From assembly GCA_037447605.1 (NCBI GenBank), contig CM074804.1:7913909-7977908 (forward strand): a stretch of 64,000 nt of DNA, written 5' to 3'. The notes under the pieces were generated by a model that had not been told where the DNA came from, did no database searches, and worked only from the letters and a program-made list of their open reading frames with translations. Below are positions 1-64,000 of this stretch, piece by piece. The stretch comes from Zygnema circumcarinatum SAG 698-1b (taxonomy: Eukaryota; Plantae; Zygnematophyceae). Every line of letters starts with the position of its first letter. Within the stretch, counting starts at the first letter, position 1. A program made the position numbers and the translations under genes.

Positions 1-145
1 CAACAGGTGTAATGTATCCAGTGCAAATGAACACATGGCACGTGAACTCAAGGAGATGTTCAGTGTATCTGGGGTTCACCGCGTTTCAGTAAACTGTAGG
101 AAAGAGAGTGAGAAAGAGGGAGGGAGTACGGCTGTGGGTGTGTAG

Positions 146-3100
146 GGAGGGGCGTCACATTCTGCGGGACGATGTGAGGTGGCGGAAGGGTTTTTGGTGG
201 GCTCTCTGCTCCTCCGCGGGAGCACACATGGCGGAGCCGGAGAAGGGCCCGAGCCCCGTCGCATTCAGTGCATTGGACTGCCTCAATCACTTCTCAGGGG
301 ATGTGGAACTCTGCTACCGCGTTGTTAAGCAGGTAATTATACCCCCCCCCCACAACACATACACTCTCTCTCGCCCTCTCTGTGTCTCTCTCCCCCTTGC
401 TGTCCTTCCCTCCTATATTCCCTTCCTCCCTTCCGCCCTCCCTCCCTCTTTCCTGCGCCTACTTGGCTGGTTTTTTCGATCTGTAGTAGTTCGAGGGAAG
501 GGCTGGTTTGTCTTTTTTTTTTTTTCTCAATCTTAAAGCATTACAACCCTGCATCCTGCAACTCTATCCACTACCTCACAATTCTGACCTTTTGAAAGCT
601 TGTTTTCTCTCTTCCCCAGGGGCTTCTGCTCCCCTTGCTGCTCTTGACAGTCCCCTTGGAGGAAACCCTTCCCTCCCTCAGAGAGAGACTCTCCTCTCCC
701 TCAGAGGTGGACTCTCGCCCTATTGAACAGGTGGCAGCTGAAGTCCTCCGTACTCTCGCAGTGACTCTCGACCAAGCTCCGGAAATGGACCCAAGTCCTC
801 GCCTTCAGTTTGAGACGGGAATTCTTGCAACTGTCATTCCTCTCGCTATGCTTACCAGCTTGAAGAATCCCGATGCAGGAGCTGCCAAGTTCATGGCTAT
901 GGCTACCACGGATTTGTCGCAGCCAACAGCTATTTGGAACAGGGAGGTTCGGACAGAGCTGAGAAGGAAGGTAGTGGAGAGAGTGAAGGAGCACAACCTG
1001 CAGCAGGCGACGGGTGTTCTCACTACAGACGATGAGTTGAAGTGGTTGGAGGAGTTCAGGTGCGCATGTTTACTTTCACTGCGCTCTCCTCCTGCTGCTC
1101 CTTTCAAGTCACTTTCAGTTCACTTTAGCAAATCAGCTGCACATTCATACTTCCAAAGGAGATGAAATGAAAAGCCTTTCACTAATCCCCCTCCTTTCTT
1201 CACTACTCTTTTTCTTTTCTCTGAATGCGGGTATGCAGTTACGACGCGCTGAAGGACGAGATGGTAATTTCGGGAGTCTTTGTGAAGGGCTATGCGACGG
1301 GTCACTGGCAACATTTTGACCTTCCCGATGGACGCGCCTTTTTGGAGTCCCTTCAGGCCTACTTAGAGGCCAACCGCCACATTCTCCTCCCTCCCCACCA
1401 GCGACACTTGGAGAACGGAGGAGTCACTCCCGACTCTCACACTCCTCCCGTGGAGAATGGAGGGAGGCCGGTGGGAGGGAAGGTGAAGCTTCCCTCTACC
1501 GAGGAGGACTTTCTCATCGCCATGGCTGCTCTGGGGGAGTGTCTCCGATATGCTGTGGAGGACAGTAAGAAGGGAATGCTGCTCCAAGTGAGGTATCCTC
1601 TCCTTGCCGAGGTTCTTATGAAGGGTGCTCATATTCCTGCTGCTCAGATGGAAGTAGCCGCCATAGCCCAAGTCCTTGCAGGCCATGTTACAGCGCAAGA
1701 GGAGCTCCTTCCTTCTCCTCTTCTTCCTGTAATGGCCCAAAAGCTGTGGGAAGGCCTTGTCTCTCCCGATGACAAAGCCCACGAAGTCTCGAGTTCAATT
1801 CTCGATGCTTTCTTGGAACTCAGTCAGGAAATGCCCGCCACCATTGCTGCGACAAACTACTTCTCCAGCAGTGGAGCCCTGCTCCTCATTTTAGCCCTTT
1901 TCCTTGATGCGGAATTGCCCTCCTTTGGTGGAGACGTTGAAGATCTGAAGTCTCCTAGAAGTCACCCAAAAGCAAAAGAATCTGGGCAGCTAGTCGCTGC
2001 TCAGATTTTAGGGCATCTCCTGCTAGCAGCCATGGGAGTACATAGTCGAGCAAAATTGGTAAAGGACCTCGCACTCCGACGCTCTGTAGGAGACATTTCC
2101 GCCTTAGCTAATGGACATGCTGGTGGCAGCCTTTTCGCGCATGTAACAGATATGTATGAGCTCTCCAATATTCTTGATATGGCACAGGAAATGACAGTTC
2201 AGCCGCATGTTCTTCGAACTTTGTATCAGTTCCTCCCTCTCGACATGCTCTCCACGCTTGCGAGAGACCCCACTGAAGCTTGTGAGATGGTAGGGAGCAA
2301 GGTCTGTACGCCTCTCCTTGTGTGGGAGGAGGCTGTACGGCTGCGTTGTGGGAGACGTCTGGTAGCGGACGCGAGGAGTGTGAAGGAATCGATGGAGAGA
2401 GAGGGAGAAGGGGCAGTGGGTCTGCCTGCTTGGTCTCTGTCAAGTCAGGAAGATCCGGTATTTTTGAGATACGTTAGAGCGGTAGTTTCACGACCTGGAG
2501 ACGCAGAGGAGGAGATGGAAGAACTTTTCTCCGAGGAGGCCCAAGAAGGGTATGTGAAGGAGCTCTACATGGGGGGGTTCTATGTGGATCAGGTATTACG
2601 GAAGCCAGCATATGAAATGAATGCCATTTTAGAGGATCGTTTGTTGCGGGAAATTCGGAAGACTGTTGTAGTGGCGGCCCCATCGCATGGTGCACGTTCG
2701 AGTGAATACTCTTTTGATGATCGCAGGAGGCTTCTTTTAGCATTGCTTGCGCTGTTTCGAAGTCGTCCAAGTCTTTTGGCTACGTCTAACATAGACATAT
2801 TCTTCCCTATCTACAATTTCATCGCTGGGGGAAGTGGGGAGGAGAGGAGGGGCCTTGCCCTCCCGGGTCTTCTCCTTTTCCATTGCACTGTGACCAGCTC
2901 AGACATCGCTGAGTTTGTTGTCAATGAAGAGCTCCTTAACACTCTCTCCGTTCTTCTCTCCCTCAAAGTCCCACAATCTGAAGAAGGAAAGGCGGGCACC
3001 GACCCGCGGTTATGCAGTCTGATGCTGCTGCTGCGTCTTGTACGGTACAGCTCAAAGGCAACCAAAACAGCACTAGAATTGGACCTTGTAGGGCAGGTAG

Positions 3101-3519
3101 CTTCAATAGTCTTTGATAAAGGGGAAGATAATGTGCGGAAAAGGGCAGCGGAGGTGCTCTCTGTGATGAGTGTCGATAGGCGATGTGGATCGGAGGTGAA
3201 ACAAGCATTAGACCGAATAATTCCGGAGGAGGCGAAGGATTTTATTGAGTGGCAAGTACCCCTCGCCAACATTAATGATGATGTGGTGGATGATGAGGCT
3301 ATGTCCCATTTCCTCGCACACCGATTTCCTGCAGAATGGTGGACCGCGACTTCGTCCGAATATTCATCCATGTCGGAGGTAACAGAACAGCTTCCAAATG
3401 GCAGGATGGAATTTGCAGAGCAGGCTGAGAAGGACCATCGGAATGGTGTCTCCGGAGCTGCGCCCAACCATGTTGAGCCTAAAGATGTTGAGACCAAAGA
3501 TGTGACTACGGTGGACTAG
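146..3519 (+). CDS. 3' part of a divergent RME-8/DNAJC13/GRV2-like protein (ARM/IWN-repeat); the gene starts upstream of the window
   Basis: Exons about 146-332, 620-1059 and 1239-3519 join in frame at GT-AG sites. The segments IWNREVRTELR, YDALKDEMVISGVFVK, LPLDMLSTLARDPTEA...TPLLVWEE and KELYMGGFYV resemble the C-terminal IWN-repeat region of DNAJC13/RME-8, as recalled rather than searched. The J-domain region is not in the window. Confidence 0.65.
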
Positions 3520-4084
3520 AGGTAGAGGAGCATCACTTGGGATTTGGAAGTCGACTTTCAAAAGAATAGGAGGAGATGACTTGGCAAAGGGGATGCGGCT
3601 TGAGCTAGGCGTCACCTTCAAACCTGGTTGTTTTTTATGTATAGCACAGGAGGCAAAGGAACTTCCTTTCTCTCCCTTTCTCTCGCTCTCCCTCCCTCTC
3701 CCTCCACTGCCTCCTGACCAACAATCCTCTCCCATTGCTCCCTGGCCATTTTGTAAGCTCACACTTGCTCCGCCAAATGTCCGCAGAAGCCCTAGGGAGG
3801 CTATGGCTGGAGGGTGGGGGAGACGAGAGGGAGAGAGAGGGGTGTGGTGCACGTATGGCAGGAGGAAAGTCGTGAGGTAAAAACTGGTAAAAAGCTGAAA
3901 CTAGGGTTCGGTCATCTGTGTACTTTACAGAAAACTTACCTTTGGAACCTCCCCCCTCTCTCAAGGGGGGGTCGCCTTCTCTGCATTCAGGGGCAAGCTC
4001 CATAGTAGCTTGTAATAAGGAGACGATGTATGAAGGAGAGGTGCGGATTGGTCTACGGAGGCCGCCTGGGCGAGTCTTTAGCCT

Positions 4085-4243
4085 CTTTCCGAGGGAGGAA
4101 AGGGGGTTCAGGAGACTTTAGGGTTTAAACTTGAGTTTCTCTCCGAGGGAGGAAAGTAGGTTCAGGAAGGTTTAGAAAGACTTTAGGGTTTACATTTGGG
4201 CTTCTTTTTGTGGGAGGAAAGAGGGTTCAGGAGACTTTAGGGT
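4085..4243 (+). repeat. Three degenerate ~55-60 bp direct repeats, each containing TTTAGGG
   Basis: GGGAGGAAAG..GGTTCAGGA..GACTTTAGGGT recurs at about 4085, 4143 and 4211. Confidence 0.8.
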
Positions 4244-5074
4244 GGACATCGTTCACTTTTCAGGGAGAAATGTGGGGCCATTGTTTGGCCGAAGGCGTTC
4301 AGAAGGACTCGTATGCATTTCGTTCATATTTTTTTTGGATTCAGTTCGTTTCTTTGATTACTGATTCTACCTCGTTTAATTGAAGCTTGTCTATCGATTG
4401 TTTAGTTTTTGGAGTTGTTCCTTTTGTTGGGGGTCTCTCGGCGCTGAGCTGCTGGTCCTTTTCTAGGGGCTTCCCTTTTTGTTGCCGTTAAGTAATATGT
4501 TTCGGGTTGGATTGAGTCCCTTTCAGGTTGACACTGTGCTCTCAGGACATTCGGATGCAAACACCATCGAACATCATCTGTTGACTCTATCATCATTCTT
4601 TGGGATGCACCGAATGGCGGTGATGTCGCCAATGATCATCCTTGAACTTCACCTGAGTAGAGACAACCACTCACAAATTTGTATGTGGTACATCTCATCA
4701 TCATCATCCCTAGCTTTCACTCAAAAGCCTGCCATAGTCCTCAAGGGGCCACCCAAAGAACCCAACATCATTTTTTGAGTGATGTGGAGGGGCCACGACC
4801 AACCAGAACACTGGTAGCTGCATGCAGACATCACGCTCCAAAAAGCGCCCACTGAAGGAAGGGAATGAACGTACAGTTGAGAGTTTCACCCACTTTAACA
4901 TTTGCGAAACTTATCTTTAACATTTGCGAAATTTGGGCACTGGTGAAATTGAGCCCTCTGTTCACGCCACAGCAGAGTAATGGAAAACCTGCCCGTCCTG
5001 GATCGAAGGTGGGAAAATGCCGAGGAAAAGAACATTTGTACAAACCATTGCGGGAATAGGGGAGGGAGGGAGGG

Positions 5075-5250
5075 NNNNNNNNNNNNNNNNNNNNNNNNNN
5101 NNNNNNNNNNNNNNNNNNNNNNNNNNNNNNNNNNNNNNNNNNNNNNNNNNNNNNNNNNNNNNNNNNNNNNNNNNCTGCAGGAATGACCGGCGCGGGGAGA
5201 GCCCCAGTCTGAGGGGGACACGGAGTGTGGGAGAATCAAANNNNNNNNNN
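5075..5250. other. Assembly gaps (N runs at 5075-5174 and 5241-5250)
   Basis: N runs in the sequence. Confidence 0.98.
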
Positions 5251-5601
5251 AAGAAAGAATATGGAATATGATGAAGATATGGTCCAAACTAACCGACTTC
5301 AGAGCCTCCTTTCCTCCAAATCACAGGCCTTTTCTTACTCTTTGAGCCACGGCTTCATGCTATGATCGATCAAAAGAAGTCGAGAGTTGTCGTCGTTAAG
5401 GTCATTCGGAGAATTGAATGCGTCGACGGCACTTGTCAAAAGATGATCTTGCGAAGCTCCGCAGGAAATATTACCCAACGTTTGCAGCTCTTGTTATTTT
5501 GCTCCTCGAGCCAGACGGCTCGAACCGAAAAAAGCACTCGCGCCGATTAATTCTGTTGAGCTGCATATAGGGTTTTAAATCCATGCGGTTACCGTTTGGA
5601 A

Positions 5602-6404
5602 TCATTTTTCCAAATGCCCAAACTCTTCCCTCCACAGAGCGCCCGCTTCCTCCGGAGAGCGCAAAGTCCAGATGTGCTGCTCCTCACTCTCCTCAGCGAG
5701 TCTCCTCGCCTGCAACCGCAATCCGTGCCCACTACTGTTTAAGGGCTTCAAGGTTCAGACTCCCGGCTCGGGCCCCTTGCAGAAGGAAGTTTCCACTCCT
5801 CCTCACGCGCCTCCCACTTCCCTCCCTCTCCCTCTCCCTCTCCCTCTTCCACTTCCAGCCCCTCCCCTTTCCTCCCCTCCCACCTTCCCCCTCCCACCCT
5901 CCCTTCTTCTCCCTCTCCTAACACCGTGAAGCAGCACTCTTCCCGCTCTCTCTCCATCTCCCCCTTCCAACCCCCCCTTTCCCCCTCTTCCCCTCTTCTC
6001 CCCCTTCCCCCTCCCTCCCTCCCTCCCTCCCTCCCTCTCTCCACATAGCTCCTCCTCCTCCTCCTCCCAACCCCCCTCCCCCTTAGCACCTCGTACCTGT
6101 ATGCGCGGCCTGGCGGCGGTGCGCAGGAGCATGCAGTCGCTGAGCGCGCGCCACCGCGCGAGGCAGCTGTCGAACTCGCCCTCGCGGTAGTACGCGCTCG
6201 CCTGAAACACGGGCGCTGCGGCCCCGCCCCCCCGCCCCCCGTCAGTGGCCACCCACAGGCCTCGCCCGCACGTGCGGGGGCGCAGCGGGGGGAGGGAGGG
6301 AGGGAGGGGAGGGCGCCACGTGGCAGGCGCTCACAGTAGCAGAACCAGAGGGCGTCCACGTGGCGCACGCAGGACTCGCGCGGCTCCTCGCTGGCGGCCT
6401 CCAT
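5602..6404 (-). CDS. DUF3128 (EMI1-like) twin-Cys small protein
   Basis: Three exons (6404-6335, 6215-6097, 5709-5602) splice to MEAASEEPRESCVRHVDALWFCYSPVFQASAYYREGEFDSCLARWRALSDCMLLRT...HIWTLRSPEEAGALWREEFGHLEK*. This matches the plant DUF3128 pattern DALWFCYSP...YYR.G..D.C...W....DC...HIW. Confidence 0.85.
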
Positions 6405-6487
6405 CGCCACGTGGCGGCTCGCGGGCGCGCTCCGCAGCTGACTGTGAACCACGTGGCGCACTGTCCAATGGGGAGGCGCCACGTGGG
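6315..6487. promoter_or_regulatory. Dense G-box (CCACGTGG) cluster over the 5' end of the DUF3128 gene
   Basis: CACGTG at about 6317, 6357, 6408, 6449 and 6480, with perfect GCCACGTGGC at 6315 and 6406 and another copy at about 6911. Function is inferred from the known plant bZIP/bHLH motif. Confidence 0.5.
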
Positions 6488-8284
6488 CACAACGCACTGG
6501 ACGGCAGGAAACTGCAGTGCGCCGTTGATCAGAACAGAACGGAGCAGAACGGGAGCATAGAGCCTTAAGGGACCCTCATATCGGTACGGCAACTTTTGGG
6601 AGAGAAATGGGCGCGGGCGAATCTGGGTGATTCTGTACGGACAGGGATGATAGAGCTGGGCAGACTTTAAAAAAAAAGGGGGAAAGATTTCTTTTTTTAG
6701 TAAAAACAAATAATACCTAAAGTGAGTACTCTGAAGAAATATCGTTCCAACTGGAAGGGGTACTGATTTCAATCATATTTCGTGTTGCTGAAGAAATAAT
6801 TTCATTTTTTTGATTTATTTCATTGTTTTTTCCAGTCTGACATATTATAATGATTTGCCATTTGTACGGGGTTGAGATTTTCCGTGTCAGTTTTCTCCAA
6901 TGATAAGGCGCCACGTGGTTGTTGCAGGATCTGATTTGCAAGACCGACTCTGCACGACAAAATACAATCTACATTTGCTATATTTTGTATAAAATGAGAA
7001 AAATATATTTACTTTTCTGGGCGAAACCATCAATGCGGCGACGAGAGCGCCAGTCGATGCCTGAAGAGGCTTGTCGTTTCTGGATGTCGGTGGGCGTGTC
7101 GTCTTGGGAGTTTCGTACGATAAAAGCACACGTCGGCCAGCACGCGCCGTTGACTGACAGGTAAAACCGGTGGTAGATCCGTCCCGCGTCCGCGTCATCG
7201 TCAAATGGAAGAAAACCAGCTTTTGCCTCCCGACCAATCAGAAGCCCCAAAACGCTTCGAATTTTCCAACTCACGCAAATTCCACCAGATCTACCGCTGC
7301 CGTCCCGACGACCCTCCCGCCCAGAAAGTTGATCTCCTTGATCCGCCGGCCCTGCACGACCCCCGTGACCGGCACCGCCCAATCCGGCGCCGCTGGCGGC
7401 CCCGCTCGCTGACATGGCAGTGTACGGCGCTAATCAGCGCGCGGCGCCGCGGATCTCAACTGCTGCACGCTGCGGATCGCATTCCCATGCTGCAAATTCC
7501 CGTTTAGTCTGCAGTGTGACGGATGTTTACAAGGAACAGAAGGGTGCCACGTCACGGAAACGGCTGGTTCGAGAGCTAGTTTAGCGGAACTAGTTGTGGT
7601 TCTATGTTCCCCTGCTGGAGAGCCCTGCAGGGAGGTCTTGGCAGCAGCAAGCATTACAGGGAAGGAGGAAGGAGCAGCAAGTCATGGCTGCCGCGGCCTC
7701 CGTAGCCGTCTGGCAGGCGCGGAGGAGGACGGGCCATGAGTTTCTGGAGTTTTCCGCAGCCATGGCTGGAAGGGAGCTTTGATAGGACGGCGGCAGCTTT
7801 GCAGGATTAGACGGCGGCCTTGCGGTAACGGCTCTGCTTTTTCCTTTGAAGTTTTCTTCGTCCTATGAAAGTTTGAAGGGTGAGGTTGAGCCAGCTGGCA
7901 GGCTCAGGTCGTTTTGTTTGACATGTTGTGAACTCAGCGACCGAGCTCTGTTTTGGATGATGCGGCCATTGAATGGCTGAGTGCTTTCTGTCATTCAAAC
8001 ATGTCTGGTATTATGTTTGAACATCGACTTAATGCGATTTTTGGAGGACTTGGTGAGCAGGAGGAGCCAGGTGGCAGGCACTTGAAGAAGTCGGCATGCA
8101 GACAGCCACACATTTGATTGTCTTCCTTTCCAAATGGCGTCAATAATGAAGACTTGGAGGCTATTGGTCGCATAGGCGAACACTTTTCAAGATTCGTCAA
8201 GGGAGGCATTGGCTGCTGCTGCAGAAGACTGAGCCTTGCTTGCAGGCGGCCTCGCCTTAACTGGGACCATCGCCGCTGAATAGG

Positions 8285-11250
8285 ATGAATAACTCTCAGG
8301 CCAGCCTTGCAGCTGGTTTCTGCGCCGGTATTGCTGAAGTTATTGTAGGTCAGTCTCTGCATTTCATCTCCCCTGATTTTCTTTTTATCGCTCTCTTTCG
8401 CGATCTCTTTGTCAATTTTTATCTCATTCATGAAGCAGAAGGCCCTTATGGTTTGCGCGACATTTGTCGGTTTGCTCACCATATGATTTGGAGTCATTAC
8501 AGGCTATCCATTTGACACTCTAAAGACGCGCCTTCAAACTTGTGGCTCTTTGGAGAGAGGCAGCTGCTTCGACTTGTTGGCGGCGTGGAGATGTGCATTG
8601 GCCTTATTCAAGCAGGAAGGGGTGGGGGGGTTTTACAGGGGGCTCATCCCTCTTATGCTGCAGGTAAGGAGAAGTGCATCCTTCTCCCCCTCTCTCGCGC
8701 ACTCTCTCCTTCTCTCTCTCCTCCCCCCTTTTTTTTTGCATGTTCGAGGCTTACATATGGTAACATGTCCCTTCAAGGTTTTTTTTCTGGCGCCACCTTC
8801 TCTTAATCTCCGGATGTGGTTAAGATACTCCGTTCTTTTCGTCTGAGCTCCAATCCCTTTATTCGACTCGCCTCCCCTGCAGGAGGCCTTGGGCGTGTCC
8901 CTCCTCTTTGGCGCACGTGACTGGATGAGGGAACACTTTGGGGCTGATATAAGGCGGCCCGGAGCCTTCATCATTGCCTGCTGCCTCATTGGCTTGCTAG
9001 AGGCCCTCGTGTACTGCCCCTTGGATCATCTTAAAGCGCGAATGCAGGTGGAGGCACCCTCCTCCCCTTTTTCTTCAGGATTTCTTATAACATGTTTTTG
9101 AAATAAAGAAATGGATGAGTGGTTTAGTACCCCTGTCCTTGGTATAAGCAAGTTTCAAGAGATTGTCGTCGAGTAGACTGCTATTCTACCAATCGGTCTG
9201 TCAGAAACCATGTCCGCACCCTCGTTTTCAGACTCAGGTTGCACAATCATTTCCCTCGTCTCCTTCTCCTTTCTCTCCTTAAGCCGCTCCGTTTCCACAC
9301 GTTGATCGTTTACATCAGTAGTAATAATTTATTTGGAATGCTGAAATGTACCCACGCAATTCATTCGATTTCATAGGTAAAAGCCAACAACGACCGACTA
9401 CCTATGAATGGAAAGCCCTTGAGGAGTCCTCCCCCAGAACCAATCATCGGAAAAGGTCGAGGAGGATATGGTGGAGAGACTGGTAGTGGGGCGAGGTCAT
9501 ACATGGACGACTCTTTAGACAGAGGGGCCAATGAGGGACCAGGAGGAGCGTTTCTCGAGCTCCGAGCATGCCTTTGGAGCGTTATACGGGCTCGAGGATA
9601 TTCAGGCCTTTACCTGGGCTTCTTCCTGCAGGTCAAGCTGTTTTCTGAAAACTGTTTAGTATTCTCGAAGCATTTATTCATTTTGAGTGGCACCAATGTG
9701 CTCGTTGTAGGCATCGTCCTCCTCCCTCTCCTCCCGCTCCCTCTCGCTGTCCAAGCTAAAAGCAATCAATTAGGAGGAAAGGCCCCACTCCCCTCCTCCC
9801 TCCCTCCCTCCCTCCCTCCCGCCCGCCCGCCCTTCCCGCTCTCCCTCCCTCTCTCCCTCCCCTCCCTCACTTTCACTCCACCCTTTCCCCTTGTCCCCTT
9901 TCCCCTCTCTCTCCCACTCTAACACTTATTATTTAGAGCTTCATGTCAACGTTGTGCATGTATGTGATGGGCTTGGGCTTTAGTTGTTCCCGATCTCACA
10001 GAACAAGGCATTGCATATGTGCAGTTCTTTAATCTTTTAGAGGCGGTTTTGGTCAGTTGAATCAATCCAGATTCGTCCGCATTGTTCAATGCAGGCTGGC
10101 ATTGAGGAAACTTGCATCCCTCGAAATGCATGAACCAAGCCGTGTGAAAACTGTTGGTATTGAACTGAAGTGCACAGTCTGCAGACTTCATGCTTGTGTT
10201 TACTGCTGGCTTATGTCAGCTAGCAGCCTTCATGTTTCTTAGGTTTTTTTGTGAAGCTTTTAGGAGTTTTTAGGTGTTTCCAAGGTTTCCAAGTTCAGAT
10301 TCAGCTCGTGGACGGGGGGTGACGACTTGAGAAGGTTTTGGATGACAGGCTTTGAAGGAAATGGTCGGCAATGTCGCCCTCTTTGGAGTGTATGACACCA
10401 CAATGCTGCTGTTCAGTGGATCACATTCCGCCTCCCAATCATGGACCGCCATTTGGCCTGCGGGAAGCCTGGCAGGAGTGTCATATTACTTGGTACGTTT
10501 GGCTTGGTTGCACCTTGTTCCTGAAGCCACAGGGCTAGTAGTATTAGTATAAGTGGTCGGTGCCTTTATGTAGTTTCTATAAGAGGACTTTAGAATCATC
10601 CAGTGCCCTCTTGTTTTCTTTCTACTTTGAAGTGTGCAAATAGGACTCTCTTTCACATGTAGGGCTGTAGTTTCCACCCATTTCACTCTCCTTACGCAAG
10701 CAAGTCCATCATGGCTACTTGGTTCCCCTTCCATTTTCTCTAACCTAGAACTTGACCTATGTCCCTCCGTTACTTTCCTTGATGGACTCCGAAGTTTATT
10801 GTAATCGGCTCACCCCCATCTACCCTCCATCTTAATTCTGAAAAACGTCAAAACCAAGTAGAACTTGTCCATCCACTATTACCTCCCTTAATAGCACAGT
10901 GATACCTCGTGTGTGTGGAAAAAACCCCTCTTACTGAACCTGTGGTTGCGCAGGTGAGCTTCCCCCTAGACACCATAAAGAGCAAGCTGCAGACGGACTC
11001 TCTGGTCAGTCCCCGCTACCAGGGCTCCGTCCACTGCATCCGAAAAGTCCTCTTCCAAGAGTGCACCTTCCAAGACCTCTACCACGGGCTGTCCATGTGC
11101 CTGCTGCGAGCCATCCCGGGAGGAGCTGCGGAGTTTTTCGTGTTTGAGCTCGTGTTCATAATGTTGTACAAAGGAGCCAACCCCACGAAGCTGCCGGGAC
11201 TCATCAATCTCGGAGTCATGCAGACTGAGATTTCCGACCTACTCCATTGA
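8285..11250 (+). CDS. Mitochondrial carrier family (SLC25) protein, amino-acid/carnitine-carrier-like
   Basis: Six exons (8285-8348, 8503-8663, 8883-9047, 9377-9631, 10349-10492, 10954-11250). There are three Px[DE]xx[KR] signatures (YPFDTLKTR, CPLDHLKAR, FPLDTIKSK) and three GxxG[FL]YxG-type motifs. Substrate is not determinable from sequence alone. Confidence 0.9.
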
Positions 11251-11269
11251 TGCTACGGGTGTCGCATTC

Positions 11270-11311
<42 letters not shown>

Positions 11312-12493
11312 CCCCACTCTCGGTTAGAGGCCACTTCCAGCAAAGCAAGAAGACCATTCCATCGGTCAAGCGGGAGAATAAGCCTACAGCCGCAATTTAT
11401 TTTCAAAATTCGTGACCCCTTAATTAGTGCATGGGGGTATACTTGGGGATTCTGCTCCGGAATGGGGAGCCCTTGGTTACATGGTAGGCAAGGGAACGGT
11501 GTTTTAGCATCCCCAACATTGATTTATTTTATTGTAGATGTTTTAAAGTTAGTGTTTCCATGTGCGTGCTTAGGCGTTCGAATAAGGTAGGTCCGCCAGG
11601 TTCAACATATATAGATTTTTTTGGCTTCCTGCTTCTGCTAGCATAATGGTGGCCTCCTTTGAGGGAGCGCCTGACCGGGAGTTTCATTCAAGCAGGCTCT
11701 TTTTCGGGCTCACGCTGATGCTGCTACTTGACGTTTCTATGCTGCAACTGCCCGACCGTAGCACTGTTTGCGTTCAAGTGCCATCACTTTCATGAGCTGA
11801 TACGATGCCTCCAGGTGCTTCAATTCTCGCTTCACCTATGTTTGTTTGAAGGAAGGGGCGGAGAAGCTGGGGGAGGAGAGGACGAGGGAGAGGGAGAGGG
11901 AGAGGGAGAGGCAGATCGACGGTAGTCAACAGCCATCCCCTCTCACTATGTTTACTGTCATGGGAGCATGCGATTTATACCCATGCCATACACGTCGCCG
12001 CGTTTGTGAAAGGAGAGATGCAGGACTGATATCCTTCCAGATCTTTTCGCCGCCAAAAAGACTGACATGTTCGCATGTAGCAGCAAAATACTCTCTCTGT
12101 TACTGACAGGTTACAGTTGAGGCCTCCAAGAAAAACCCTGAAGGGGCGAGTCCCATGAAAGTCCTCCATAGAAGCTCGTAATTTGAAAGGGTGAGATAAA
12201 AGGAGTCACTCTTATCAAAATGTACAAAACAAATTCCTTTTTTTCTTAAAAAATAAACATAAAACATACACTTCGGCTCCCCTTCTTTGCTTTTTTCAAA
12301 CCAAATAACGCGCGTCTCAACACGCCTTCTGAGAAGCCTCCTTAGCCAACAGGCTCCCGGAGACTAAAAACAGGCATAGTACACATTCATCTTCGCCTCT
12401 AACCCACAAATGTACAACTTTTTGATGACCGCAAGAAAAATTCTCACACGAAGTACGTCGGAAAAAAACTTGCAGCCGGATTTAGGGTTTCGA

Positions 12494-13137
12494 TCAACTC
12501 TGAGAGGGCCCAAAGCTCTCTAAAGACTGATGATTCTCCCACGGCTTCACCCACACCTTGGCATCAAACCTCTCCTTGTTCGAGCCGGTGTCAGCTTCCA
12601 GAGTCAAGTGGTAAAGCGTCCCCTGCACGACCTGCTGCTTCGCGGAGATCACACGAATGAATGACAGGCGGCCATTCTGCACATGTTTCAGAATGAGTAT
12701 TTGGAATTAGACATTCTTCGGACATGCTGTCAAGGGGGAAGGGAAAGCAAGGGTGTGAGAAAAACAGTACGTGAAGGGAGCCAAGGAGGGAGGGGTAGGA
12801 AGAGAGAGAGTGAGAGAGATGAGGAGAGAGAGGGAGAGAAAGAGAGAGGGAGAGAGAGAAAAAGAGAGAGAGAGGGCAGAGAGATAGTGAAAGAAGGAAA
12901 TGGAAAGGCAAGAAAGGATGGAGGGACAGAAGTAGGAGAGTATCAAGGAAGCAGAGAGAAAGAGAACATGGAATTTGAAGATACGAGAAAAGCACAGAGA
13001 GAGGAGAAGAAAGAGAGGGCGAGTGATCGCCTCCATACATTTTTGGCATTGTGCTCCTGCACCGCGTACTTGGCATACTTCTCCGCCTCGCCATTGGAAA
13101 ACACCTCCTTCAGCCCACCCAGCAGGCCTCCCGCCAT
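12494..13137 (-). CDS. Phytocystatin (cysteine protease inhibitor)
   Basis: Two exons (13137-13039, 12676-12494): MAGGLLGG...AKYAVQEHN...QVVQG...VWVKPW. It has the N-terminal Gly, QxVxG and PW motifs and no signal peptide. Confidence 0.93.
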
Positions 13138-14389
13138 GGCCCTCCCTCCTCCTCTCTCTGCTTCTCCTCTCCCTCCTCCCGCTCCTCCTCCTTCTCCTCT
13201 CCCTCTCCCACTCCCGCCCTCTCCTCCCCTCCAATGTGCGCTGGAACTTTTCTCTTTTTCTCGTTTTTTTATCAAAGAATGCTCTCTCTTTCTAGCCCAC
13301 AAATCTTTAAAATTTCGGCCCTTCCGCTCTCTTTGGCTCCCTCTATAATCGAATTTCGAATTTCGATATTCAAAATTTTAAAGTTTCTCATTGCAAACCG
13401 GTTAGACAGTGGGCCGTCGTGGCGTGGTCGTGACGCCATGGTCAACGAACGGGACCCAGCTTGACGTTGACTTGGGGCGAGCGCCTGCCGCGTGCCATCT
13501 AGACACGTGGCATGCTGTGGGGCACGATGAGATTTACCACCTGTCTATGGTGCCACGTCGGACAGTTCCGCAAGTCACACTCCATGTCACAGTTCACAGT
13601 CCCGTTACATTTAACAGCTTAATGATTTCATGACGTCATCGCAATCAGTTAACTGTAAAGTTCTGTCCTACATAGATTTGTCAAATTTTCAAATTACAAA
13701 TTTACAAATTTCTCGATTGGTTGCGCGAGGAGTTTCGCAAGGGAGTTAGCGAATCATCGCCGGGTATGACCTGCTGCAACTTCCAAAGCTTTCAAGCTTT
13801 TTGTTTTAAAAAAAAACTCTGTTATCAACCCTGTTAATATTAAGTGGAACCAACAGAACTTGATGCTGCTGTTGCAGCTGTCACCGTCTTCGTTTGCCGC
13901 ATGGACTTTGCAGATCCGTGCGACCCACATCGTGCTGGCGCAGTGAGCCCTAGGCTCGCAGCCCCACAAATTACCCCACTCATTACAGTTTGAAATTTCG
14001 ACTGAAATTGCCGTGACTGGGTAAGCACACACCGAAAGGCCGCCAGTCCTTTCTTATGACTAGGAGTGACTGCAGCAAGAGGAGTACACGACCCATATAA
14101 TGGCGATCAGTAGTAGGGTAAATTTATCTCTCCACCTTATGGACAACACCGTATTGTACCTCTGTGCCTTGACCCATAGAATCAAACGACGATGGGAAGA
14201 AAGGAGGCCACTTCTCGTCTTCGCTAGAGATCATCGCAGGGGTCAGGTTCTGATCAGGTTATCATGTCACAGAATTACTGCATAGACTGTAGTGATGAAC
14301 AAAATGTTTATGGGTTTTTCTTCTATCTCTAAGGAAACGGAATCAGCTTCTGCTGAACTGAACACAAACAAAAAAGAAAAAATGTGTTG

Positions 14390-16505
14390 TTACACGTATC
14401 CCATCGCCTTCTTGTATGCGATTTGGTCCTGCAAAGTCAGGCGGTCGTCTGACCAGTTGCCGCTGCTTGTTCGCTTTCGGAAGTTGCGTTTCTTTCTCAG
14501 TCCTGCGAACTCCGTGAACACTGCCAGTCCCAAAAGCAATGTAATGGAAAATGAATTGACGGAGAAGTTTGTAATGGATCACAGAAAGATGGAGGCTTCA
14601 GCTTATAGTTTTGTGTATTAATAATCGCAGAACTAAGGAAAGCAGGACTGAGATTACTGGAGGTGCTCTGCTCACCTTCGTTGAGATCGCAGGTTTTGAC
14701 GTCGTCAAATATTTCGTCAGGATTGATGGCTGCTTGTGCAATCACATGCGGCATGAGATACCTTTCCCTGTGCAGCCAGCCTCAAACAGAGAGTCAAAAC
14801 CTTATAAAATAGGTAGAAATCATCAACATTGGCAGGAAAGCAACGTGAAGGCCCTGGCCCTGTATCTGTTAAGCAGGGCCTCTTCATTTTCAAACCATAT
14901 TGACTTACTTTGTCCAAAGAGGGCACGGCTTCTTCGCTCTCCTATCCAGTTCCTCGTCCTCATCATCTTCATCGTCAGAGTCTCGGTAAGGCGAAATCTC
15001 GTAGTTTGCAGGACCTCCAATTGGGACTGCAATCGGCTCCTGAACCACTGGTGTCGCTTTCAAAGAGTGAAGGTCAGGGTCTTCTGATCCCCCCCTGCTG
15101 GTTTGTGTGCCTTTGACCCCCCCGGACTTTTTAGTAGCCAACAGAGACGACTTTTCAACTGATCCAAGTGCGCCTTTTCCATTCTGATCCGTCTCCTTCG
15201 CCAGAGCAATTGAAGCCTCCTCCGTAGTCTTCTTTTTGACAGCAGCATTGCTTAGCCACCCTCCAGGCCCAACCACAAGGTTCGATCCAATAGTGCCCCC
15301 CACAACGCGCTCTGTAGACTTAAAGCTACTTTCCTTTGAAAGGTCGATGAACTTGCCAGCTTTGAGTTCAACAGCTTTGTTGGCTCCTTCAGAAGGAGGG
15401 TTCCCCATCAGAGATGCAAGTGATCGCTCTTTATAGAAGGAAGTGGGTCCTGACCTTCCCGCTGTTCTCAAAGCCCCCCTAAGTGCACCAGCATTCTCAG
15501 CTGATAAGGACAATTCTGCAAGAGCAGAAGACCCCCTTTCCATTGCTGACCCCTTAACATAGGAGGGTTCACACATACCCATCCCACTCACACTATCCTT
15601 TCCAACCGTATGCTGCAAGCCCTGTTGCGGTATGAAAGAGGAAGTAGCTCCTGCTTTAACGGCATTCCCTATGCTTCCTGTCACTTTAACTCCGGGAGCT
15701 ATAAGAGCCCCGCCCAAGGCGTATTTCCAAACGGGGCTGCCTTGAACTATAGCTGATGGGAGTTGGCCGTGGAGACTGTGAGCTGCAGAAAGGGCAGCCT
15801 CTCCTAGGCGAGCCTGCATAGAAGCCCACCAACCAATGTGCTTACATATGGGGACTTCACATTAGGGTCGGAGACTCACCTTCACATCTCATATATGCAC
15901 TCTCCTGCAATACTGCAGTCTCCAGGCAAAAGGAAGGGGAATTTGTCTGTTGCTTCTCTACACAAGATTAGCCCTCCCATGATGGAATTGCACGGAGAGA
16001 GGCTCCTTTCAGCCGCAAAGCAACTGTTGCAGGGTGGTCGAGAATGTAGTAATTTTTTTTTTGGAATTCATGTCCAAACACTTACCCGTTTTTCTCCTTC
16101 AAGGCGCTTTTTTTCGTCGTCTTCCCATTCCTTCCTTTTTTGAAATAGCCCGTCCTTTATCTTTGCCTTCTCGACCACTTTCGCAACTTTTGCTTCCTCC
16201 TCCTCCCTCCTCCTCCGCTCTATGTCCCTCTCACGATCCAGTCGCTTCTCTCGTTTCTGTTCGTCCTCTGCAGCTTTCCTCTCTCTCTCTGCCTCTTCCT
16301 GTTCTCACATTTGCAGCCAATTTTCGTTTCAGTTTCAGAGCTCAATTATTCTTTCAGTCAGAGCCTCTATCATTTCAGATCACCCTGCATTCATAATGAG
16401 ACACTACAGTTCAAAAAACCTTTGAACTAAAGCATGGGAGTGTGAGCAGCCGTGGCTTGAACACTCTTCGAATGACAGCAATCAATGAAGATCATAACGA
16501 TGGAC

Positions 16506-16536
<31 letters not shown>

Positions 16537-19500
16537 CGCTCTCCTCTCTCTCTCTCTCTCAAGTTACCTCATGCAGACCGCAATGCAGGGGCGTAGCATC
16601 CAGCACAGTAGCAGGATCTAGACTCGTGATGTCTAAGCATTCGCCAAACTTGAGGGAAAAGGAAGAAGCAAACTTACAGCAGCCTTTCTTCTCCTCTCCT
16701 TCTCCTCCAACTCCGCCCGTTGCTTCTCAGCCTGCCGTTCCGTCTCACCCCTCTTGGCCCTCACCACCTCTTCCCTCTGCCTCTTCCTTCCTGCTACCTC
16801 GTCGTCTTTTTTCTTCTTCTCCTCTTCTTTCAACTTCTTTTCCTCCTCCATCTTTTTCGTCTTTTCCATGTCCATCTTTGTCTTTGAAGTCGCCTTTCTC
16901 TGCCTTAGCTCTGGACCTGCCTGTCCAGACAAAGCTGTCTGACTCTCATCATATGCTTTAGATTCTGCTCCATGTCCTTCAAACTCTGATGAATCCAAAT
17001 GTAACATACTATCATTGCTGAGATGGGGTCTTACAGAAGTCATCCTTCCGTCCTCCTCCCCTTTTTCCTGTAATGCGTCCCACACATTATGCTCATTTGC
17101 TGTTTCCTTGTCCAATACTCTTTCCTTATTCTTCTCCCTGCCTCTCTCTCGGGCCCGCTCCATTTCCTGCTCCCTCTGTCTCTCCTTCTCCTCCTTTGCC
17201 TTCTCCATGGCAACTCTTCTCTGTTTCCTTTCTTCGGCCTTCCGCTCCTGTTCTCTACGAGCTGCCTCAGCCGCCTCCAAAGCTCGTACTTTCACCCCTT
17301 TCTTTCCTGCAACCCAAAGCTAAAAACAGGTCAAATTCGGAAGTCTTCAAAACTTCGAGTGAACCTTTACCTGCCTGATCTATACCTTTCTATTTCCAAA
17401 ATCGAACTCTATGAAATGTGGTTGTTCACAGTCCTGCGTCTCCCTCTGCTTCAACCGGAGACACTAGTCTGTGATACTGCACAGTGCGGGCTGTCAAACA
17501 TAGCCCAGTTCAGGTTTTAAAATGCCTTTCTACATTCAATCAGACCCTGATACAAGTCAAGCCATTCGAACATGTCTGCCATGCCTAGATCAAAATCATT
17601 TCCATTTTGTAAGTGGACAGTAAAAGAGCACAAACCTGCGGCAGGTGGTAGTGGAGGCGGAGGCTTCTTCATAAGGGCTGCGAATGACACCACGGATGTG
17701 CAAATATTCGGACAGGGTCCCGATTTACTTTCTATTTCACCAATTGCATTCTCGACCTGATTCCCACTGCTTGCATGCTTTTCATTCTCCCAATTTGCTC
17801 CTTCTTCCAGCACTCTTACTGAAGGGTTTTCTTGAAGCTCCTCCGCTCCCAGAAGCTGCTTCTGCTCAGCACTTAAGGCATTCGAAACACATTCCTCCTC
17901 AAACTGCTTCTCTAGTACGAGCTTCCTTCCACTAAGAAGAGGTGAAACCTGCTCTGCTGCTGATGGCAGGTTTGGCATCTTTCTAGCGGAAAGGCTTTTG
18001 AGATATCCAAATACAGCAGCAACTCCCCTAGCAACACTCATTTGTCTTGGGCTTGGAGTAGTCTTAGCTTCTCCCGTCTCGACTATGGCCGGACTTGGAA
18101 TCGGGGTGCCAGCACTTGGCCCATTTAATTTCTCCCCCACTTGAACTTGTGGGTCAAGTTTCTCATCGGCTTCAACTGGTCTGAAGGGCAGTGCGGCATC
18201 GTGGTTAAATTCTGCTTCCTCTTCTTTCTTCTGCAAGTTGGCATCCTCCTGTCTCATTTCTACAGCTCTTTCCTGAATATCCGGAGAATCTGTTAGCTCG
18301 AAGTTCTCATGGAGTTCATCAATGTTGCCATTTTCCTTTACCTCCATTTCAGCATCTTCGTCCTCCTCTGACTCTTCCACATCGTCCTCCTCCTCGCCCT
18401 TCTTTCCCTCCTTCTCCACCTCCTCCTCCGCTTCCTCCTCGTCTTCCTGCTGTTGCTGCTGCTCCTCCTCCTCCTCCTCCTCTTCCTCCCCCCTAATCTC
18501 CTGCTCAACCATGCTTCCTTCTTTCTCAACACTTGCTTCATCCTCTCCTATTGCTGATCCCCCTGTATTGCTTATTTTCCCCTGCACTGAGCTCAGAATC
18601 CAACTGCTTGGCAGGCTTTCAGGTTCGTGTTGTGCAGCATCATGGTTGAATTCTAAGTCCTCTCTTTGCAGGTTGAGATCATCTTGCCTAAGTTGTGAAA
18701 GTCTTACAAAATCGGTAGAAGTTGTTAGCACAAGATGCTGAACGGACTCACTCTTACTGACACTTTCTTTTGCTTTGACGAAGCCTTGTTCCTCCTTCTC
18801 TGACCCCTCTACCTCCTCCAACTCTTCGTCGTCCTCTGCTTCCTCCTCCCTCCCCTCCTCGCCCTCCTGATCCACTTTTTCCTTTCTCTCAACCTCCGCC
18901 CACTCCTCGTCCTCAACCATCCTCCAATGTTTCTCAACTCCTGCTTGTTCTTCTCCATCTTCTGTTCCTTTCTTGCTATCATTCCCCTGCTGAAGGCTCA
19001 AAGTCCAGCTGCCTGCAATACTTTCAGGCTCGTCAAGACCGTTTGATTCTGCTTTCTCTCCTTCCTTCTTCTGCATGTCAAAGTCCTCGTCTCTAGGCTT
19101 TAAGGCCCCTTTTCCTATGCTCCAAGAAGCTATTGGCTCGAAATGTTCACCTAACTCACAGATCTTATCACTCACTTTTACCTCCGTAAGTCCTAGTTCA
19201 TCGTTCACTTGGGATACTTCTACCTCTTCCTTCTCCTTGTCTTCCACTTCGTCATCTTCCTCCGCTCTCTCCTCGTTCTCCTCTCTCGCCTCCTCCTTCC
19301 TCTCCTCGACTACGCATAACTCACAGGTGTTGTCACTCTCTTTTACCTCCGAAAGTCCTATTTCATTGCTCATTTGGGATACTTCTACCTCTTCCCTCTC
19401 CTTCTCCTCCACTTCGTCACCTTCCTCCGCTCTCTCTGCTTTCTCCTCTCTCGCCTCGTCCTCCTTCCCCTCGACTATGCTGTCTCTTTTCTCAACTCCA

Positions 19501-21359
19501 TCTGCTATTTTCCCTGTCCTGCTATTGTCGACTTGGACAAGGCTCAAATTCTGAGGACAAAGTTCCTCGTCACAAGCTTCCATGTAGCTCTCAAACTCTG
19601 AAAAGTCTCCTTCCGCCAAAATATCGAGGCCTGCAAACCCTCCCTCCAGTGCATTCACTCCCATACCTTTATACGCTTCATCGGTTGTCTGCAGGAGTGA
19701 TCCTTCCCCTTCTGCTTGGAACTCCTGGTCTGCTTGGTCACCCAATTGGTCAGGATTCTCCCCCTTAATTTCTTCCAGAGCTGGAAGCTTCTCTCTTCTC
19801 CACTCTGATTCCTCCTCTCCCTCCGTTTCTCGGTGGGTCCCACCTGGAGATTCACTCGGCGTTGTCACATTCGTGGCCTTGTTGCCTTCGTTAGGAGCTC
19901 TTTCATCTTCAGTTGATATTGAGCAGGAGACTGCATGCTGAAATTCGCCCTCGTTAATGAAACCAACCTTCACAGAATCAGTCAAAGAATGGTTGCCCTT
20001 TTTCCCTCTCATCTGCCTCGTCGATCTATTTGTCGGAGGATTTACTGCTGCTGTAGGATCTTTACTATCATTCCCTCGTGCCCGAGCTCCAATCACGGGC
20101 GACTCCTTTCTGATCGTTGACCCAGATACTTCTGCGAAATCTGAGATATCTCGTGATGGAACTGCAGGTATCGAAAGGTAGAGTACATCTTGGACTGTTT
20201 CCTGGTACCTATCGATGTCGTTCGCCTGCACTGCCACCTCCACTTTCTGGGAGGAAAGGTCCTCCTGCAGCATCAGAGCATCAACTTTGGCCGTACTATT
20301 CGGCTCCACCACCATCTTCGCCACTTCAATTGGACCTTCTTTCTCCTCTCTGCTTGCATGCGAGCTTGCTGCCAGCGAATACGAATTGGGATCCTCTGCA
20401 GCTGCTGACACTTGCGCGTCCTTTCTCAAACATGTTTTAGGTTGAACACCAGCTTTTGATTTGCTACAATCAGCAAAAGGGCTGCATATGCTATGCTTGG
20501 TACGGTCCAGTGGTAGGGGCCCAAGGCCTTTCTGGCGAGGCTTGACCTCCGATTCACCTCTAGCTAGTGTGCATCTATTCAGAGGTATCACATTCTCTTT
20601 GTTCTGACTACCCCAAACAAGCTGCCTCATGATCTTGCCGCCTGTGGAAGGGGCCTCAGTTCCTCCTTCCCTCCGTCCTGTTTGCTGCTGAGCACTAGGG
20701 GCACGGATAGACGTCATAGCAAAATTGGAACTAGGAGTTTCAGTCGCAAACTTAATCAGACTGGGATCTGCCGGAAGGGAATCTAAGGGATGTAACCGAG
20801 CACGTTTTGCCTTATGGAATCCCGACTCACCGGCTCCTCTACTGCTAAAAGTATTCTCAGTTCCAAAGTTTGCTGTGCGCTTTCGAGCCCAAGTGAATAA
20901 GACTTGCAGGTGCTCATCACTAGCTTCTTTGCCCAGCTGCACATGTAGCCTCAATTTTTCCTGCGAACGTCATTCAGAAGCGAACTCAGAATGGAAGTGA
21001 GAGCTGTATTGAAAAAAGAAATCGAAAACAGGTCCGGTGCAGGCTCCGGTTTAACTGATTGCAAAGAAAAAATCGCTATGTGGAGCATAACGGTCAACTG
21101 TAGCCTATCAAACGAGCCTCATCAAATGTGCTTTTCTGCCAATATGGTGAAATAATTTCTGGTATATTGCTTGAAAAAAAAGCAGAAGTAACAGACCGGA
21201 AAGGCAGGTCCACTACATACTTTGAAAGAAACAATCTCCTGGAGCCTGAATTTTCGAAGAGAACGGCAACAATCCTGTAGCGTGACAGGCTTGGAATAGG
21301 TAACTCACCATAATAGCATTCATACAGTTCAGTTCTCCAATCGTGTTGTATTCCGCCAT
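14390..21359 (-). CDS. INCENP: INCENP (inner centromere protein, chromosomal passenger complex), large acidic form
   Basis: The last exons splice to an IN-box: YEISPYRDSDDEDDE...PLWTK...QAAINPDEIF...CDLNEVF...RKRTSSGNWSDDRLT...YKKAMGYV*. It is preceded by E/K/R coiled-coil exons (about 16030-17300) and a 3.4-kb acidic exon (17517-about 20960). The first two small exons (start 21359) are tentative. Confidence 0.85.
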
Positions 21360-22051
21360 ATTGAGCTGAAGTTGCTTCAATTACTTTGCTTTAGACGCTA
21401 TAGTATCCCGCACGTTCATGCGTTCTTCTAACTTCGTTCAATGACCAGAAATTCCCTTGAACTTCAATCTACCTATAACTTATTCCCACGCTCAATAACC
21501 TCCACAGCTCCTTCCAACAATACTCCTTACCTCTGCATCACGCTCTCATAGCTCCTACATTCCAGCAAACCCCTCTCAAAACGAACTCCCTCGGACCCCT
21601 ATTCTCTGTGCACAACCATTCCAGCCACAAATACCCCCTTTCCTGAGACCCGAGATGCCCCCACCCTCTTCCCCTAAGTCCCTATTCCTTCCATTACGGC
21701 CCCGAGCAAGGCGAAAGGATATAATATCATCTATGGCAGCTGTGAGCAGTAGCTGGAGCAGGAGCAGGAGCAGGAGCAGGAGCGGCCGTTGCAGGATTTG
21801 AACGCGAGCGCGCGCCCTCCTAGCCGTTAGGCCGCCGCTTCAGGGAGAAGGGGGTGGGGAGGGCGTCACATGTGGCAGTTCCGTGGCCCGTTTTAACTGG
21901 ATTCGGCACATGTGAATGGGGCTATTGACTGTGCAGTTTCGTGGTTTCCCGAACTCATCAAAAGTTTTGTAAGGTTCGGTTACCGGTGGTTGGAAACCGT
22001 CCAATCGCTGAAAGGTCCTTTGCGGCCAGTTCCTCGTGGTTCCCCGTTTTG

Positions 22052-22186
22052 TCCATGCACACTTGATGGCCTCGCCATCGTGAGCTCAATGCCATTTTCC
22101 CTTCAGTCCAGTCGCTGAAAGAGTATAAAAAGTGTAATGGATGTGGCATTGGTCTCACGATGGCGAGGCCATCAAATGTACATGGA
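22052..22186. ncRNA. Candidate pre-miRNA-like or foldback hairpin
   Basis: 43-nt arms (22052-22094 and 22144-22186) are near-perfect reverse complements around a 49-nt loop, in intergenic DNA. There is no expression evidence. Confidence 0.35.
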
Positions 22187-22751
22187 AGAAAGTGGCGAAA
22201 GACATAAGGAATAGGAAGTGACATTGACCTCACAAAAGCGGTGAAAGAGGTTTTTTGAGATCATACAATAGGTGTCAGACTTGACGAAATCTTACGAACA
22301 CGAAGTTTTCGGAAGAACTCCGCCTCAGCAAAACCGCGAAGTCACCGGAGAACTCGTTCTGGCCTAAAACTTACGAATAATTTGTAGTCTGACACCCCCT
22401 AATATTCTGATCCCTTGTATGTATGCCTATGCGGCAGCGTGCCATTGGCGACAAAACATGGTAAAAAAGGAAAAAAAACCACTTTCACAGCTTCAAGTTT
22501 GAAGCTTTAGCCCTGATTTTTTAACGTGAGACAAGAGCCATTAGACTAACTTTAGATGCTCGAAGATCTTTGCTGCTTTCTGGTGGCCATGTTTTCACGT
22601 TTCTCTGGAGCATGCATGGACAAAGGATGAGAGTTGTTCTGCGGTACATGCTGAATGATGCGGACCATCTTCTTGTGGAACAGATCCATCGAAAAAAAAA
22701 TAAAAAAGGAATGATCCTTGTTCAATATGTACAGTTTCAGTTTAATGTCGG

Positions 22752-25365
22752 CTAAGAAGGTGATTGAGGAAGTCCCTCTGATAAAGGCACGCCCACCCCA
22801 TCGGGCCCCACTTTGGATGGAGGAACCAACTCGCAATTGAATATCTCCGAGAACGCAAGGAGCAAATGGCCGCTCAGAAGCTCCAAGAGAGCGTCATCTT
22901 GAAGACGAGAATTCCCTACTTCTGAGCCATAGAATGCTTCACTCCTCTTTAACTCCTCCCCTTCCTGCATTCCACTTCCAGCGTGACTAGAGAGGGCCAT
23001 CTGAGAAGAAGTAGCTGCTGCAAAAGCAGGCTCCCGCAGGAGCTCAGCGACGCTGCCGACAGGGAGATGTATCCCGCAGGGCACAATTTTTTTGAAGGCT
23101 GCAAGGTCGGTAGTGACATTCAGAGCCAAGCCGTGGTAGGTAATCCATCGGGACACTCTCACTCCAATTGCCGCCAATTTGTGCCCACCTGAAACGACAA
23201 TCAATGTCAAAATAAGCAGAGGCACATTCTGATCCGCATGTGGAGCAATTTCCCTCTCACTCGTTCATACAAGAAAACCGCAGACAACTCGGCTTCATTC
23301 GTTGTTCCAACGTACTGCAGTAGCTGCAGAACATCCTCCTCCCCTTCCTCTCTCTCTCTGATAACTCTTACCTGCCCAGACACCTGTCATTCCATCCACT
23401 CGTTCCCCAGTGATCCCGCAGGAAGCCTTTAGGGCGCGAATGACCACCTCCTCAAGGGAGCGCAAATACCAGTGAAGGTCCATGCGCTGCTGCCGGAGGT
23501 CAAGTATGGGGTACATGACCAGCTGCCCGACACAAAGGCATGATGACAACACAGTTCAAGAAGAAAGCAATGACAAAGTACTATCAAATCATATATTTGA
23601 ACACATATTGTTTCCCAAGAGACTGCAGTGCTGAACAACAGCCTCCAGCCCCGAGAAGGCAACAAAACGCTTGATTCAGTTATAGCTAAAACTACATTGA
23701 AGAACGAGATGGGGATGAGGAAGCCGCCTAAAGGGCCCGCCTCTTCAACAGAGAAAAGATGCCACCGACTCACGAGAATAACAAAACTCTGAACGAGTTC
23801 ACCCCTTACCTGGCCTGGCCCATGGTAGGTGACTTCTCCCCCTCTCTCAGTCCTATAGAGCTCTGCGGGAGGGTGATCGCTGTCAAACAAGAGGTTGTCG
23901 AGTGTGCTGCGAGTCCCCAAAGTGTACACGGGCGGATGCTGCAACAGTATCACTGAGTCTGATGATGGCCGGCCATCGTCAAGAGCAGCAATGCGTGCCT
24001 CTACCGTCGCCTTCTGCCACTGCCAGGCATCGACATAGGGCACCAGCTTTCGGGATAAATCATGACATTCACACCTGGCAGGAAGAGAGGATAGCAGTTC
24101 CTAGTCATCTGCCAAGTGCTGTCACTTTCTGAACTTGCACGTCATGAGTCTGCCTGTCACAGGGTGACTGTCGCAGGCCATTCCGATCTTCGGGACAGGG
24201 ACGGAGATGAGTGTCATGCAGACGCAAGAGGATGCAAGGAGGGGGAGGGCGAGAGGGGGGAGTATTAACTGTCTCCATGTAACTGAGCTTTCCAAAATGG
24301 TACAAAGATAAAAAAAAAAAATAGTGTCTCCGATATTCAATTGCAAGGCAAGAGCACTCCGAGGCATTTTTGAGGTAACAAAGAGGCAAAAGTGTATCAT
24401 CAAACAGACTGAGATCCGAAAATTCTGCTGGTGACTCACCTTTTAGAAGGAAACTCTTGCCCTGCGATAATCGCGGGCAAGCTCTTCCATTCCTTCGTTT
24501 TTTTCCAACGGCTCTTTCGCTGAAAGACGGCTCCAACATGATAGCCTAGAATTGGACATGGATACGAATCGAATCTACATTTAGACATGATGTAATGGAA
24601 GCTCAATTCCGCGGTGGAGGCATTAGAACGACGAGCCTAATTCTTCCAAGAGACCGGATACATGAAAACGAAAAAATACTTGAACGCAAGAGAGAATGCA
24701 ATTCATTTGCATTTCCAAAAGTGCTTTACTTGGAATGCAGTTCAAGTTTCGATCCACGGAAGTTAGGAAGCATCCTGCGCTTTCTTCAAGTACAGTGAAG
24801 GCACTGAGTTCAAGCAATTCAATTATATTTTTAAAGACTAAAAGAATGCCATGAAAGGTAGCACCACATTTCAAATAATGGCCATTGCCTTCATACACTC
24901 CGCTGCAAGAATCATAATTCAACTTTCCTTTCTCATGTCTTTTTAGCTACACCTTCTCTGTAACCTTAGAGAGTTCCACTCAGTATATGACAGAATTATA
25001 GCCCGTGCAACCATAAACTCCAACGTATCTAAAAATTCTGAAAGCAACGGGCACAATTGAATTGAGCATACTCACCCATGTCTGCAAAAAGGAACATGAT
25101 ATCATTCAGAAAACACTTGAATACTGATAAATCAAAGTCTCCCAGTGCAAAAATGTAATCATTATCGCAGATTACCTGCAAGCAGCTTCCGCTGATGGCT
25201 CCGAGAGAAAGGCGAGCCCCCCGTATGCTTCCGGTCACGTGCCGTCGGTTCTTCATATCCCCTACTACACCATACTATGGAACTGGAGCATGGAGCTCCG
25301 CCATGGCCTTTCCCCAGGGGCAGCAGCACCAGCCCCTGCAGCGACACGGCCGCCATGGCTGCCAC
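22752..25365 (-). CDS. LIP2: Octanoyltransferase LipB (LIP2p-like, probably plastid-targeted)
   Basis: Exons 24074-23810, 23522-23372 and 23188-22752 give CECHDL...[10 protein letters not shown]...[10 protein letters not shown]...[19 protein letters not shown]...[22 protein letters not shown]...IVPCGI. The transit-peptide exon [11 protein letters not shown] from 25365 is tentative, and its link to the core exons was not resolved. Confidence 0.92.
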
Positions 25366-25778
25366 AAGGGCCTCATGGACAAGCCTTCAGGGGAAAAAAG
25401 GGGCGTTCCATGTCACTCAAAGGGTCCGTAACTTTAACTACGTCGCAGTCCAATGCTACTGTCTGGCTGTTATTTTGAACAAGAACTGACTTCTCAAACT
25501 GGGGCCAACTCGCTTCCATGTGGTGGCTCTAGGCTCGCCTCTCCTCGCCAACACTTGGGCTAGGCCCGCACTTGCACGCATACATTGGTATCCGTGGAGC
25601 CACAACTCTTAGGCATTGATTTCACCACCACCGTGAAATCAATGTCACATATGTCTCCAGGCATTGTTATGGATTCGATGCAAGTGCATGGAAAGTCTAG
25701 AACAACATGACATTGTTCCACGACCACAAAGTCGCCCTAGGACGATGTGCCGTACAATTTTGCACAGATTCTAATGGC

Positions 25779-26112
25779 CCACTGGTTCCGAACCAGTCGA
25801 CTGGTTGCAATGCATTGGCGCCGGATCGAAACAACCATTCGAATGGTTCGGAACCAGTGGATGCCAATGGTTGGCAACCAGTCGACTGGTTCGGAACCAG
25901 TGGATGCCAATGCTTGCCAAACCATTCGACTGGTTGCAAACTATTGGATGCCAATGCTTGCCAACCATTCGACTAGTTTCCCACCATTGGCGTCGGATCG
26001 AAACAACCATTTGAATGGCTCGGAACCAGTGGATGCCAATGGTTGCCAAACATTCGACGTCCAACCATTGGTATCCAATGGTTGTCCAATGCTTGGATCC
26101 ACTGGTTCGACC
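25779..26112. repeat. Tandem array of palindromic units
   Basis: The 16-bp palindromes AACCAGTCGACTGGTT/AACCATTCGAATGGTT alternate with 21-bp imperfect palindromes AACCAGTGGATGCCAATGGTT, separated by 3-4 nt linkers. Confidence 0.9.
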
Positions 26113-27488
26113 TGAGCAACGTCGAGCGGTCCCTAGAGGAGGACATGGTCGCTGTGGCCGCGCCGCCCGCCCCTTCATTATTGGAGGGCCCCGCGCCAAT
26201 CAGAAATCCGTACCGTGCACCGCTAGAAGCAATAAGTCACGCCCAAACGCTTTGCGGGAGAGTACTCGTTTTTACTTTTGTCGACAACCCCGCCAAGAAT
26301 CGACGGCTGAGATTTCTCGTCTCTCAAACCAAGATCCGGGACGTTGACCGGGTTGGGGACGCCGTAGAAAAAAAGTTTTTTTACGGAAAGCGTCAAAACC
26401 TCCTTAAATTTTTATATTAGAAAACGTATCTCGCTACAGAAATAATCTAGTTAAGAAACAGTATGCCTTTCGATCTCATTGCTACAAAGCAGAAAAAGTT
26501 TTTCCTGTGCCGATTTTGACCAATCCCAAATATCGCAAAAATTTGAAATCTCAGCCGACGGCGACGCGTACGGACAATGAATTCCCCTGAAACCGACACG
26601 TACGGAATCATTCAAAACCGACACTAACGACAAAATAAATATTCCTTCTGCCAGTCAATTACGGTCACACATAAAAGTCAAACCATCCACTAAAACCAAT
26701 TCACTGCCTCCCCGCTCCCTCCCATTCGTCTGTTTCTCGCCTATTACCCTAAATAAAAATTTCAACTCTTTTTCAAAAACTTTTTCCCTGCCCGCCCAGC
26801 TTCCGCCCAAGTCCGCCGACCCGTACCTGCCTACGGTCGCAATCATCCGTTGTCCTTTCTGCAGATGCGGCCTCCCCCGGTCGCGCCCTGCCCCGGTCTC
26901 ACCTCCTCGAGCACCACCAGTCCCGTAATTCTGACCGAAACCTCTCTTGACCTCACAAAACGACAAAACAAATTACCCTCAAACGTCTCAGACTGCCACG
27001 TGTTCAATGCTGTCAACCATTTGTACGGCCCGCGCGTGTGATTTCTATCCTGTCGACGAAACCGGAAGCGCCGATTGGTTCCAGAATTTCCGGGTGTAGC
27101 GCCACGTGGCGGTGCGCTGGGGCGGGGGCGGGCGGGCGCAGATTCCGCGCAGGTTCGTGGGGGCGCTCCGCTGACTTTGACCGGCGCCCGGCGAATCGGC
27201 GACGGCTGGCGGGCGCCGCGATTTGGGGCCGCCGACCGCGCAGAAGAGGACGGAGGGAGAGGGGAAGGGGCAGGGGGAGAGGGAGAGGGAGAAGGAGCCA
27301 GGGAGAGGGAGGCAGGGAGAGGAAGAGGGAGTGCACAACAGATTGGGAGGAGCTAGTGAGAAGGAGAGGGAGAGGGAGAGGGATAGGGAGAGGGAAAGGA
27401 GCGAGGGAGAGGGAGGGAGAGGGAGAAGGAGAGGGAGGGAGAGGGAGAGGGAATGGGAGTGGGAGAGAGAGTGGGAGAGAGGAGAGAC

Positions 27489-28451
27489 ATGCGTGGGCGA
27501 GGGATGGTGGGAGCGGTGGATTTTCAGAAGGGTTTGGAGAGGGAGAAGGAGTGGCCGGGCTCGCCCGTCTCCCCCCTTTCTCCCACGCCGTCCTCCGGCG
27601 CCTCTAGCCCAATCAAGTTCGTCCACGTGGACCCCGCCACCTTCATCTCCCTCTCCGGGGACGTACGGACGGACGCCTCCAACGGTTCAATGAGGGACCC
27701 AAAATCCGTTGGAACGGATTTCAGACTCCGTTACGGGCGCTCCATGTCGGGCCCTTTGGCCGCCCCCTCCCCCTCCTCCTCCGGGCAGGAGGCTATGGCG
27801 GAGGTCCGGCGGCAGAGCAAGTCGGGGCCGCTCATTCACAACGTACACAGAAACGGTGCTCTGCAATACCACAGTGGCCCTATCCCGCGATGCTTGCGAA
27901 GTACCGAGTTCAGGAAGGAGGCGGAAGAGAGTGAAGAGCTTCTAGACGACTTTTGCAGAAACCCTTATGGGAGCCGGCGAACCCTAATAGCTGCACCCTC
28001 CTCTCCCTCTCCCTCTCCCTCTCCCTCTGCCTCCTCCTTCCCCTGTCCTCCCTCTCCCTCTCTCCCTTCTTCAAATGCGAGGGCATCTCCCGACGACTCC
28101 TCTCCCACAATCACCCCCTTCCGCTCCGCAGCTTCGCGGAAAGTCACCGACTGGAACTGCTATGGAGCCTCCCCCGAGGCGGAGTCGACAGCTGGCTGCC
28201 ACGTGGACGGCCCACATGGCACGGTTTTGACGAATCAGCGGCCGCCACCTGGCAAGAGGAGAACCCCAGAGAGCCAGGCAGAGAAGGAGGTGACTGCGTA
28301 CCGGCTGCCGCCCTTGCCGCTGTCGAGCTCTGTGGGAGCCGTACAGGTGCCCGCTCTCACAGGGAGAGAGGGGGGAGGGGAGATCGCGGGAATCATAACG
28401 AGGGGATTGGCTGCCACGGCTTCTTCTTCTTCTTCTTCGAGAAAGCATTAA
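27489..28451 (+). CDS. Intronless Ser/Pro-rich protein of unknown function (orphan A)
   Basis: A ~320-codon ORF follows a G-box/GA-rich 5' region. It carries three SGP[LI] motifs and AYRLPPLPL, which is shared with orphan B. Confidence 0.6.
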   Translation: MRGRGMVGAVDFQKGLEREKEWPGSPVSPLSPTPSSGASSPIKFVHVDPATFISLSGDVRTDASNGSMRDPKSVGTDFRLRYGRSMSGPLAAPSPSSSGQEAMAEVRRQSKSGPLIHNVHRNGALQYHSGPIPRCLRSTEFRKEAEESEELLDDFCRNPYGSRRTLIAAPSSPSPSPSPSASSFPCPPSPSLPSSNARASPDDSSPTITPFRSAASRKVTDWNCYGASPEAESTAGCHVDGPHGTVLTNQRPPPGKRRTPESQAEKEVTAYRLPPLPLSSSVGAVQVPALTGREGGGEIAGIITRGLAATASSSSSSRKH

Positions 28452-28486
28452 CATTTTTCTATCTTTAGGCATATACCCAAATGTCT

Positions 28487-28560
28487 GGGGTCATTAGATG
28501 GGGTCATTAGTGGAGTCATTAGATGGGGTCATCAGATGGGGTCATTGGATGGGGTCATCC
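28487..28560 (+). repeat. (GGGGTCATTAGAT)x6 minisatellite
   Basis: Six 12-13 nt units, starting 36 nt after the orphan A stop codon. Confidence 0.9.
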
Positions 28561-29540
28561 CCTTCCTTTTTTTTTTGTTCATCCATAAGCAGAGCCACTC
28601 CGCTCCTCTATAGCTATAGTAGCTCCGCTCCTCTATAGTAGGCTCTCTCCCTCTCTCTCCCCCTCGCAGTGTCTGTTCATACAGTAGTGGTGGAATTAGT
28701 CAGAATAAAAGCATGTGTACATTTTTATGGCGATTTTGTTCTTCGCCCCCTTTTAGACCTCTGCTTCAGTCAGAGCAGCAGCTCGCATGTGAATAATACC
28801 GCCGGGTCTTTAGTGGGAGGGACGGAAGTAGAAGAAAAGTAGGAATGTGAGGCACCCAAGTTTATCGTATGATTCTTTTTGAGGCCATTCGTGTTCAGTG
28901 GAAAGTGAGAAAGTGACAAGATGTACACTCGGCCTTGTTTCTGGAAGGCGTGTGAATTACTATGGCAGTGAATATGTTTGTATGGCGGTACTCGCATTTG
29001 AATCCCTTGCATGGCCTGCACAGGAGTGCGTCTTTAGACATGTGTCTGAAGGCAGGACATGGTCAGTCGATGCTTGTGGCGGTGCATATTCAGGCCATGA
29101 CTAAAGCCGGCGATATATGATACATGCATGCATTGTGAGGGACATTCTTGGTGGTTGCTCAAACGGTTCCACTTCTCAGCTGTTGAAAAGAAAGGTCTGC
29201 GGCGATGCAACCAGATGCCTTCCGGAGGGACTGCTCCGAGCATGGCTTTTAGTGAAATGGTTTTTTTCAATATGAATAATCCCAGGGGTGTACAAGTAAT
29301 TTTCAGAATCTTATACACTGGTTTCTCCTACTCTGCAAGGCGAAACCTTCGCCTTCCCCTTCTCTGAAAATGATGATGATGATGTGAAGAGCAGTGGGGA
29401 CATCCTGGGACAGAAGTCGCTAATGATGCCTGATGATGGTATGGCGATGCTCATGTGTTGACGAGCATGAGAATTGCACTTTTGGTCCCCTTCTGTGCAC
29501 TATCCGGTACTCTTGGCTGGGAACAGAGCTGCACAGGTCG

Positions 29541-29614
29541 GACCATTGGATCAACCATTGCAATGGTTGTGAACCATTGGATCGCGGGCCAGCCAACCAT
29601 TGCCAATGATTGGC
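29541..29614. repeat. Short second copy of the AACCATTG/CAATGGTT palindrome family
   Basis: Perfect palindrome AACCATTGCAATGGTT at 29553-29568 and near-palindrome GCCAACCATTGCCAATGATTGGC at 29592-29614. Confidence 0.75.
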
Positions 29615-30391
29615 AGCCCAAGACAGCATCGAGAGACAAGCAGAGTTTTGCGACGATCGAAAAACAGATCGAAGGTAGTCGATGGGAGATGGTCCAATGC
29701 AAGCGTTTCATCTGCCACTACAACAGCACGTTCATTTTCCAGCTTGCCACGTGTCTCTTTCTTTTTTTAGAAAGATAAATCCGTGTTTCGTGTATGCTCA
29801 CCCCTTTCTTCATAAGCATTAGTGACGTGACACGATGGGGCATGCACAACATGCACATGCACATGCATCCAATATACATACAAAGGCGGGTTGCTTGATA
29901 GGGGTTGCTTCTGATGCACACCCATTGACCTTTCCCTTCTGCCAATAGACACACTTCCCAAAGCAGTGACTCCATAGCCATAGAAAGAAGGAAGGAGACA
30001 AACAGCCCCCATAAAGTCACAACGTGATAAAGTAATGTTTGAGCAGTTATCATCACAAGAGGATTCTGAACTGGCTGACAGCCACTTTTTGAAAAGTACG
30101 TGCCAGGAGATATCTATGTGAACATCACAACTTTGTCCAAATATAAACATTACAAATCCAACTCCGCAAAAACGCCCTTCCTTCCTTTCTTTGCCTGCTT
30201 CCTTCTAATTCTATTCTATCTCGGGCACTCACTCCAATTTTCTTCCTAAGTTCATCCTGCTCTTGTTGCTGCTGCTCTGCTCATCTCATTCCTGTACACG
30301 GAAGGAAGGAAGCGTTACTGCTTATCTCTCCAAGCAGGACAAAGAAAAATAAAGGATGCTAAAAAAATAAAATAAATTTTAAAGCGAACGC

Positions 30392-30401
30392 NNNNNNNNN
30401 N
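30392..30401. other. Assembly gap with duplicated flanks
   Basis: AAATTTTAAAGCGAACGC occurs on both sides of 10 Ns, consistent with an unmerged contig overlap. Confidence 0.9.
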
Positions 30402-30802
30402 AAATTTTAAAGCGAACGCAACCCCCCCTCTCCCCCCTCCCCCCCCCTCCCCCCCCAAAAAAAAATGTTAATACATAATTAACATTAGTATACTAAAGCT
30501 ACAAGGAAAGGAGCCATCTAGACCCCAGCGCAGCGCAGCGCTCCCATTTGCTGTTTCTCCTCCTTCGACGATAGCCTCCCTTTCCATTTATTAAAAAGAT
30601 ACCAGTAATGAACAAAGTCAACCCTCCACAATGGAAAAAGGAGCCCCATCAAGCTTCATGGCCTTAAAAAATACGTAAAATAAACCCCTCCATTCGACTC
30701 ATGTATCGACCACGGCAGCCCTCCTTTGCTCTCCCCTTCTCTCTCTCTCACACTCTCTTTCCTCTCCTCTCCTCTCATCTCCCTCCTCCAATGTCTTGTC
30801 CC

Positions 30803-31990
30803 TCAATATGAACAATCCTCCATGATTCTCTCTCTCTCTCCCTCTCCCAAAGGGAAGAAACCCAACGGCTGAGATCGAATCTTTGCCTTATTCGGACTCA
30901 CTATAAGCCCTCGATTCCCAATAGCTGTGAGAGGAGGCGGAGGGAGCCTGTAAGCTTTGGGAGCAGTGGGAGGAGAGGGAGCCCGTGACATGCCGTCACG
31001 CTTCTCCTCCCCCCCACTAGTTGTAGCAGGCCCCATGTGGAAGGGGTGAACCCTGTGGGAGCGACTCCGCCCCAATGGAGAGGAAATTCGATTATTATTA
31101 TTATTATTAAAGGGAGTATTATTACGAGGGAGGAGAGGAGTGGCGGCAATAGGGGGGGGGTCAATGTCCTCGGTGACGGTGTAATTTTCGTCGTCGATTA
31201 TTTTGGGGATGCTTCCACAGAGACCCAAAAGGGGGGGGAAGTGTGCGGCTGACAGGCGGAGGGTAGGGAGGGAGAGGGAGTGGGAGAGAGAGTGGGAGAG
31301 CCGAGGGGGCTTGGAAGATGGCTTTGTAGGGTTCGAGCAGGAGGTGGCGGAAGAGGGAGCGGGAGAGGGAAACCGAGGGGGAGCGAGAGAGGGGGAGGGA
31401 GAGGGAGGGGAGAAGGGCAAGGGAGTGGAAGGGAGAAACAGAGGGATAGAAGGAGGGAGAGGGAGAGCGGGCGAGGGAGGGGGAGGAAAGGAATCACTAA
31501 GCTTGCAAGAGATGGAGAGAGTGAGCCGGCACTGATCGCTCTCGGGGGGGACCACAATGACAAGGCGAGGGACGACTGCTGAGCTGTCATATGCTGACGT
31601 GGATTCCCTGCAGGATGCCACGTGGCATCCCTCAAGCCACCCCGCCGCCTCGCTCTCGCCCTCCACCCTCTCGTCTCTCCTCACTCCTCCCGCCCTCTTC
31701 CCGGAGAGTCTCCCACTCCCTCCTTCTCTCCCTCCCTTCCTTCTTCCCGAAGCTTCTCCCGCGGTGAGAGGATATGCTGGAAGTTTCTTGGAGGGTGCAG
31801 GCTCCTCGTAGGACGAAGAGAGCTGCAAGGGGAGGAGGAAGGAGGGAGAGAGAGGGGAGGGAGGGGTTCCAGGCGGAGAGGGAGGCTCCTCCCTTCCTCC
31901 CCAGAAGAAACTCTCCTGCTGGAGGCCGCACATGGGCGGGTCGGGAAGCTCAATGATGAGGCGGCTCGCTGATGGAGTCAGAGTTACCAT
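30803..31990 (-). CDS. Intronless Pro/Ser-rich protein of unknown function (orphan B)
   Basis: 395-codon ORF from ATG 31990 that contains AYRLPPPPL. Part of the ORF runs through GA/CT low-complexity sequence, so an internal intron cannot be excluded. Confidence 0.55.
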   Translation of the reverse strand: MVTLTPSASRLIIELPDPPMCGLQQESFFWGGREEPPSPPGTPPSPLSPSFLLPLQLSSSYEEPAPSKKLPAYPLTAGEASGRRKGGREGGSGRLSGKRAGGVRRDERVEGESEAAGWLEGCHVASCRESTSAYDSSAVVPRLVIVVPPESDQCRLTLSISCKLSDSFPPPPSPALPLPPSIPLFLPSTPLPFSPPSPSPSLAPPRFPSPAPSSATSCSNPTKPSSKPPRLSHSLSHSLSLPTLRLSAAHFPPLLGLCGSIPKIIDDENYTVTEDIDPPPIAATPLLPRNNTPFNNNNNNRISSPLGRSRSHRVHPFHMGPATTSGGEEKRDGMSRAPSPPTAPKAYRLPPPPLTAIGNRGLIVSPNKAKIRSQPLGFFPLGEGERERIMEDCSY

Positions 31991-33648
31991 CTTGAGATGT
32001 GGCGGGAAGAGAGAGAGGAAGCGCGAGAGGAAGAGAAAGGGGGAGAGAGAGAGAGAGAGGGAGAGAGAGAGAGAGAGGGAGGGGGGAGCAGTGGGGAGAG
32101 GCAGCGACGAAGGCTAAGGACAAGGCCAAGCTTTGGCCCTCCGGCCAAAGGATGAGAAAAAGGGCCGCCCCTGCCGCCACGTGGAGCCGCCAAATGCGGG
32201 GGCGCTGCCCTCGCACGCGCGAGCGATGCGGTCGAGCGCCGCTCGTGCGGTGCGGATTTGCGTGGGCCCGGGGGTTGCCACGTCACGGACGGGCCCGACA
32301 CGTGGCGCGACGCAGTGGCGGGCCCATCCGTGACGCGCCTTTTGTCCTTAAAGCGGAGAAGGGGACCGCCGCCCGCCGGGAAAGCACCGACATCTGGGGC
32401 CGGGAACCACGGCGGGCATCGCGGAGGCTTTGAGAGCAACGGCTTTTTTTTAGGAGTTCTAGGGCAGATAAAAATTGCAAATTGAGATTAAATGGGATAC
32501 GATGGGTATTACTTTGGGGTTGAAGTAGAGACATCGACGGTTAATTTTGAATTCGTATATCATCGGACGGCGAAAATTGACTTTATTAAATTTGGTAAAT
32601 TTTGGAAACGTTTTTTGCGGAGGACAGCACGTTTCCACTACGCGACAAGATCCAGTCAACGCCCGGCGATGGTCAAACCAGTGCGAGCCGATATTTGTCG
32701 CTTTTCGCAACCGACTTCCTTGCGTGGCGCCACGTGGCGGGCGCCCTGGTCACGTGTGGCGCGGCGGTTGGGACCTCCGGTTTGTACTCTTGCGCTGCAT
32801 TTGGCATACGCATTTATGGCGGGGCCGGTATAACCGTTCGACTTCCGTATGGTATTGAGGACAAGGACTTGACTTGACTTGGCTTGACTCGACTTGTATG
32901 CGGCCAGACAGGGTTTTGGATGGCGTTCCGTGTAGACCAGGTCCATGCGAATATCACATTCGCTGTCCCGTTTGGAACCGAAAGATTTGTGCATGTAAAT
33001 TGCCAGTGCTACTGGAAAATGGTCTGTCGTTATCAAAAACCAAAATTAGTAAAATATAGAGAAAGATACGTTTTTAGTCGAGTACATAATTTTTTTAGAA
33101 CGATAGTGATAGTTGAACGGGACTGTAGCTAGGTTTTGGCATGTGGCGGCTAGTCCCTGTTGAGCGGCCTTGAAGGGCCATGCAGGCAGAGACAGGCAGG
33201 AGCCGGAGCAGGGCAGGCTGCCGCCATGATCCTGGAAGCCATGAAGGCATGCTGCTGCTGCGGCTGCTGCTGTTCCGCCTCCCCTCCTTTATATTTCTGT
33301 GTACCTCCGTGGAATTTTATCTTCGCAAATCCGTCAGGCCATGCTGAAAGCGGCTGTCACGTGCTCTTTCTTCAATGGACGTCGGCATGAAGCTCTCAGA
33401 AGAAAGGCGCAAATGCTGTGGCTGCACTTTCCCTGTTGTGATTTACACGAAGAAAATCACGTGGAAGTGCGTGGCCATCTCCATGCAGGAGATGCGCTCT
33501 GGATATATTCGCGCAAGCTTGGTGTCAATACTCAATAGTATTAATAGGCCAGCGGCAAGCACTATTCTGTCGTCCTGCAAGTCTCCTGAGGATTTTTGGA
33601 AGCCTGTAAAAGCCGAATTTTCCTGAGAAGCGTCGGAGATCGTCTGCC

Positions 33649-35817
33649 ATGGCTTCAAACGAAAAAGAGAAGTTCGAGAAGGAGTCTCCAAGTCACTTGG
33701 ATGGGACCGTGCTGGCTGATTGTAAGCCATTCAATATTGAGGTCGGCTTTTTCACTGTCCCCTAGCGTAATAAATTTTGCTCAACTTTCGCTTGTCGCAA
33801 GCCATTCATTACACTTTTTAAACAAAGAACCATGGATTTCTTATTCTTATGATGGATTTCAGTTGTTAGTGGCCTCGACTGTGACCTTCGTGCATAGACA
33901 AACACAGGTGAATTTTTCTGTGTATTACAGCTTACAAGTGCTTTCATCGTTTTGACCAAAACTCAGGATGAGCTGAAGAGATGCGGAGGTATCAACGTGC
34001 TTGTGCCTGGTCCTGAGGAGAAAAGCATCATTCGTCAACGTCTCGATGAAGGCCTTGAGTGCGCCTTCAATTGCGCGGCGAAGTAAGGGGATGGCGAACT
34101 ACTCCTACATACTTTGCGTGCTCCTTATTCCTTGTTTCAATCAGATTTTTCTTATCTGTAGGCGTTTTGATTTGCCTGATGGATAGTTTCGGTTACAGCG
34201 TGCATATGACTGCGATGTACGCGTTTCAAGGGCTTTCTCTCTTCTGCAAGAAGGACACGGTCGCCTTGCCCGGCCACGCCAAATACTTCCGCAATCGTTC
34301 TTCCGAGTATTTGAAGGACTTCAAGCGCATTAACTCTTTCACCGTACGCTCTACCTTTTCCTTTAAAGAAATATGTGACAGGCCACAACCACTCCAAAGG
34401 GAACTTATCTGAAGCTATATCAATGCTTCAAACCATTGATTCCTGCAAACTTAAGATAGACCCGGAATATCTTCCTGTTCAACTTGAACTGACCTTTTGT
34501 GTAAACTCCAGATTGCTCGCGGAGGGGAAGTTGATTTGCGAGAGATTCTTGCCCCTCCAATGCCAACTCTTTCTGAACGAGGAGAAAATGGTCTCACGGG
34601 TGATTCTTCTTCTTGTTCGCTGTGGTTAACTGGTTATTGAATATGCCTCGCTTCTTTTTGTTTGTTTGAAATGACCACTAATGCTGTTGAGAAATTCTTT
34701 CCATTGTCAATGAGTGAATGATTTTATAACCTTGGAAGCAGTGGTTGAAAAACTTCCCGTTCAAAAATTATCATCGGCGCAGCATAAGTTGTCAAATTCG
34801 TAGTAACCCTGTTTCGGTATTGTTATCTTCCCGAAGTCCGCTGCCGCGCTTTGACCCAGCTGACATGAACCTGTTCAATTTTTTTTTACAGTAATGGAAT
34901 TCTCGTTGAGTTTGAACAAGCTGGTATACGAGAAGCAGCTGCATCTTTTGCGGGTGAGCAGGCTCCTCGTTAAGTTGGTCGTAAACATTTTCTTCATAGA
35001 AAGTTAGTGGCTTTTTCCAGGCACTGTGAGAGCATTATGCCCGCAGATCTGACATAGCGGTTGCACATCATGATCGTCAGGCCGCAGAGAATGTGGGAGA
35101 TGGTGGTGCTGCACAGTTTGTGACTGAAAAGTTGATCAGGCCTATGGTGAGCCACAGGAAACTTCTGACTTTCTCTTCACCCTGCTTCTCGAAGTGCGTG
35201 CCTTTGAAAGATCAATGTATGAATGCTTGCATCGGTCGTTTCTTAATCCCGAGGACCTGGCCGGATTTTTCTCAAGGATGTCGAATGAATTCAAGTTGAT
35301 TCTTTCCAAAACCAACTTCTTATGCGAAGTGTTTGTTATTTTGGTGCTAATCCCTTAAGCGGTTTCTGCTCTTTCATTTCCATCTTGGCAATCAGGTGAA
35401 GAGGATAAAAAAGAAGGGCATGTATATTTCCATGCTCCGCCGCATGGGGAAGGGAGTTGGTGAGTCCCCGTCCATCCTCTGTTGTCTGTGCCTTTTACCT
35501 TTGCACAGTTACAGATCTCAGTGATGGATTTTGTTCTGGCTGCAGGGGAGTATACTTTCGACCAAAACCTGCTCCATGCTGGGGCTTCTGGAAAGCTCTC
35601 ATCGGAAGAGGTAAGATGAAACCGAGTTGACCATTTTTTGTTTTGAGCCGCATATGCCTGTATGTGCGGTACCGTACTCGCCTTTTTCATTCGTTTCATG
35701 GGTTCTTCACAGCTCTAAACTTCCCTAGGTTCTTCCTTGCTGTAGGAGGATGGCCTCGTTGGCCGCATGGGAAAGGCGTCCCTTGGATTCAAACATCACG
35801 CTCGCGGGGGGTTCTGA
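33649..35817 (+). CDS. Ferritin-like protein 1 (ferroxidase-dead, no transit peptide)
   Basis: Nine exons: 33649-33741, 33967-34082, 34199-34343, 34512-34599, 34892-34953, 35081-35146, 35396-35459, 35546-35610, 35746-35817. The ORF is intact. Motifs SIIRQR, VALPGHAKYFR, RGGEV, VMEFSLSLNKLVYEK, LRRMGKG and GEYTFDQNLL align colinearly with plant ferritin, with introns at the positions recalled for plant ferritins. Confidence 0.85.
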
Positions 35818-37326
35818 TCTGAGCCCTTGAAGCAGGATAGCTTCTTGCTTTTTCTTTTGCTGCCAAAAATGGCCACAAGTTTTGTCAACTACGTGAAAGT
35901 TGCGAGGGGAAGCAGAATTTCAGCGCAGTTCAGTGTAGTGCAGGGTCTAGTGCGGTGCAGGGTCTGGCTCGGCTATGAGAACGGGAAATAGAAAAGAAGT
36001 TGAGATTTGCAACTTTTTGGGGAAACTTTTTTGTTCTGAGAAGACGCCGGCAGAGTGCAAGATATATATAACGACGTTTGATGGCTGGGGATGTTAGTGC
36101 GACTGTCGTTCACCCATGCATGTGATGTCATTTTGATGCAGGAAGATGGCTGCATGCATGGTTCTGCTGAGTTTGCTGTGTGGCCGCTGAGTGTTGCTTC
36201 AGCTGAAGAAAGAACTCCGTCCAAATGTTGCCAACATTGTTTGGGAAGATGGTGTGTAATGTTAAAGCTGGGCGTGTCTTCTCTTGGCGGACTGCTTGTG
36301 CTTTTCTGCAACAAATATAGACTTCGCTTTTTGGGGTTTTGCTTGGGAAAACGCGGATAGGTTCTGTTGCTGTAAATGTTGTTTCCAATAATCCGATGCT
36401 TTTGCTATGTTTGCAGTCCGCATGGCGTTCTGAATGGTTGGTAAATTACGCCATCCAACAATGTCCGCACAAAATATTGCTTGACGAGAGTGCAATGGCT
36501 GTAATACTGCAAGTGGTGAAGAGGCACAAGGAAGGAAGGAAGTGGCACGAGCAAAGACATTAAACATGAACATGTTGTGGCAGTGGCTCTATTTCTAGAT
36601 TGCTACAATTGACAATGTTGTATCACCATATGAGAGCGCAACAACAATGAACACTGCGTAACTTTTGAAACTTGTATAGTATTCAACTATTGAGTATATG
36701 TACAAACCGACTAAACAAATGCTGACTTGTTTCCCTCTCTCCCCCCTTCTTTCTCTCTCCCTCGAAGTAACACACGAAAATCTAACCCCACTCGCCTTGC
36801 AACTACAAAATTTGGTCAATTCATGATTACACCTCGTTCTTTCAATTTGCGAAGTATGTCAGCAGCAGCAGCATGCTTTGCGTCCTTCTTTTTTCGCCCA
36901 CTGCCAACTCCTTTTTCAATCACAGTCCGATTGTTCCCAAAAACAACACCTTCCAATGCGAACCTGCTTGTCAACATTTTTTGCGAGTTAAAATTTTGGC
37001 AATAAAAATAAAACTGCTATACTGATTTGCTCAACTAACTTCTAATCGCTGGGATCCAAAGTGACACGGGTCACACATTCCTACATGATTGATTCAATAA
37101 AGATATAAAATATCTGTGGCTGTTAACAGTATTTATTGGATTCTCACGAAAAAGAATTGGCTTCATGTATGAAAACGAACATCGTGGTACTGTCCACTTG
37201 TGTTAAAAGTAAAAAATTTCCATACGATATTTTGCATACACAACAAGCATATCCAACGCTAAAAATTAACAATCGAAGAGCAAAAAAGAGAGAAAAAAAC
37301 AAAAGAATGGTAGTGAAAACGTACCT

Positions 37327-37388
37327 GGGGCAGTGACTCGGGCCACTTTGCTCCACAGGGGCAGTGACTCGGGCCACTTTGCTCCACA
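37327..37388 (+). repeat. 31-bp perfect tandem duplication
   Basis: GGGGCAGTGACTCGGGCCACTTTGCTCCACA x2, ending 15 nt before the long inverted repeat. Confidence 0.95.
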
Positions 37389-37403
37389 AGGGTGACAGAA
37401 AAC

Positions 37404-38640
37404 CTTTTATGGATAGGACCAAGCCGGCTCCATCTACAAAAAAATGCTTCATTGCAACAGCCGCTTCCCCTCCTACACATCTTCAACCTTCAACGGTTCC
37501 TTGTCTTTTGCAAGCGAAGTTTTAACAGGGCAAGATTCAATAGTCGCTTTTATGCGAGTAACCAAGCGTGCTGCGCCCATACAAAACGATTTCATTGCAC
37601 CGGCCTCTCCTTCTTTTACGAATCCTCCAGTGGAACATCTTCATGTACCCCTTCGGTTGGATACCTTCGTGGACGAGCGGGATACGCCTTCAACTGTAAG
37701 TCATAGAAACTTGAATCTTTTAGCACGAAGGTTACATAGAAAACATTCTATGAAGAAAGTTGTCAATGAAGTGCCAGTGGAACCGTGTGTTTCAAAAACC
37801 GTGAGGGCACGAAAACGACAAATAATGAATCAGTCTGAGTCTAACTTTGAACTGGCACTATTTTGTGAGGCCTTCAGTAGGAGTAAGGATGCTGTTCCAA
37901 ATTTCCCTTTGCCAAGTCAACTTCCAAATGCTATCCCGAACACATCGACTTCAAGAGTAGTAGGAGAAGAGTATTTCATTCACGTCTATTTCATTCATTT
38001 CATTCCCAACCCCTTTTTTGACATAACTCCTCCAACTCACTTATAATCAAATCATTCGTGAATGAAATTGACTCTTCTCTTACCACTATTGAAGTCGATG
38101 TGTTCGGGATAGCATTTGGAAGTTGGCTTGGCAAAGGGAAATTTAAAACGACATCCTTACTCCTACTGAAGGCCTCACAAAATCGTGCAAGCTCAAAGTT
38201 AGACTCAGACTAATTCATTATTTGTCGTTCTCGTGCCCTCACGGTTTTTGAAACACACGGTTCCACTGGCACTTCATTGACAACCTTTTCTATAGAATAT
38301 TTTCTATGTAACCCTCGTGCTAAAAGATTCAAGCCTCTATGACTTGCAGTCGAAGGCATATCCTGCTCGTCCACGAAGGTATCCAACCGAAGGGGTACAT
38401 GAAGATGTTCCACTGGAGGATTCGTAAAAGAAGGAGAGACCGGTGCAATGAAATCGTTTTGTATGGGCGCAGTACGCTTAGTTGCTCGCATAAAAGCGAC
38501 TATTGAATCTTGCCCTTTTAAAAATTCGCTTGCAAAAAACAACGGAACCGCTGAAAGTTGAAGATGTGTAGGAGGGGAAGCGGCTATTGCAATGAAGCAT
38601 TTTTCTGTAGATGGAGCCGGCTTGATCCTATCCATAAAAG
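37404..38640. repeat. Long inverted repeat (foldback); arms of about 580 bp and a 72-nt spacer
   Basis: 37404-37984 is the reverse complement of 38057-38640 with scattered, mostly transition, differences. The ORF track shows the same peptide on + (37444-38046) and - (38210-38659). Confidence 0.95.
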
Positions 38641-39179
38641 CGAGTATTGAATCCTGCACTGCTAGAAGTTCTCTTGGAGGAGTGACGAGGACCGCTGGTA
38701 CAAGTACAGAATTGGAAACTCACATTCAATGCATTCAGAAGAAGGAAGGATAGCCTTTACCTCTCGTTTTTCGCAAAGGCATGCACAGCCGGCTACAGTA
38801 AACCATTGGAAGTGGAGAATTGAAAGTGCATGGCAGTGCATGCCCTAAAGCCACATGCATGCCAAGGCGGCCCTATGGTTGCTCTCTCGCATGAGAATTT
38901 GCAGTATGTGTCACTTTCCCTCCTCTCCGGTTCCCTCGAGCCATGCAATTTATACGCGTGCTCTCACCAGCGACCTCCCGGCAGCATGTCATATTGGAGC
39001 TCCACATGGCGTCTTGCAGAAGCAGCCGCCACGTGGAATGGAGACAGATATTTTGCGGTGGTACAGGCAAAGGCCAGGGGACTGGAGGCTGACAGTAAGT
39101 GAATTTTTGTGAAGGTGGTGGCACCTACAGCTGGTAGTTTGCCGGCCAGCTCCGAAGGAACTAGTGATCGTTGGTGGCC

Positions 39180-41653
39180 ATGGCTCCCAAGGGGGCAGAG
39201 AAAGAGAGAGAGTCCTTGCAAAATAAGCTGGAAAGGGAGGCTCCAAAACACCTTGACGGAACAGTGTTACCTGATGAGAAATCTTTCGACCTGCAGGTAA
39301 CCTACGAAATCTAGATTTTAGAGATCATTTAAAGAATTCCTTACCGTGAGTATGCATAGCTACTTGTTTTACGCACAAGTCCATAGCGGGATTAGGAGTC
39401 TCAACGTGCCTCTTTTTTCCAACTTTGGTTAAGATCTATGTTTTGATAGGTGTGTGTTCCTCCCTGTTCATGAAACACTATCGACAAAGCGTTTTCAGCA
39501 AATGCGTTTGCACACCATGACTATTTGCCGCTTTCCGTTGATATTTTCTAAACATAAGAATTCAATCAATTGGAGTCACTCAATCGTATGATGTCGTCGT
39601 CTCAATCGTCGTCGTCTCATCTGCTTTTTTCTTGAACAATATTTTAGGCCGAGGGTAATTTGCTGTATTATTATTTACTGTATGATGAAGGTGAAAGTTG
39701 TGAATGTTATGATGAAGGTGAAAGTTGTGAATGTTTTGATGCAGGAGGAGCTAAAACGCCATGGCGGTATTGATACCCTCGTGCCAAGGCCCGGGGCTGA
39801 CAGTCTTGTTCGTCAGCGCTTGGATCTTGGCCTCGAGAAAGCGCTCAGTTGCGCAGCCCAGTAAGTGTTTCTCTCCTCCCCTTTCCATTTTTTTTCAAAT
39901 ATGTCTTGTTTGGCTGCTTTCAATATGCTTGATACATTTTCTGCACAGTTTTGACACATTTTTTACATAGTTTTGACTCGATTTGCGCGATTGTTGTTTT
40001 GCAGTGTGCACCTGACAGCATGGTATGCTTACGAAAGGCTCGTTTTGTTCTGCGGGACCGACATCGTCAGCTTGCCTGGCCACGCCAAATTCTTTCGCAA
40101 GCGCGCTTTCGAGTACCATGTGTCTTTCAATGAAATTGCTTGCTTTGCGGTACATTTGTCGTTGCCGTTTGCCTCTTTGAAGCGCATTTCTATTCAATCA
40201 ATTTTCACACTGTTTGTTTATTTTATAGAATATTCTTGAAGCGAATCACATGCATGTAAGATGACTTGTATCAATCTTTTTGTTTAGATTGATAGCTTGC
40301 TGTCATGCTTGCCGTTGCAGAGTGGGCGTGGTGGAGACATGAACCTGCGACCAATTCTCCCCCCCCCGGAGCTCAACGTTGATAAGGGCGGTGCTGGTTT
40401 GGCTGGTATTCTTTTTCCTACTATTCTTTTTCCTACTGTATTTTTGTTTGCGGAGTTTAGAGTAGTTTGATGCGGAGTTTAGAGTAATTTGATTCTTTCA
40501 ACAATGTGCTATCTAGCTAGGCCAAACCTTCAACGTACAGAACAAAAATGTATATATGTTTCAGGATTATGTCACCTACAAACCCTTTTCGCTCTGTTAT
40601 TGCAGCTATGGAGTTTTCGTTGGCCACTTGCAAGGTGATTCCTTCACTCTTGCTTCCGTTTTTCTTCTCCAATAGACTCTTGTTATTTTCGTTCAAAATG
40701 TCAATTCCACTCTGAAAGTTGCCGAACGATTTTTTTGAAACAAGGTTTTAAGTAGCACTATTTTTTTCTTTTTCTAAATTTGCTGCCTCACTTTCTGAAT
40801 GGATGCAGCTCGTCTATGAGAAGCAGCTTCAGCTATACAAGGTAGGCAAGACTTCAGCCATGGCTTTAGAACAGAAAAATCTGCAACATTCTTTTGGCCG
40901 AGCTTGTGACATTTCAATCGTATATTCTTTGTATTATTTTTAAGATGAAACCATTCAGACGCTCCTTCTTGTGCATGCGTTGGTGAGCAGGCTGCAGAAA
41001 TAGCAGGCGATGGGGGGGCCATGTACTTTGTCACCGATTCCCTGATATCTCCCATGGTATGTATGGTGGCTTTGACTTACAGCGTTGCAAAAAAGGTCAA
41101 GTAATGAATCATTCTGGATGTTTGTCTATTCGTGCTTAATATAGATAGGACTTGAAAGGTTCATTTCTCCATTAACCGAGAGATTAACTTATGCTTGGAT
41201 TCTTGGTTGTGCGCAGGTGGAATCCATTAAACAGACCGCCGGTTACATCACCACTCTACGACGCATGGGACCTGGACTGGGTAAGCAGTAGCATACGTAG
41301 TAGAATTGTGTTTCGGCTTTTGCTTTTGACATGGATTGGTTGGGAACTGTGCTTTGACCTTCGTGTTGCTTTACAGGAGAATACATGTTTGACCAACATC
41401 TGTTGCTTGGAGTTGACCCCCGGGCTCTCTTAGCCGGTCTGGTAAAGCCTAAAAGCCCTTTTTTTCTCTTGAAAAGTGTTGAAGCTGACATACAGAATTA
41501 TATTGCTGTTGCTTGGTACCACCCTCCCTTACTTTCTTTCCGCTTGTTTTTTCCATTTCTTTCTTTCCTATTGGCCCAAATTTGCAGTCGCAAAGCTCTA
41601 CTGTGGAGCCCCCCTCGAAGAAAGCGCGCGTGGCAACATCAACCAACATTTAG
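39180..41653 (+). CDS. Ferritin-like protein 2 (ferroxidase-dead, no transit peptide, C-terminal NLS-like motif)
   Basis: Ten exons: 39180-39296, 39745-39860, 40005-40149, 40321-40405, 40606-40634, 40809-40841, 40991-41056, 41217-41280, 41377-41441, 41588-41653. Motifs SLVRQR, VSLPGHAKFFR, RGGDM, AMEFSLA, VESIKQ...LRRMG and GEYMFDQHLL. It ends ...VEPPSKKARVATSTNI*. Confidence 0.85.
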
Positions 41654-43351
41654 AGGTTGCGCAGATGTGCCCTCCCTCATCCCTCTTTGTAGGCTTTGGG
41701 TGCAATTGGGGCGGCTGCAATAGGGTTGGGAGCTCGGAACAAAGAAGAAAAGCGGGGCATATCAAGGGAGTGGTTTTAAAAACTCTTGTAAGAAGTGTTG
41801 GAAGGACACATTAAAAGAAGTCTTGGAAGGACACGGAAATGACGATGTGGGCGAGTGAAATGAGAGAGAGAGAGAGAGAAAGAGAGTCTGCCTGCATGCT
41901 TACGGATGGTGTCGTGAGGTGGAACCAACTGGGATGATGATCCTTTGGAAAAAGAAAAAACGTTTGATTTGTTTTGCGAGCGCTTATGGTATGCTTTGAA
42001 GTGGCGGTGCGTTTTTGTAGAAGCTCCTTGCGTAGATGGGCGTGCACATGGGCCCAAGTCCAGAGCTTGCTTTCCCCGCTTCAACCTTCTCTCTCTCTCT
42101 CTGTCCATGGCACCATTGCCGTGCCCTCCCTCCCTCTCTTCGAGTCCGTTAGTTCCAGTCCCTTCCTCCCTCCTGCCTGCCTGCTTGCTTGCTTGCCTGT
42201 TCCTCTCTCTCTCTCTCTCTGCTCCCGACCCCATTTTCCCCCCCTTCAGTCTTCGGGCTCTTCCCCCTCGAATGTGGTGACGTCAAAGGTTGAAACTTGC
42301 ATGCGTCATTACCCTGGAGGGTTCGCAATTTCATGACGCAGATACCCACAACCCCATGAAAATGCCAATTGGACAGTTTTGATGCTACAGCCAGACCGTA
42401 GCAGTCTGTCGTGGCTGCTGTAGCACATTTTGTAGCCCATTTTGGACTGCTGAATAGTGACGTAGATGACGTCACCAAGTTGGAATTGCAATGTGACGTC
42501 ATAAAGTTGCAGTCGTTTCTATTTTGTGATATCATCAGGCTGGAATCTTTTTTGTCATGGATGCGGACAGGTTTACGGGTTCGATTCAAAAAATTGCATT
42601 TCAGAGCCTCCCAAGTTCCAACGGGTGGCTCGAATTGCCCGCAGCCCCCCCCCTTCCCCTCCAGCCCGCAAATCACCATTTTTCGGTTCGATTCCAGTTC
42701 AAAAAACTTCTTTTTTCAAACTCGGTTTTTAAACAGCAAACTGCCAGTTGTCGCACACTCATTGGGCTTGATCACCCAATACCACCGAAGTATTTGGAAA
42801 AAAATATTTTTAGCTATATTAATTAATTAATTAATTATTTATTTTAGGAACGACAATCATCCAAAGCTTACTTTTTTTTTCAAATTTCATGTCCAAGTTC
42901 CACTTGATCTGAGTTTTGGCCAGAAAAAAATATTATTTTCTCTTGCAATGTTCAAGTTCAACCAACCAAAAATCGAGAAATTCAAAGCTACCCGCACGCG
43001 CCTGTTTCGCTATACCCCATTTTAGTGTTCGATCCTCCTGTCTCTATTTTCCCGCAACCCGCCGGTTGAGCCCCACCCTCCAGCTGGCGTGCGCCCATTG
43101 GTCTGCGCCCAGGTCGCCCGCCAATGTTTGCGCGTCACGTGGCGCCCGCCCGGAGCGCTTTCCGCCCTCCGCCCGTCGCAGGCCCTCACAAAGCCTCATC
43201 ACGCCACGTCAGGTCTTGGAAACCCATCCTTATTTGGCAGGAGGGAGAGGGAGAGGGAGAGAGAGGGAGAGAGGGAGAGTGGGAGAGGGAGAGGGAGAGG
43301 CCGGCAAGAAAGGGAGAGAGGGAAGTAGAGGAGGAAAGAGAAGGGAGGGAA

Positions 43352-46300
43352 ATGGCGGCTGTGGTGTCAGTCGAGGGGGCAGTGAGGCCGGGATTGCTGA
43401 ATGCGGCGGTTGCAAAGGTGAAGGCAGGGGCGGGAGGAGCGGCGGCGGCCTCAGTGGCTGTTGCAAGGAGTGCGGCTGGCAGCCATGGATCAAGCTCGCT
43501 GGTATCTTCTTTTAGAGGAGCGACCAAGGTCGTGAAGAGGGAGAGTGTTGCTGTTAGGCAGGGCCGCCGGTCTGCAGGAAAGGCTCAGGCGTCGCTTGTG
43601 ACTGAGAAGCAGCAGGTGGACGCGGTGAGAAAGTTACTCCGCAGCAATGGCTTAAGCAATATATATGGAATCAACGAGGAAGATTGATGCCTGACGAGAG
43701 GTTGATGAATTCTTGAACAGCGTGATTCGATGAGCCGCAATGCCTTTGAAGAATTTCTTGAAACGATAGTTAACAATGGACTGAACATTGCAAATTTGTG
43801 TTTCTTGACTGTGCGTGATTAACTGACTTAGCCCTTTTGTACCACGAAGCTTTGGAAATTTTGAGTTACTGATCCTTACATTTACAGAACAAGGTCTCCA
43901 TCTTTGTGATCTTTTCGGTTTGAAGTACTTGATGTCTCCAAGAAAATTTCTCAAAGCTTAGGGAGTCGTTGCAACTGTCCTGAGTGATGTCTTTTCTCGG
44001 TCCCTTGTCGTTGTTTTCAAGATTTTGTGCTTTCTGCGAGTTTTTGTCCCCTCATGATCCATTCAGAGGATACCTTACTCTCAAGAATTGCAAACTTGTG
44101 AATTGTAAGCGTTGCACAGGTTTCTTTTCTATAGTGGCGCCTCATTGCTGGCATATTTATGAGTAGATTAGGTCTACGGAACTTTTGAGGTAAACGTTGA
44201 CTCAGTTGTCCAGACTTATCTTGCCTCATCTGTACTTCAACTTGCAGTTCTGAGCTAGTTCCCCTAAGTTGGCTTTAGTTGCCTTCGTTGACATCGTCCA
44301 TGTCAAGAAGATGTAATTGATGTGAGCAGGGTTCTAGAATATTATTCTTGCTGCAGAAAGAGAAATTCGGCATATTCTTTGTAGTCGTGCTCTTTCCTAA
44401 TTTCTTTAAGTGGATGAATGAATGCAGGAGATCACCCGGGACGAAGGGTTGATGCTCTATGAAGACATGGTATATGGTCGAACTTTTGAAGACATGTGCG
44501 CTCAGATGTATTATCGTGGGAAAATGTTTGGATTTGTGCATTTATACAATGGACAAGAGGCAGTGTCCAGTGGAATAATTAAATATCTCCGTCAAGATGA
44601 TTATGTTACCAGGTATGATTCATTCTGGCTCAAGGGAATAGCATCTCAGTGGTCTGCTGCAGCATCCATTTAGGTCTATGCTTACTTTTTATCTTCGCTG
44701 TTCTTGTTAAAGTGAATGCCAGTTAATCCTTCCTGGAAAACAATTTTTCGTATTCAACTTTAAACTTGCATCTTTATCAGTTCATCCACATGTAGGTCTG
44801 GCTGACTTGCCCCAAGAAATTACAATTTTTTGTGTTACTTATTTCCGGTAGTAAAACTATCCTATGTAGAGACATTCTTCATCTCCCTTCTTGTGCGGCT
44901 TCTCAGTCAGGCATTTGACGTGGTTCCTTTCTGCTTGCAGCACCTACCGTGACCATGTTCACGCAATCAGCAAAGGTGTGCCTGCGAGGGAAGTGATGGC
45001 GGAGCTTTTCGGAAAGGCAACAGGATGCTGCAGGGGCCAGGGAGGCTCAATGCACATGTTTTCCAAGGAGTGGAACGTGCTGGGAGGTTTTGCATTTATC
45101 GCGGAGGGTATTCCTGTGGCCACTGGAGCTGCCTTGCAAGTGCGCTACAGCAAAGAAGTGCTGAAGGACGAAACAGCTAACCAGGTTTCAGGTCAGTGTT
45201 TATTCAATTTTCTGCCGTAGGTTTTATGCCTTAGCTTGGTTCGAAGAAGCTGTGTGACGGCTGGGTAAAGGAGCTTGACAAAGGCGTGTATATGTTTTCT
45301 GCTTTTTCGGAGAGCACATTGTAGTTTCGGTAAATGTATTTAAGCGGATATGCGAAGTCTTCGACTTGGTATTTCTTCCCTTGTTTATTGCGTTTAGAAT
45401 TCTGCATGTTGGAGGAAGTAAAGATTTACTCGTTTATGGAGCTTTTATAGTGTAGCTAGCGTCGAAGTTGTTGTCGTTTTGTGATAAACTTCTTACTTCT
45501 GAATACAGTGCTCCCTGTTTCCGTAGCGTCCTACAAGATAAGACTTGCTAAGTCTTGACAAGGGAGATGGTCGTGCGTGCAGTGGCCTTTTTTGGAGATG
45601 GAACAGCCAACAATGGCTCGTTCTTTGAGTGCCTGAACATGGCTGCTCTGTGGAAACTTCCGGTCATTTTTGTTGTGGAGAACAACTTGTGGGCCATTGG
45701 AATGAACCACTACCGCGCCACCTCAGTTCCAGAGATCTGGAAAAAGGGCCCCGCATTTGGAATGCCTGGAGTGCATGTGGACGGAATGGATGTTCTCGCA
45801 GTGCGAAAGGTCGCATTGGAAGCCATCGATAGGGCTCGGAGGGGGGATGGGCCAACCTTGATTGAGTGCGAGACTTACCGGTTCCGAGGACATTCTCTTG
45901 CGGATCCCGATGAACTCCGTGATCCCGGTAAATACCGAAGCACTATGTGGAGCTGATTGCATGGTCTAGAGGTGAAGAGTTTCGTGAATAGAAGCAGATT
46001 GTTTGTGCACTTTTAACGATTTCCTTTTCTTTTCTTTACATACAGGGGTAAGTATCTATCTTTTAAGCTGAATGCAAGAATATGTTGGTTTTGTTGGGTA
46101 TATACTTGAGAAAATTTTCTAGCTTGATTGGAGTGGTGGAAGTGGTTTGAAGACTGAAGAACGATTGTAATTATTGATATCTGGCTAATTGATCCTGTTC
46201 TTAGGAACGAGTTCACTTTTTCTTGAGAAACCATTTTGTAATTTTTTATTTCTTGTTTTTCTCCTGGTGAGCAGAGGAGAAGGCCCGCTATGCTAAGAGA

Positions 46301-46842
46301 GACCCCATTGTTGCGCTGAAGAAATATCTTCTGGAGAATGATTTGGCAACAGAGGCAGACTTGAAGGTATCTTTTCTTTCTTCTTCATTTGAGAGCTATT
46401 TGAATAGTTTCGCCTATTTTGATGTGGCTTTTCAGAGGCCTCCTCTCCAGACCCAGAAGGAGGGTTAAATTAATGGCACTCTCTAAAGCATGATATCATA
46501 GGTCCTTGCCTCGTCGATTACCTCCTTCCTAGTCTGTGATTGAGTCCCAAGGGTGAATTATGGAAAGAATGCATGGGCAGTAGAACGCTGCTCTTTGGAG
46601 CACTTGTTCTGGACAAATTGTCTGACCTATTGTCTCATATGTGTTTTGCTTTGCAGGCCATTGAGAAGAAGATTGATGACGTTGTGGAAGAGGCGGTGGA
46701 GTTTGCCGACCAGAGCCCGATGCCGGTCAGGTCCCAGCTCCTCGAGAACGTGTTCGTTGATCCCAAGGGCTTTGGGATAGGCCCCGATGGAAAGTACCGA
46801 TGCGAAAACCCAGACTTCACTTCAGGCACAGCCGCAGTCTAG
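43352..46842 (+). CDS. PDH-E1a: Pyruvate dehydrogenase E1 alpha subunit, plastid type
   Basis: Ala/Ser-rich transit peptide, then [48 protein letters not shown] (TPP-binding) and [16 protein letters not shown] across about six exons. Confidence 0.96.
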
Positions 46843-48209
46843 GCCGGATTCGGTCGGTCAGTCAGTCACATTTGAACGCTATAAGCCACAAACCATGTAA
46901 ACATCTCGCGGTTCAAAACTGTTGAGTTGAGGAAACTTCATGGAACCTTTTTAAAGCTAGTGCTGATATATATATACTTCTGTTAGGGCGATCATCACTT
47001 CAAATCTGCAGCTCCACTTGTAGAGAACGGCCAGTCGATAAAGACAGGCGTTACTGGACGCTTTCATATTGTTGGGAGTGGTGGGGGAGGGAGGAGTGGA
47101 GAGAGGGCGAGACTCCTTTTCTGTGAATACAGTGAAGTGAAGCAGGAGAAGATTTGAGCTGCTAAAGAATTGCTGGCTTCGCCCTATATGGGGCGGGGAA
47201 AATACTGTAGGAGATTGCTGCAGGGGCATACGAATTGGGATTTCGCAGCTGAAATTGGCTGATTGTAAAGGCTTTTTTCGTCTGAGGATTTCTATGTGTT
47301 TGCTATTTGGTTCTCTGCCTCGGTCCCTGTTTCCTTGCGTGTTACGCTACCTACTTTGCTGCTTTCTGTAAATGTTGCAGGGTGTAAAAGTTTTCCGAAT
47401 TTTCCTTAAAAAGTCAAAAAGATAAAATCATCATGTTAAGTTTATGTCTATTGAGTTAAAAGGTGGATCTTCCTTGTGAAGTGGAATAGCCTGCACGATG
47501 CTCAACGTGGTCCCTTTGTGGCGAAGTCACAGCAGAACAGTGAATGATTCGGTGACCGTTGCGAACATGGAACAATGTTTCCGTTGAGAGAAACGCCTGC
47601 ATTGTAAACTGTTCGAGTTTCATGAACCTCATACGAAACAAGAAAGACTCGGAGCTATGAGCCATGATTGCCTCGGCCAAAATCGCTACATCAAATTCAA
47701 CACTAACTTCTGTATATCTCCATTTTGATTTATGCTATTGCTCTTTGCCAAAGACAACAGCATACTTACTTACATCATGCTTGCTTGCTTGCTTTGCTTG
47801 CTCTTGCTCTTGCTCTTTTCATTCGGCATGTAGAAACCACAGCAAACTGTTAGAGCCCAGAATTTCTACCCTGGGTGGAAGCAGGCAAGCTTTTGGGCCC
47901 TTAGCGCTATCTCCCCATTACATACCCCGCAGTGGCGAGCGAATGGGGAGCAGTTTAAATTAAGTGATTCATCGCTTGGGGTTGAAGGAAAGCAAAAGCT
48001 CGTCCTTCCCTTCACCCTCCCTCTCTTCCCCCTCTTTCCTGCGCTCTCCCCTCCCTCCCTCCCTCCCTCCCTCCCTCCCCGTGTAGCGCTGGAAAGGCGA
48101 GGGAAGGCGGAAACATTGAAATTTGAAATCCGTAGCTGAACGGATGACGACGCCAGCACAAGCCTGACGTCATGACTTGGACCCAGGTCATAACTATCAC
48201 GTCACAGGG

Positions 48210-48264
<55 letters not shown>

Positions 48265-48337
48265 AACGCTCCCACCCTCCCTCACGGGCCTGAGCAGGGA
48301 GGCACGTGGTGGGATCAGAGCATCTGCGGGGACCCCC

Positions 48338-50551
48338 ATGAACTGCCAAGTGTTCGACCTGCGGGAGCTGGTAGGCATCGCTTTCCTCTCGCTCTCCCGC
48401 CCTTTCTTTGTCGCTCTCAGTCTCTCTCTCTCCTATCTCTGTACAACTCTCTCTCCCTCAATCCTCGCCCAAAAGCCTTCCTGCACTTGGAGGACCATCC
48501 CACTCGCGTTTTTTTCAATGCAGTCCGAATTTACCGAACAGTGATTCTTGTGCCAGAAAATTGGTCGTCTCTCTCTGCGCAATTTTCTTTTCAGAAGTGT
48601 TTTTGCTGGTTGAAATATCATCCTCAACAGGTAGAGGCAATTGTAGAGGCAATTCACCACATACATACTTATGTGACTTGCTTGACCACGACGATGCATT
48701 TGTTTTGTTATTTTAAACTTCTCTCCCGTTATGTTTGAGCGCCAGAAATGCCGCATTTCTGACGGTGATGTCAAGGTGCTGGTTAGCAATCCTATGGCTG
48801 CATTCAGTCTACAAAATTTCTCAATGTCAGTCAATCTTCAGAGAGAATTGCTTCTGAATCACCTCCAATCTTTTGCGACTTGAGAAAGTCTCTTGAAGAG
48901 GAAACACAGTAACTCAGCTGAAAAATGGTGCAGAAAACATTGACAGCAGCAGTGCGGATGCTTGGAACGAGCCTGTTCACAAGTTTCTTCATATGATGAC
49001 CTTTTCCTATTTCATGATAGAAAAAGCAGCCTTAACAATGAATATCATCATCTCACTTTAGGGATTTTTCTATCAACTATTGCAGGACGTCGAGCACTAC
49101 CAAATTCGGGAGGTCCTGAGATGTGAGCATTTCTAAATTCCTGCAATTTTTGAATTCCCTAAAAGCCGTATCCAGACTGTTTTCCTGCCTAAAATAGGAT
49201 TACATGAGTTCCTTGTCTTCGGAACATAGGAAAGTTTGTGCGTGGAGAATGAAGAAAAGCAGATGGTGAGGAAATGGTTTCTTTGGATGAGGTCGGTGTC
49301 TCATTTATTCTTCCAATGTCTCTTTCTATTCTTTCCCATTCTCAGGTATTCTCCACACCATCATATTCAACCGCACTTTTGGTCTTGTGAGGCCACGAGA
49401 TGTTGATTCCGAATTGTTTGACATAACATATGTGAGTACTCGCCTTCACTCGTTCCTTTTCAGCTCTCCCTCTTCCACTCCTCGCTGGATGTGGGAACTG
49501 CAACAAAAAGCAACCTCTCTCGATGATTTGTCACTCGAAGTTTTTGTTTTATCGTTTGTTTCCTTGTTGGACGTCCCTTCTGTGCGACGTCCGCTGCGTA
49601 TTGGTTCGGGTTCAGCATATGCTTTGAGGCTTGAGGGCCGCAGGTTCAATGTGGTGACTCCGCAACTGAGAAGAAGATTGAAGAAAAAATTGACCACTTC
49701 TGCAATTGGGTGGAAAAGCATCCAACGAGGAATGGTCAGGTATGGCTTTTTTTTTTTACCAAAGGAATAGGCTCTTGCTTTTGCCTTTTTGCTTTCTTCA
49801 GAAGTTCTCCTTTTTGGAGAAGTCGCCCAAGAGAGGAGGGGAGTGGTGCCAGCACTCCTTTGCATCTGATTGCAGCTGTCTCTGCAATCCTGAATCCCCT
49901 ATGTATCCTTGCTTATAGGAGCCCATTCGAAGCAACAATTACGTGACTTTGTTCTCATAAAAATGCTCCTTGAAACTCTAGACATAGCTCGTGGACCTGT
50001 TACAGGTATGCTTGTCCTTTTTCGAGAAGCGCAATCGGCAGACTTCGTGGTTCGGCACCCGGGCGGCGCAACAACCCTTTTGGGAGCAGTGGTGCATTCA
50101 CCTTCATGTCTTGTCAGAGGGTCGGGAGGTCCCTCCTGCAGAGGGAGATAGCCAGCAGGGAACTTCAGGTGAGCCTTAGAGCTGCATGCTGTAATGCCTC
50201 CAGTTACTCCATCCTCCAGTTTCGTCAGGATACAGAGAAACCTGCCATGTAAGAGAAAGGTGGGAGGGCTGATGCTTAAGTCTTTCCTTAACATGTCATC
50301 TTTGCTTTCTCGCTCTCTTTTGGATCAGAGGAGGAGGCAGAGGAGAGGTCTCGGAGGCAAGTAGCCCTGGAAGGTGATTTGAGAGAGGTGTTGATGCAAG
50401 TGCTGGCGATAGTGAATGAGAAGAAGGAGCACATACCCCCTGTGGCGTCATCAGACATTCCTACGTTCCCATACGACATCACCATCCCAACGTATGCCAT
50501 CATCCTCCCCTCGTCTCTCCTTGTACTGTGAGGAGGTATGTGGTGGAGAGG

Positions 50552-50591
<40 letters not shown>

Positions 50592-50715
50592 GTTGGGCAC
50601 CTCACTCATCCCTCTTTTTCTCCGTGATCCATGTCACAGTTCCACGGACTCCGCTTTCGGAATGGACATGTTCAAGCGCATGTTGCAGTCAAGCCCCCCT
50701 CAGATGCTCGGCTGA
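48338..50715 (+). CDS. ATG101: Autophagy-related protein 101
   Basis: Spliced: MNCQVFDLREL-DVEHYQIREVLR-ILHTIIFNRTFGLVRPRDVDSELFDITY-VQCGD...EKKIEEKI-VCLSFFEKR...WFG...FWEQWCIHL-...KKEHIPP...FPYDITIP-DSAFGMDMFKRML...MLG*. This is colinear with plant ATG101, including the WF finger. Confidence 0.93.
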
Positions 50716-51619
50716 CGTCAGCCTCTCCTCACTGTACCATCTTATGTACAAATTATGTGCCATATCAAATGGGCCGAACAATAAAACAGCCCCAGTGAAG
50801 GTGAGAGGCCTTGACTTTTCTGGGCCTTTCTGTTGCTTGGCTCTGTTTTATTTCCTGTAGACAAAGTGAGGGTTTAGGACCTGGCTTGCCTTAGTGTCCC
50901 GAGGAAAGGGGGCTTTTTTAAGTTCCGACATTTGGGATTGGCTTTTTGTGTGCAGAAGACGCTTTTGATGATCTGAGCCGCCCCTCTCTCGTCTTCCGAT
51001 GGATGCGAGATTTGGATTTACCTTTTTAGGATCGACTTTTTGACTTAGTATAGACAGTGAAGAAACTGTACATATGTGTATATGTGTGTATGTATATATG
51101 TATGTATGTGTATGGAGGCTACTGCCACTGCCACTGCCACTGCCACTGCCACCTCGTGGGTTTCTAGGAGGGAGACCTGCATGAACCGCCCGCTGCTTGT
51201 CCTTCACAGCGGCACGGTCGCCATGACCAAGCTCCTCGAGCTTCCTTCCTCCACACATTTCGAGCGCGCATGCTGCATTGTGAGATTCGCTTTATGGAAC
51301 TTCCCATGTGGCTTTTGTGACACCATTCCACCGCATCGTCTTCGTCTTCTTCGTCTTCTTCTTCTTCTTCTTCTGCATTTGGCATCGCCATCGTGAGTTC
51401 AATGCTATGTTCCTCTTCTTCTTGTTTGTTCTTGTTCCTTGTTTCTTTTTTGTTTTGTTTTGTTTTTTTTTTTTTGTATGTATGATGACCCTACGCCATA
51501 TCCGTGGCCGGGTCTGTACCCCTACCTGCCTTCTCCTCACCCAAAACACTCGTGGTTTTTTTGCGCCGTCCGTACAAAGCTCGTGGTTTCCAGGTATTTC
51601 GTACAGTACGGTTCATGTA

Positions 51620-52187
51620 CAGTAGGGGGTCCTCATATTTTCCACCCTGGTTCCGGCCAATATGAGGCGAAAATATTAATTTTGCATATATAAGGTTCGT
51701 GTTACGAATAGACGGGCGGTATTATGTTAGAGTTCATGTTGGACCGTATGTATCGTATCGTATGATATCGTACCGTATCGTACTGTCTTGTTTAGTATCG
51801 TATCGTATCGTGCCATATCGTGACGCATAGACGTAGTTTTTCGCTTTCTGTTGTTCGTCTCAGCTCGTACGGCTCGTACGGACAATACCTTATCGGGGCG
51901 TTTCGTATCGTATCGTCTAGTATCGGATAGTGTCGTACCGGTCATTTCGTATCGTATCGTATCGAAGCCAGGAAGAAGGGGAGAAGAGCGAGCGCCTCTT
52001 ACGGCGGCACGAGCGGGGAGATTAGGTGAGTTTAGCGTAAGCCCGTAACGGCTAGTACAGATAGTACGAATAGTACGAATAGTACGGCTAACACAAGTTA
52101 CCGTACAAAAAGGTGGTTTCGGCAAAATCGGGGCGAAAATATTGAGGACGCACTCCTTAGGGTGGTAAATACGAGGACCCCCCACTG
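51620..52187. mobile_element. Non-autonomous Tc1/mariner-type MITE (568 bp)
   Basis: ~29-bp TIRs CAGTAGGGGGTCCTCATATTTTCCACCCT ... AGGGTGGTAAATACGAGGACCCCCCACTG are flanked by TA on both sides. The interior is (CGTAT)n and (TAGTACGAA)n with no transposase ORF. Confidence 0.85.
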
Positions 52188-52484
52188 TACGGCGGCCTCG
52201 CCCTCGACCCTCGTTGAGGGAGGTAAAGAATTTGAAATTTCGGCGTCCGAAAGGGCGGGAGAGCAAGGGAAGCAGGGTCTCGCGTCTCTCTCTCTACCTC
52301 TCTCTCTCTCTCTCTCGCACATATTCTCTCTTGTGACAGTCCGTAACATATTCTGGAATCTCTTGGCACCACTTTTTCTCCGTTTCTAAGGCACCGGTTT
52401 ACGCAGACAGATATTGTTTTTTGAGATTCGCAGGTTTTGAGCATTGCTTGCTTGTCGGATTTTCTGCTTTTTTTCAGCAGCAGG

Positions 52485-55251
52485 ATGGCAGGGCCAAGCA
52501 ATGAGAGCTCTGCAGAGCAACTCAAGCAGGCAGATTTGAAGTACGAGGAAGGTCGCGCAGCTCTGAAGGAGGAGGATTACGACCGAGCAATAGAGCTTCT
52601 CGGAGCAGCTTTAGAAATCAGGTGCGTATTCAGCTCGTCACTTTATATTGCAGATTAAGCGAAGGCTGGAAGTTGCGACGTCGCTTCTTGCTGAGTATCA
52701 AGATTCTTTTGATGACCATGTCCACGAAGATATTGCTGAGCGCTGCATCTTGCCGTGGAATTCGAATATTTTGAAGCTGCTCAGCTGCTGTTGCATTATG
52801 ATTTTTATGGCTTTCCTATGAATGCATGTTTTCTAAATTTCATGGGTCAGAATGTACAATTTGAATTTATTTTATTTCTAAACTTGTCAATGTTAAATCA
52901 ACGAGTATGTGGCGTTGCTGTGATGTTATTTGCCAGAGTCAAACACTATGGGGAACTCGCTCCTGAATGCGCGAGTACTTATTTCAAATATGGATCCGCA
53001 CTCTTCTATAAGGTGCAAGCGGAGGCGGATGCGTTTGGAGGTCGCGCCGCTGAAGTCGACAAGGGAGCTCTTGCGGAGGATGGAAAGGAACAGGAGCTTG
53101 GTAAGGATTCCGGCAAAACACTTTTCAAGAAATGTGTATTCTGTTCAACTGAAGGTGCAGACTATCTTATGTTGTCAACTCCAGTCATCCATTCATTCAT
53201 TGAATCGGCAAAAAGGGTCGCTAGATGTTGTGACTTTGTGATTCAAAGTGAGATGAGAGAGATGTGTTGTATTTATTTCCTTCTATATCACTTTTGGAAC
53301 GGATTAAGCTTTTGAGGAGCAAAATGTCTTGTATGTCAATTGAACCATTCTTTTTGACAATACCGTGTGTGCAGAAACAATGGAAGAGGAAGAGGAGAAC
53401 GAGGGAGAAGAAAAGGAGGGAGATGAAGGGGATGAGGAACTCCTGGATGAAGACGAGGGTGACATGGAACTTGCCTGGAAACTTCTGGAAACCGCAAAAG
53501 TGATCCATGAAAGACAAGCAGAGCGCTCTGTGGAAGAAGCTGACGTCATTGCCACCTTGGCTGACATCAACCTTGAGAAAGGTGAACTCCTAGAAGTTCA
53601 TACATTTGTTTTGATTGATTCAATCATTGAACCGCCCACACTTGCCAGGAATCACTTGTAAACCGACATCCGACCGTTTTATTTGCAAGTTAGTCTGACA
53701 GCTTTAATCAGGTTGATCGGAGCACATGTTTCTGTAAGAGGTTGCATGCCAGTAATAGACTTAATTGAAGTGAGAGGAGTGGTTCAATGCAGAGGACTTC
53801 TCAACGAGCCTGCAAGACTATAAGAAGGCGCTGCAGATACTGGAGGGCTTGGTTCAGCCAGATGACAGAATGTTGGCGGAACTGTATCCGCTTGTACATT
53901 TGATGGGCAGGAATTTCTCTATCTCCCTCTCTCTCTCGCACGCACGCACCCACCCTTTGTTGTGGAGATTGGGGGGATACCGAGTCGAGGCAGGGATGCC
54001 ACTTTGTTTTTCGAGTGGCTGAAACGCATCCTCGAGAGAGAATGTTTGATCGCCTTGTGTCTGAGACTGGCTTCTGGTTGAGTTAGTTCAATAGTTACTT
54101 GATGACCTGAATTGGAAGTAATCCCGGCCGTTATTTCAAGGAGCGAACACACAACTTTGCTGGTTGCTGTCGTAACTGAGATGCTTAATTTATTATGCAC
54201 GAATTTAAAGCGCGCCCTCTACCTCGAGCTTTATTCCTTAACTCTCCTCCGCAGTCTTTTTAAAATTTGCCTCTGTCAGCAAATGGCTGAGCAGCCCCAG
54301 GATGCTCTCGACTTCTGCCGACGAGCTATGGCTGTCTGTGAGGCTCGACTTCAACGGCTAAGGAGGGAATTACTCGCTGCTTCAGGTGGGACTAAGCTGA
54401 AAGGGAAGGGAAAGATGGAGGAAGAGGGAGGGAGAGCAGGTGCGCAAAGGGAAGATCTCGACCACAAGAAGGAAGAAGCAGAGGATGTTTCTGCGATTGG
54501 AAGCGGAGTACTATCGACGGAGAAGAACGGTGGCGAATCAGAGAGAAGTGAACGAGGGAAGGAAACTGCAGAAGCATCGGCAGTAGAGAAAGAAATAAAG
54601 GAGATTGAGGCTCTCCTTGTTGACATAAAGGAGAAAGTACGTCTCTGCTCCTGGCTCCAAGCGACATGTCGGTATTCTAATAATATCACAGATCTTTTTT
54701 TTAAGCATCTGCCTCTCGTGGTCTCTTTCATTTGAAATATCATCTTTACCAACTCTCGCATGAAGTCAACCGAAAAAAATAGTGTGCAATAGTTTCCTTC
54801 TCTCCCACGTGAAAGTGTTTAGAATGATTCATCCCAATCCTTTCCCAGTAATAGTACTATTGTGGTGTCGGCTTCTATGGGGCAGGAGGAGGATCTTCTC
54901 CAGCAGGCAGCAGCTCCCTCTCTGGAAGAAGCCATGAAAATGTCATTTCCAGAAGCAGTGCAGGAAGTGCGCTCTCTGTTCAGTGCGGCAGCCGCCTCTT
55001 CAGAGGTTCCTAATTCAGCTGCAGCTCAAGGGAGCCCCTCCTCTTCAGGGTTTGATGCGCCACAGCTGGGGGGGTCTTCAGGAGGGGGGACCTCCTCGAT
55101 CGTGACAGCTGTCACGGATTTGGGTGTGGTAGGGAGGGGAGTGAAGAGAGCTGCGCCCATTGCAGTTTCATCCCCTGTGGGAGAGGGCCAGCCACAGTCT
55201 AAAAGGATGAGTGTGGAGGAGCCTGCAGCTGCCACGGATTCTGGGGTGTGA
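52485..55251 (+). CDS. NASP: NASP/SIM3-like histone H3 chaperone (SHNi-TPR)
   Basis: TPR1 (YEEGRAAL...AIELLGAALEIR), YGELAPECASTYFKYGSAL, an acidic insert, DMELAWKLLETAK, LADINLEK-EDFSTSLQDYKKAL, a coiled coil, and C-terminal DLGVVGRGVKRA. Confidence 0.9.
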
Positions 55252-55452
55252 GTGGAAGTCAGAGAGGGAGGGCGGAAGGAGGCGGAGGCTCAACGTGGTA
55301 TTTGCTTTTCTTCGTACATTTTCTGAGCAATTTGGAGATTCCCTGGGTGGATAAAGGGGTCTGTGTAACCTATTGAGTAGAGGACTAGCTTTTGGCGTCG
55401 TCAGGAGGCTTCACGAAAATACAAAGGATATATGGGGTACTTCACATGTGTC

Positions 55453-55565
55453 GGGGGTCATCATGGGTATGATTGTGGGGGTCATCATGGGTATGATTGT
55501 GGGGGTCATCACGAGGATCAGTATGGGGTTCATCATTTATGATGATGGAGGTCATTATGGGGGCA
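55453..55565 (+). repeat. 24-bp GGGGGTCATCATGGGTATGATTGT tandem repeat, degenerating rightwards
   Basis: Two perfect units plus partial ones, about 200 nt after the NASP stop. Confidence 0.85.
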
Positions 55566-56479
55566 TGGAGATGGGGTGCCATTTGCCCGTTCTGTGGTGA
55601 TGGCTTCCTGTCATCAGTGCTGTGTTGTGCTCCAACATTCGCATGCTGGCCTTGTGTTGAGCTTGGTGACTTACCAGCGTAAAAAGCAGTGAGAATGGGG
55701 AAGAGGCCAGGGAGAGGGAATCGCTTTACACAGTGTGAACGGCAAGAAGCATCAGAACACATTAGAATCAAGTTTTTTTTGAAAATGCAGAATTTCTATG
55801 GGAGCCAAAAGGGGTTCAGAACTGGAGGGTCCAGCCTTGGACCTTTCAAACAGTGACAAGCAAATTTTCATGCACTGCAATTTTTTTTTTCATAATTCAT
55901 GAGCCTCTTTAAACAGGCGTTTCGTTTCAGTACTGTAATGTAAAACCAGGGGATGGAAAGTCATCAAATGGCTGGACTGACTTAAAAATTGAAATTGGAA
56001 AAAAGGCCATGAAACTAATTATAACAATGTTCCAACATAGACGTACAGCAGCGACACGTGGCTCGAATCCACTCACCGCCACGTGGCATCCTCCTATTGG
56101 CTTGCAGACATGCCTATACCTCCCACCTTATCCACCGGCATCTCACCTCAAGACGCGGAGGCTTCCTCTTCCACACCTAATAAAACCGTTACCTCTTTTG
56201 CCGAACCTCAAAATCTGCTCCCGAGCCTTCCCCGAGCCTCATCCGAACCCGTCACCTGACAACCCCAGAAGCTTCCACCCACTTCCCAATGACCGAAAAG
56301 GCGGCGCTCAGGATCATATCCTAACCAGATGCACTGCACCTCAACGTGACCTTCGCGGTAGCTTCGCAGTGGGTCTGGCCCTGCCTAGGCAGTGCCTATC
56401 CTCAACAGATCGACGGCTCAGAGCGCGCCAAAAACGCCTTCCGGCGGCCTATAAAATGCGCGAGCCCTTACTCATCGAG

Positions 56480-56481
<2 letters not shown>

Positions 56482-56537
<56 letters not shown>
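56482..56537. repeat. (CT)n microsatellite in the METE 5' region, representative of many GA/CT tracts
   Basis: Similar tracts occur at about 11275, 16505, 48210 and 50555, and at the 5' ends of most genes. Confidence 0.95.
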
Positions 56538-56540
<3 letters not shown>

Positions 56541-56613
56541 CCCCATCTCTCTTATTCTCTCCCTCACCCCCGCCCTCCCCTCTCTCTCCCTCTCCCTCTC
56601 CCTCTCCCTCTCT

Positions 56614-59600
56614 ATGGTGGCGCACGTGGTGGGCTACCCTCGCATCGGCCCCAACAGGGAGCTCAAGTTCGCCCTGGAAGCCTTGTGGGAGGACCGCGCC
56701 TCCCTCGCGGACCTCCTGCAAGCCGCGGCGGCGCTTCGAGGGGCGGCGTGGAGGGAGATGGAGGAGGCGGGAATTGGGTTCATCCCCAGCAACACCTTCT
56801 CTCTTTACGATCAGGCCAGCCATCTCCACCCCTTCGTATCTCAGAGCCCCAGCTGACTCTTCTATCTGCCGAAGCTTACAGGGATTCAATTTTTCATTCA
56901 AAATTTTCAGGTTGCCATCGCTGATTGCATAAAATGTCGATGCTTGGCGCCCAAATGCCTCTGTGTCTGTGATAATATGTTCTTTGATGTTCTTTGTTAT
57001 GAGGAGATGTTTCCAGTTGATGATGATGGTTGTAGGGGCGATGTTGTGCAGGTGCTGGACACGACCGCGATGTTGGGAGCGGTTCCAGAGCGGTACGGCT
57101 GGACACGTGGCCCCCTCGGATTGGACACATACTTCACTATGGCGCGGGGATCTGCGGAGCAGCCGGCGATGGAAATGACAAAGTGGTTCGACACAAACTA
57201 CCACTACATCGTTCCAGAGATTCATCCCAATATGCAGGTCGCCCTCACTGACCACCCCACTTTATGTTTTGCTTTTTTTAATCTTATCCGGCGTGTAGGT
57301 ATATGCAGGCATGCTCGTATGCTACGTTTCAATCATGTGAAGCATTTTGGTTGAAATTGTAGGAGGGAAACCAATATGTCTACTCTCGATAACTGTTTTC
57401 ATCTTTCTCTACCGATGATGCAGTTTAAACTTTCAAGCAAGAAGGCATATGATGAGTATGTGGAGGCGAAAGGGAAAGGGATCGAAACGGTGCCGGTCCT
57501 ATTGGGGCCCTACACGTGGCTCACTCTCAGCAAGCCGGGAAGGGAGGCTCCCCTCAATACAGATCCGCTGCTCCTTCTTCCCAAGCTTGTTCCCATCTAT
57601 AAGGAGGTTATGAGAGAGCTCGCAGAAGCAGGAGCAAGGTGTGCTAATTTTCAAACCCAAATTTCACACGCTCTTAGATGTCCTTTCTGAACACTTGGAA
57701 TGCTCTGAAAGGGGGTAACTCTTCAGCTTAAAGTGATCCAAAACCAACTTGATTCTCGTTATGTTGCAGATGGGTTCAACTTGACGAGCCGGCGATTGTA
57801 TTGGACCTTGAGCCTCATCAGTTGGCAGCATTCCAAGCCGCATATTCAGAACTTGGAATCGGACTTACCGAAAAAAAGGGAGACACACCCGGTCTTAAAA
57901 TTTTGCTGCAGACATATTTCAGCGATCTCCCCCTCGCCACCTTCAGAGCTATTTCCTCCCTCCCCTCTATTGCAGCTTTGGGAGTTGACCTTGTGAGAGG
58001 ACTCAGCACTGCCAAGCACGTGCTGGAGATGGGCCTGCCAGATGGCAAGCTCTTATTCGCCGGTGTTGTAGATGGGCGCAGTGTTTGGGCCAATGATCTG
58101 GCAGAGTCTCTCTCTCTCCTTCAAGATTTGGAGAGGGTTTTGGGAGAGGGGAGGGTGGTGGTATCCACATCCTGCTCTCTGCAACACACGGCAGTGGACC
58201 TAAGGAGCGAGAATGAAAGCAATCTGAATGATTTTGATCCAGAAATTAGGACATGGATGGCATTTGCTGCTCAGAAGGTGGTGGAGGTTTCTGCACTCGC
58301 AGCAGCTCTGAGGGGGAAAAAAGATGTGGCATTTTTTGAAGCTAATGCGAGGATGCAGGCATCAAGGAGGAGCTCGGGGAGAGTTCATAATGGAGCTGTG
58401 AAAGAAGCGGTAAGGCCATGACTTCCTTCCTTCCTTCCTTCCTTCATTCATTCATTCATTCATTCACGCACCTGTTCTGTTTTTTGTTGTATTGATAGAG
58501 TTCTCTTATGATGTTGAGAGTTAGATTATGACTTTCAAAGAGACTTATTATAAAAAAAAGGTAAAAATTGTGCAGGTTGCTGCTCTGGAGGGGGGTGAGT
58601 TTTCTCGGAAGACGAAGGTGAGGGAGAGGTTGGCCTTGCAGCAGCAGAAGCTGAAACTCCCTCTCTTGCCTACAACCACGATCGGATCCTTTCCTCAAAC
58701 GCCCGAAATCCGAAGAGTTCGCCGCGACTACAAGAGCAAAAAGTTAGCTCTCTCTCTCGCTCTCACTCTATTCAAAATTTGAAGAAAATTTCACTTTTTT
58801 CAGGCCACTTAAGAGGCTGCTTGCAGAAAGGAAGGAAGGGCCTGAGTTTTCCCCGATTGCGTGAAATTTCAATTTCGCAGAATCTCTCATGAAGCATATG
58901 TGGCCGCGATCCGTGAGGAGATTGCTGCAGTTGTGAAGCTTCAGCTTGAGCTCGATCTCGACGTGCTCGTACACGGAGAACCGGAGGTATTATGCCTCCA
59001 AAAAAAAGAAAGAATTCAACTATTTCAACTATTTTTTTTTTCTCTAGGAATACCTGAAATGCAAAACAGGCAAAACTCTATTTTTAAAAATATGCAAGCC
59101 ATTTCTGATCTGTTTCAAAACCCTACCTTTCCTTGACTGAAGCATTAGGGCTATCTTTATATGTATGGTATGGCGGAGGTGCAGCGGAATGACATGGTGG
59201 AGTACTTTGGAGAGCAGCTGGAGGGGTTCGCCTTTACTAAGGGCGGGTGGGTGCAATCGTACGGCTCACGATGCGTGAAGCCGCCCTTGATCTACGGCGA
59301 TGTGAGGAGGAGGAGGGAGGAGAGGGGGAGGGAGGAGAGAGGGAGGGAGGAGATGGGGAGGGAGGAGGGAGGGAGGGAGAGAGCCATGACTGTGCCATGG
59401 ATGCTGCATGCAAAGGCGCTAGCGGAAGGTTCCGGGAAGCCGATGAAGGGGATGCTGACAGGGCCTGTGACCATGCTCAACTGGTCTTTCGTCAGAAACG
59501 ATCAACCAAGGTGCTTTTGTTTCCCTTTCTTTCTTCATCTCTTTCTGTTATTGATGATGAAAAAGGTTCAAAAGTGTAGTTGTTGCTTCCTCAAACATGA

Positions 59601-60933
59601 TTGAATTGGGTGAATGCATGAGTGCAGGTCTGAGACATGTCTGCAGATTGCTTTGGCAATCCAGCAAGAGGTGCAGGATCTGGAAGCGGCCGGCATTGAG
59701 GTCAGCTTCTGACATGGACATACTTATCGCACATCATCATCACATTCAAGACTTTCGTCCCTTTGGAAAGTCCTGCAACAGGAACCCTAAGAGGTAGCAG
59801 AGACGAAACGAACTTAAACGAGGATAGAAACTTGAAGAAAAAACCGTTTAAGCTTCGTATTATTACTCGCGAATGATACTACTCGCCTTCCTGCTATTCT
59901 TACATTACATCGTCCTCTGCTTGCCTTGCAAGCAAGCAGGTGATTCAGATCGACGAGGCAGCCCTGCGCGAGGGCCTCCCCCTGCGGCCGGGCGAGCGGC
60001 AGCAATACCTGCACTGGGCTGTGCGCGCGTTCCATGTCGCCACGGCGAAGGTCAAAGATGACACGCAGGTGCGTTTCTAGAAACCCTAAAACACCTCCGC
60101 GCTCTATAAAGGCTTGGGTTCATTAGCACATGTCACAACCCTAGCAGCGGAACATGAATGCGTTTCCAACTCACATTCCACTCTGCATGCACGTGCATGC
60201 CTCTGCATGCTTCCCTCCCTCCCGTCCTCCCTCCCTCCCTCGCTCTCTCCCTCCCTCCCGTCATCAGATTCACACGCACATGTGCTACTCCAACTTCAAC
60301 GACATCCTCCCCTCCATCGCGGCCATGGACGCGGACGTGATCACCATCGAGAGTTCGCGCTCTGACCTAAAACTTCTCCGCGCCTTCCGCGAAGGCGGCG
60401 CGCGCTACTACGAGGCGGCCGTAGGGCCCGGCGTGTACGACATCCACTCGCCGCGCGTGCCCACAGAGGAGGAGATGGCGCACCGCATACGGGAGGTAGC
60501 GGATGCGTCTCCCTCTCCCTCTCTCCCTCTCTCTCTCTCTTACACATACATACACACACACGCTCCCTCACGCTCTCTCCCGCGCTTTCTCTCGCCCCCA
60601 CCCTCGTCTCAACCCCTCCCTCCTCCCTCCACCCTCCCTCGCTCCCTCCCGCCCCCCTGCTCCCTGCTTCCTTTCGGAGTGCGTGTGCAGATTCTGGGCG
60701 TGTTGGAGGAGGGCGCGGTGTGGGTGAACCCCGACTGCGGGCTCAAGACGCGGCGGCCGCAGGAGGTGCGCGCGGCGCTGCAGAACATGGTGCGCGCAGC
60801 CAAGAGGGTGCGCGCGGAGCGGAGGAGGGAGGAGGAGGAAGATGGGGGAGAGAGGCAGGGAGGCAGGGAGAGAGGGAGGGAAAGTCTGCGTAACAGGGGC
60901 TCAGTGTTAGGGCAAAAAGGAATGGCTTTTTAG
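56614..60933 (+). CDS. METE: Cobalamin-independent methionine synthase
   Basis: [12 protein letters not shown]...[66 protein letters not shown] (Zn ligands), [11 protein letters not shown], over about 12 exons. Confidence 0.97.
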
Positions 60934-61741
60934 AGGATGGGAGGGGTAAGGGGTCAGCATGTTGAGGAGGTTTCTTTAGCAGGTTTTGTTTCTGACTTGT
61001 AGCGCTTTTTGGGTTTTAGATAGTTTGTCTGAAGGATTAGGATCTGGAGACGTGATGGTTGCTTTTGAAAAAAAAGAAAAATGAAACTAGAGGACCCTCA
61101 CGTTTGCTGAAAAAGATGGCTTCGAGGACAACTGTTTGAATCTCCAACATGATAATAAAAGTCACATTCAGGGCCAAGTTGCTCATGCACATCCAATCAC
61201 AAAGGGGCAAACTCAGATGTACTTACAACGCCTTTACCCAACAGCATTGCCCAATTTAATTTGGGCAAGCACATAGCACAGACCGCTTGCTCACAGTAAG
61301 GTAACAGAATCTATTCACATGGAAAGAAACAAGCAAATGCCTTAAGATCAAAGCATTTCAAGCTTGACATAGCCTCCAGATTAAACCGCTGAAGTTTTCA
61401 GTTATGGTTGAAGCCAAAATTTCAACTTCTAGAAAGAGTACAAGTACAAAGCGTCGCTATGCTAAGAAGTTGGAGAGTAACCTCAAATTAGGGTTTTATT
61501 GCTCCTCAGCAATATGTCAACGTAAGATTCTATGTACCTGAGAATTGGATACCTCGTAATGCAATAAAGATTAAGGCAGCCGTTCACACCACTGAGGATG
61601 CAGCAAATTTAAAGCGCTTGCTCAAGTAATATAGCTCAACAGAGAAAAGCATCTGGGTGCCCTCCAGCTCAATAGAGACTGCGCGAGTAGCAAATGCAGT
61701 TGACGCTTAAAGCTAAAATTCTTAAATGCTCCCACAAAAAA

Positions 61742-63052
61742 TCAAATAACATAATTCGACCATTCTTTTAAGAACGATGTGTGGTCCATCGTCTTGCTCG
61801 GAGTCTCCTCCAAGTGCTTGGGATTGCTCTTCCCTCCCACCAGCTTAGCGGGATTGCCTACCACGGTCGTGTGAGGGGGAACATCTCCCAACACAACCGA
61901 ACCTGCTCCAATCTTCGCGCCTTCACCAATGACAATATTTCCCAGCAGCGTTGCCCCTGCACCGATTAAGACCCCGTCCTCAACCTTGGGATGCCTGTTG
62001 CCTGCAACGGAACCGGTTCCGCCCAATGTGACATGATGCAGAATCGAAACGTTGTTGCCGATCTCTGCCGTTTCACCCACAACCAGTCCTGTAGCATGGT
62101 CCAGCATCAAGCCGCATCCAAGTTTGGCCGCAGGATGAATGTCGACATGAAACACCTCCGAGACGCGGCTCTGCAATGCGAGAGCCAAAGGTTCCCTGCC
62201 CTGTCCCCATAGTCGGTGAGCTATCCTGTGAGCCTGGCAGGCAAGGTATCCCTTATAGTTGAGTAGGCACTGTGAAAATGTTTCGCATGCAGGGTCTCTC
62301 TCCTTCACTGCCATTAAATCTGCCCTAAAGGCTTCCCGCACGTCCTTATCGTCCATGAAAGTGTCTGCAATCAGTGAAAATAGCTGTGAACTCAGCATTG
62401 TATCGCTGCTAAGCTTGTTCGCGAGGTGGAATGCAAGGCATCGTTCCAATGATCGGTGCGACAAGACGGTGGAGTAGAGGTAGCTAGCAAGAGCAGGCTC
62501 CGCCTCGGCGTCTCTCCTCGCCTCCGCTCGAATTGCAAGCCACAAATCATCAACTTGTATGCGGCCACTTGTCGAGCATCCCGCATGATCCGCTGCTCTG
62601 CTTTCTACAGCTATTGCCTCATTACTGCTCTCTGTACCAGAGATATTTAAACCAGAATCAGAATCCTTGCCATTGACATTCCCTCCTGCGCTCGTTGCTC
62701 CGCCTGCAAAGTCTCCTCTCCCTGCTGCCGCAGCACTGCTATGCTCTCCAGCATTCCATGGCTGGCTGCTTCCCTCCGTTAACTTGTTAGCTTCAATCAG
62801 AACGGCACTCACCAACGCCTGCTGCTTCCCAGAAGCAGAAACCTTCTCTGAACCGCCTGCACAAAAACTCCCCCTCTCCCTCTTCCTCTGCGCGTCCTCT
62901 GCAAGGCGCAGGCCCGTCCATCCACGGAGTCGAGAGTCGCTGCAAGGTACGTGAGCAGGAGAAAGGGAGGAGAGTGATTCTCGAGGAGCAAGGACAGGGA
63001 GCCCCGCGACAAGAGCCAGCTTGCTGGAAGCAGAAAAAGCCGCCATGACCAT
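61742..63052 (-). CDS. SERAT: Serine O-acetyltransferase with an organellar transit peptide, intronless
   Basis: First ATG at 63052. Motifs EPALASYLYSTVL, DPAC, YKGYLACQAHR, DIHPAA, DHATG, GVTLGGTG-type, RHPK and hexapeptide repeats, ending MDHTSFLKEWSNYVI. Confidence 0.96.
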   Translation of the reverse strand: MVMAAFSASSKLALVAGLPVLAPRESLSSLSPAHVPCSDSRLRGWTGLRLAEDAQRKRERGSFCAGGSEKVSASGKQQALVSAVLIEANKLTEGSSQPWNAGEHSSAAAAGRGDFAGGATSAGGNVNGKDSDSGLNISGTESSNEAIAVESRAADHAGCSTSGRIQVDDLWLAIRAEARRDAEAEPALASYLYSTVLSHRSLERCLAFHLANKLSSDTMLSSQLFSLIADTFMDDKDVREAFRADLMAVKERDPACETFSQCLLNYKGYLACQAHRIAHRLWGQGREPLALALQSRVSEVFHVDIHPAAKLGCGLMLDHATGLVVGETAEIGNNVSILHHVTLGGTGSVAGNRHPKVEDGVLIGAGATLLGNIVIGEGAKIGAGSVVLGDVPPHTTVVGNPAKLVGGKSNPKHLEETPSKTMDHTSFLKEWSNYVI

Positions 63053-64000
63053 AAGAGGAGCCGAAGGAACAAGTGCAGAGAGAGAGGGAGAGACCGACAC
63101 AGCAAAATAAACCCCTTCCCCTTCCTCCTCCCTTACTCTCTCCCTCCTCCCTCCTCCCTCCTCCCTCCGTCCCTCTCCCCCTCCCTTTCCCTCTTCCTCT
63201 CCTCTCCCTCTCCCTCCTTCCCTCTCCTCTCCTCTCCCTCCTTCCCTCTCCTCCCCTCTCCCGCTCCCTCTCCCACTCCTTCCCTCTCCTTTCCCTCTCC
63301 CACTCCCTCTCCCTCACTCCCACATTCTCCCAGCGTCTTATGATAACCTCCCCATCAGCGCCGGGCGGCGCCCTCCCCACCGTCCGATCGACCCCCATCA
63401 CATCGGACGCCCCTCCGTCATCCACTTCGCCCTTTTCCACCCAACTTCCCCCTCCACCACGTGCCCTCTCCGCAGGTGCGAAAACCGCCCCTCATTAGCT
63501 GCTCGTCCTTTCAAACGTGTCACGAACGCAGTTGAGTGGTGCCACGTGACCTTCGGAGGCACCTCCAGGGAGCCTAAAGAGGAGCTTCGCGCGGGCGGGC
63601 GAGAAATTTCTGTGGCCCTTCGCAGGCGCCGAAATGGAAGGAAATTGTGATGACGTCATCTAAGCAGAGGGAAAATAGTTTTTATCTGCCCGAGATCCAA
63701 GTACCCTCTTTAAGTGGGCTGTAGTGGCTGCCCGGAAAAAGCGATTTTTTTTATGTGGAGCTCATGAAAGTTTGGCAGTTTGGGATCCAAGGCAGGAAAT
63801 TTCATTGACGAGTGCCGGAGACTGACGTCATTTATTCTTTTTTATCACCTGCGGCCGAAGAATTTTTAAAATGTTTGGGAACTATGCCACATGGAGACAG
63901 TTGAGGTTAACGTTTTAACCGTTGGCCGATTCCATCCACATGCTGGCAGATTCCAGTTTGTTGTAAAACTGCAATTCCACGCGAGTTCCAGTAGAGTTCG

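Follow-up and report, generated by a model that had tools for sequence, protein, structure and literature searches.

Two ferritin-like genes, termed g1 and g2, lie in tandem on the plus strand of the window, the 64,000-nt stretch of Zygnema circumcarinatum SAG 698-1b DNA that was analyzed. g1 (33649-35817) was modelled on its reading frame and GT..AG sites and encodes 256 aa in nine exons (33649-33741, 33967-34082, 34199-34343, 34512-34599, 34892-34953, 35081-35146, 35396-35459, 35546-35610, and 35746-35817; 93, 116, 145, 88, 62, 66, 64, 65, and 72 nt). The g2 coding sequence (39180-41653) encodes 261 aa in ten exons (39180-39296, 39745-39860, 40005-40149, 40321-40405, 40606-40634, 40809-40841, 40991-41056, 41217-41280, 41377-41441, and 41588-41653; 117, 116, 145, 85, 29, 33, 66, 64, 65, and 66 nt). 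In both models, which were rebuilt from the sequence, the frame is open and each intron (eight in g1 and nine in g2) is bounded by GT..AG. The exon sizes of 62, 66, and 64 nt given in the initial annotation were right, although an extra intron in g2 divides the 62-nt exon into 29 and 33 nt. Comparison of gene structures indicated that the exon pattern of g1 is that of the Closterium orthologues.

The RNA check that had been proposed for the gene models was run for g2. All nine introns of g2 were present in spliced contigs from three public runs (X2, X3, and X6), and this transcript evidence covers g2 only. In an RNA contig of X6, the 5' leader (39029-39179, plus strand) continues directly into exon 1. 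Since this contig, spanning 39029-39291, has no joint upstream of exon 1, it indicates no upstream exon. Within the leader, a 24-codon upstream open reading frame begins at 39038, and an in-frame TGA lies at 39165, five codons before the ATG. The 3' UTR (41654-41842, plus strand) ends at a poly(A) addition point near 41842, marked by a loose A10 end in X3. The locus therefore bears an intact tandem pair of ferritin-fold genes as initially annotated, with open frames, GT..AG introns, and, for g2, introns confirmed by transcripts.

g1 and g2 are 54-55% identical over their full length. In exon 3 the identity was 53% over 47 columns, in agreement with the previous estimate of about 53%. The spacer between the genes contains a foldback (inverted repeat; 37404-38640, no strand assigned), which is part of neither gene; its arms (37501-37972 and 38071-38542) are 93% complementary and its outer arms (37404-37509 and 38535-38640) 92%. 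When the Closterium and Klebsormidium loci were compared with the window by tblastx, only the ferritin-like exons matched, and SPT5, the neighbour at the Closterium locus, was absent from the 64,000 nt. No entry for the g1 and g2 proteins themselves was found in the protein collections searched.

The ferritin homology was shown by phmmer against the PDB and via orthologues. Exon 3 of g1 matched solved ferritins with an E value of 1.6e-5, its His, Tyr, and Asp facing Glu27, Glu62, and His65, respectively. The Closterium orthologue P0006 matched soybean SFER4 (3A68) from the extension peptide through the E helix (E value, 8e-32). With the SFER4 match and nine of nine g2 introns found in spliced contigs, the observation is far beyond chance. 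PF00210 is precomputed for P0004, P0006, and P0008. A Pfam scan of eight single exons of the window gave no matches because the exons are too short. The large searches used a profile of exon 3, an alignment of the orthologues with exon pieces, and an alignment of the orthologues with one canonical ferritin. In the AlphaFold2 model of P0006, which is the Closterium orthologue and not a window protein, helices A-D and E were predicted with a core pLDDT above 90, residues 1-40 and 237-281 were disordered, and the model resembled soybean H-2 ferritin (6j4j_A) with a TM score of 0.95 and an rmsd of 1.0 Å. The helical core of g1 and g2 aligns with the orthologue without gaps, the single gap falling in the B-C loop. 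Look-alikes in the ESM Atlas were generic 'Ferritin' clusters only.

The motifs of plant ferritins were also found as annotated: both genes carry the extension-peptide motif, RGG, and the E-helix motif GEYxFDQ. Alignment with the Closterium orthologues placed the extension-peptide homologue and the start of helix A in exon 2 of both g1 (33967-34082, plus strand) and g2 (39745-39860, plus strand). The window genes align with Closterium over the segment TGV/DGT...F...E..K...LVP....S[LI][AIV]RQ, and the Closterium segment aligns with the extension peptide of SFER4. As for gene structure, the introns of the canonical genes of rice (FER1) and Sphagnum, the latter represented by its last seven exons only, lie at alignment columns and phases 218.2, 246.2, 267.0, 300.1, 321.0, 343.0, and 364.1. 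Six of these seven positions and phases were present in g1, g2, and Closterium, and all seven in Klebsormidium. The 88/62/66/64-nt exon series is likewise shared with the rice FER1 and Sphagnum ferritin genes. Every clade member has two additional introns, one at columns 167-169 and one, in most models, at columns 386-388. By homology, extension peptide, and gene structure, g1 and g2 are thus identified as plant-type ferritins.

We then compared the iron-handling residues codon by codon (human H numbering). The ferroxidase positions 27, 34, 61, 62, 65, 107, and 141 are H, F, E, Y, D, N, and M in g1 and H, Y, E, Y, S, C, and M in g2; thus Glu61 is retained in both genes, and Tyr34 is retained in g2 and replaced by Phe in g1. 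The old-site codons of g1, on the plus strand, are His27 (34203-05), Phe34 (34224-26), Cys41 (34245-47), Glu61 (34305-07), Tyr62 (34308-10), Asp65 (34317-19), Asn107 (34915-17), Gln131 (35114-16), Thr134 (35123-25), and Met141 (35144-46). Those of g2, on the same strand, are His27 (40009-11), Tyr34 (40030-32), Cys41 (40051-53), Glu61 (40111-13), Tyr62 (40114-16), Ser65 (40123-25), Cys107 (40629-31), Tyr131 (41024-26), Thr134 (41033-35), and Met141 (41054-56). Every substitution listed in the initial annotation (E27H, E62Y, H65D/S, E107N/C, Q141M, D131Q/Y, and E134T) was correct. All of the 116 canonical sequences compared have Glu27, Glu62, His65, Glu107, and Gln141; residues 27, 65, and 141 are altered in all six clade members, and F41C is found clade-wide. 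At the 3-fold pore, Asp131 and Glu134 are replaced by Gln and Thr in g1 and by Tyr and Thr in g2. The ferroxidase center and the pore carboxylates are accordingly gone in both genes, as had been claimed; in the orthologues, the pore carboxylates are largely lost.

Part of the scaffold is retained. Of 80 columns conserved at 85% or more in the 116 canonical ferritins, clade members keep 36-46 (g1, 40/80; g2, 36/80). The retained scaffold residues are the D44-V46-L48 turn, RGG, P88, K108, and the RRxG..G region of the E helix. The net charge of the core was +6 in g1 and -2 in g2, compared with -10.7 ± 1.9 (range, -15 to -5) in the canonical set. g1, with a pI of 8.9, is the most basic member; g2, with a core charge of no more than -2 and a pI of 6.7, is not clearly basic. 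With the ferroxidase ligands, pore carboxylates, and acidic shell lost, g1 and g2 are most likely unable to take up, oxidize, or mineralize iron in the manner of ferritin.

The presence of a transit peptide was judged from the length and acidity of the N-terminus, upstream stops, and the 5' end of the g2 RNA. The presequences of g1 and g2 are 18 and 26 aa long and 23-28% acidic, and those of the clade 18-32 aa and 12-28% acidic, versus a median of 57 aa and 4.8% acidic residues in canonical ferritins. The in-frame stops annotated upstream were located 14 codons before the g1 ATG and 5 codons before that of g2, and the g2 RNA contig showed no upstream exon. Hence, the view that no transit peptide is evident was upheld. 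g2 and Closterium share the start MAPK.

The tail following the E helix comprises 31-45 aa in the clade versus a median of 2 aa in canonical ferritins. In its terminal exon, g2 has a nuclear localization signal (NLS)-like sequence, PPSKKARV (41609-41632, plus strand), identified by sequence match; its counterparts are PPTKRART in Closterium and CKRAK in Klebsormidium. The consensus K[KR]A[RK], a match of four residues, is thus conserved in g2, Closterium, and Klebsormidium and absent from g1, so the nuclear address considered in the initial annotation is plausible as a prediction. In the terminal exon of g1, GKAS (35770-35781, plus strand) lies near the position of g2 KKAR in a loose tail alignment, and may be a decayed NLS. 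In a closed ferritin 24-mer, the C-terminus points into the cavity, and a C-terminal NLS would therefore be buried unless the protein were imported before assembly, the E helix were flipped out, or the particle were not closed. The 31-45-residue tail itself may not be easily accommodated within a closed cage.

Orthologues were found in Closterium, Klebsormidium nitens, and an environmental contig (L005). The phylogeny check proposed earlier was run with 24 canonical ferritins: the pair and its orthologues separated from them as (Klebsormidium,(g1+g2, Closterium)) with support of 100/99, and g1 and g2 were sisters (100/97). The branches are long and the placement could reflect long-branch attraction; the clade has independent support because its introns are shared. 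The proposed dN/dS check gave a value of 0.096 between Closterium strains, and the orthologues are under strong purifying selection. Between g1 and g2, dN was 0.39 and the ratio could not be computed because synonymous sites are saturated (pS, 0.78). With intact frames, g2 expressed and spliced as modelled, and selected orthologues, the argument against pseudogenes held. These homology searches detected no member of the clade in land plants. The description of the genes as previously unrecognized was right in part: the orthologues are already in databases as 'Ferritin', 'hypothetical', or 'unnamed protein', and our literature search found no paper describing the clade.

Here, we propose a model in which an old streptophyte-algal paralogue of the plant (plastid) ferritin gene underwent a lineage-specific tandem duplication that gave rise to g1 and g2. 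In this family, the four-helix bundle and E helix, the extension peptide, and the intron positions of plant ferritin genes have been retained, while a short acidic N-terminal exon occupies the place of the transit peptide and a gained 3' exon encodes a predicted disordered tail of 31-45 residues with the monopartite NLS-like K[KR]A[RK]. Its di-iron ferroxidase ligands and acidic shell character have been lost. The subunits would oligomerize via the retained scaffold in the cytosol or nucleus, and the C-terminal motif of g2 would direct its import into the nucleus. Instead of storing iron, this near-neutral or basic particle may act there as a scaffold for binding or protection, possibly on chromatin or nucleic acid. 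g1, which is the most basic and has lost the motif, may ride in with g2 as a hetero-oligomer or act in the cytosol. We regard this explanation as a whole, a tandem pair from an old streptophyte-algal paralogue encoding a nucleo-cytoplasmic protein with no iron-oxidizing role, as probable. A more specific version is proposed only tentatively: an ancient nuclear ferritin-like particle of streptophyte algae, its transit peptide swapped for a C-terminal NLS and its iron chemistry removed, which binds or shields chromatin or nucleic acid in convergence with avian ferritoid or bacterial Dps, with g1 and g2 forming a hetero-oligomer in this alga.

Functions within a ferritin-like cage were considered as alternatives. 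It is rather unlikely, in our view, that the proteins form a cytosolic 24-mer that stores iron or another metal without a ferroxidase center of its own, either alone or with a catalytic partner. Vertebrate L chains are ferroxidase-dead subunits that are still functional and provide a precedent, and both the retained scaffold residues (D44-V46-L48, RGG, P88, K108, and RRxG..G) and the ferritin fold of the modelled Closterium orthologue agree with such a role. However, the nucleation positions 57/60/61/64 are N, S, E, and K in g1 and K, F, E, and V in g2 and form no acidic cluster, Asp131 and Glu134 of the pore are lost in both window genes, and the core is more positive by about 9-17 charge units than that of any of the storage-type ferritins sampled. 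Moreover, the known catalytic partners of this lineage are in another compartment because all are plastid-targeted (PMC4344583). The initial annotation had suggested that shared His/Cys substitutions create a different metal site, that is, a site for a softer metal (Cu, Zn, or similar) re-purposed within the four-helix bundle from His27, Cys107, Met141, and Tyr62. g2 does have His, Cys, Met, and Tyr at these four old ligand positions, and His27 is common to g1, g2, and Closterium. Across the six clade members, however, the residues are N, C, G, C, G, and E at position 107 and M, M, A, E, A, and R at position 141; residue 27 is Ala in Klebsormidium and Met in L005; and closely related Closterium strains differ at 107 (G/C) and 141 (A/E) despite the whole-gene dN/dS of 0.096. 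The claim was not borne out at positions 27, 107, and 141, whose variability fits relaxed constraint on the old site, and we consider a re-purposed site improbable.

Two further readings seem to us very unlikely, the second slightly more so. Descent from a plastid ferritin gene and the retained extension peptide would suit proteins still directed to the plastid or mitochondrion by an unannotated first exon or a non-canonical signal, and four AG dinucleotides lie between the upstream stop and the ATG of g1, the RNA 5' evidence being for g2. Against this, the g2 RNA contig is unspliced from 39029 into exon 1 and includes the in-frame stop at 39165, the MAPK start is shared with Closterium, and the N-termini are 12-28% acidic, compared with 4.8%, and less than half the canonical length. 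One or both genes might also be functionless relics drifting after duplication: the catalytic residues are all lost, g1 is devoid of the NLS-like motif, transcript evidence is for g2 only, and three-way distances suggest that g1 has undergone about 1.45 times the non-synonymous change of g2 since the duplication. Yet 256-261 open codons and 8-9 intact GT..AG introns persist despite saturated synonymous sites (pS, 0.78); in neutral sequence of such length, about 12 stops would be expected. Furthermore, g2 is transcribed and correctly spliced, the family is older than the Klebsormidium split and has a dN/dS of 0.096, and g1 retains as many canonical scaffold columns (40/80) as g2 (36/80). Decay is already largely refuted for g2. 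The nucleo-cytoplasmic model is preferred: the pair represents a conserved, selected, and, for g2, expressed ferritin branch without iron machinery or a plastid address and with a likely nuclear one.

If confirmed, the green lineage would have its first catalytically dead ferritin outside organelles. The branch offers a natural experiment on the use of a ferritin shell without iron, and it marks a gene family that algal relatives of land plants possess and that was undetected in land plants in these searches. The tandem pair, with one NLS-like copy and one basic copy lacking the motif, offers a built-in test of piggy-back import by hetero-oligomers.

To our knowledge, no catalytic partner is known in the same compartment as the algal proteins. 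Ferritins of the plant lineage are described as catalytically active H-type subunits that carry a transit peptide and are housed in plastids (PMC4344583). Plant plastid ferritin (soybean SFER4, 3A68/3A9Q; rice FER1) shares with the algal clade the fold, extension peptide, RGG, E-helix motif, and six or seven of the seven introns, whereas the clade has no transit peptide, two extra introns, a C-terminal tail of 31-45 residues, and replaced ferroxidase ligands; the pore carboxylates are replaced in the window genes, and the core charge is -2 to +6 rather than about -11. Sponges are reported to have atypical ferritins beside conserved ones (PMC8395497); as far as that report describes them, these are also non-standard but belong to an animal lineage. 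The vertebrate ferritin L chain is, like g1 and g2, a functional, selected subunit without a ferroxidase center; unlike it, g1 and g2 have no acidic nucleation cluster, are non-acidic, and bear a C-terminal extension, and their plant-type extension peptide and gene structure mark an independent origin. Avian ferritoid of the corneal epithelium is ferritin-like, bears an SV40-type NLS and a positive net charge, and carries ferritin into the nucleus (PMC13534657). Its NLS and positive charge have possible counterparts in the NLS-like motif of g2 and its orthologues and in the lost negative charge, but ferritoid works together with a catalytic H chain of the cytosol, and the algal proteins, whose location is predicted from a sequence motif, have no known partner of this kind. 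The likeness is convergent because the homology is limited to the ferritin fold. If confirmed, the algal branch would be an independent parallel to both vertebrate L chains and avian ferritoid.

Two multi-exon genes on the + strand between 33649 and 41653 were rebuilt from reading frames and splice signals. The first, g1 (33649-35817), comprises nine exons of 93, 116, 145, 88, 62, 66, 64, 65, and 72 nt and encodes 256 aa; the second, g2 (39180-41653), comprises ten exons of 117, 116, 145, 85, 29, 33, 66, 64, 65, and 66 nt and encodes 261 aa. In both genes, the frames are open and the introns are GT..AG throughout. The two proteins share 54-55% identity over the full length and 53% in exon 3, the latter in agreement with the initial annotation (~53%). 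The g2 model was examined with RNA reads over positions 38700-42100, a region chosen clear of a foldback repeat, and spliced contigs from the public runs X2, X3, and X6 reproduced all nine introns exactly. A run of A terminated one contig at 41842, and reading at the 5′ end was unspliced from 39029 into exon 1. This transcribed leader carries a 24-codon uORF (39038-39112), in a frame other than that of the main ORF, and an in-frame TGA lying five codons upstream of the ATG. Therefore, no upstream exon extends the g2 protein. For g1, an in-frame stop was found 14 codons upstream of the ATG.

Two further features of the RNA contigs were observed. One X3 contig was one G short in the G7 run of g2 exon 7 (41012), which would cause a frameshift; X2 and X6 lack this deletion, and homopolymer error or strain variation is its probable source. 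In addition, contigs reading through introns (39268-39510, 40471-40685, 41029-41245, and 41412-41616) co-occurred with spliced ones, and point to pre-mRNA not yet spliced, to retained introns, or to libraries that contain some genomic DNA.

Exon 3 of g1 alone matched solved ferritins (E 1.6e-5), with Glu27, Glu62, and His65 (human H ferritin numbering) aligned to His, Tyr, and Asp, respectively. An exhaustive search of 1.84 billion representatives with the exon 3 profile returned only five proteins: one from Closterium, two metagenome fragments, Klebsormidium nitens GAQ86105.1, and one canonical red-algal ferritin. Further searches recovered full-length orthologues of 267-282 aa from several Closterium strains. 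The Closterium orthologue aligned with soybean chloroplast ferritin SFER4 from the extension peptide through the E helix (E 8e-32), and its AlphaFold model superposed on soybean H-2 ferritin with a TM score of 0.95 and an rmsd of 1.0 Å, residues 1-40 and the 45 C-terminal residues being disordered. The environmental contigs L005 (ENA metagenome, 2317 nt) and L006 encode another member, closest to Closterium, with Met, Gly, and Met at positions 27, 107, and 141.

Gene structure and phylogeny were used to place this clade, i.e. g1, g2, and their algal and environmental orthologues. Proteins were threaded onto genomic loci and intron positions were placed on a common alignment with canonical genes, including rice FER1 (exons of 287, 84, 61, 88, 62, 66, 64, and 44 nt) and Sphagnum ferritin, represented by its end exons (84, 61, 88, 62, 66, 64, and 56 nt). 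Canonical intron positions and phases were retained at 7/7 sites in Klebsormidium and at 6/7 in Closterium, g1, and g2, whose 145-nt exon is due to loss of the 84|61 intron. All clade members have two added introns, the first in the N-terminal region and the second following the E helix; the latter delimits a terminal exon coding for a C-terminal tail, which is a novelty relative to canonical ferritins, yet ancestral inside the clade. These common and added positions support the clade as a single group and, independently of other evidence, its descent from a plant ferritin gene. An intron private to g2 (40635-40808), confirmed by spliced contigs, cuts the 62-nt exon, elsewhere universal among ferritins, into 29 and 33 nt and is a recent gain. 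Closterium annotations disagree on the terminal exon (L001, 10323-10430, 108 nt; L004, 10164-10229, 66 nt), with 14 residues gained or removed directly before the PPTKRAR motif; this may stem from use of another acceptor or from differing annotation.

In a maximum-likelihood tree of 30 sequences, the group (Klebsormidium,(g1+g2, Closterium)) was set apart, with support of 100/99, from the 24 plant and red-algal ferritins included; branches are long, which makes its exact attachment point uncertain. g1 and g2 were sisters (100/97). The L005 contig encodes a fourth lineage, nearest Closterium. Between Closterium strains, dN/dS was 0.096 (dS 0.31), while between g1 and g2, dN was 0.39 and synonymous sites were saturated. 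The non-synonymous rate of g1, calculated from three-way distances, was ~1.45 times that of g2, which suggests that g1 evolved faster at these sites.

Losses were then scored against 116 canonical ferritins, in which 80 columns are at least 85% conserved. The clade retains 36-46 of these columns, mostly turn and core residues (Y32, D44, V46, L48, G50, RGG, P88, K108, D126, R156, and the glycines that precede the E helix). All six members have altered residues at E27, H65, and Q141. The substitutions proposed in the initial annotation held against the canonical set: Tyr replaces E62 in both window genes, E107 has become Asn in g1 and Cys in g2, and at the pore D131 is Gln and Tyr, respectively, and E134 is Thr in both. 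The accompanying proposal, that shared His/Cys substitutions may create a different metal site, was not supported. Position 27 is His in most members, Ala in Klebsormidium, and Met in L005, position 107 reads N, C, G, C, G, and E, and position 141 reads M, M, A, E, A, and R; this variation within the clade points to a relaxation of constraint at the former ferroxidase site rather than conversion to a new metal site. Phe41, present in 116/116 canonical ferritins, is Cys in 6/6 clade members (alignment column 234; + strand codons 34245-34247 in g1 and 40051-40053 in g2). The core net charge is +6 in g1, −2 in g2, and +1 to +3 in the orthologues, versus −10.7 ± 1.9 (range −15 to −5) in canonical ferritins. 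It is very unlikely that the clade takes up, oxidizes, or mineralizes iron by the ferritin mechanism.

Both termini also differ from those of canonical ferritins. The presequence, defined as the residues upstream of the conserved extension-peptide glycine, has 18-32 residues and is 12-28% acidic in the clade, compared with a median of 57 residues and 4.8% in canonical precursors; a MAPK start is common to g2 and Closterium. The tail after the E helix has 31-45 residues, against a canonical median of 2 and maximum of 15. A classical monopartite nuclear signal has the form K-K/R-x-K/R, and this consensus is matched by the tail motifs of g2 (PPSKKARV), Closterium (PPTKRART), and Klebsormidium (CKRAK). 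The g1 terminal exon has GKAS close to the place of the g2 motif, in short tails that align loosely, and we read it as a putative decayed NLS-like motif.

Elsewhere in the window, the 3.4-kb g1-g2 spacer contains the 1.24-kb foldback (37404-38640), with inner arms of 472 nt (93% complementary, 98-nt loop) and outer arms of 106 nt (92% complementary); its ORFs (37444-38046) had no Pfam match. The palindrome TGACGTCA occurs nine times versus 0.44 expected, a count reached in 0/100 shuffles. Three copies are grouped 0.6-0.85 kb 3′ of the g2 stop (42278-42501) and the others lie at 13631, 48165, 50713, 53541, 63651, and 63823; it may serve the next gene as a bZIP/CRE-type promoter element or be a repeat component. 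A 452-aa ORF (61742-63100, − strand) with serine acetyltransferase N-terminal and hexapeptide-repeat domains (E 1.4e-37) is likely a SAT gene. Long ORFs at 1225-3519 and 17517-20954 were without Pfam matches.

The putative pseudo-ferritin cage had been described as previously unrecognised. Full-text literature searches yielded no account of a streptophyte-algal ferritin that is catalytically dead or non-plastid, but databases already list orthologues under the names 'Ferritin', 'hypothetical protein', or 'unnamed protein product'. Profile searches detected no land-plant members, though divergent ones could have escaped. We concluded that g1 and g2 belong to an old, selected, ferroxidase-dead, non-plastid branch of the plant ferritin family. 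Their likely location is nucleo-cytoplasmic, and the C-terminal motif could plausibly mediate import into the nucleus. In a closed ferritin 24-mer, the C-terminus faces the cavity, so that import before assembly, or an open or smaller particle, would be required. The closest functional parallel, a convergent one, is the avian ferritoid, a ferritin-like protein with positive charge and an SV40-type NLS (PMC13534657).

Follow-up and report, generated by a model that had tools for sequence, protein, structure and literature searches.

A spliced terminal exon encodes a candidate nuclear import motif conserved in a ferritin-like subfamily of streptophyte algae

The window analysed here, a stretch of 64,000 nucleotides from Zygnema circumcarinatum SAG 698-1b, carries two ferritin-like genes in tandem on the forward strand, referred to below as paralogue 1 and paralogue 2. 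Paralogue 2 is intron-rich and occupies 39180-41653 (+), with 261 residues in an open frame. Paralogue 1 lies upstream. The features of the two genes are as follows.

33649-35817, + strand: paralogue 1, a nine-exon model of 256 aa with an open frame and the exon lengths of Closterium; a prediction made without an RNA check
33649-33741, 33967-34082, 34199-34343, 34512-34599, 34892-34953, 35081-35146, 35396-35459, 35546-35610 and 35746-35817, + strand: exons of the paralogue 1 model
35746-35817, + strand: predicted terminal exon of paralogue 1, encoding a tail without K(K/R)x(K/R)
39180-39296, + strand: paralogue 2 exon 1, coding part, with the ATG at 39180; RNA joint 39296/39745 in X2 and X5, and frame check
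39745-39860, + strand: paralogue 2 exon 2, 116 nt, as long as in paralogue 1 and Closterium; joints 39296/39745 and 39860/40005
40005-40149, + strand: paralogue 2 exon 3, 145 nt, from the end of helix A to helix B; RNA joints
40321-40405, + strand: paralogue 2 exon 4, 85 nt; joints 40149/40321 (X2, X3, X5) and 40405/40606 (X2, X5)
40606-40634, + strand: paralogue 2 exon 5a, 29 nt; joints 40405/40606 and 40634/40809
40809-40841, + strand: paralogue 2 exon 5b, 33 nt; joints 40634/40809 and 40841/40991
40991-41056, + strand: paralogue 2 exon 6, 66 nt; joints 40841/40991 and 41056/41217
41217-41280, + strand: paralogue 2 exon 7, 64 nt; joints 41056/41217 and 41280/41377
41377-41441, + strand: paralogue 2 exon 8, 65 nt (a length also found in paralogue 1 and Closterium), coding for helix E (EYMFDQHLL) and for the first part of the tail; RNA joints
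41442-41587, + strand: paralogue 2 terminal intron (146 nt, phase 0, GT..AG ends); a strong pyrimidine tract lies 5' of the acceptor
41588-41653, + strand: paralogue 2 terminal exon, coding part, 21 codons (41588-41650) and TAG (41651-41653); aligns with Closterium L001:8356-8394
41609-41632, + strand: PPSKKARV motif, with the K-K-A-R core at 41618-41629
41654-42155, + strand: paralogue 2 terminal exon, 3' untranslated part, minimum extent; contigs of X2, X3 and X5 run over 41587-42155 and end at a CT repeat

A search of sequencing runs returned five runs, all from one organism, that contain the stretch, and four of these were mapped onto 38650-42400. The run contigs have no RNA label; they include nine GT..AG joints, so spliced transcripts are present. 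The joint 41441/41588, which skips 146 nt bounded by GT..AG, was found in three samples from one study (contigs of X2, X3 and X5). In the same runs the eight further introns of paralogue 2 were also joined, all of them at GT..AG. In X5, an 812-nt contig was placed at 40989-41055 and 41587-42155, with the junctions between these two parts taken from the table of joints. A 27-nt open segment at 40229-40255 had been considered as a micro-exon and was ruled out, as the RNA joint 40149/40321 skips it. These observations confirm that paralogue 2 really ends in a spliced coding exon at 41588-41653. The protein read from the ATG at 39180 through this splice ends in ...VEPPSKKARVATSTNI, followed by the stop codon.

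Unspliced contigs spanning the terminal intron were also present, at 41412-41616 in X2 and X3, where their word depth was near that of the spliced contigs, and at 41217-41828 in X1. If the intron is retained, the frame stays open and local translation gives a product that ends after 333 aa. Such contigs could be retained-intron RNA, pre-mRNA or DNA, and the spliced tail might then be a minor product, with the main product retaining the last intron or the transcript mostly unprocessed. We consider this very unlikely. Most of the other introns of paralogue 2 likewise have unspliced contigs in these runs, which suggests carry-over of pre-mRNA or DNA in general. In X5, moreover, the intron is covered at a much lower depth than the exons on either side of it. 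A homologous terminal exon is used in the annotated proteins of Closterium and Klebsormidium, and the peptide that a retained intron would add is hydrophobic and unconserved. The contigs give no proportions of spliced to unspliced transcripts, and every spliced joint comes from a single study.

The junction 41441/41588 had been proposed by the first-pass annotation, along with a check of the RNA-seq type, and the joint is now present in three runs; the C-terminal sequence given there for paralogue 2 is likewise real and comes from the spliced frame. The same annotation had set read-through at 41442 against splicing. Spliced contigs confirm the proposed junction, and unspliced contigs exist as well. 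For paralogue 1, the corresponding junction 35610/35746 is predicted; the grounds for it are its GT donor, its AG acceptor preceded by a pyrimidine tract, the identical 65-nt exon and the structure shared with Closterium. Read through instead of spliced, the paralogue 1 frame would stop two codons past 35610.

We assigned the two genes to a protein family by profile searches. Database work drew on single window exons and on the orthologue proteins, and the joined window translations were used locally, in tblastn, alignment and the tree. Pfam searches with single window exons gave zero matches, the pieces being too short. A profile of the 48-aa exon (exon 3 of both window genes) matched ferritins of eukaryotes in the PDB at chain residues 24-59 (E=3e-6). 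Searched against a library of 1.84 billion proteins, the same profile retrieved a partial Closterium protein, P0001, and a full-length protein of Klebsormidium nitens, P0004. The latter is annotated as 'hypothetical' and appears in UniRef as 'Ferritin'. Further searches yielded the full-length annotated Closterium proteins P0010 and P0012. The orthologues P0010, P0012 and P0004 all exceed the Pfam PF00210 cut-off (41.6-44 bits against 24.5; 1.5e-10 for P0010), and the closest solved relative of P0010 is soybean chloroplast ferritin, 3a68 (E=8e-32, residues 56-234).

The fold was assessed on the Closterium orthologue, P0010, rather than on a window protein, using an AF2 model built from 7 sequences. 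In this model, helices A-E lie at 72-99, 107-133, 157-186, 189-220 and 224-235, with pLDDT 70-91. In a Foldseek search, the model matched plant ferritins with target-normalised TM-scores of 0.84-0.95. Residues 240-281, the 42 residues after helix E, have pLDDT <50 and are without secondary structure in the monomer model. Across the subfamily, the N-terminal extension measures ~55-70 residues and the tail past helix E ~35-45 residues.

We next compared the ferroxidase positions (Glu27, Glu62, His65, Glu107 and Gln141 in human H numbering) by local alignment. These residues are retained in the canonical ferritins P0008, P0005 and P0014. In the window genes the same columns are occupied by His, Tyr, Ser or Asp, Cys or Asn, and Met, and most of the columns are also substituted in Closterium and Klebsormidium. 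By sequence and fold, the subfamily belongs to the ferritin family, though not to the catalytic ferritins, and its replaced ferroxidase residues suggest that the function of the protein has probably changed.

The N-termini were compared by inspection only. Those of both window genes and of Closterium are rich in Lys and Glu, and exon 1 of paralogue 2 encodes a charged, Lys/Glu-rich N-terminus unlike a transit peptide; the leader of canonical P0008 is rich in Ser, Thr, Ala and Arg. Judged by eye, the subfamily N-terminus is not transit-peptide-like, which suggests that its members have no plastid transit peptide.

In a maximum-likelihood tree, the window genes, Closterium and Klebsormidium formed one clade, apart from three canonical ferritins (support 100/99), and the two window genes were sister copies (support 99/98). 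The subfamily forms a separate clade, derived from plant-type ferritin. Profile and follow-up searches found relatives in streptophyte algae only, and the orthologue set comprises just four lineages in two algal classes. A pattern search for relatives among metagenome contigs gave 466 matches and no relative. For the subfamily-specific AAE..GD.G.Q.F exon, a degenerate DNA pattern matched at least 120 stretches, and none of the 117 screened encodes a relative; three contigs labelled human gut metagenome were left out of this screen. A search of the ESM Atlas with the 48-aa exon gave no usable result. Literature searches, which covered searchable papers only, returned no account of the subfamily, nor of a nuclear or non-plastid ferritin-like protein in algae.

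The gene structures of these relatives bear on the age of the terminal exon. Exon lengths at the Closterium locus L001 are 132, 116, 145, 88, 62, 66, 64, 65 and 108 nt; those of paralogue 1 are 93, 116, 145, 88, 62, 66, 64, 65 and 72 nt, so that the inner seven are the same in both. Paralogue 2 departs from this pattern only by its 85-nt fourth exon and by an extra intron that splits the 62-nt exon into 29+33 nt. In Closterium, the 65-nt helix E exon is followed by a phase-0 intron and then by the terminal exon (L001:8320-8427), which is used in the annotated proteins P0010 and P0012. In K. nitens (L003), the terminal exon, at L003:6503-6571, follows a phase-0 terminal intron that is placed two codons later.

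This shared structure in Closterium and Klebsormidium indicates that the terminal intron and exon are older than the split of these algal classes. Compared in this way, the extra intron and terminal exon are ancestral to the streptophyte-algal ferritin-like subfamily. The first-pass annotation had taken both to be new to this gene pair. That view no longer holds, as Closterium has the same 65-nt penultimate exon and Klebsormidium a phase-0 terminal intron.

The tails encoded by the terminal exons vary between 21 and 35 residues and are poorly conserved outside one motif. The sequences around this motif are as follows.

Paralogue 2: VEPPSKKARVATS, core KKAR
Closterium: MQPPTKRARTAAN, core KRAR; the terminal exon encodes QPPTKRARTAA
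K. nitens: GSGACKRAKSGVA, core KRAK, in ...GACKRAKSG
L004, a Klebsormidium-like JGI metagenome contig: VSGAHKRHKPSAE, core KRHK, in ...GAHKRHKPS

All four tails (paralogue 2, Closterium, K. nitens and L004) fit K(K/R)x(K/R). As had been noted from the sequence of the window, the paralogue 2 tail fits this consensus through KKAR and the predicted paralogue 1 tail at 35746-35817 has no such motif; orthologues had been named as the place to look for conservation, and the motif is present in both Closterium and Klebsormidium. Aligned locally, the tails of paralogue 2 and Closterium scored 39, a value matched by 0/5000 shuffles, and the alignment of the Klebsormidium and L004 tails gave p=0.0008. 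Between these two groups the remainder of the tails fails to align, and the basic core is the sole part of the tail retained across the Closterium, Klebsormidium and Zygnema lineages. The K(K/R)x(K/R) core is ancestral to the subfamily and conserved within it.

Could the core be a functionless chance feature of a tail under low constraint? The poor conservation of the rest of these 21-35 residues and the fact that paralogue 1 manages without the motif would fit such a view. Against it, the motif occurs in four lineages, including two algal classes and Zygnema. When single tails were shuffled, K[KR].[KR] arose in 0.5-0.9% of trials (0.9% for the 21-residue tail of paralogue 2), that is, in <1% for each tail, and no shuffle reached the score of the paralogue 2/Closterium alignment. 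Chance alone is therefore quite improbable as an explanation.

Downstream of paralogue 1, we found no alternative exon with a homologous motif up to 37400. Because the window genes are sisters and the outgroups carry the motif, it was most likely lost in paralogue 1 rather than gained in paralogue 2. The proposed order of events is a lineage-specific tandem duplication, with the motif of paralogue 1 lost afterwards.

The best and leading reading of the core, in our view, is that it gives a non-catalytic ferritin-like subunit a classical import signal; this has about an even chance of being correct. The fit to the motif, its conservation, the flexible tail and the apparent lack of a plastid leader together point to it. 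The disordered tail in the P0010 model suits a linear motif. Importin-alpha, at its major site, prefers K(K/R)x(K/R) at P2-P5, with Lys invariant at P2, and a match 'may be sufficient' for binding (PMC3946659). The conserved basic core would bind this site, and nuclear import of the subunit, or of small oligomers of it, may precede or replace closure of the cage. In the window and in Closterium, the core also has Pro-Pro two residues upstream. Pro-Pro ahead of a basic core resembles the c-Myc signal.

Some considerations argue against an import signal. Three basic residues alone would make a weak signal, and the motif is common, being found also in many proteins that are not nuclear. A 29-kDa monomer could also reach the nucleus by diffusion. 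The orthologue set is small, and the RNA evidence consists of contigs from a single study that also include unspliced ones over the terminal intron. In a canonical 24-mer ferritin, furthermore, the C-termini point into the cavity, which would hide the motif.

The core might instead be a short linear motif with another job, such as a basophilic kinase site, a place where an acidic partner or nucleic acid docks, or, within a cage, a lumen-facing patch for phosphate or anionic cargo. This is possible but less probable than an import signal. Each of the four lineages has a Ser or Thr one to three residues past the core (KKARVAT, KRART, KRAKS and KRHKPS), a pattern that a basophilic kinase site also fits. 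The cavity-facing C-terminus of canonical ferritins, which is established knowledge, and the subfamily-wide replacement of ferroxidase residues, with a probable change of function, are also in keeping with another role. However, Pro-Pro is kept in paralogue 2 and Closterium, as in c-Myc-type signals, and an import signal and a phosphorylation site can coexist. The spacing is exactly K-(K/R)-x-(K/R) with Lys always first, which is the requirement of the importin-alpha major site (PMC3946659).

Importin binding, a nuclear location and any nuclear role of the subfamily are what we infer from these sequences. A fuller proposal, which we regard as rather unlikely, is that streptophyte algae keep a catalytically dead, plant-ferritin-derived nuclear protein with a conserved C-terminal import signal. 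Such a protein would act alone or carry a partner, either paralogue 1 or a canonical ferritin, and might for example sequester iron near DNA under high light, UV or desiccation. Should such a dedicated nuclear ferritin prove true, it would parallel avian ferritoid by convergence in the lineage leading to land plants.

In green plants and algae, ferritins are regarded as stores of iron in the plastid. A subfamily that apparently has neither a plastid leader nor a ferroxidase centre, and that has a conserved import-type motif, points to another use of the ferritin fold, perhaps a nuclear one, among the algal kin of land plants. With only one copy of the tandem pair carrying the motif, and with transformable relatives (Closterium) at hand, the question is directly testable. 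If the motif is not an import signal, the analysis still yields the correct annotation of a conserved terminal exon and delimits a subfamily whose members are now 'unnamed' or 'hypothetical' in databases.

Among known systems, phytoferritin (soybean SFER4, PDB 3a68) is the nearest solved relative of the subfamily by sequence and fold. Both have a four-helix bundle plus helix E, and both conserve an RRxGxG loop ahead of helix E. They differ in that the N-terminus of the subfamily is not transit-peptide-like and the ferroxidase residues are replaced in all its members. Unlike phytoferritin, the subfamily also has a tail of ~35-45 residues past helix E, predicted to be disordered, which bears the basic motif and derives partly from the extra terminal exon.

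At the level of the motif, the closest parallel is the c-Myc NLS (PAAKRVKLD), which shares with the window motif a Pro upstream, Lys at P2, and basic residues at P3 and P5 on either side of a neutral P4. The window motif differs in having three basic residues only, and the Klebsormidium-type tails are without the upstream Pro-Pro. Avian ferritoid, which carries an SV40-type signal, resembles the algal protein only in concept, as a ferritin-like domain joined to a basic import motif of the classical type. Ferritoid brings ferritin into the nuclei of corneal epithelium (PMC10052036). A ferritoid-like carrier role for the algal protein, with co-import of paralogue 1 and protection of DNA against UV, is conjecture by analogy; the window yielded no partner ferritin of Zygnema. 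The algal proteins group with plant-type ferritins, and their closest solved relatives are plant ferritins, which points to an independent origin, so any likeness to ferritoid would be convergent.

The terminal-exon acceptor differs between the two annotated Closterium models, P0012 and P0010. The exon begins exactly at QPPTKRAR in one model and 14 codons earlier in the other, and the motif is retained in both. A further orthologue was found in environmental sequence:

L005 (ENA ERZ19031371), environmental contig of 2317 nt: exons 1-7 of a zygnematophyte-type orthologue.

Identity between the L005 exons and those of Closterium ranged from 48 to 79%, varying by exon. These values cover exons 1-7; the contig stops short of the terminal exon.

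We translated paralogue 2 with its last intron retained (window 41442-41725). The frame remained open across all 146 nt of the intron and then entered the terminal exon in a different frame, reaching a stop near 41722 and giving a product of 333 aa. Ahead of this stop, the purine-rich stretch that encodes PPSKKARV after splicing is read as PPRRKRAW, likewise a basic cluster, which is probably a coincidence. Further upstream in paralogue 2, the 27 nt at 40229-40255 form an open stretch flanked by AG and GT that resembled a micro-exon; this candidate was rejected, as the segment was skipped in all RNA contigs, which join 40149 directly to 40321.

Paralogue 1 also contains a match to K(K/R)x(K/R), namely KRIKKK within helix D (window 35396-35459). 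Its position inside the folded bundle makes a role as a linear import signal unlikely.

Several features were observed around paralogue 2 and elsewhere in the window. At 38650-38738, high-depth contigs from all four runs stopped or diverged at 38696, and these contigs may represent a repeat or a separate transcript. A cluster of TGACGT/ACGTCA elements (CRE or ACGT-core type) was observed at 42270-42500, downstream of the CT-repeat-rich 3' end, and may constitute a promoter of the next gene. The window also contains the following gene, whose product carries a long N-terminal leader of ~170 residues:

61745-63052, minus strand: gene without introns encoding a serine acetyltransferase with SATase_N and hexapeptide repeats.

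At the other end of the ferritin-like proteins, we compared the N-terminal extension between this alga and Closterium:

39180-39860 and 33649-34082 in the window, and L001:6001-6388 at the Closterium locus: N-terminal extension of ~55-70 residues, with blocks common to both algae.

The conserved blocks are, in order, GTV.PD..SF and E.K..GG...L.P, and part of the extension aligns with the region of soybean ferritin that precedes helix A.
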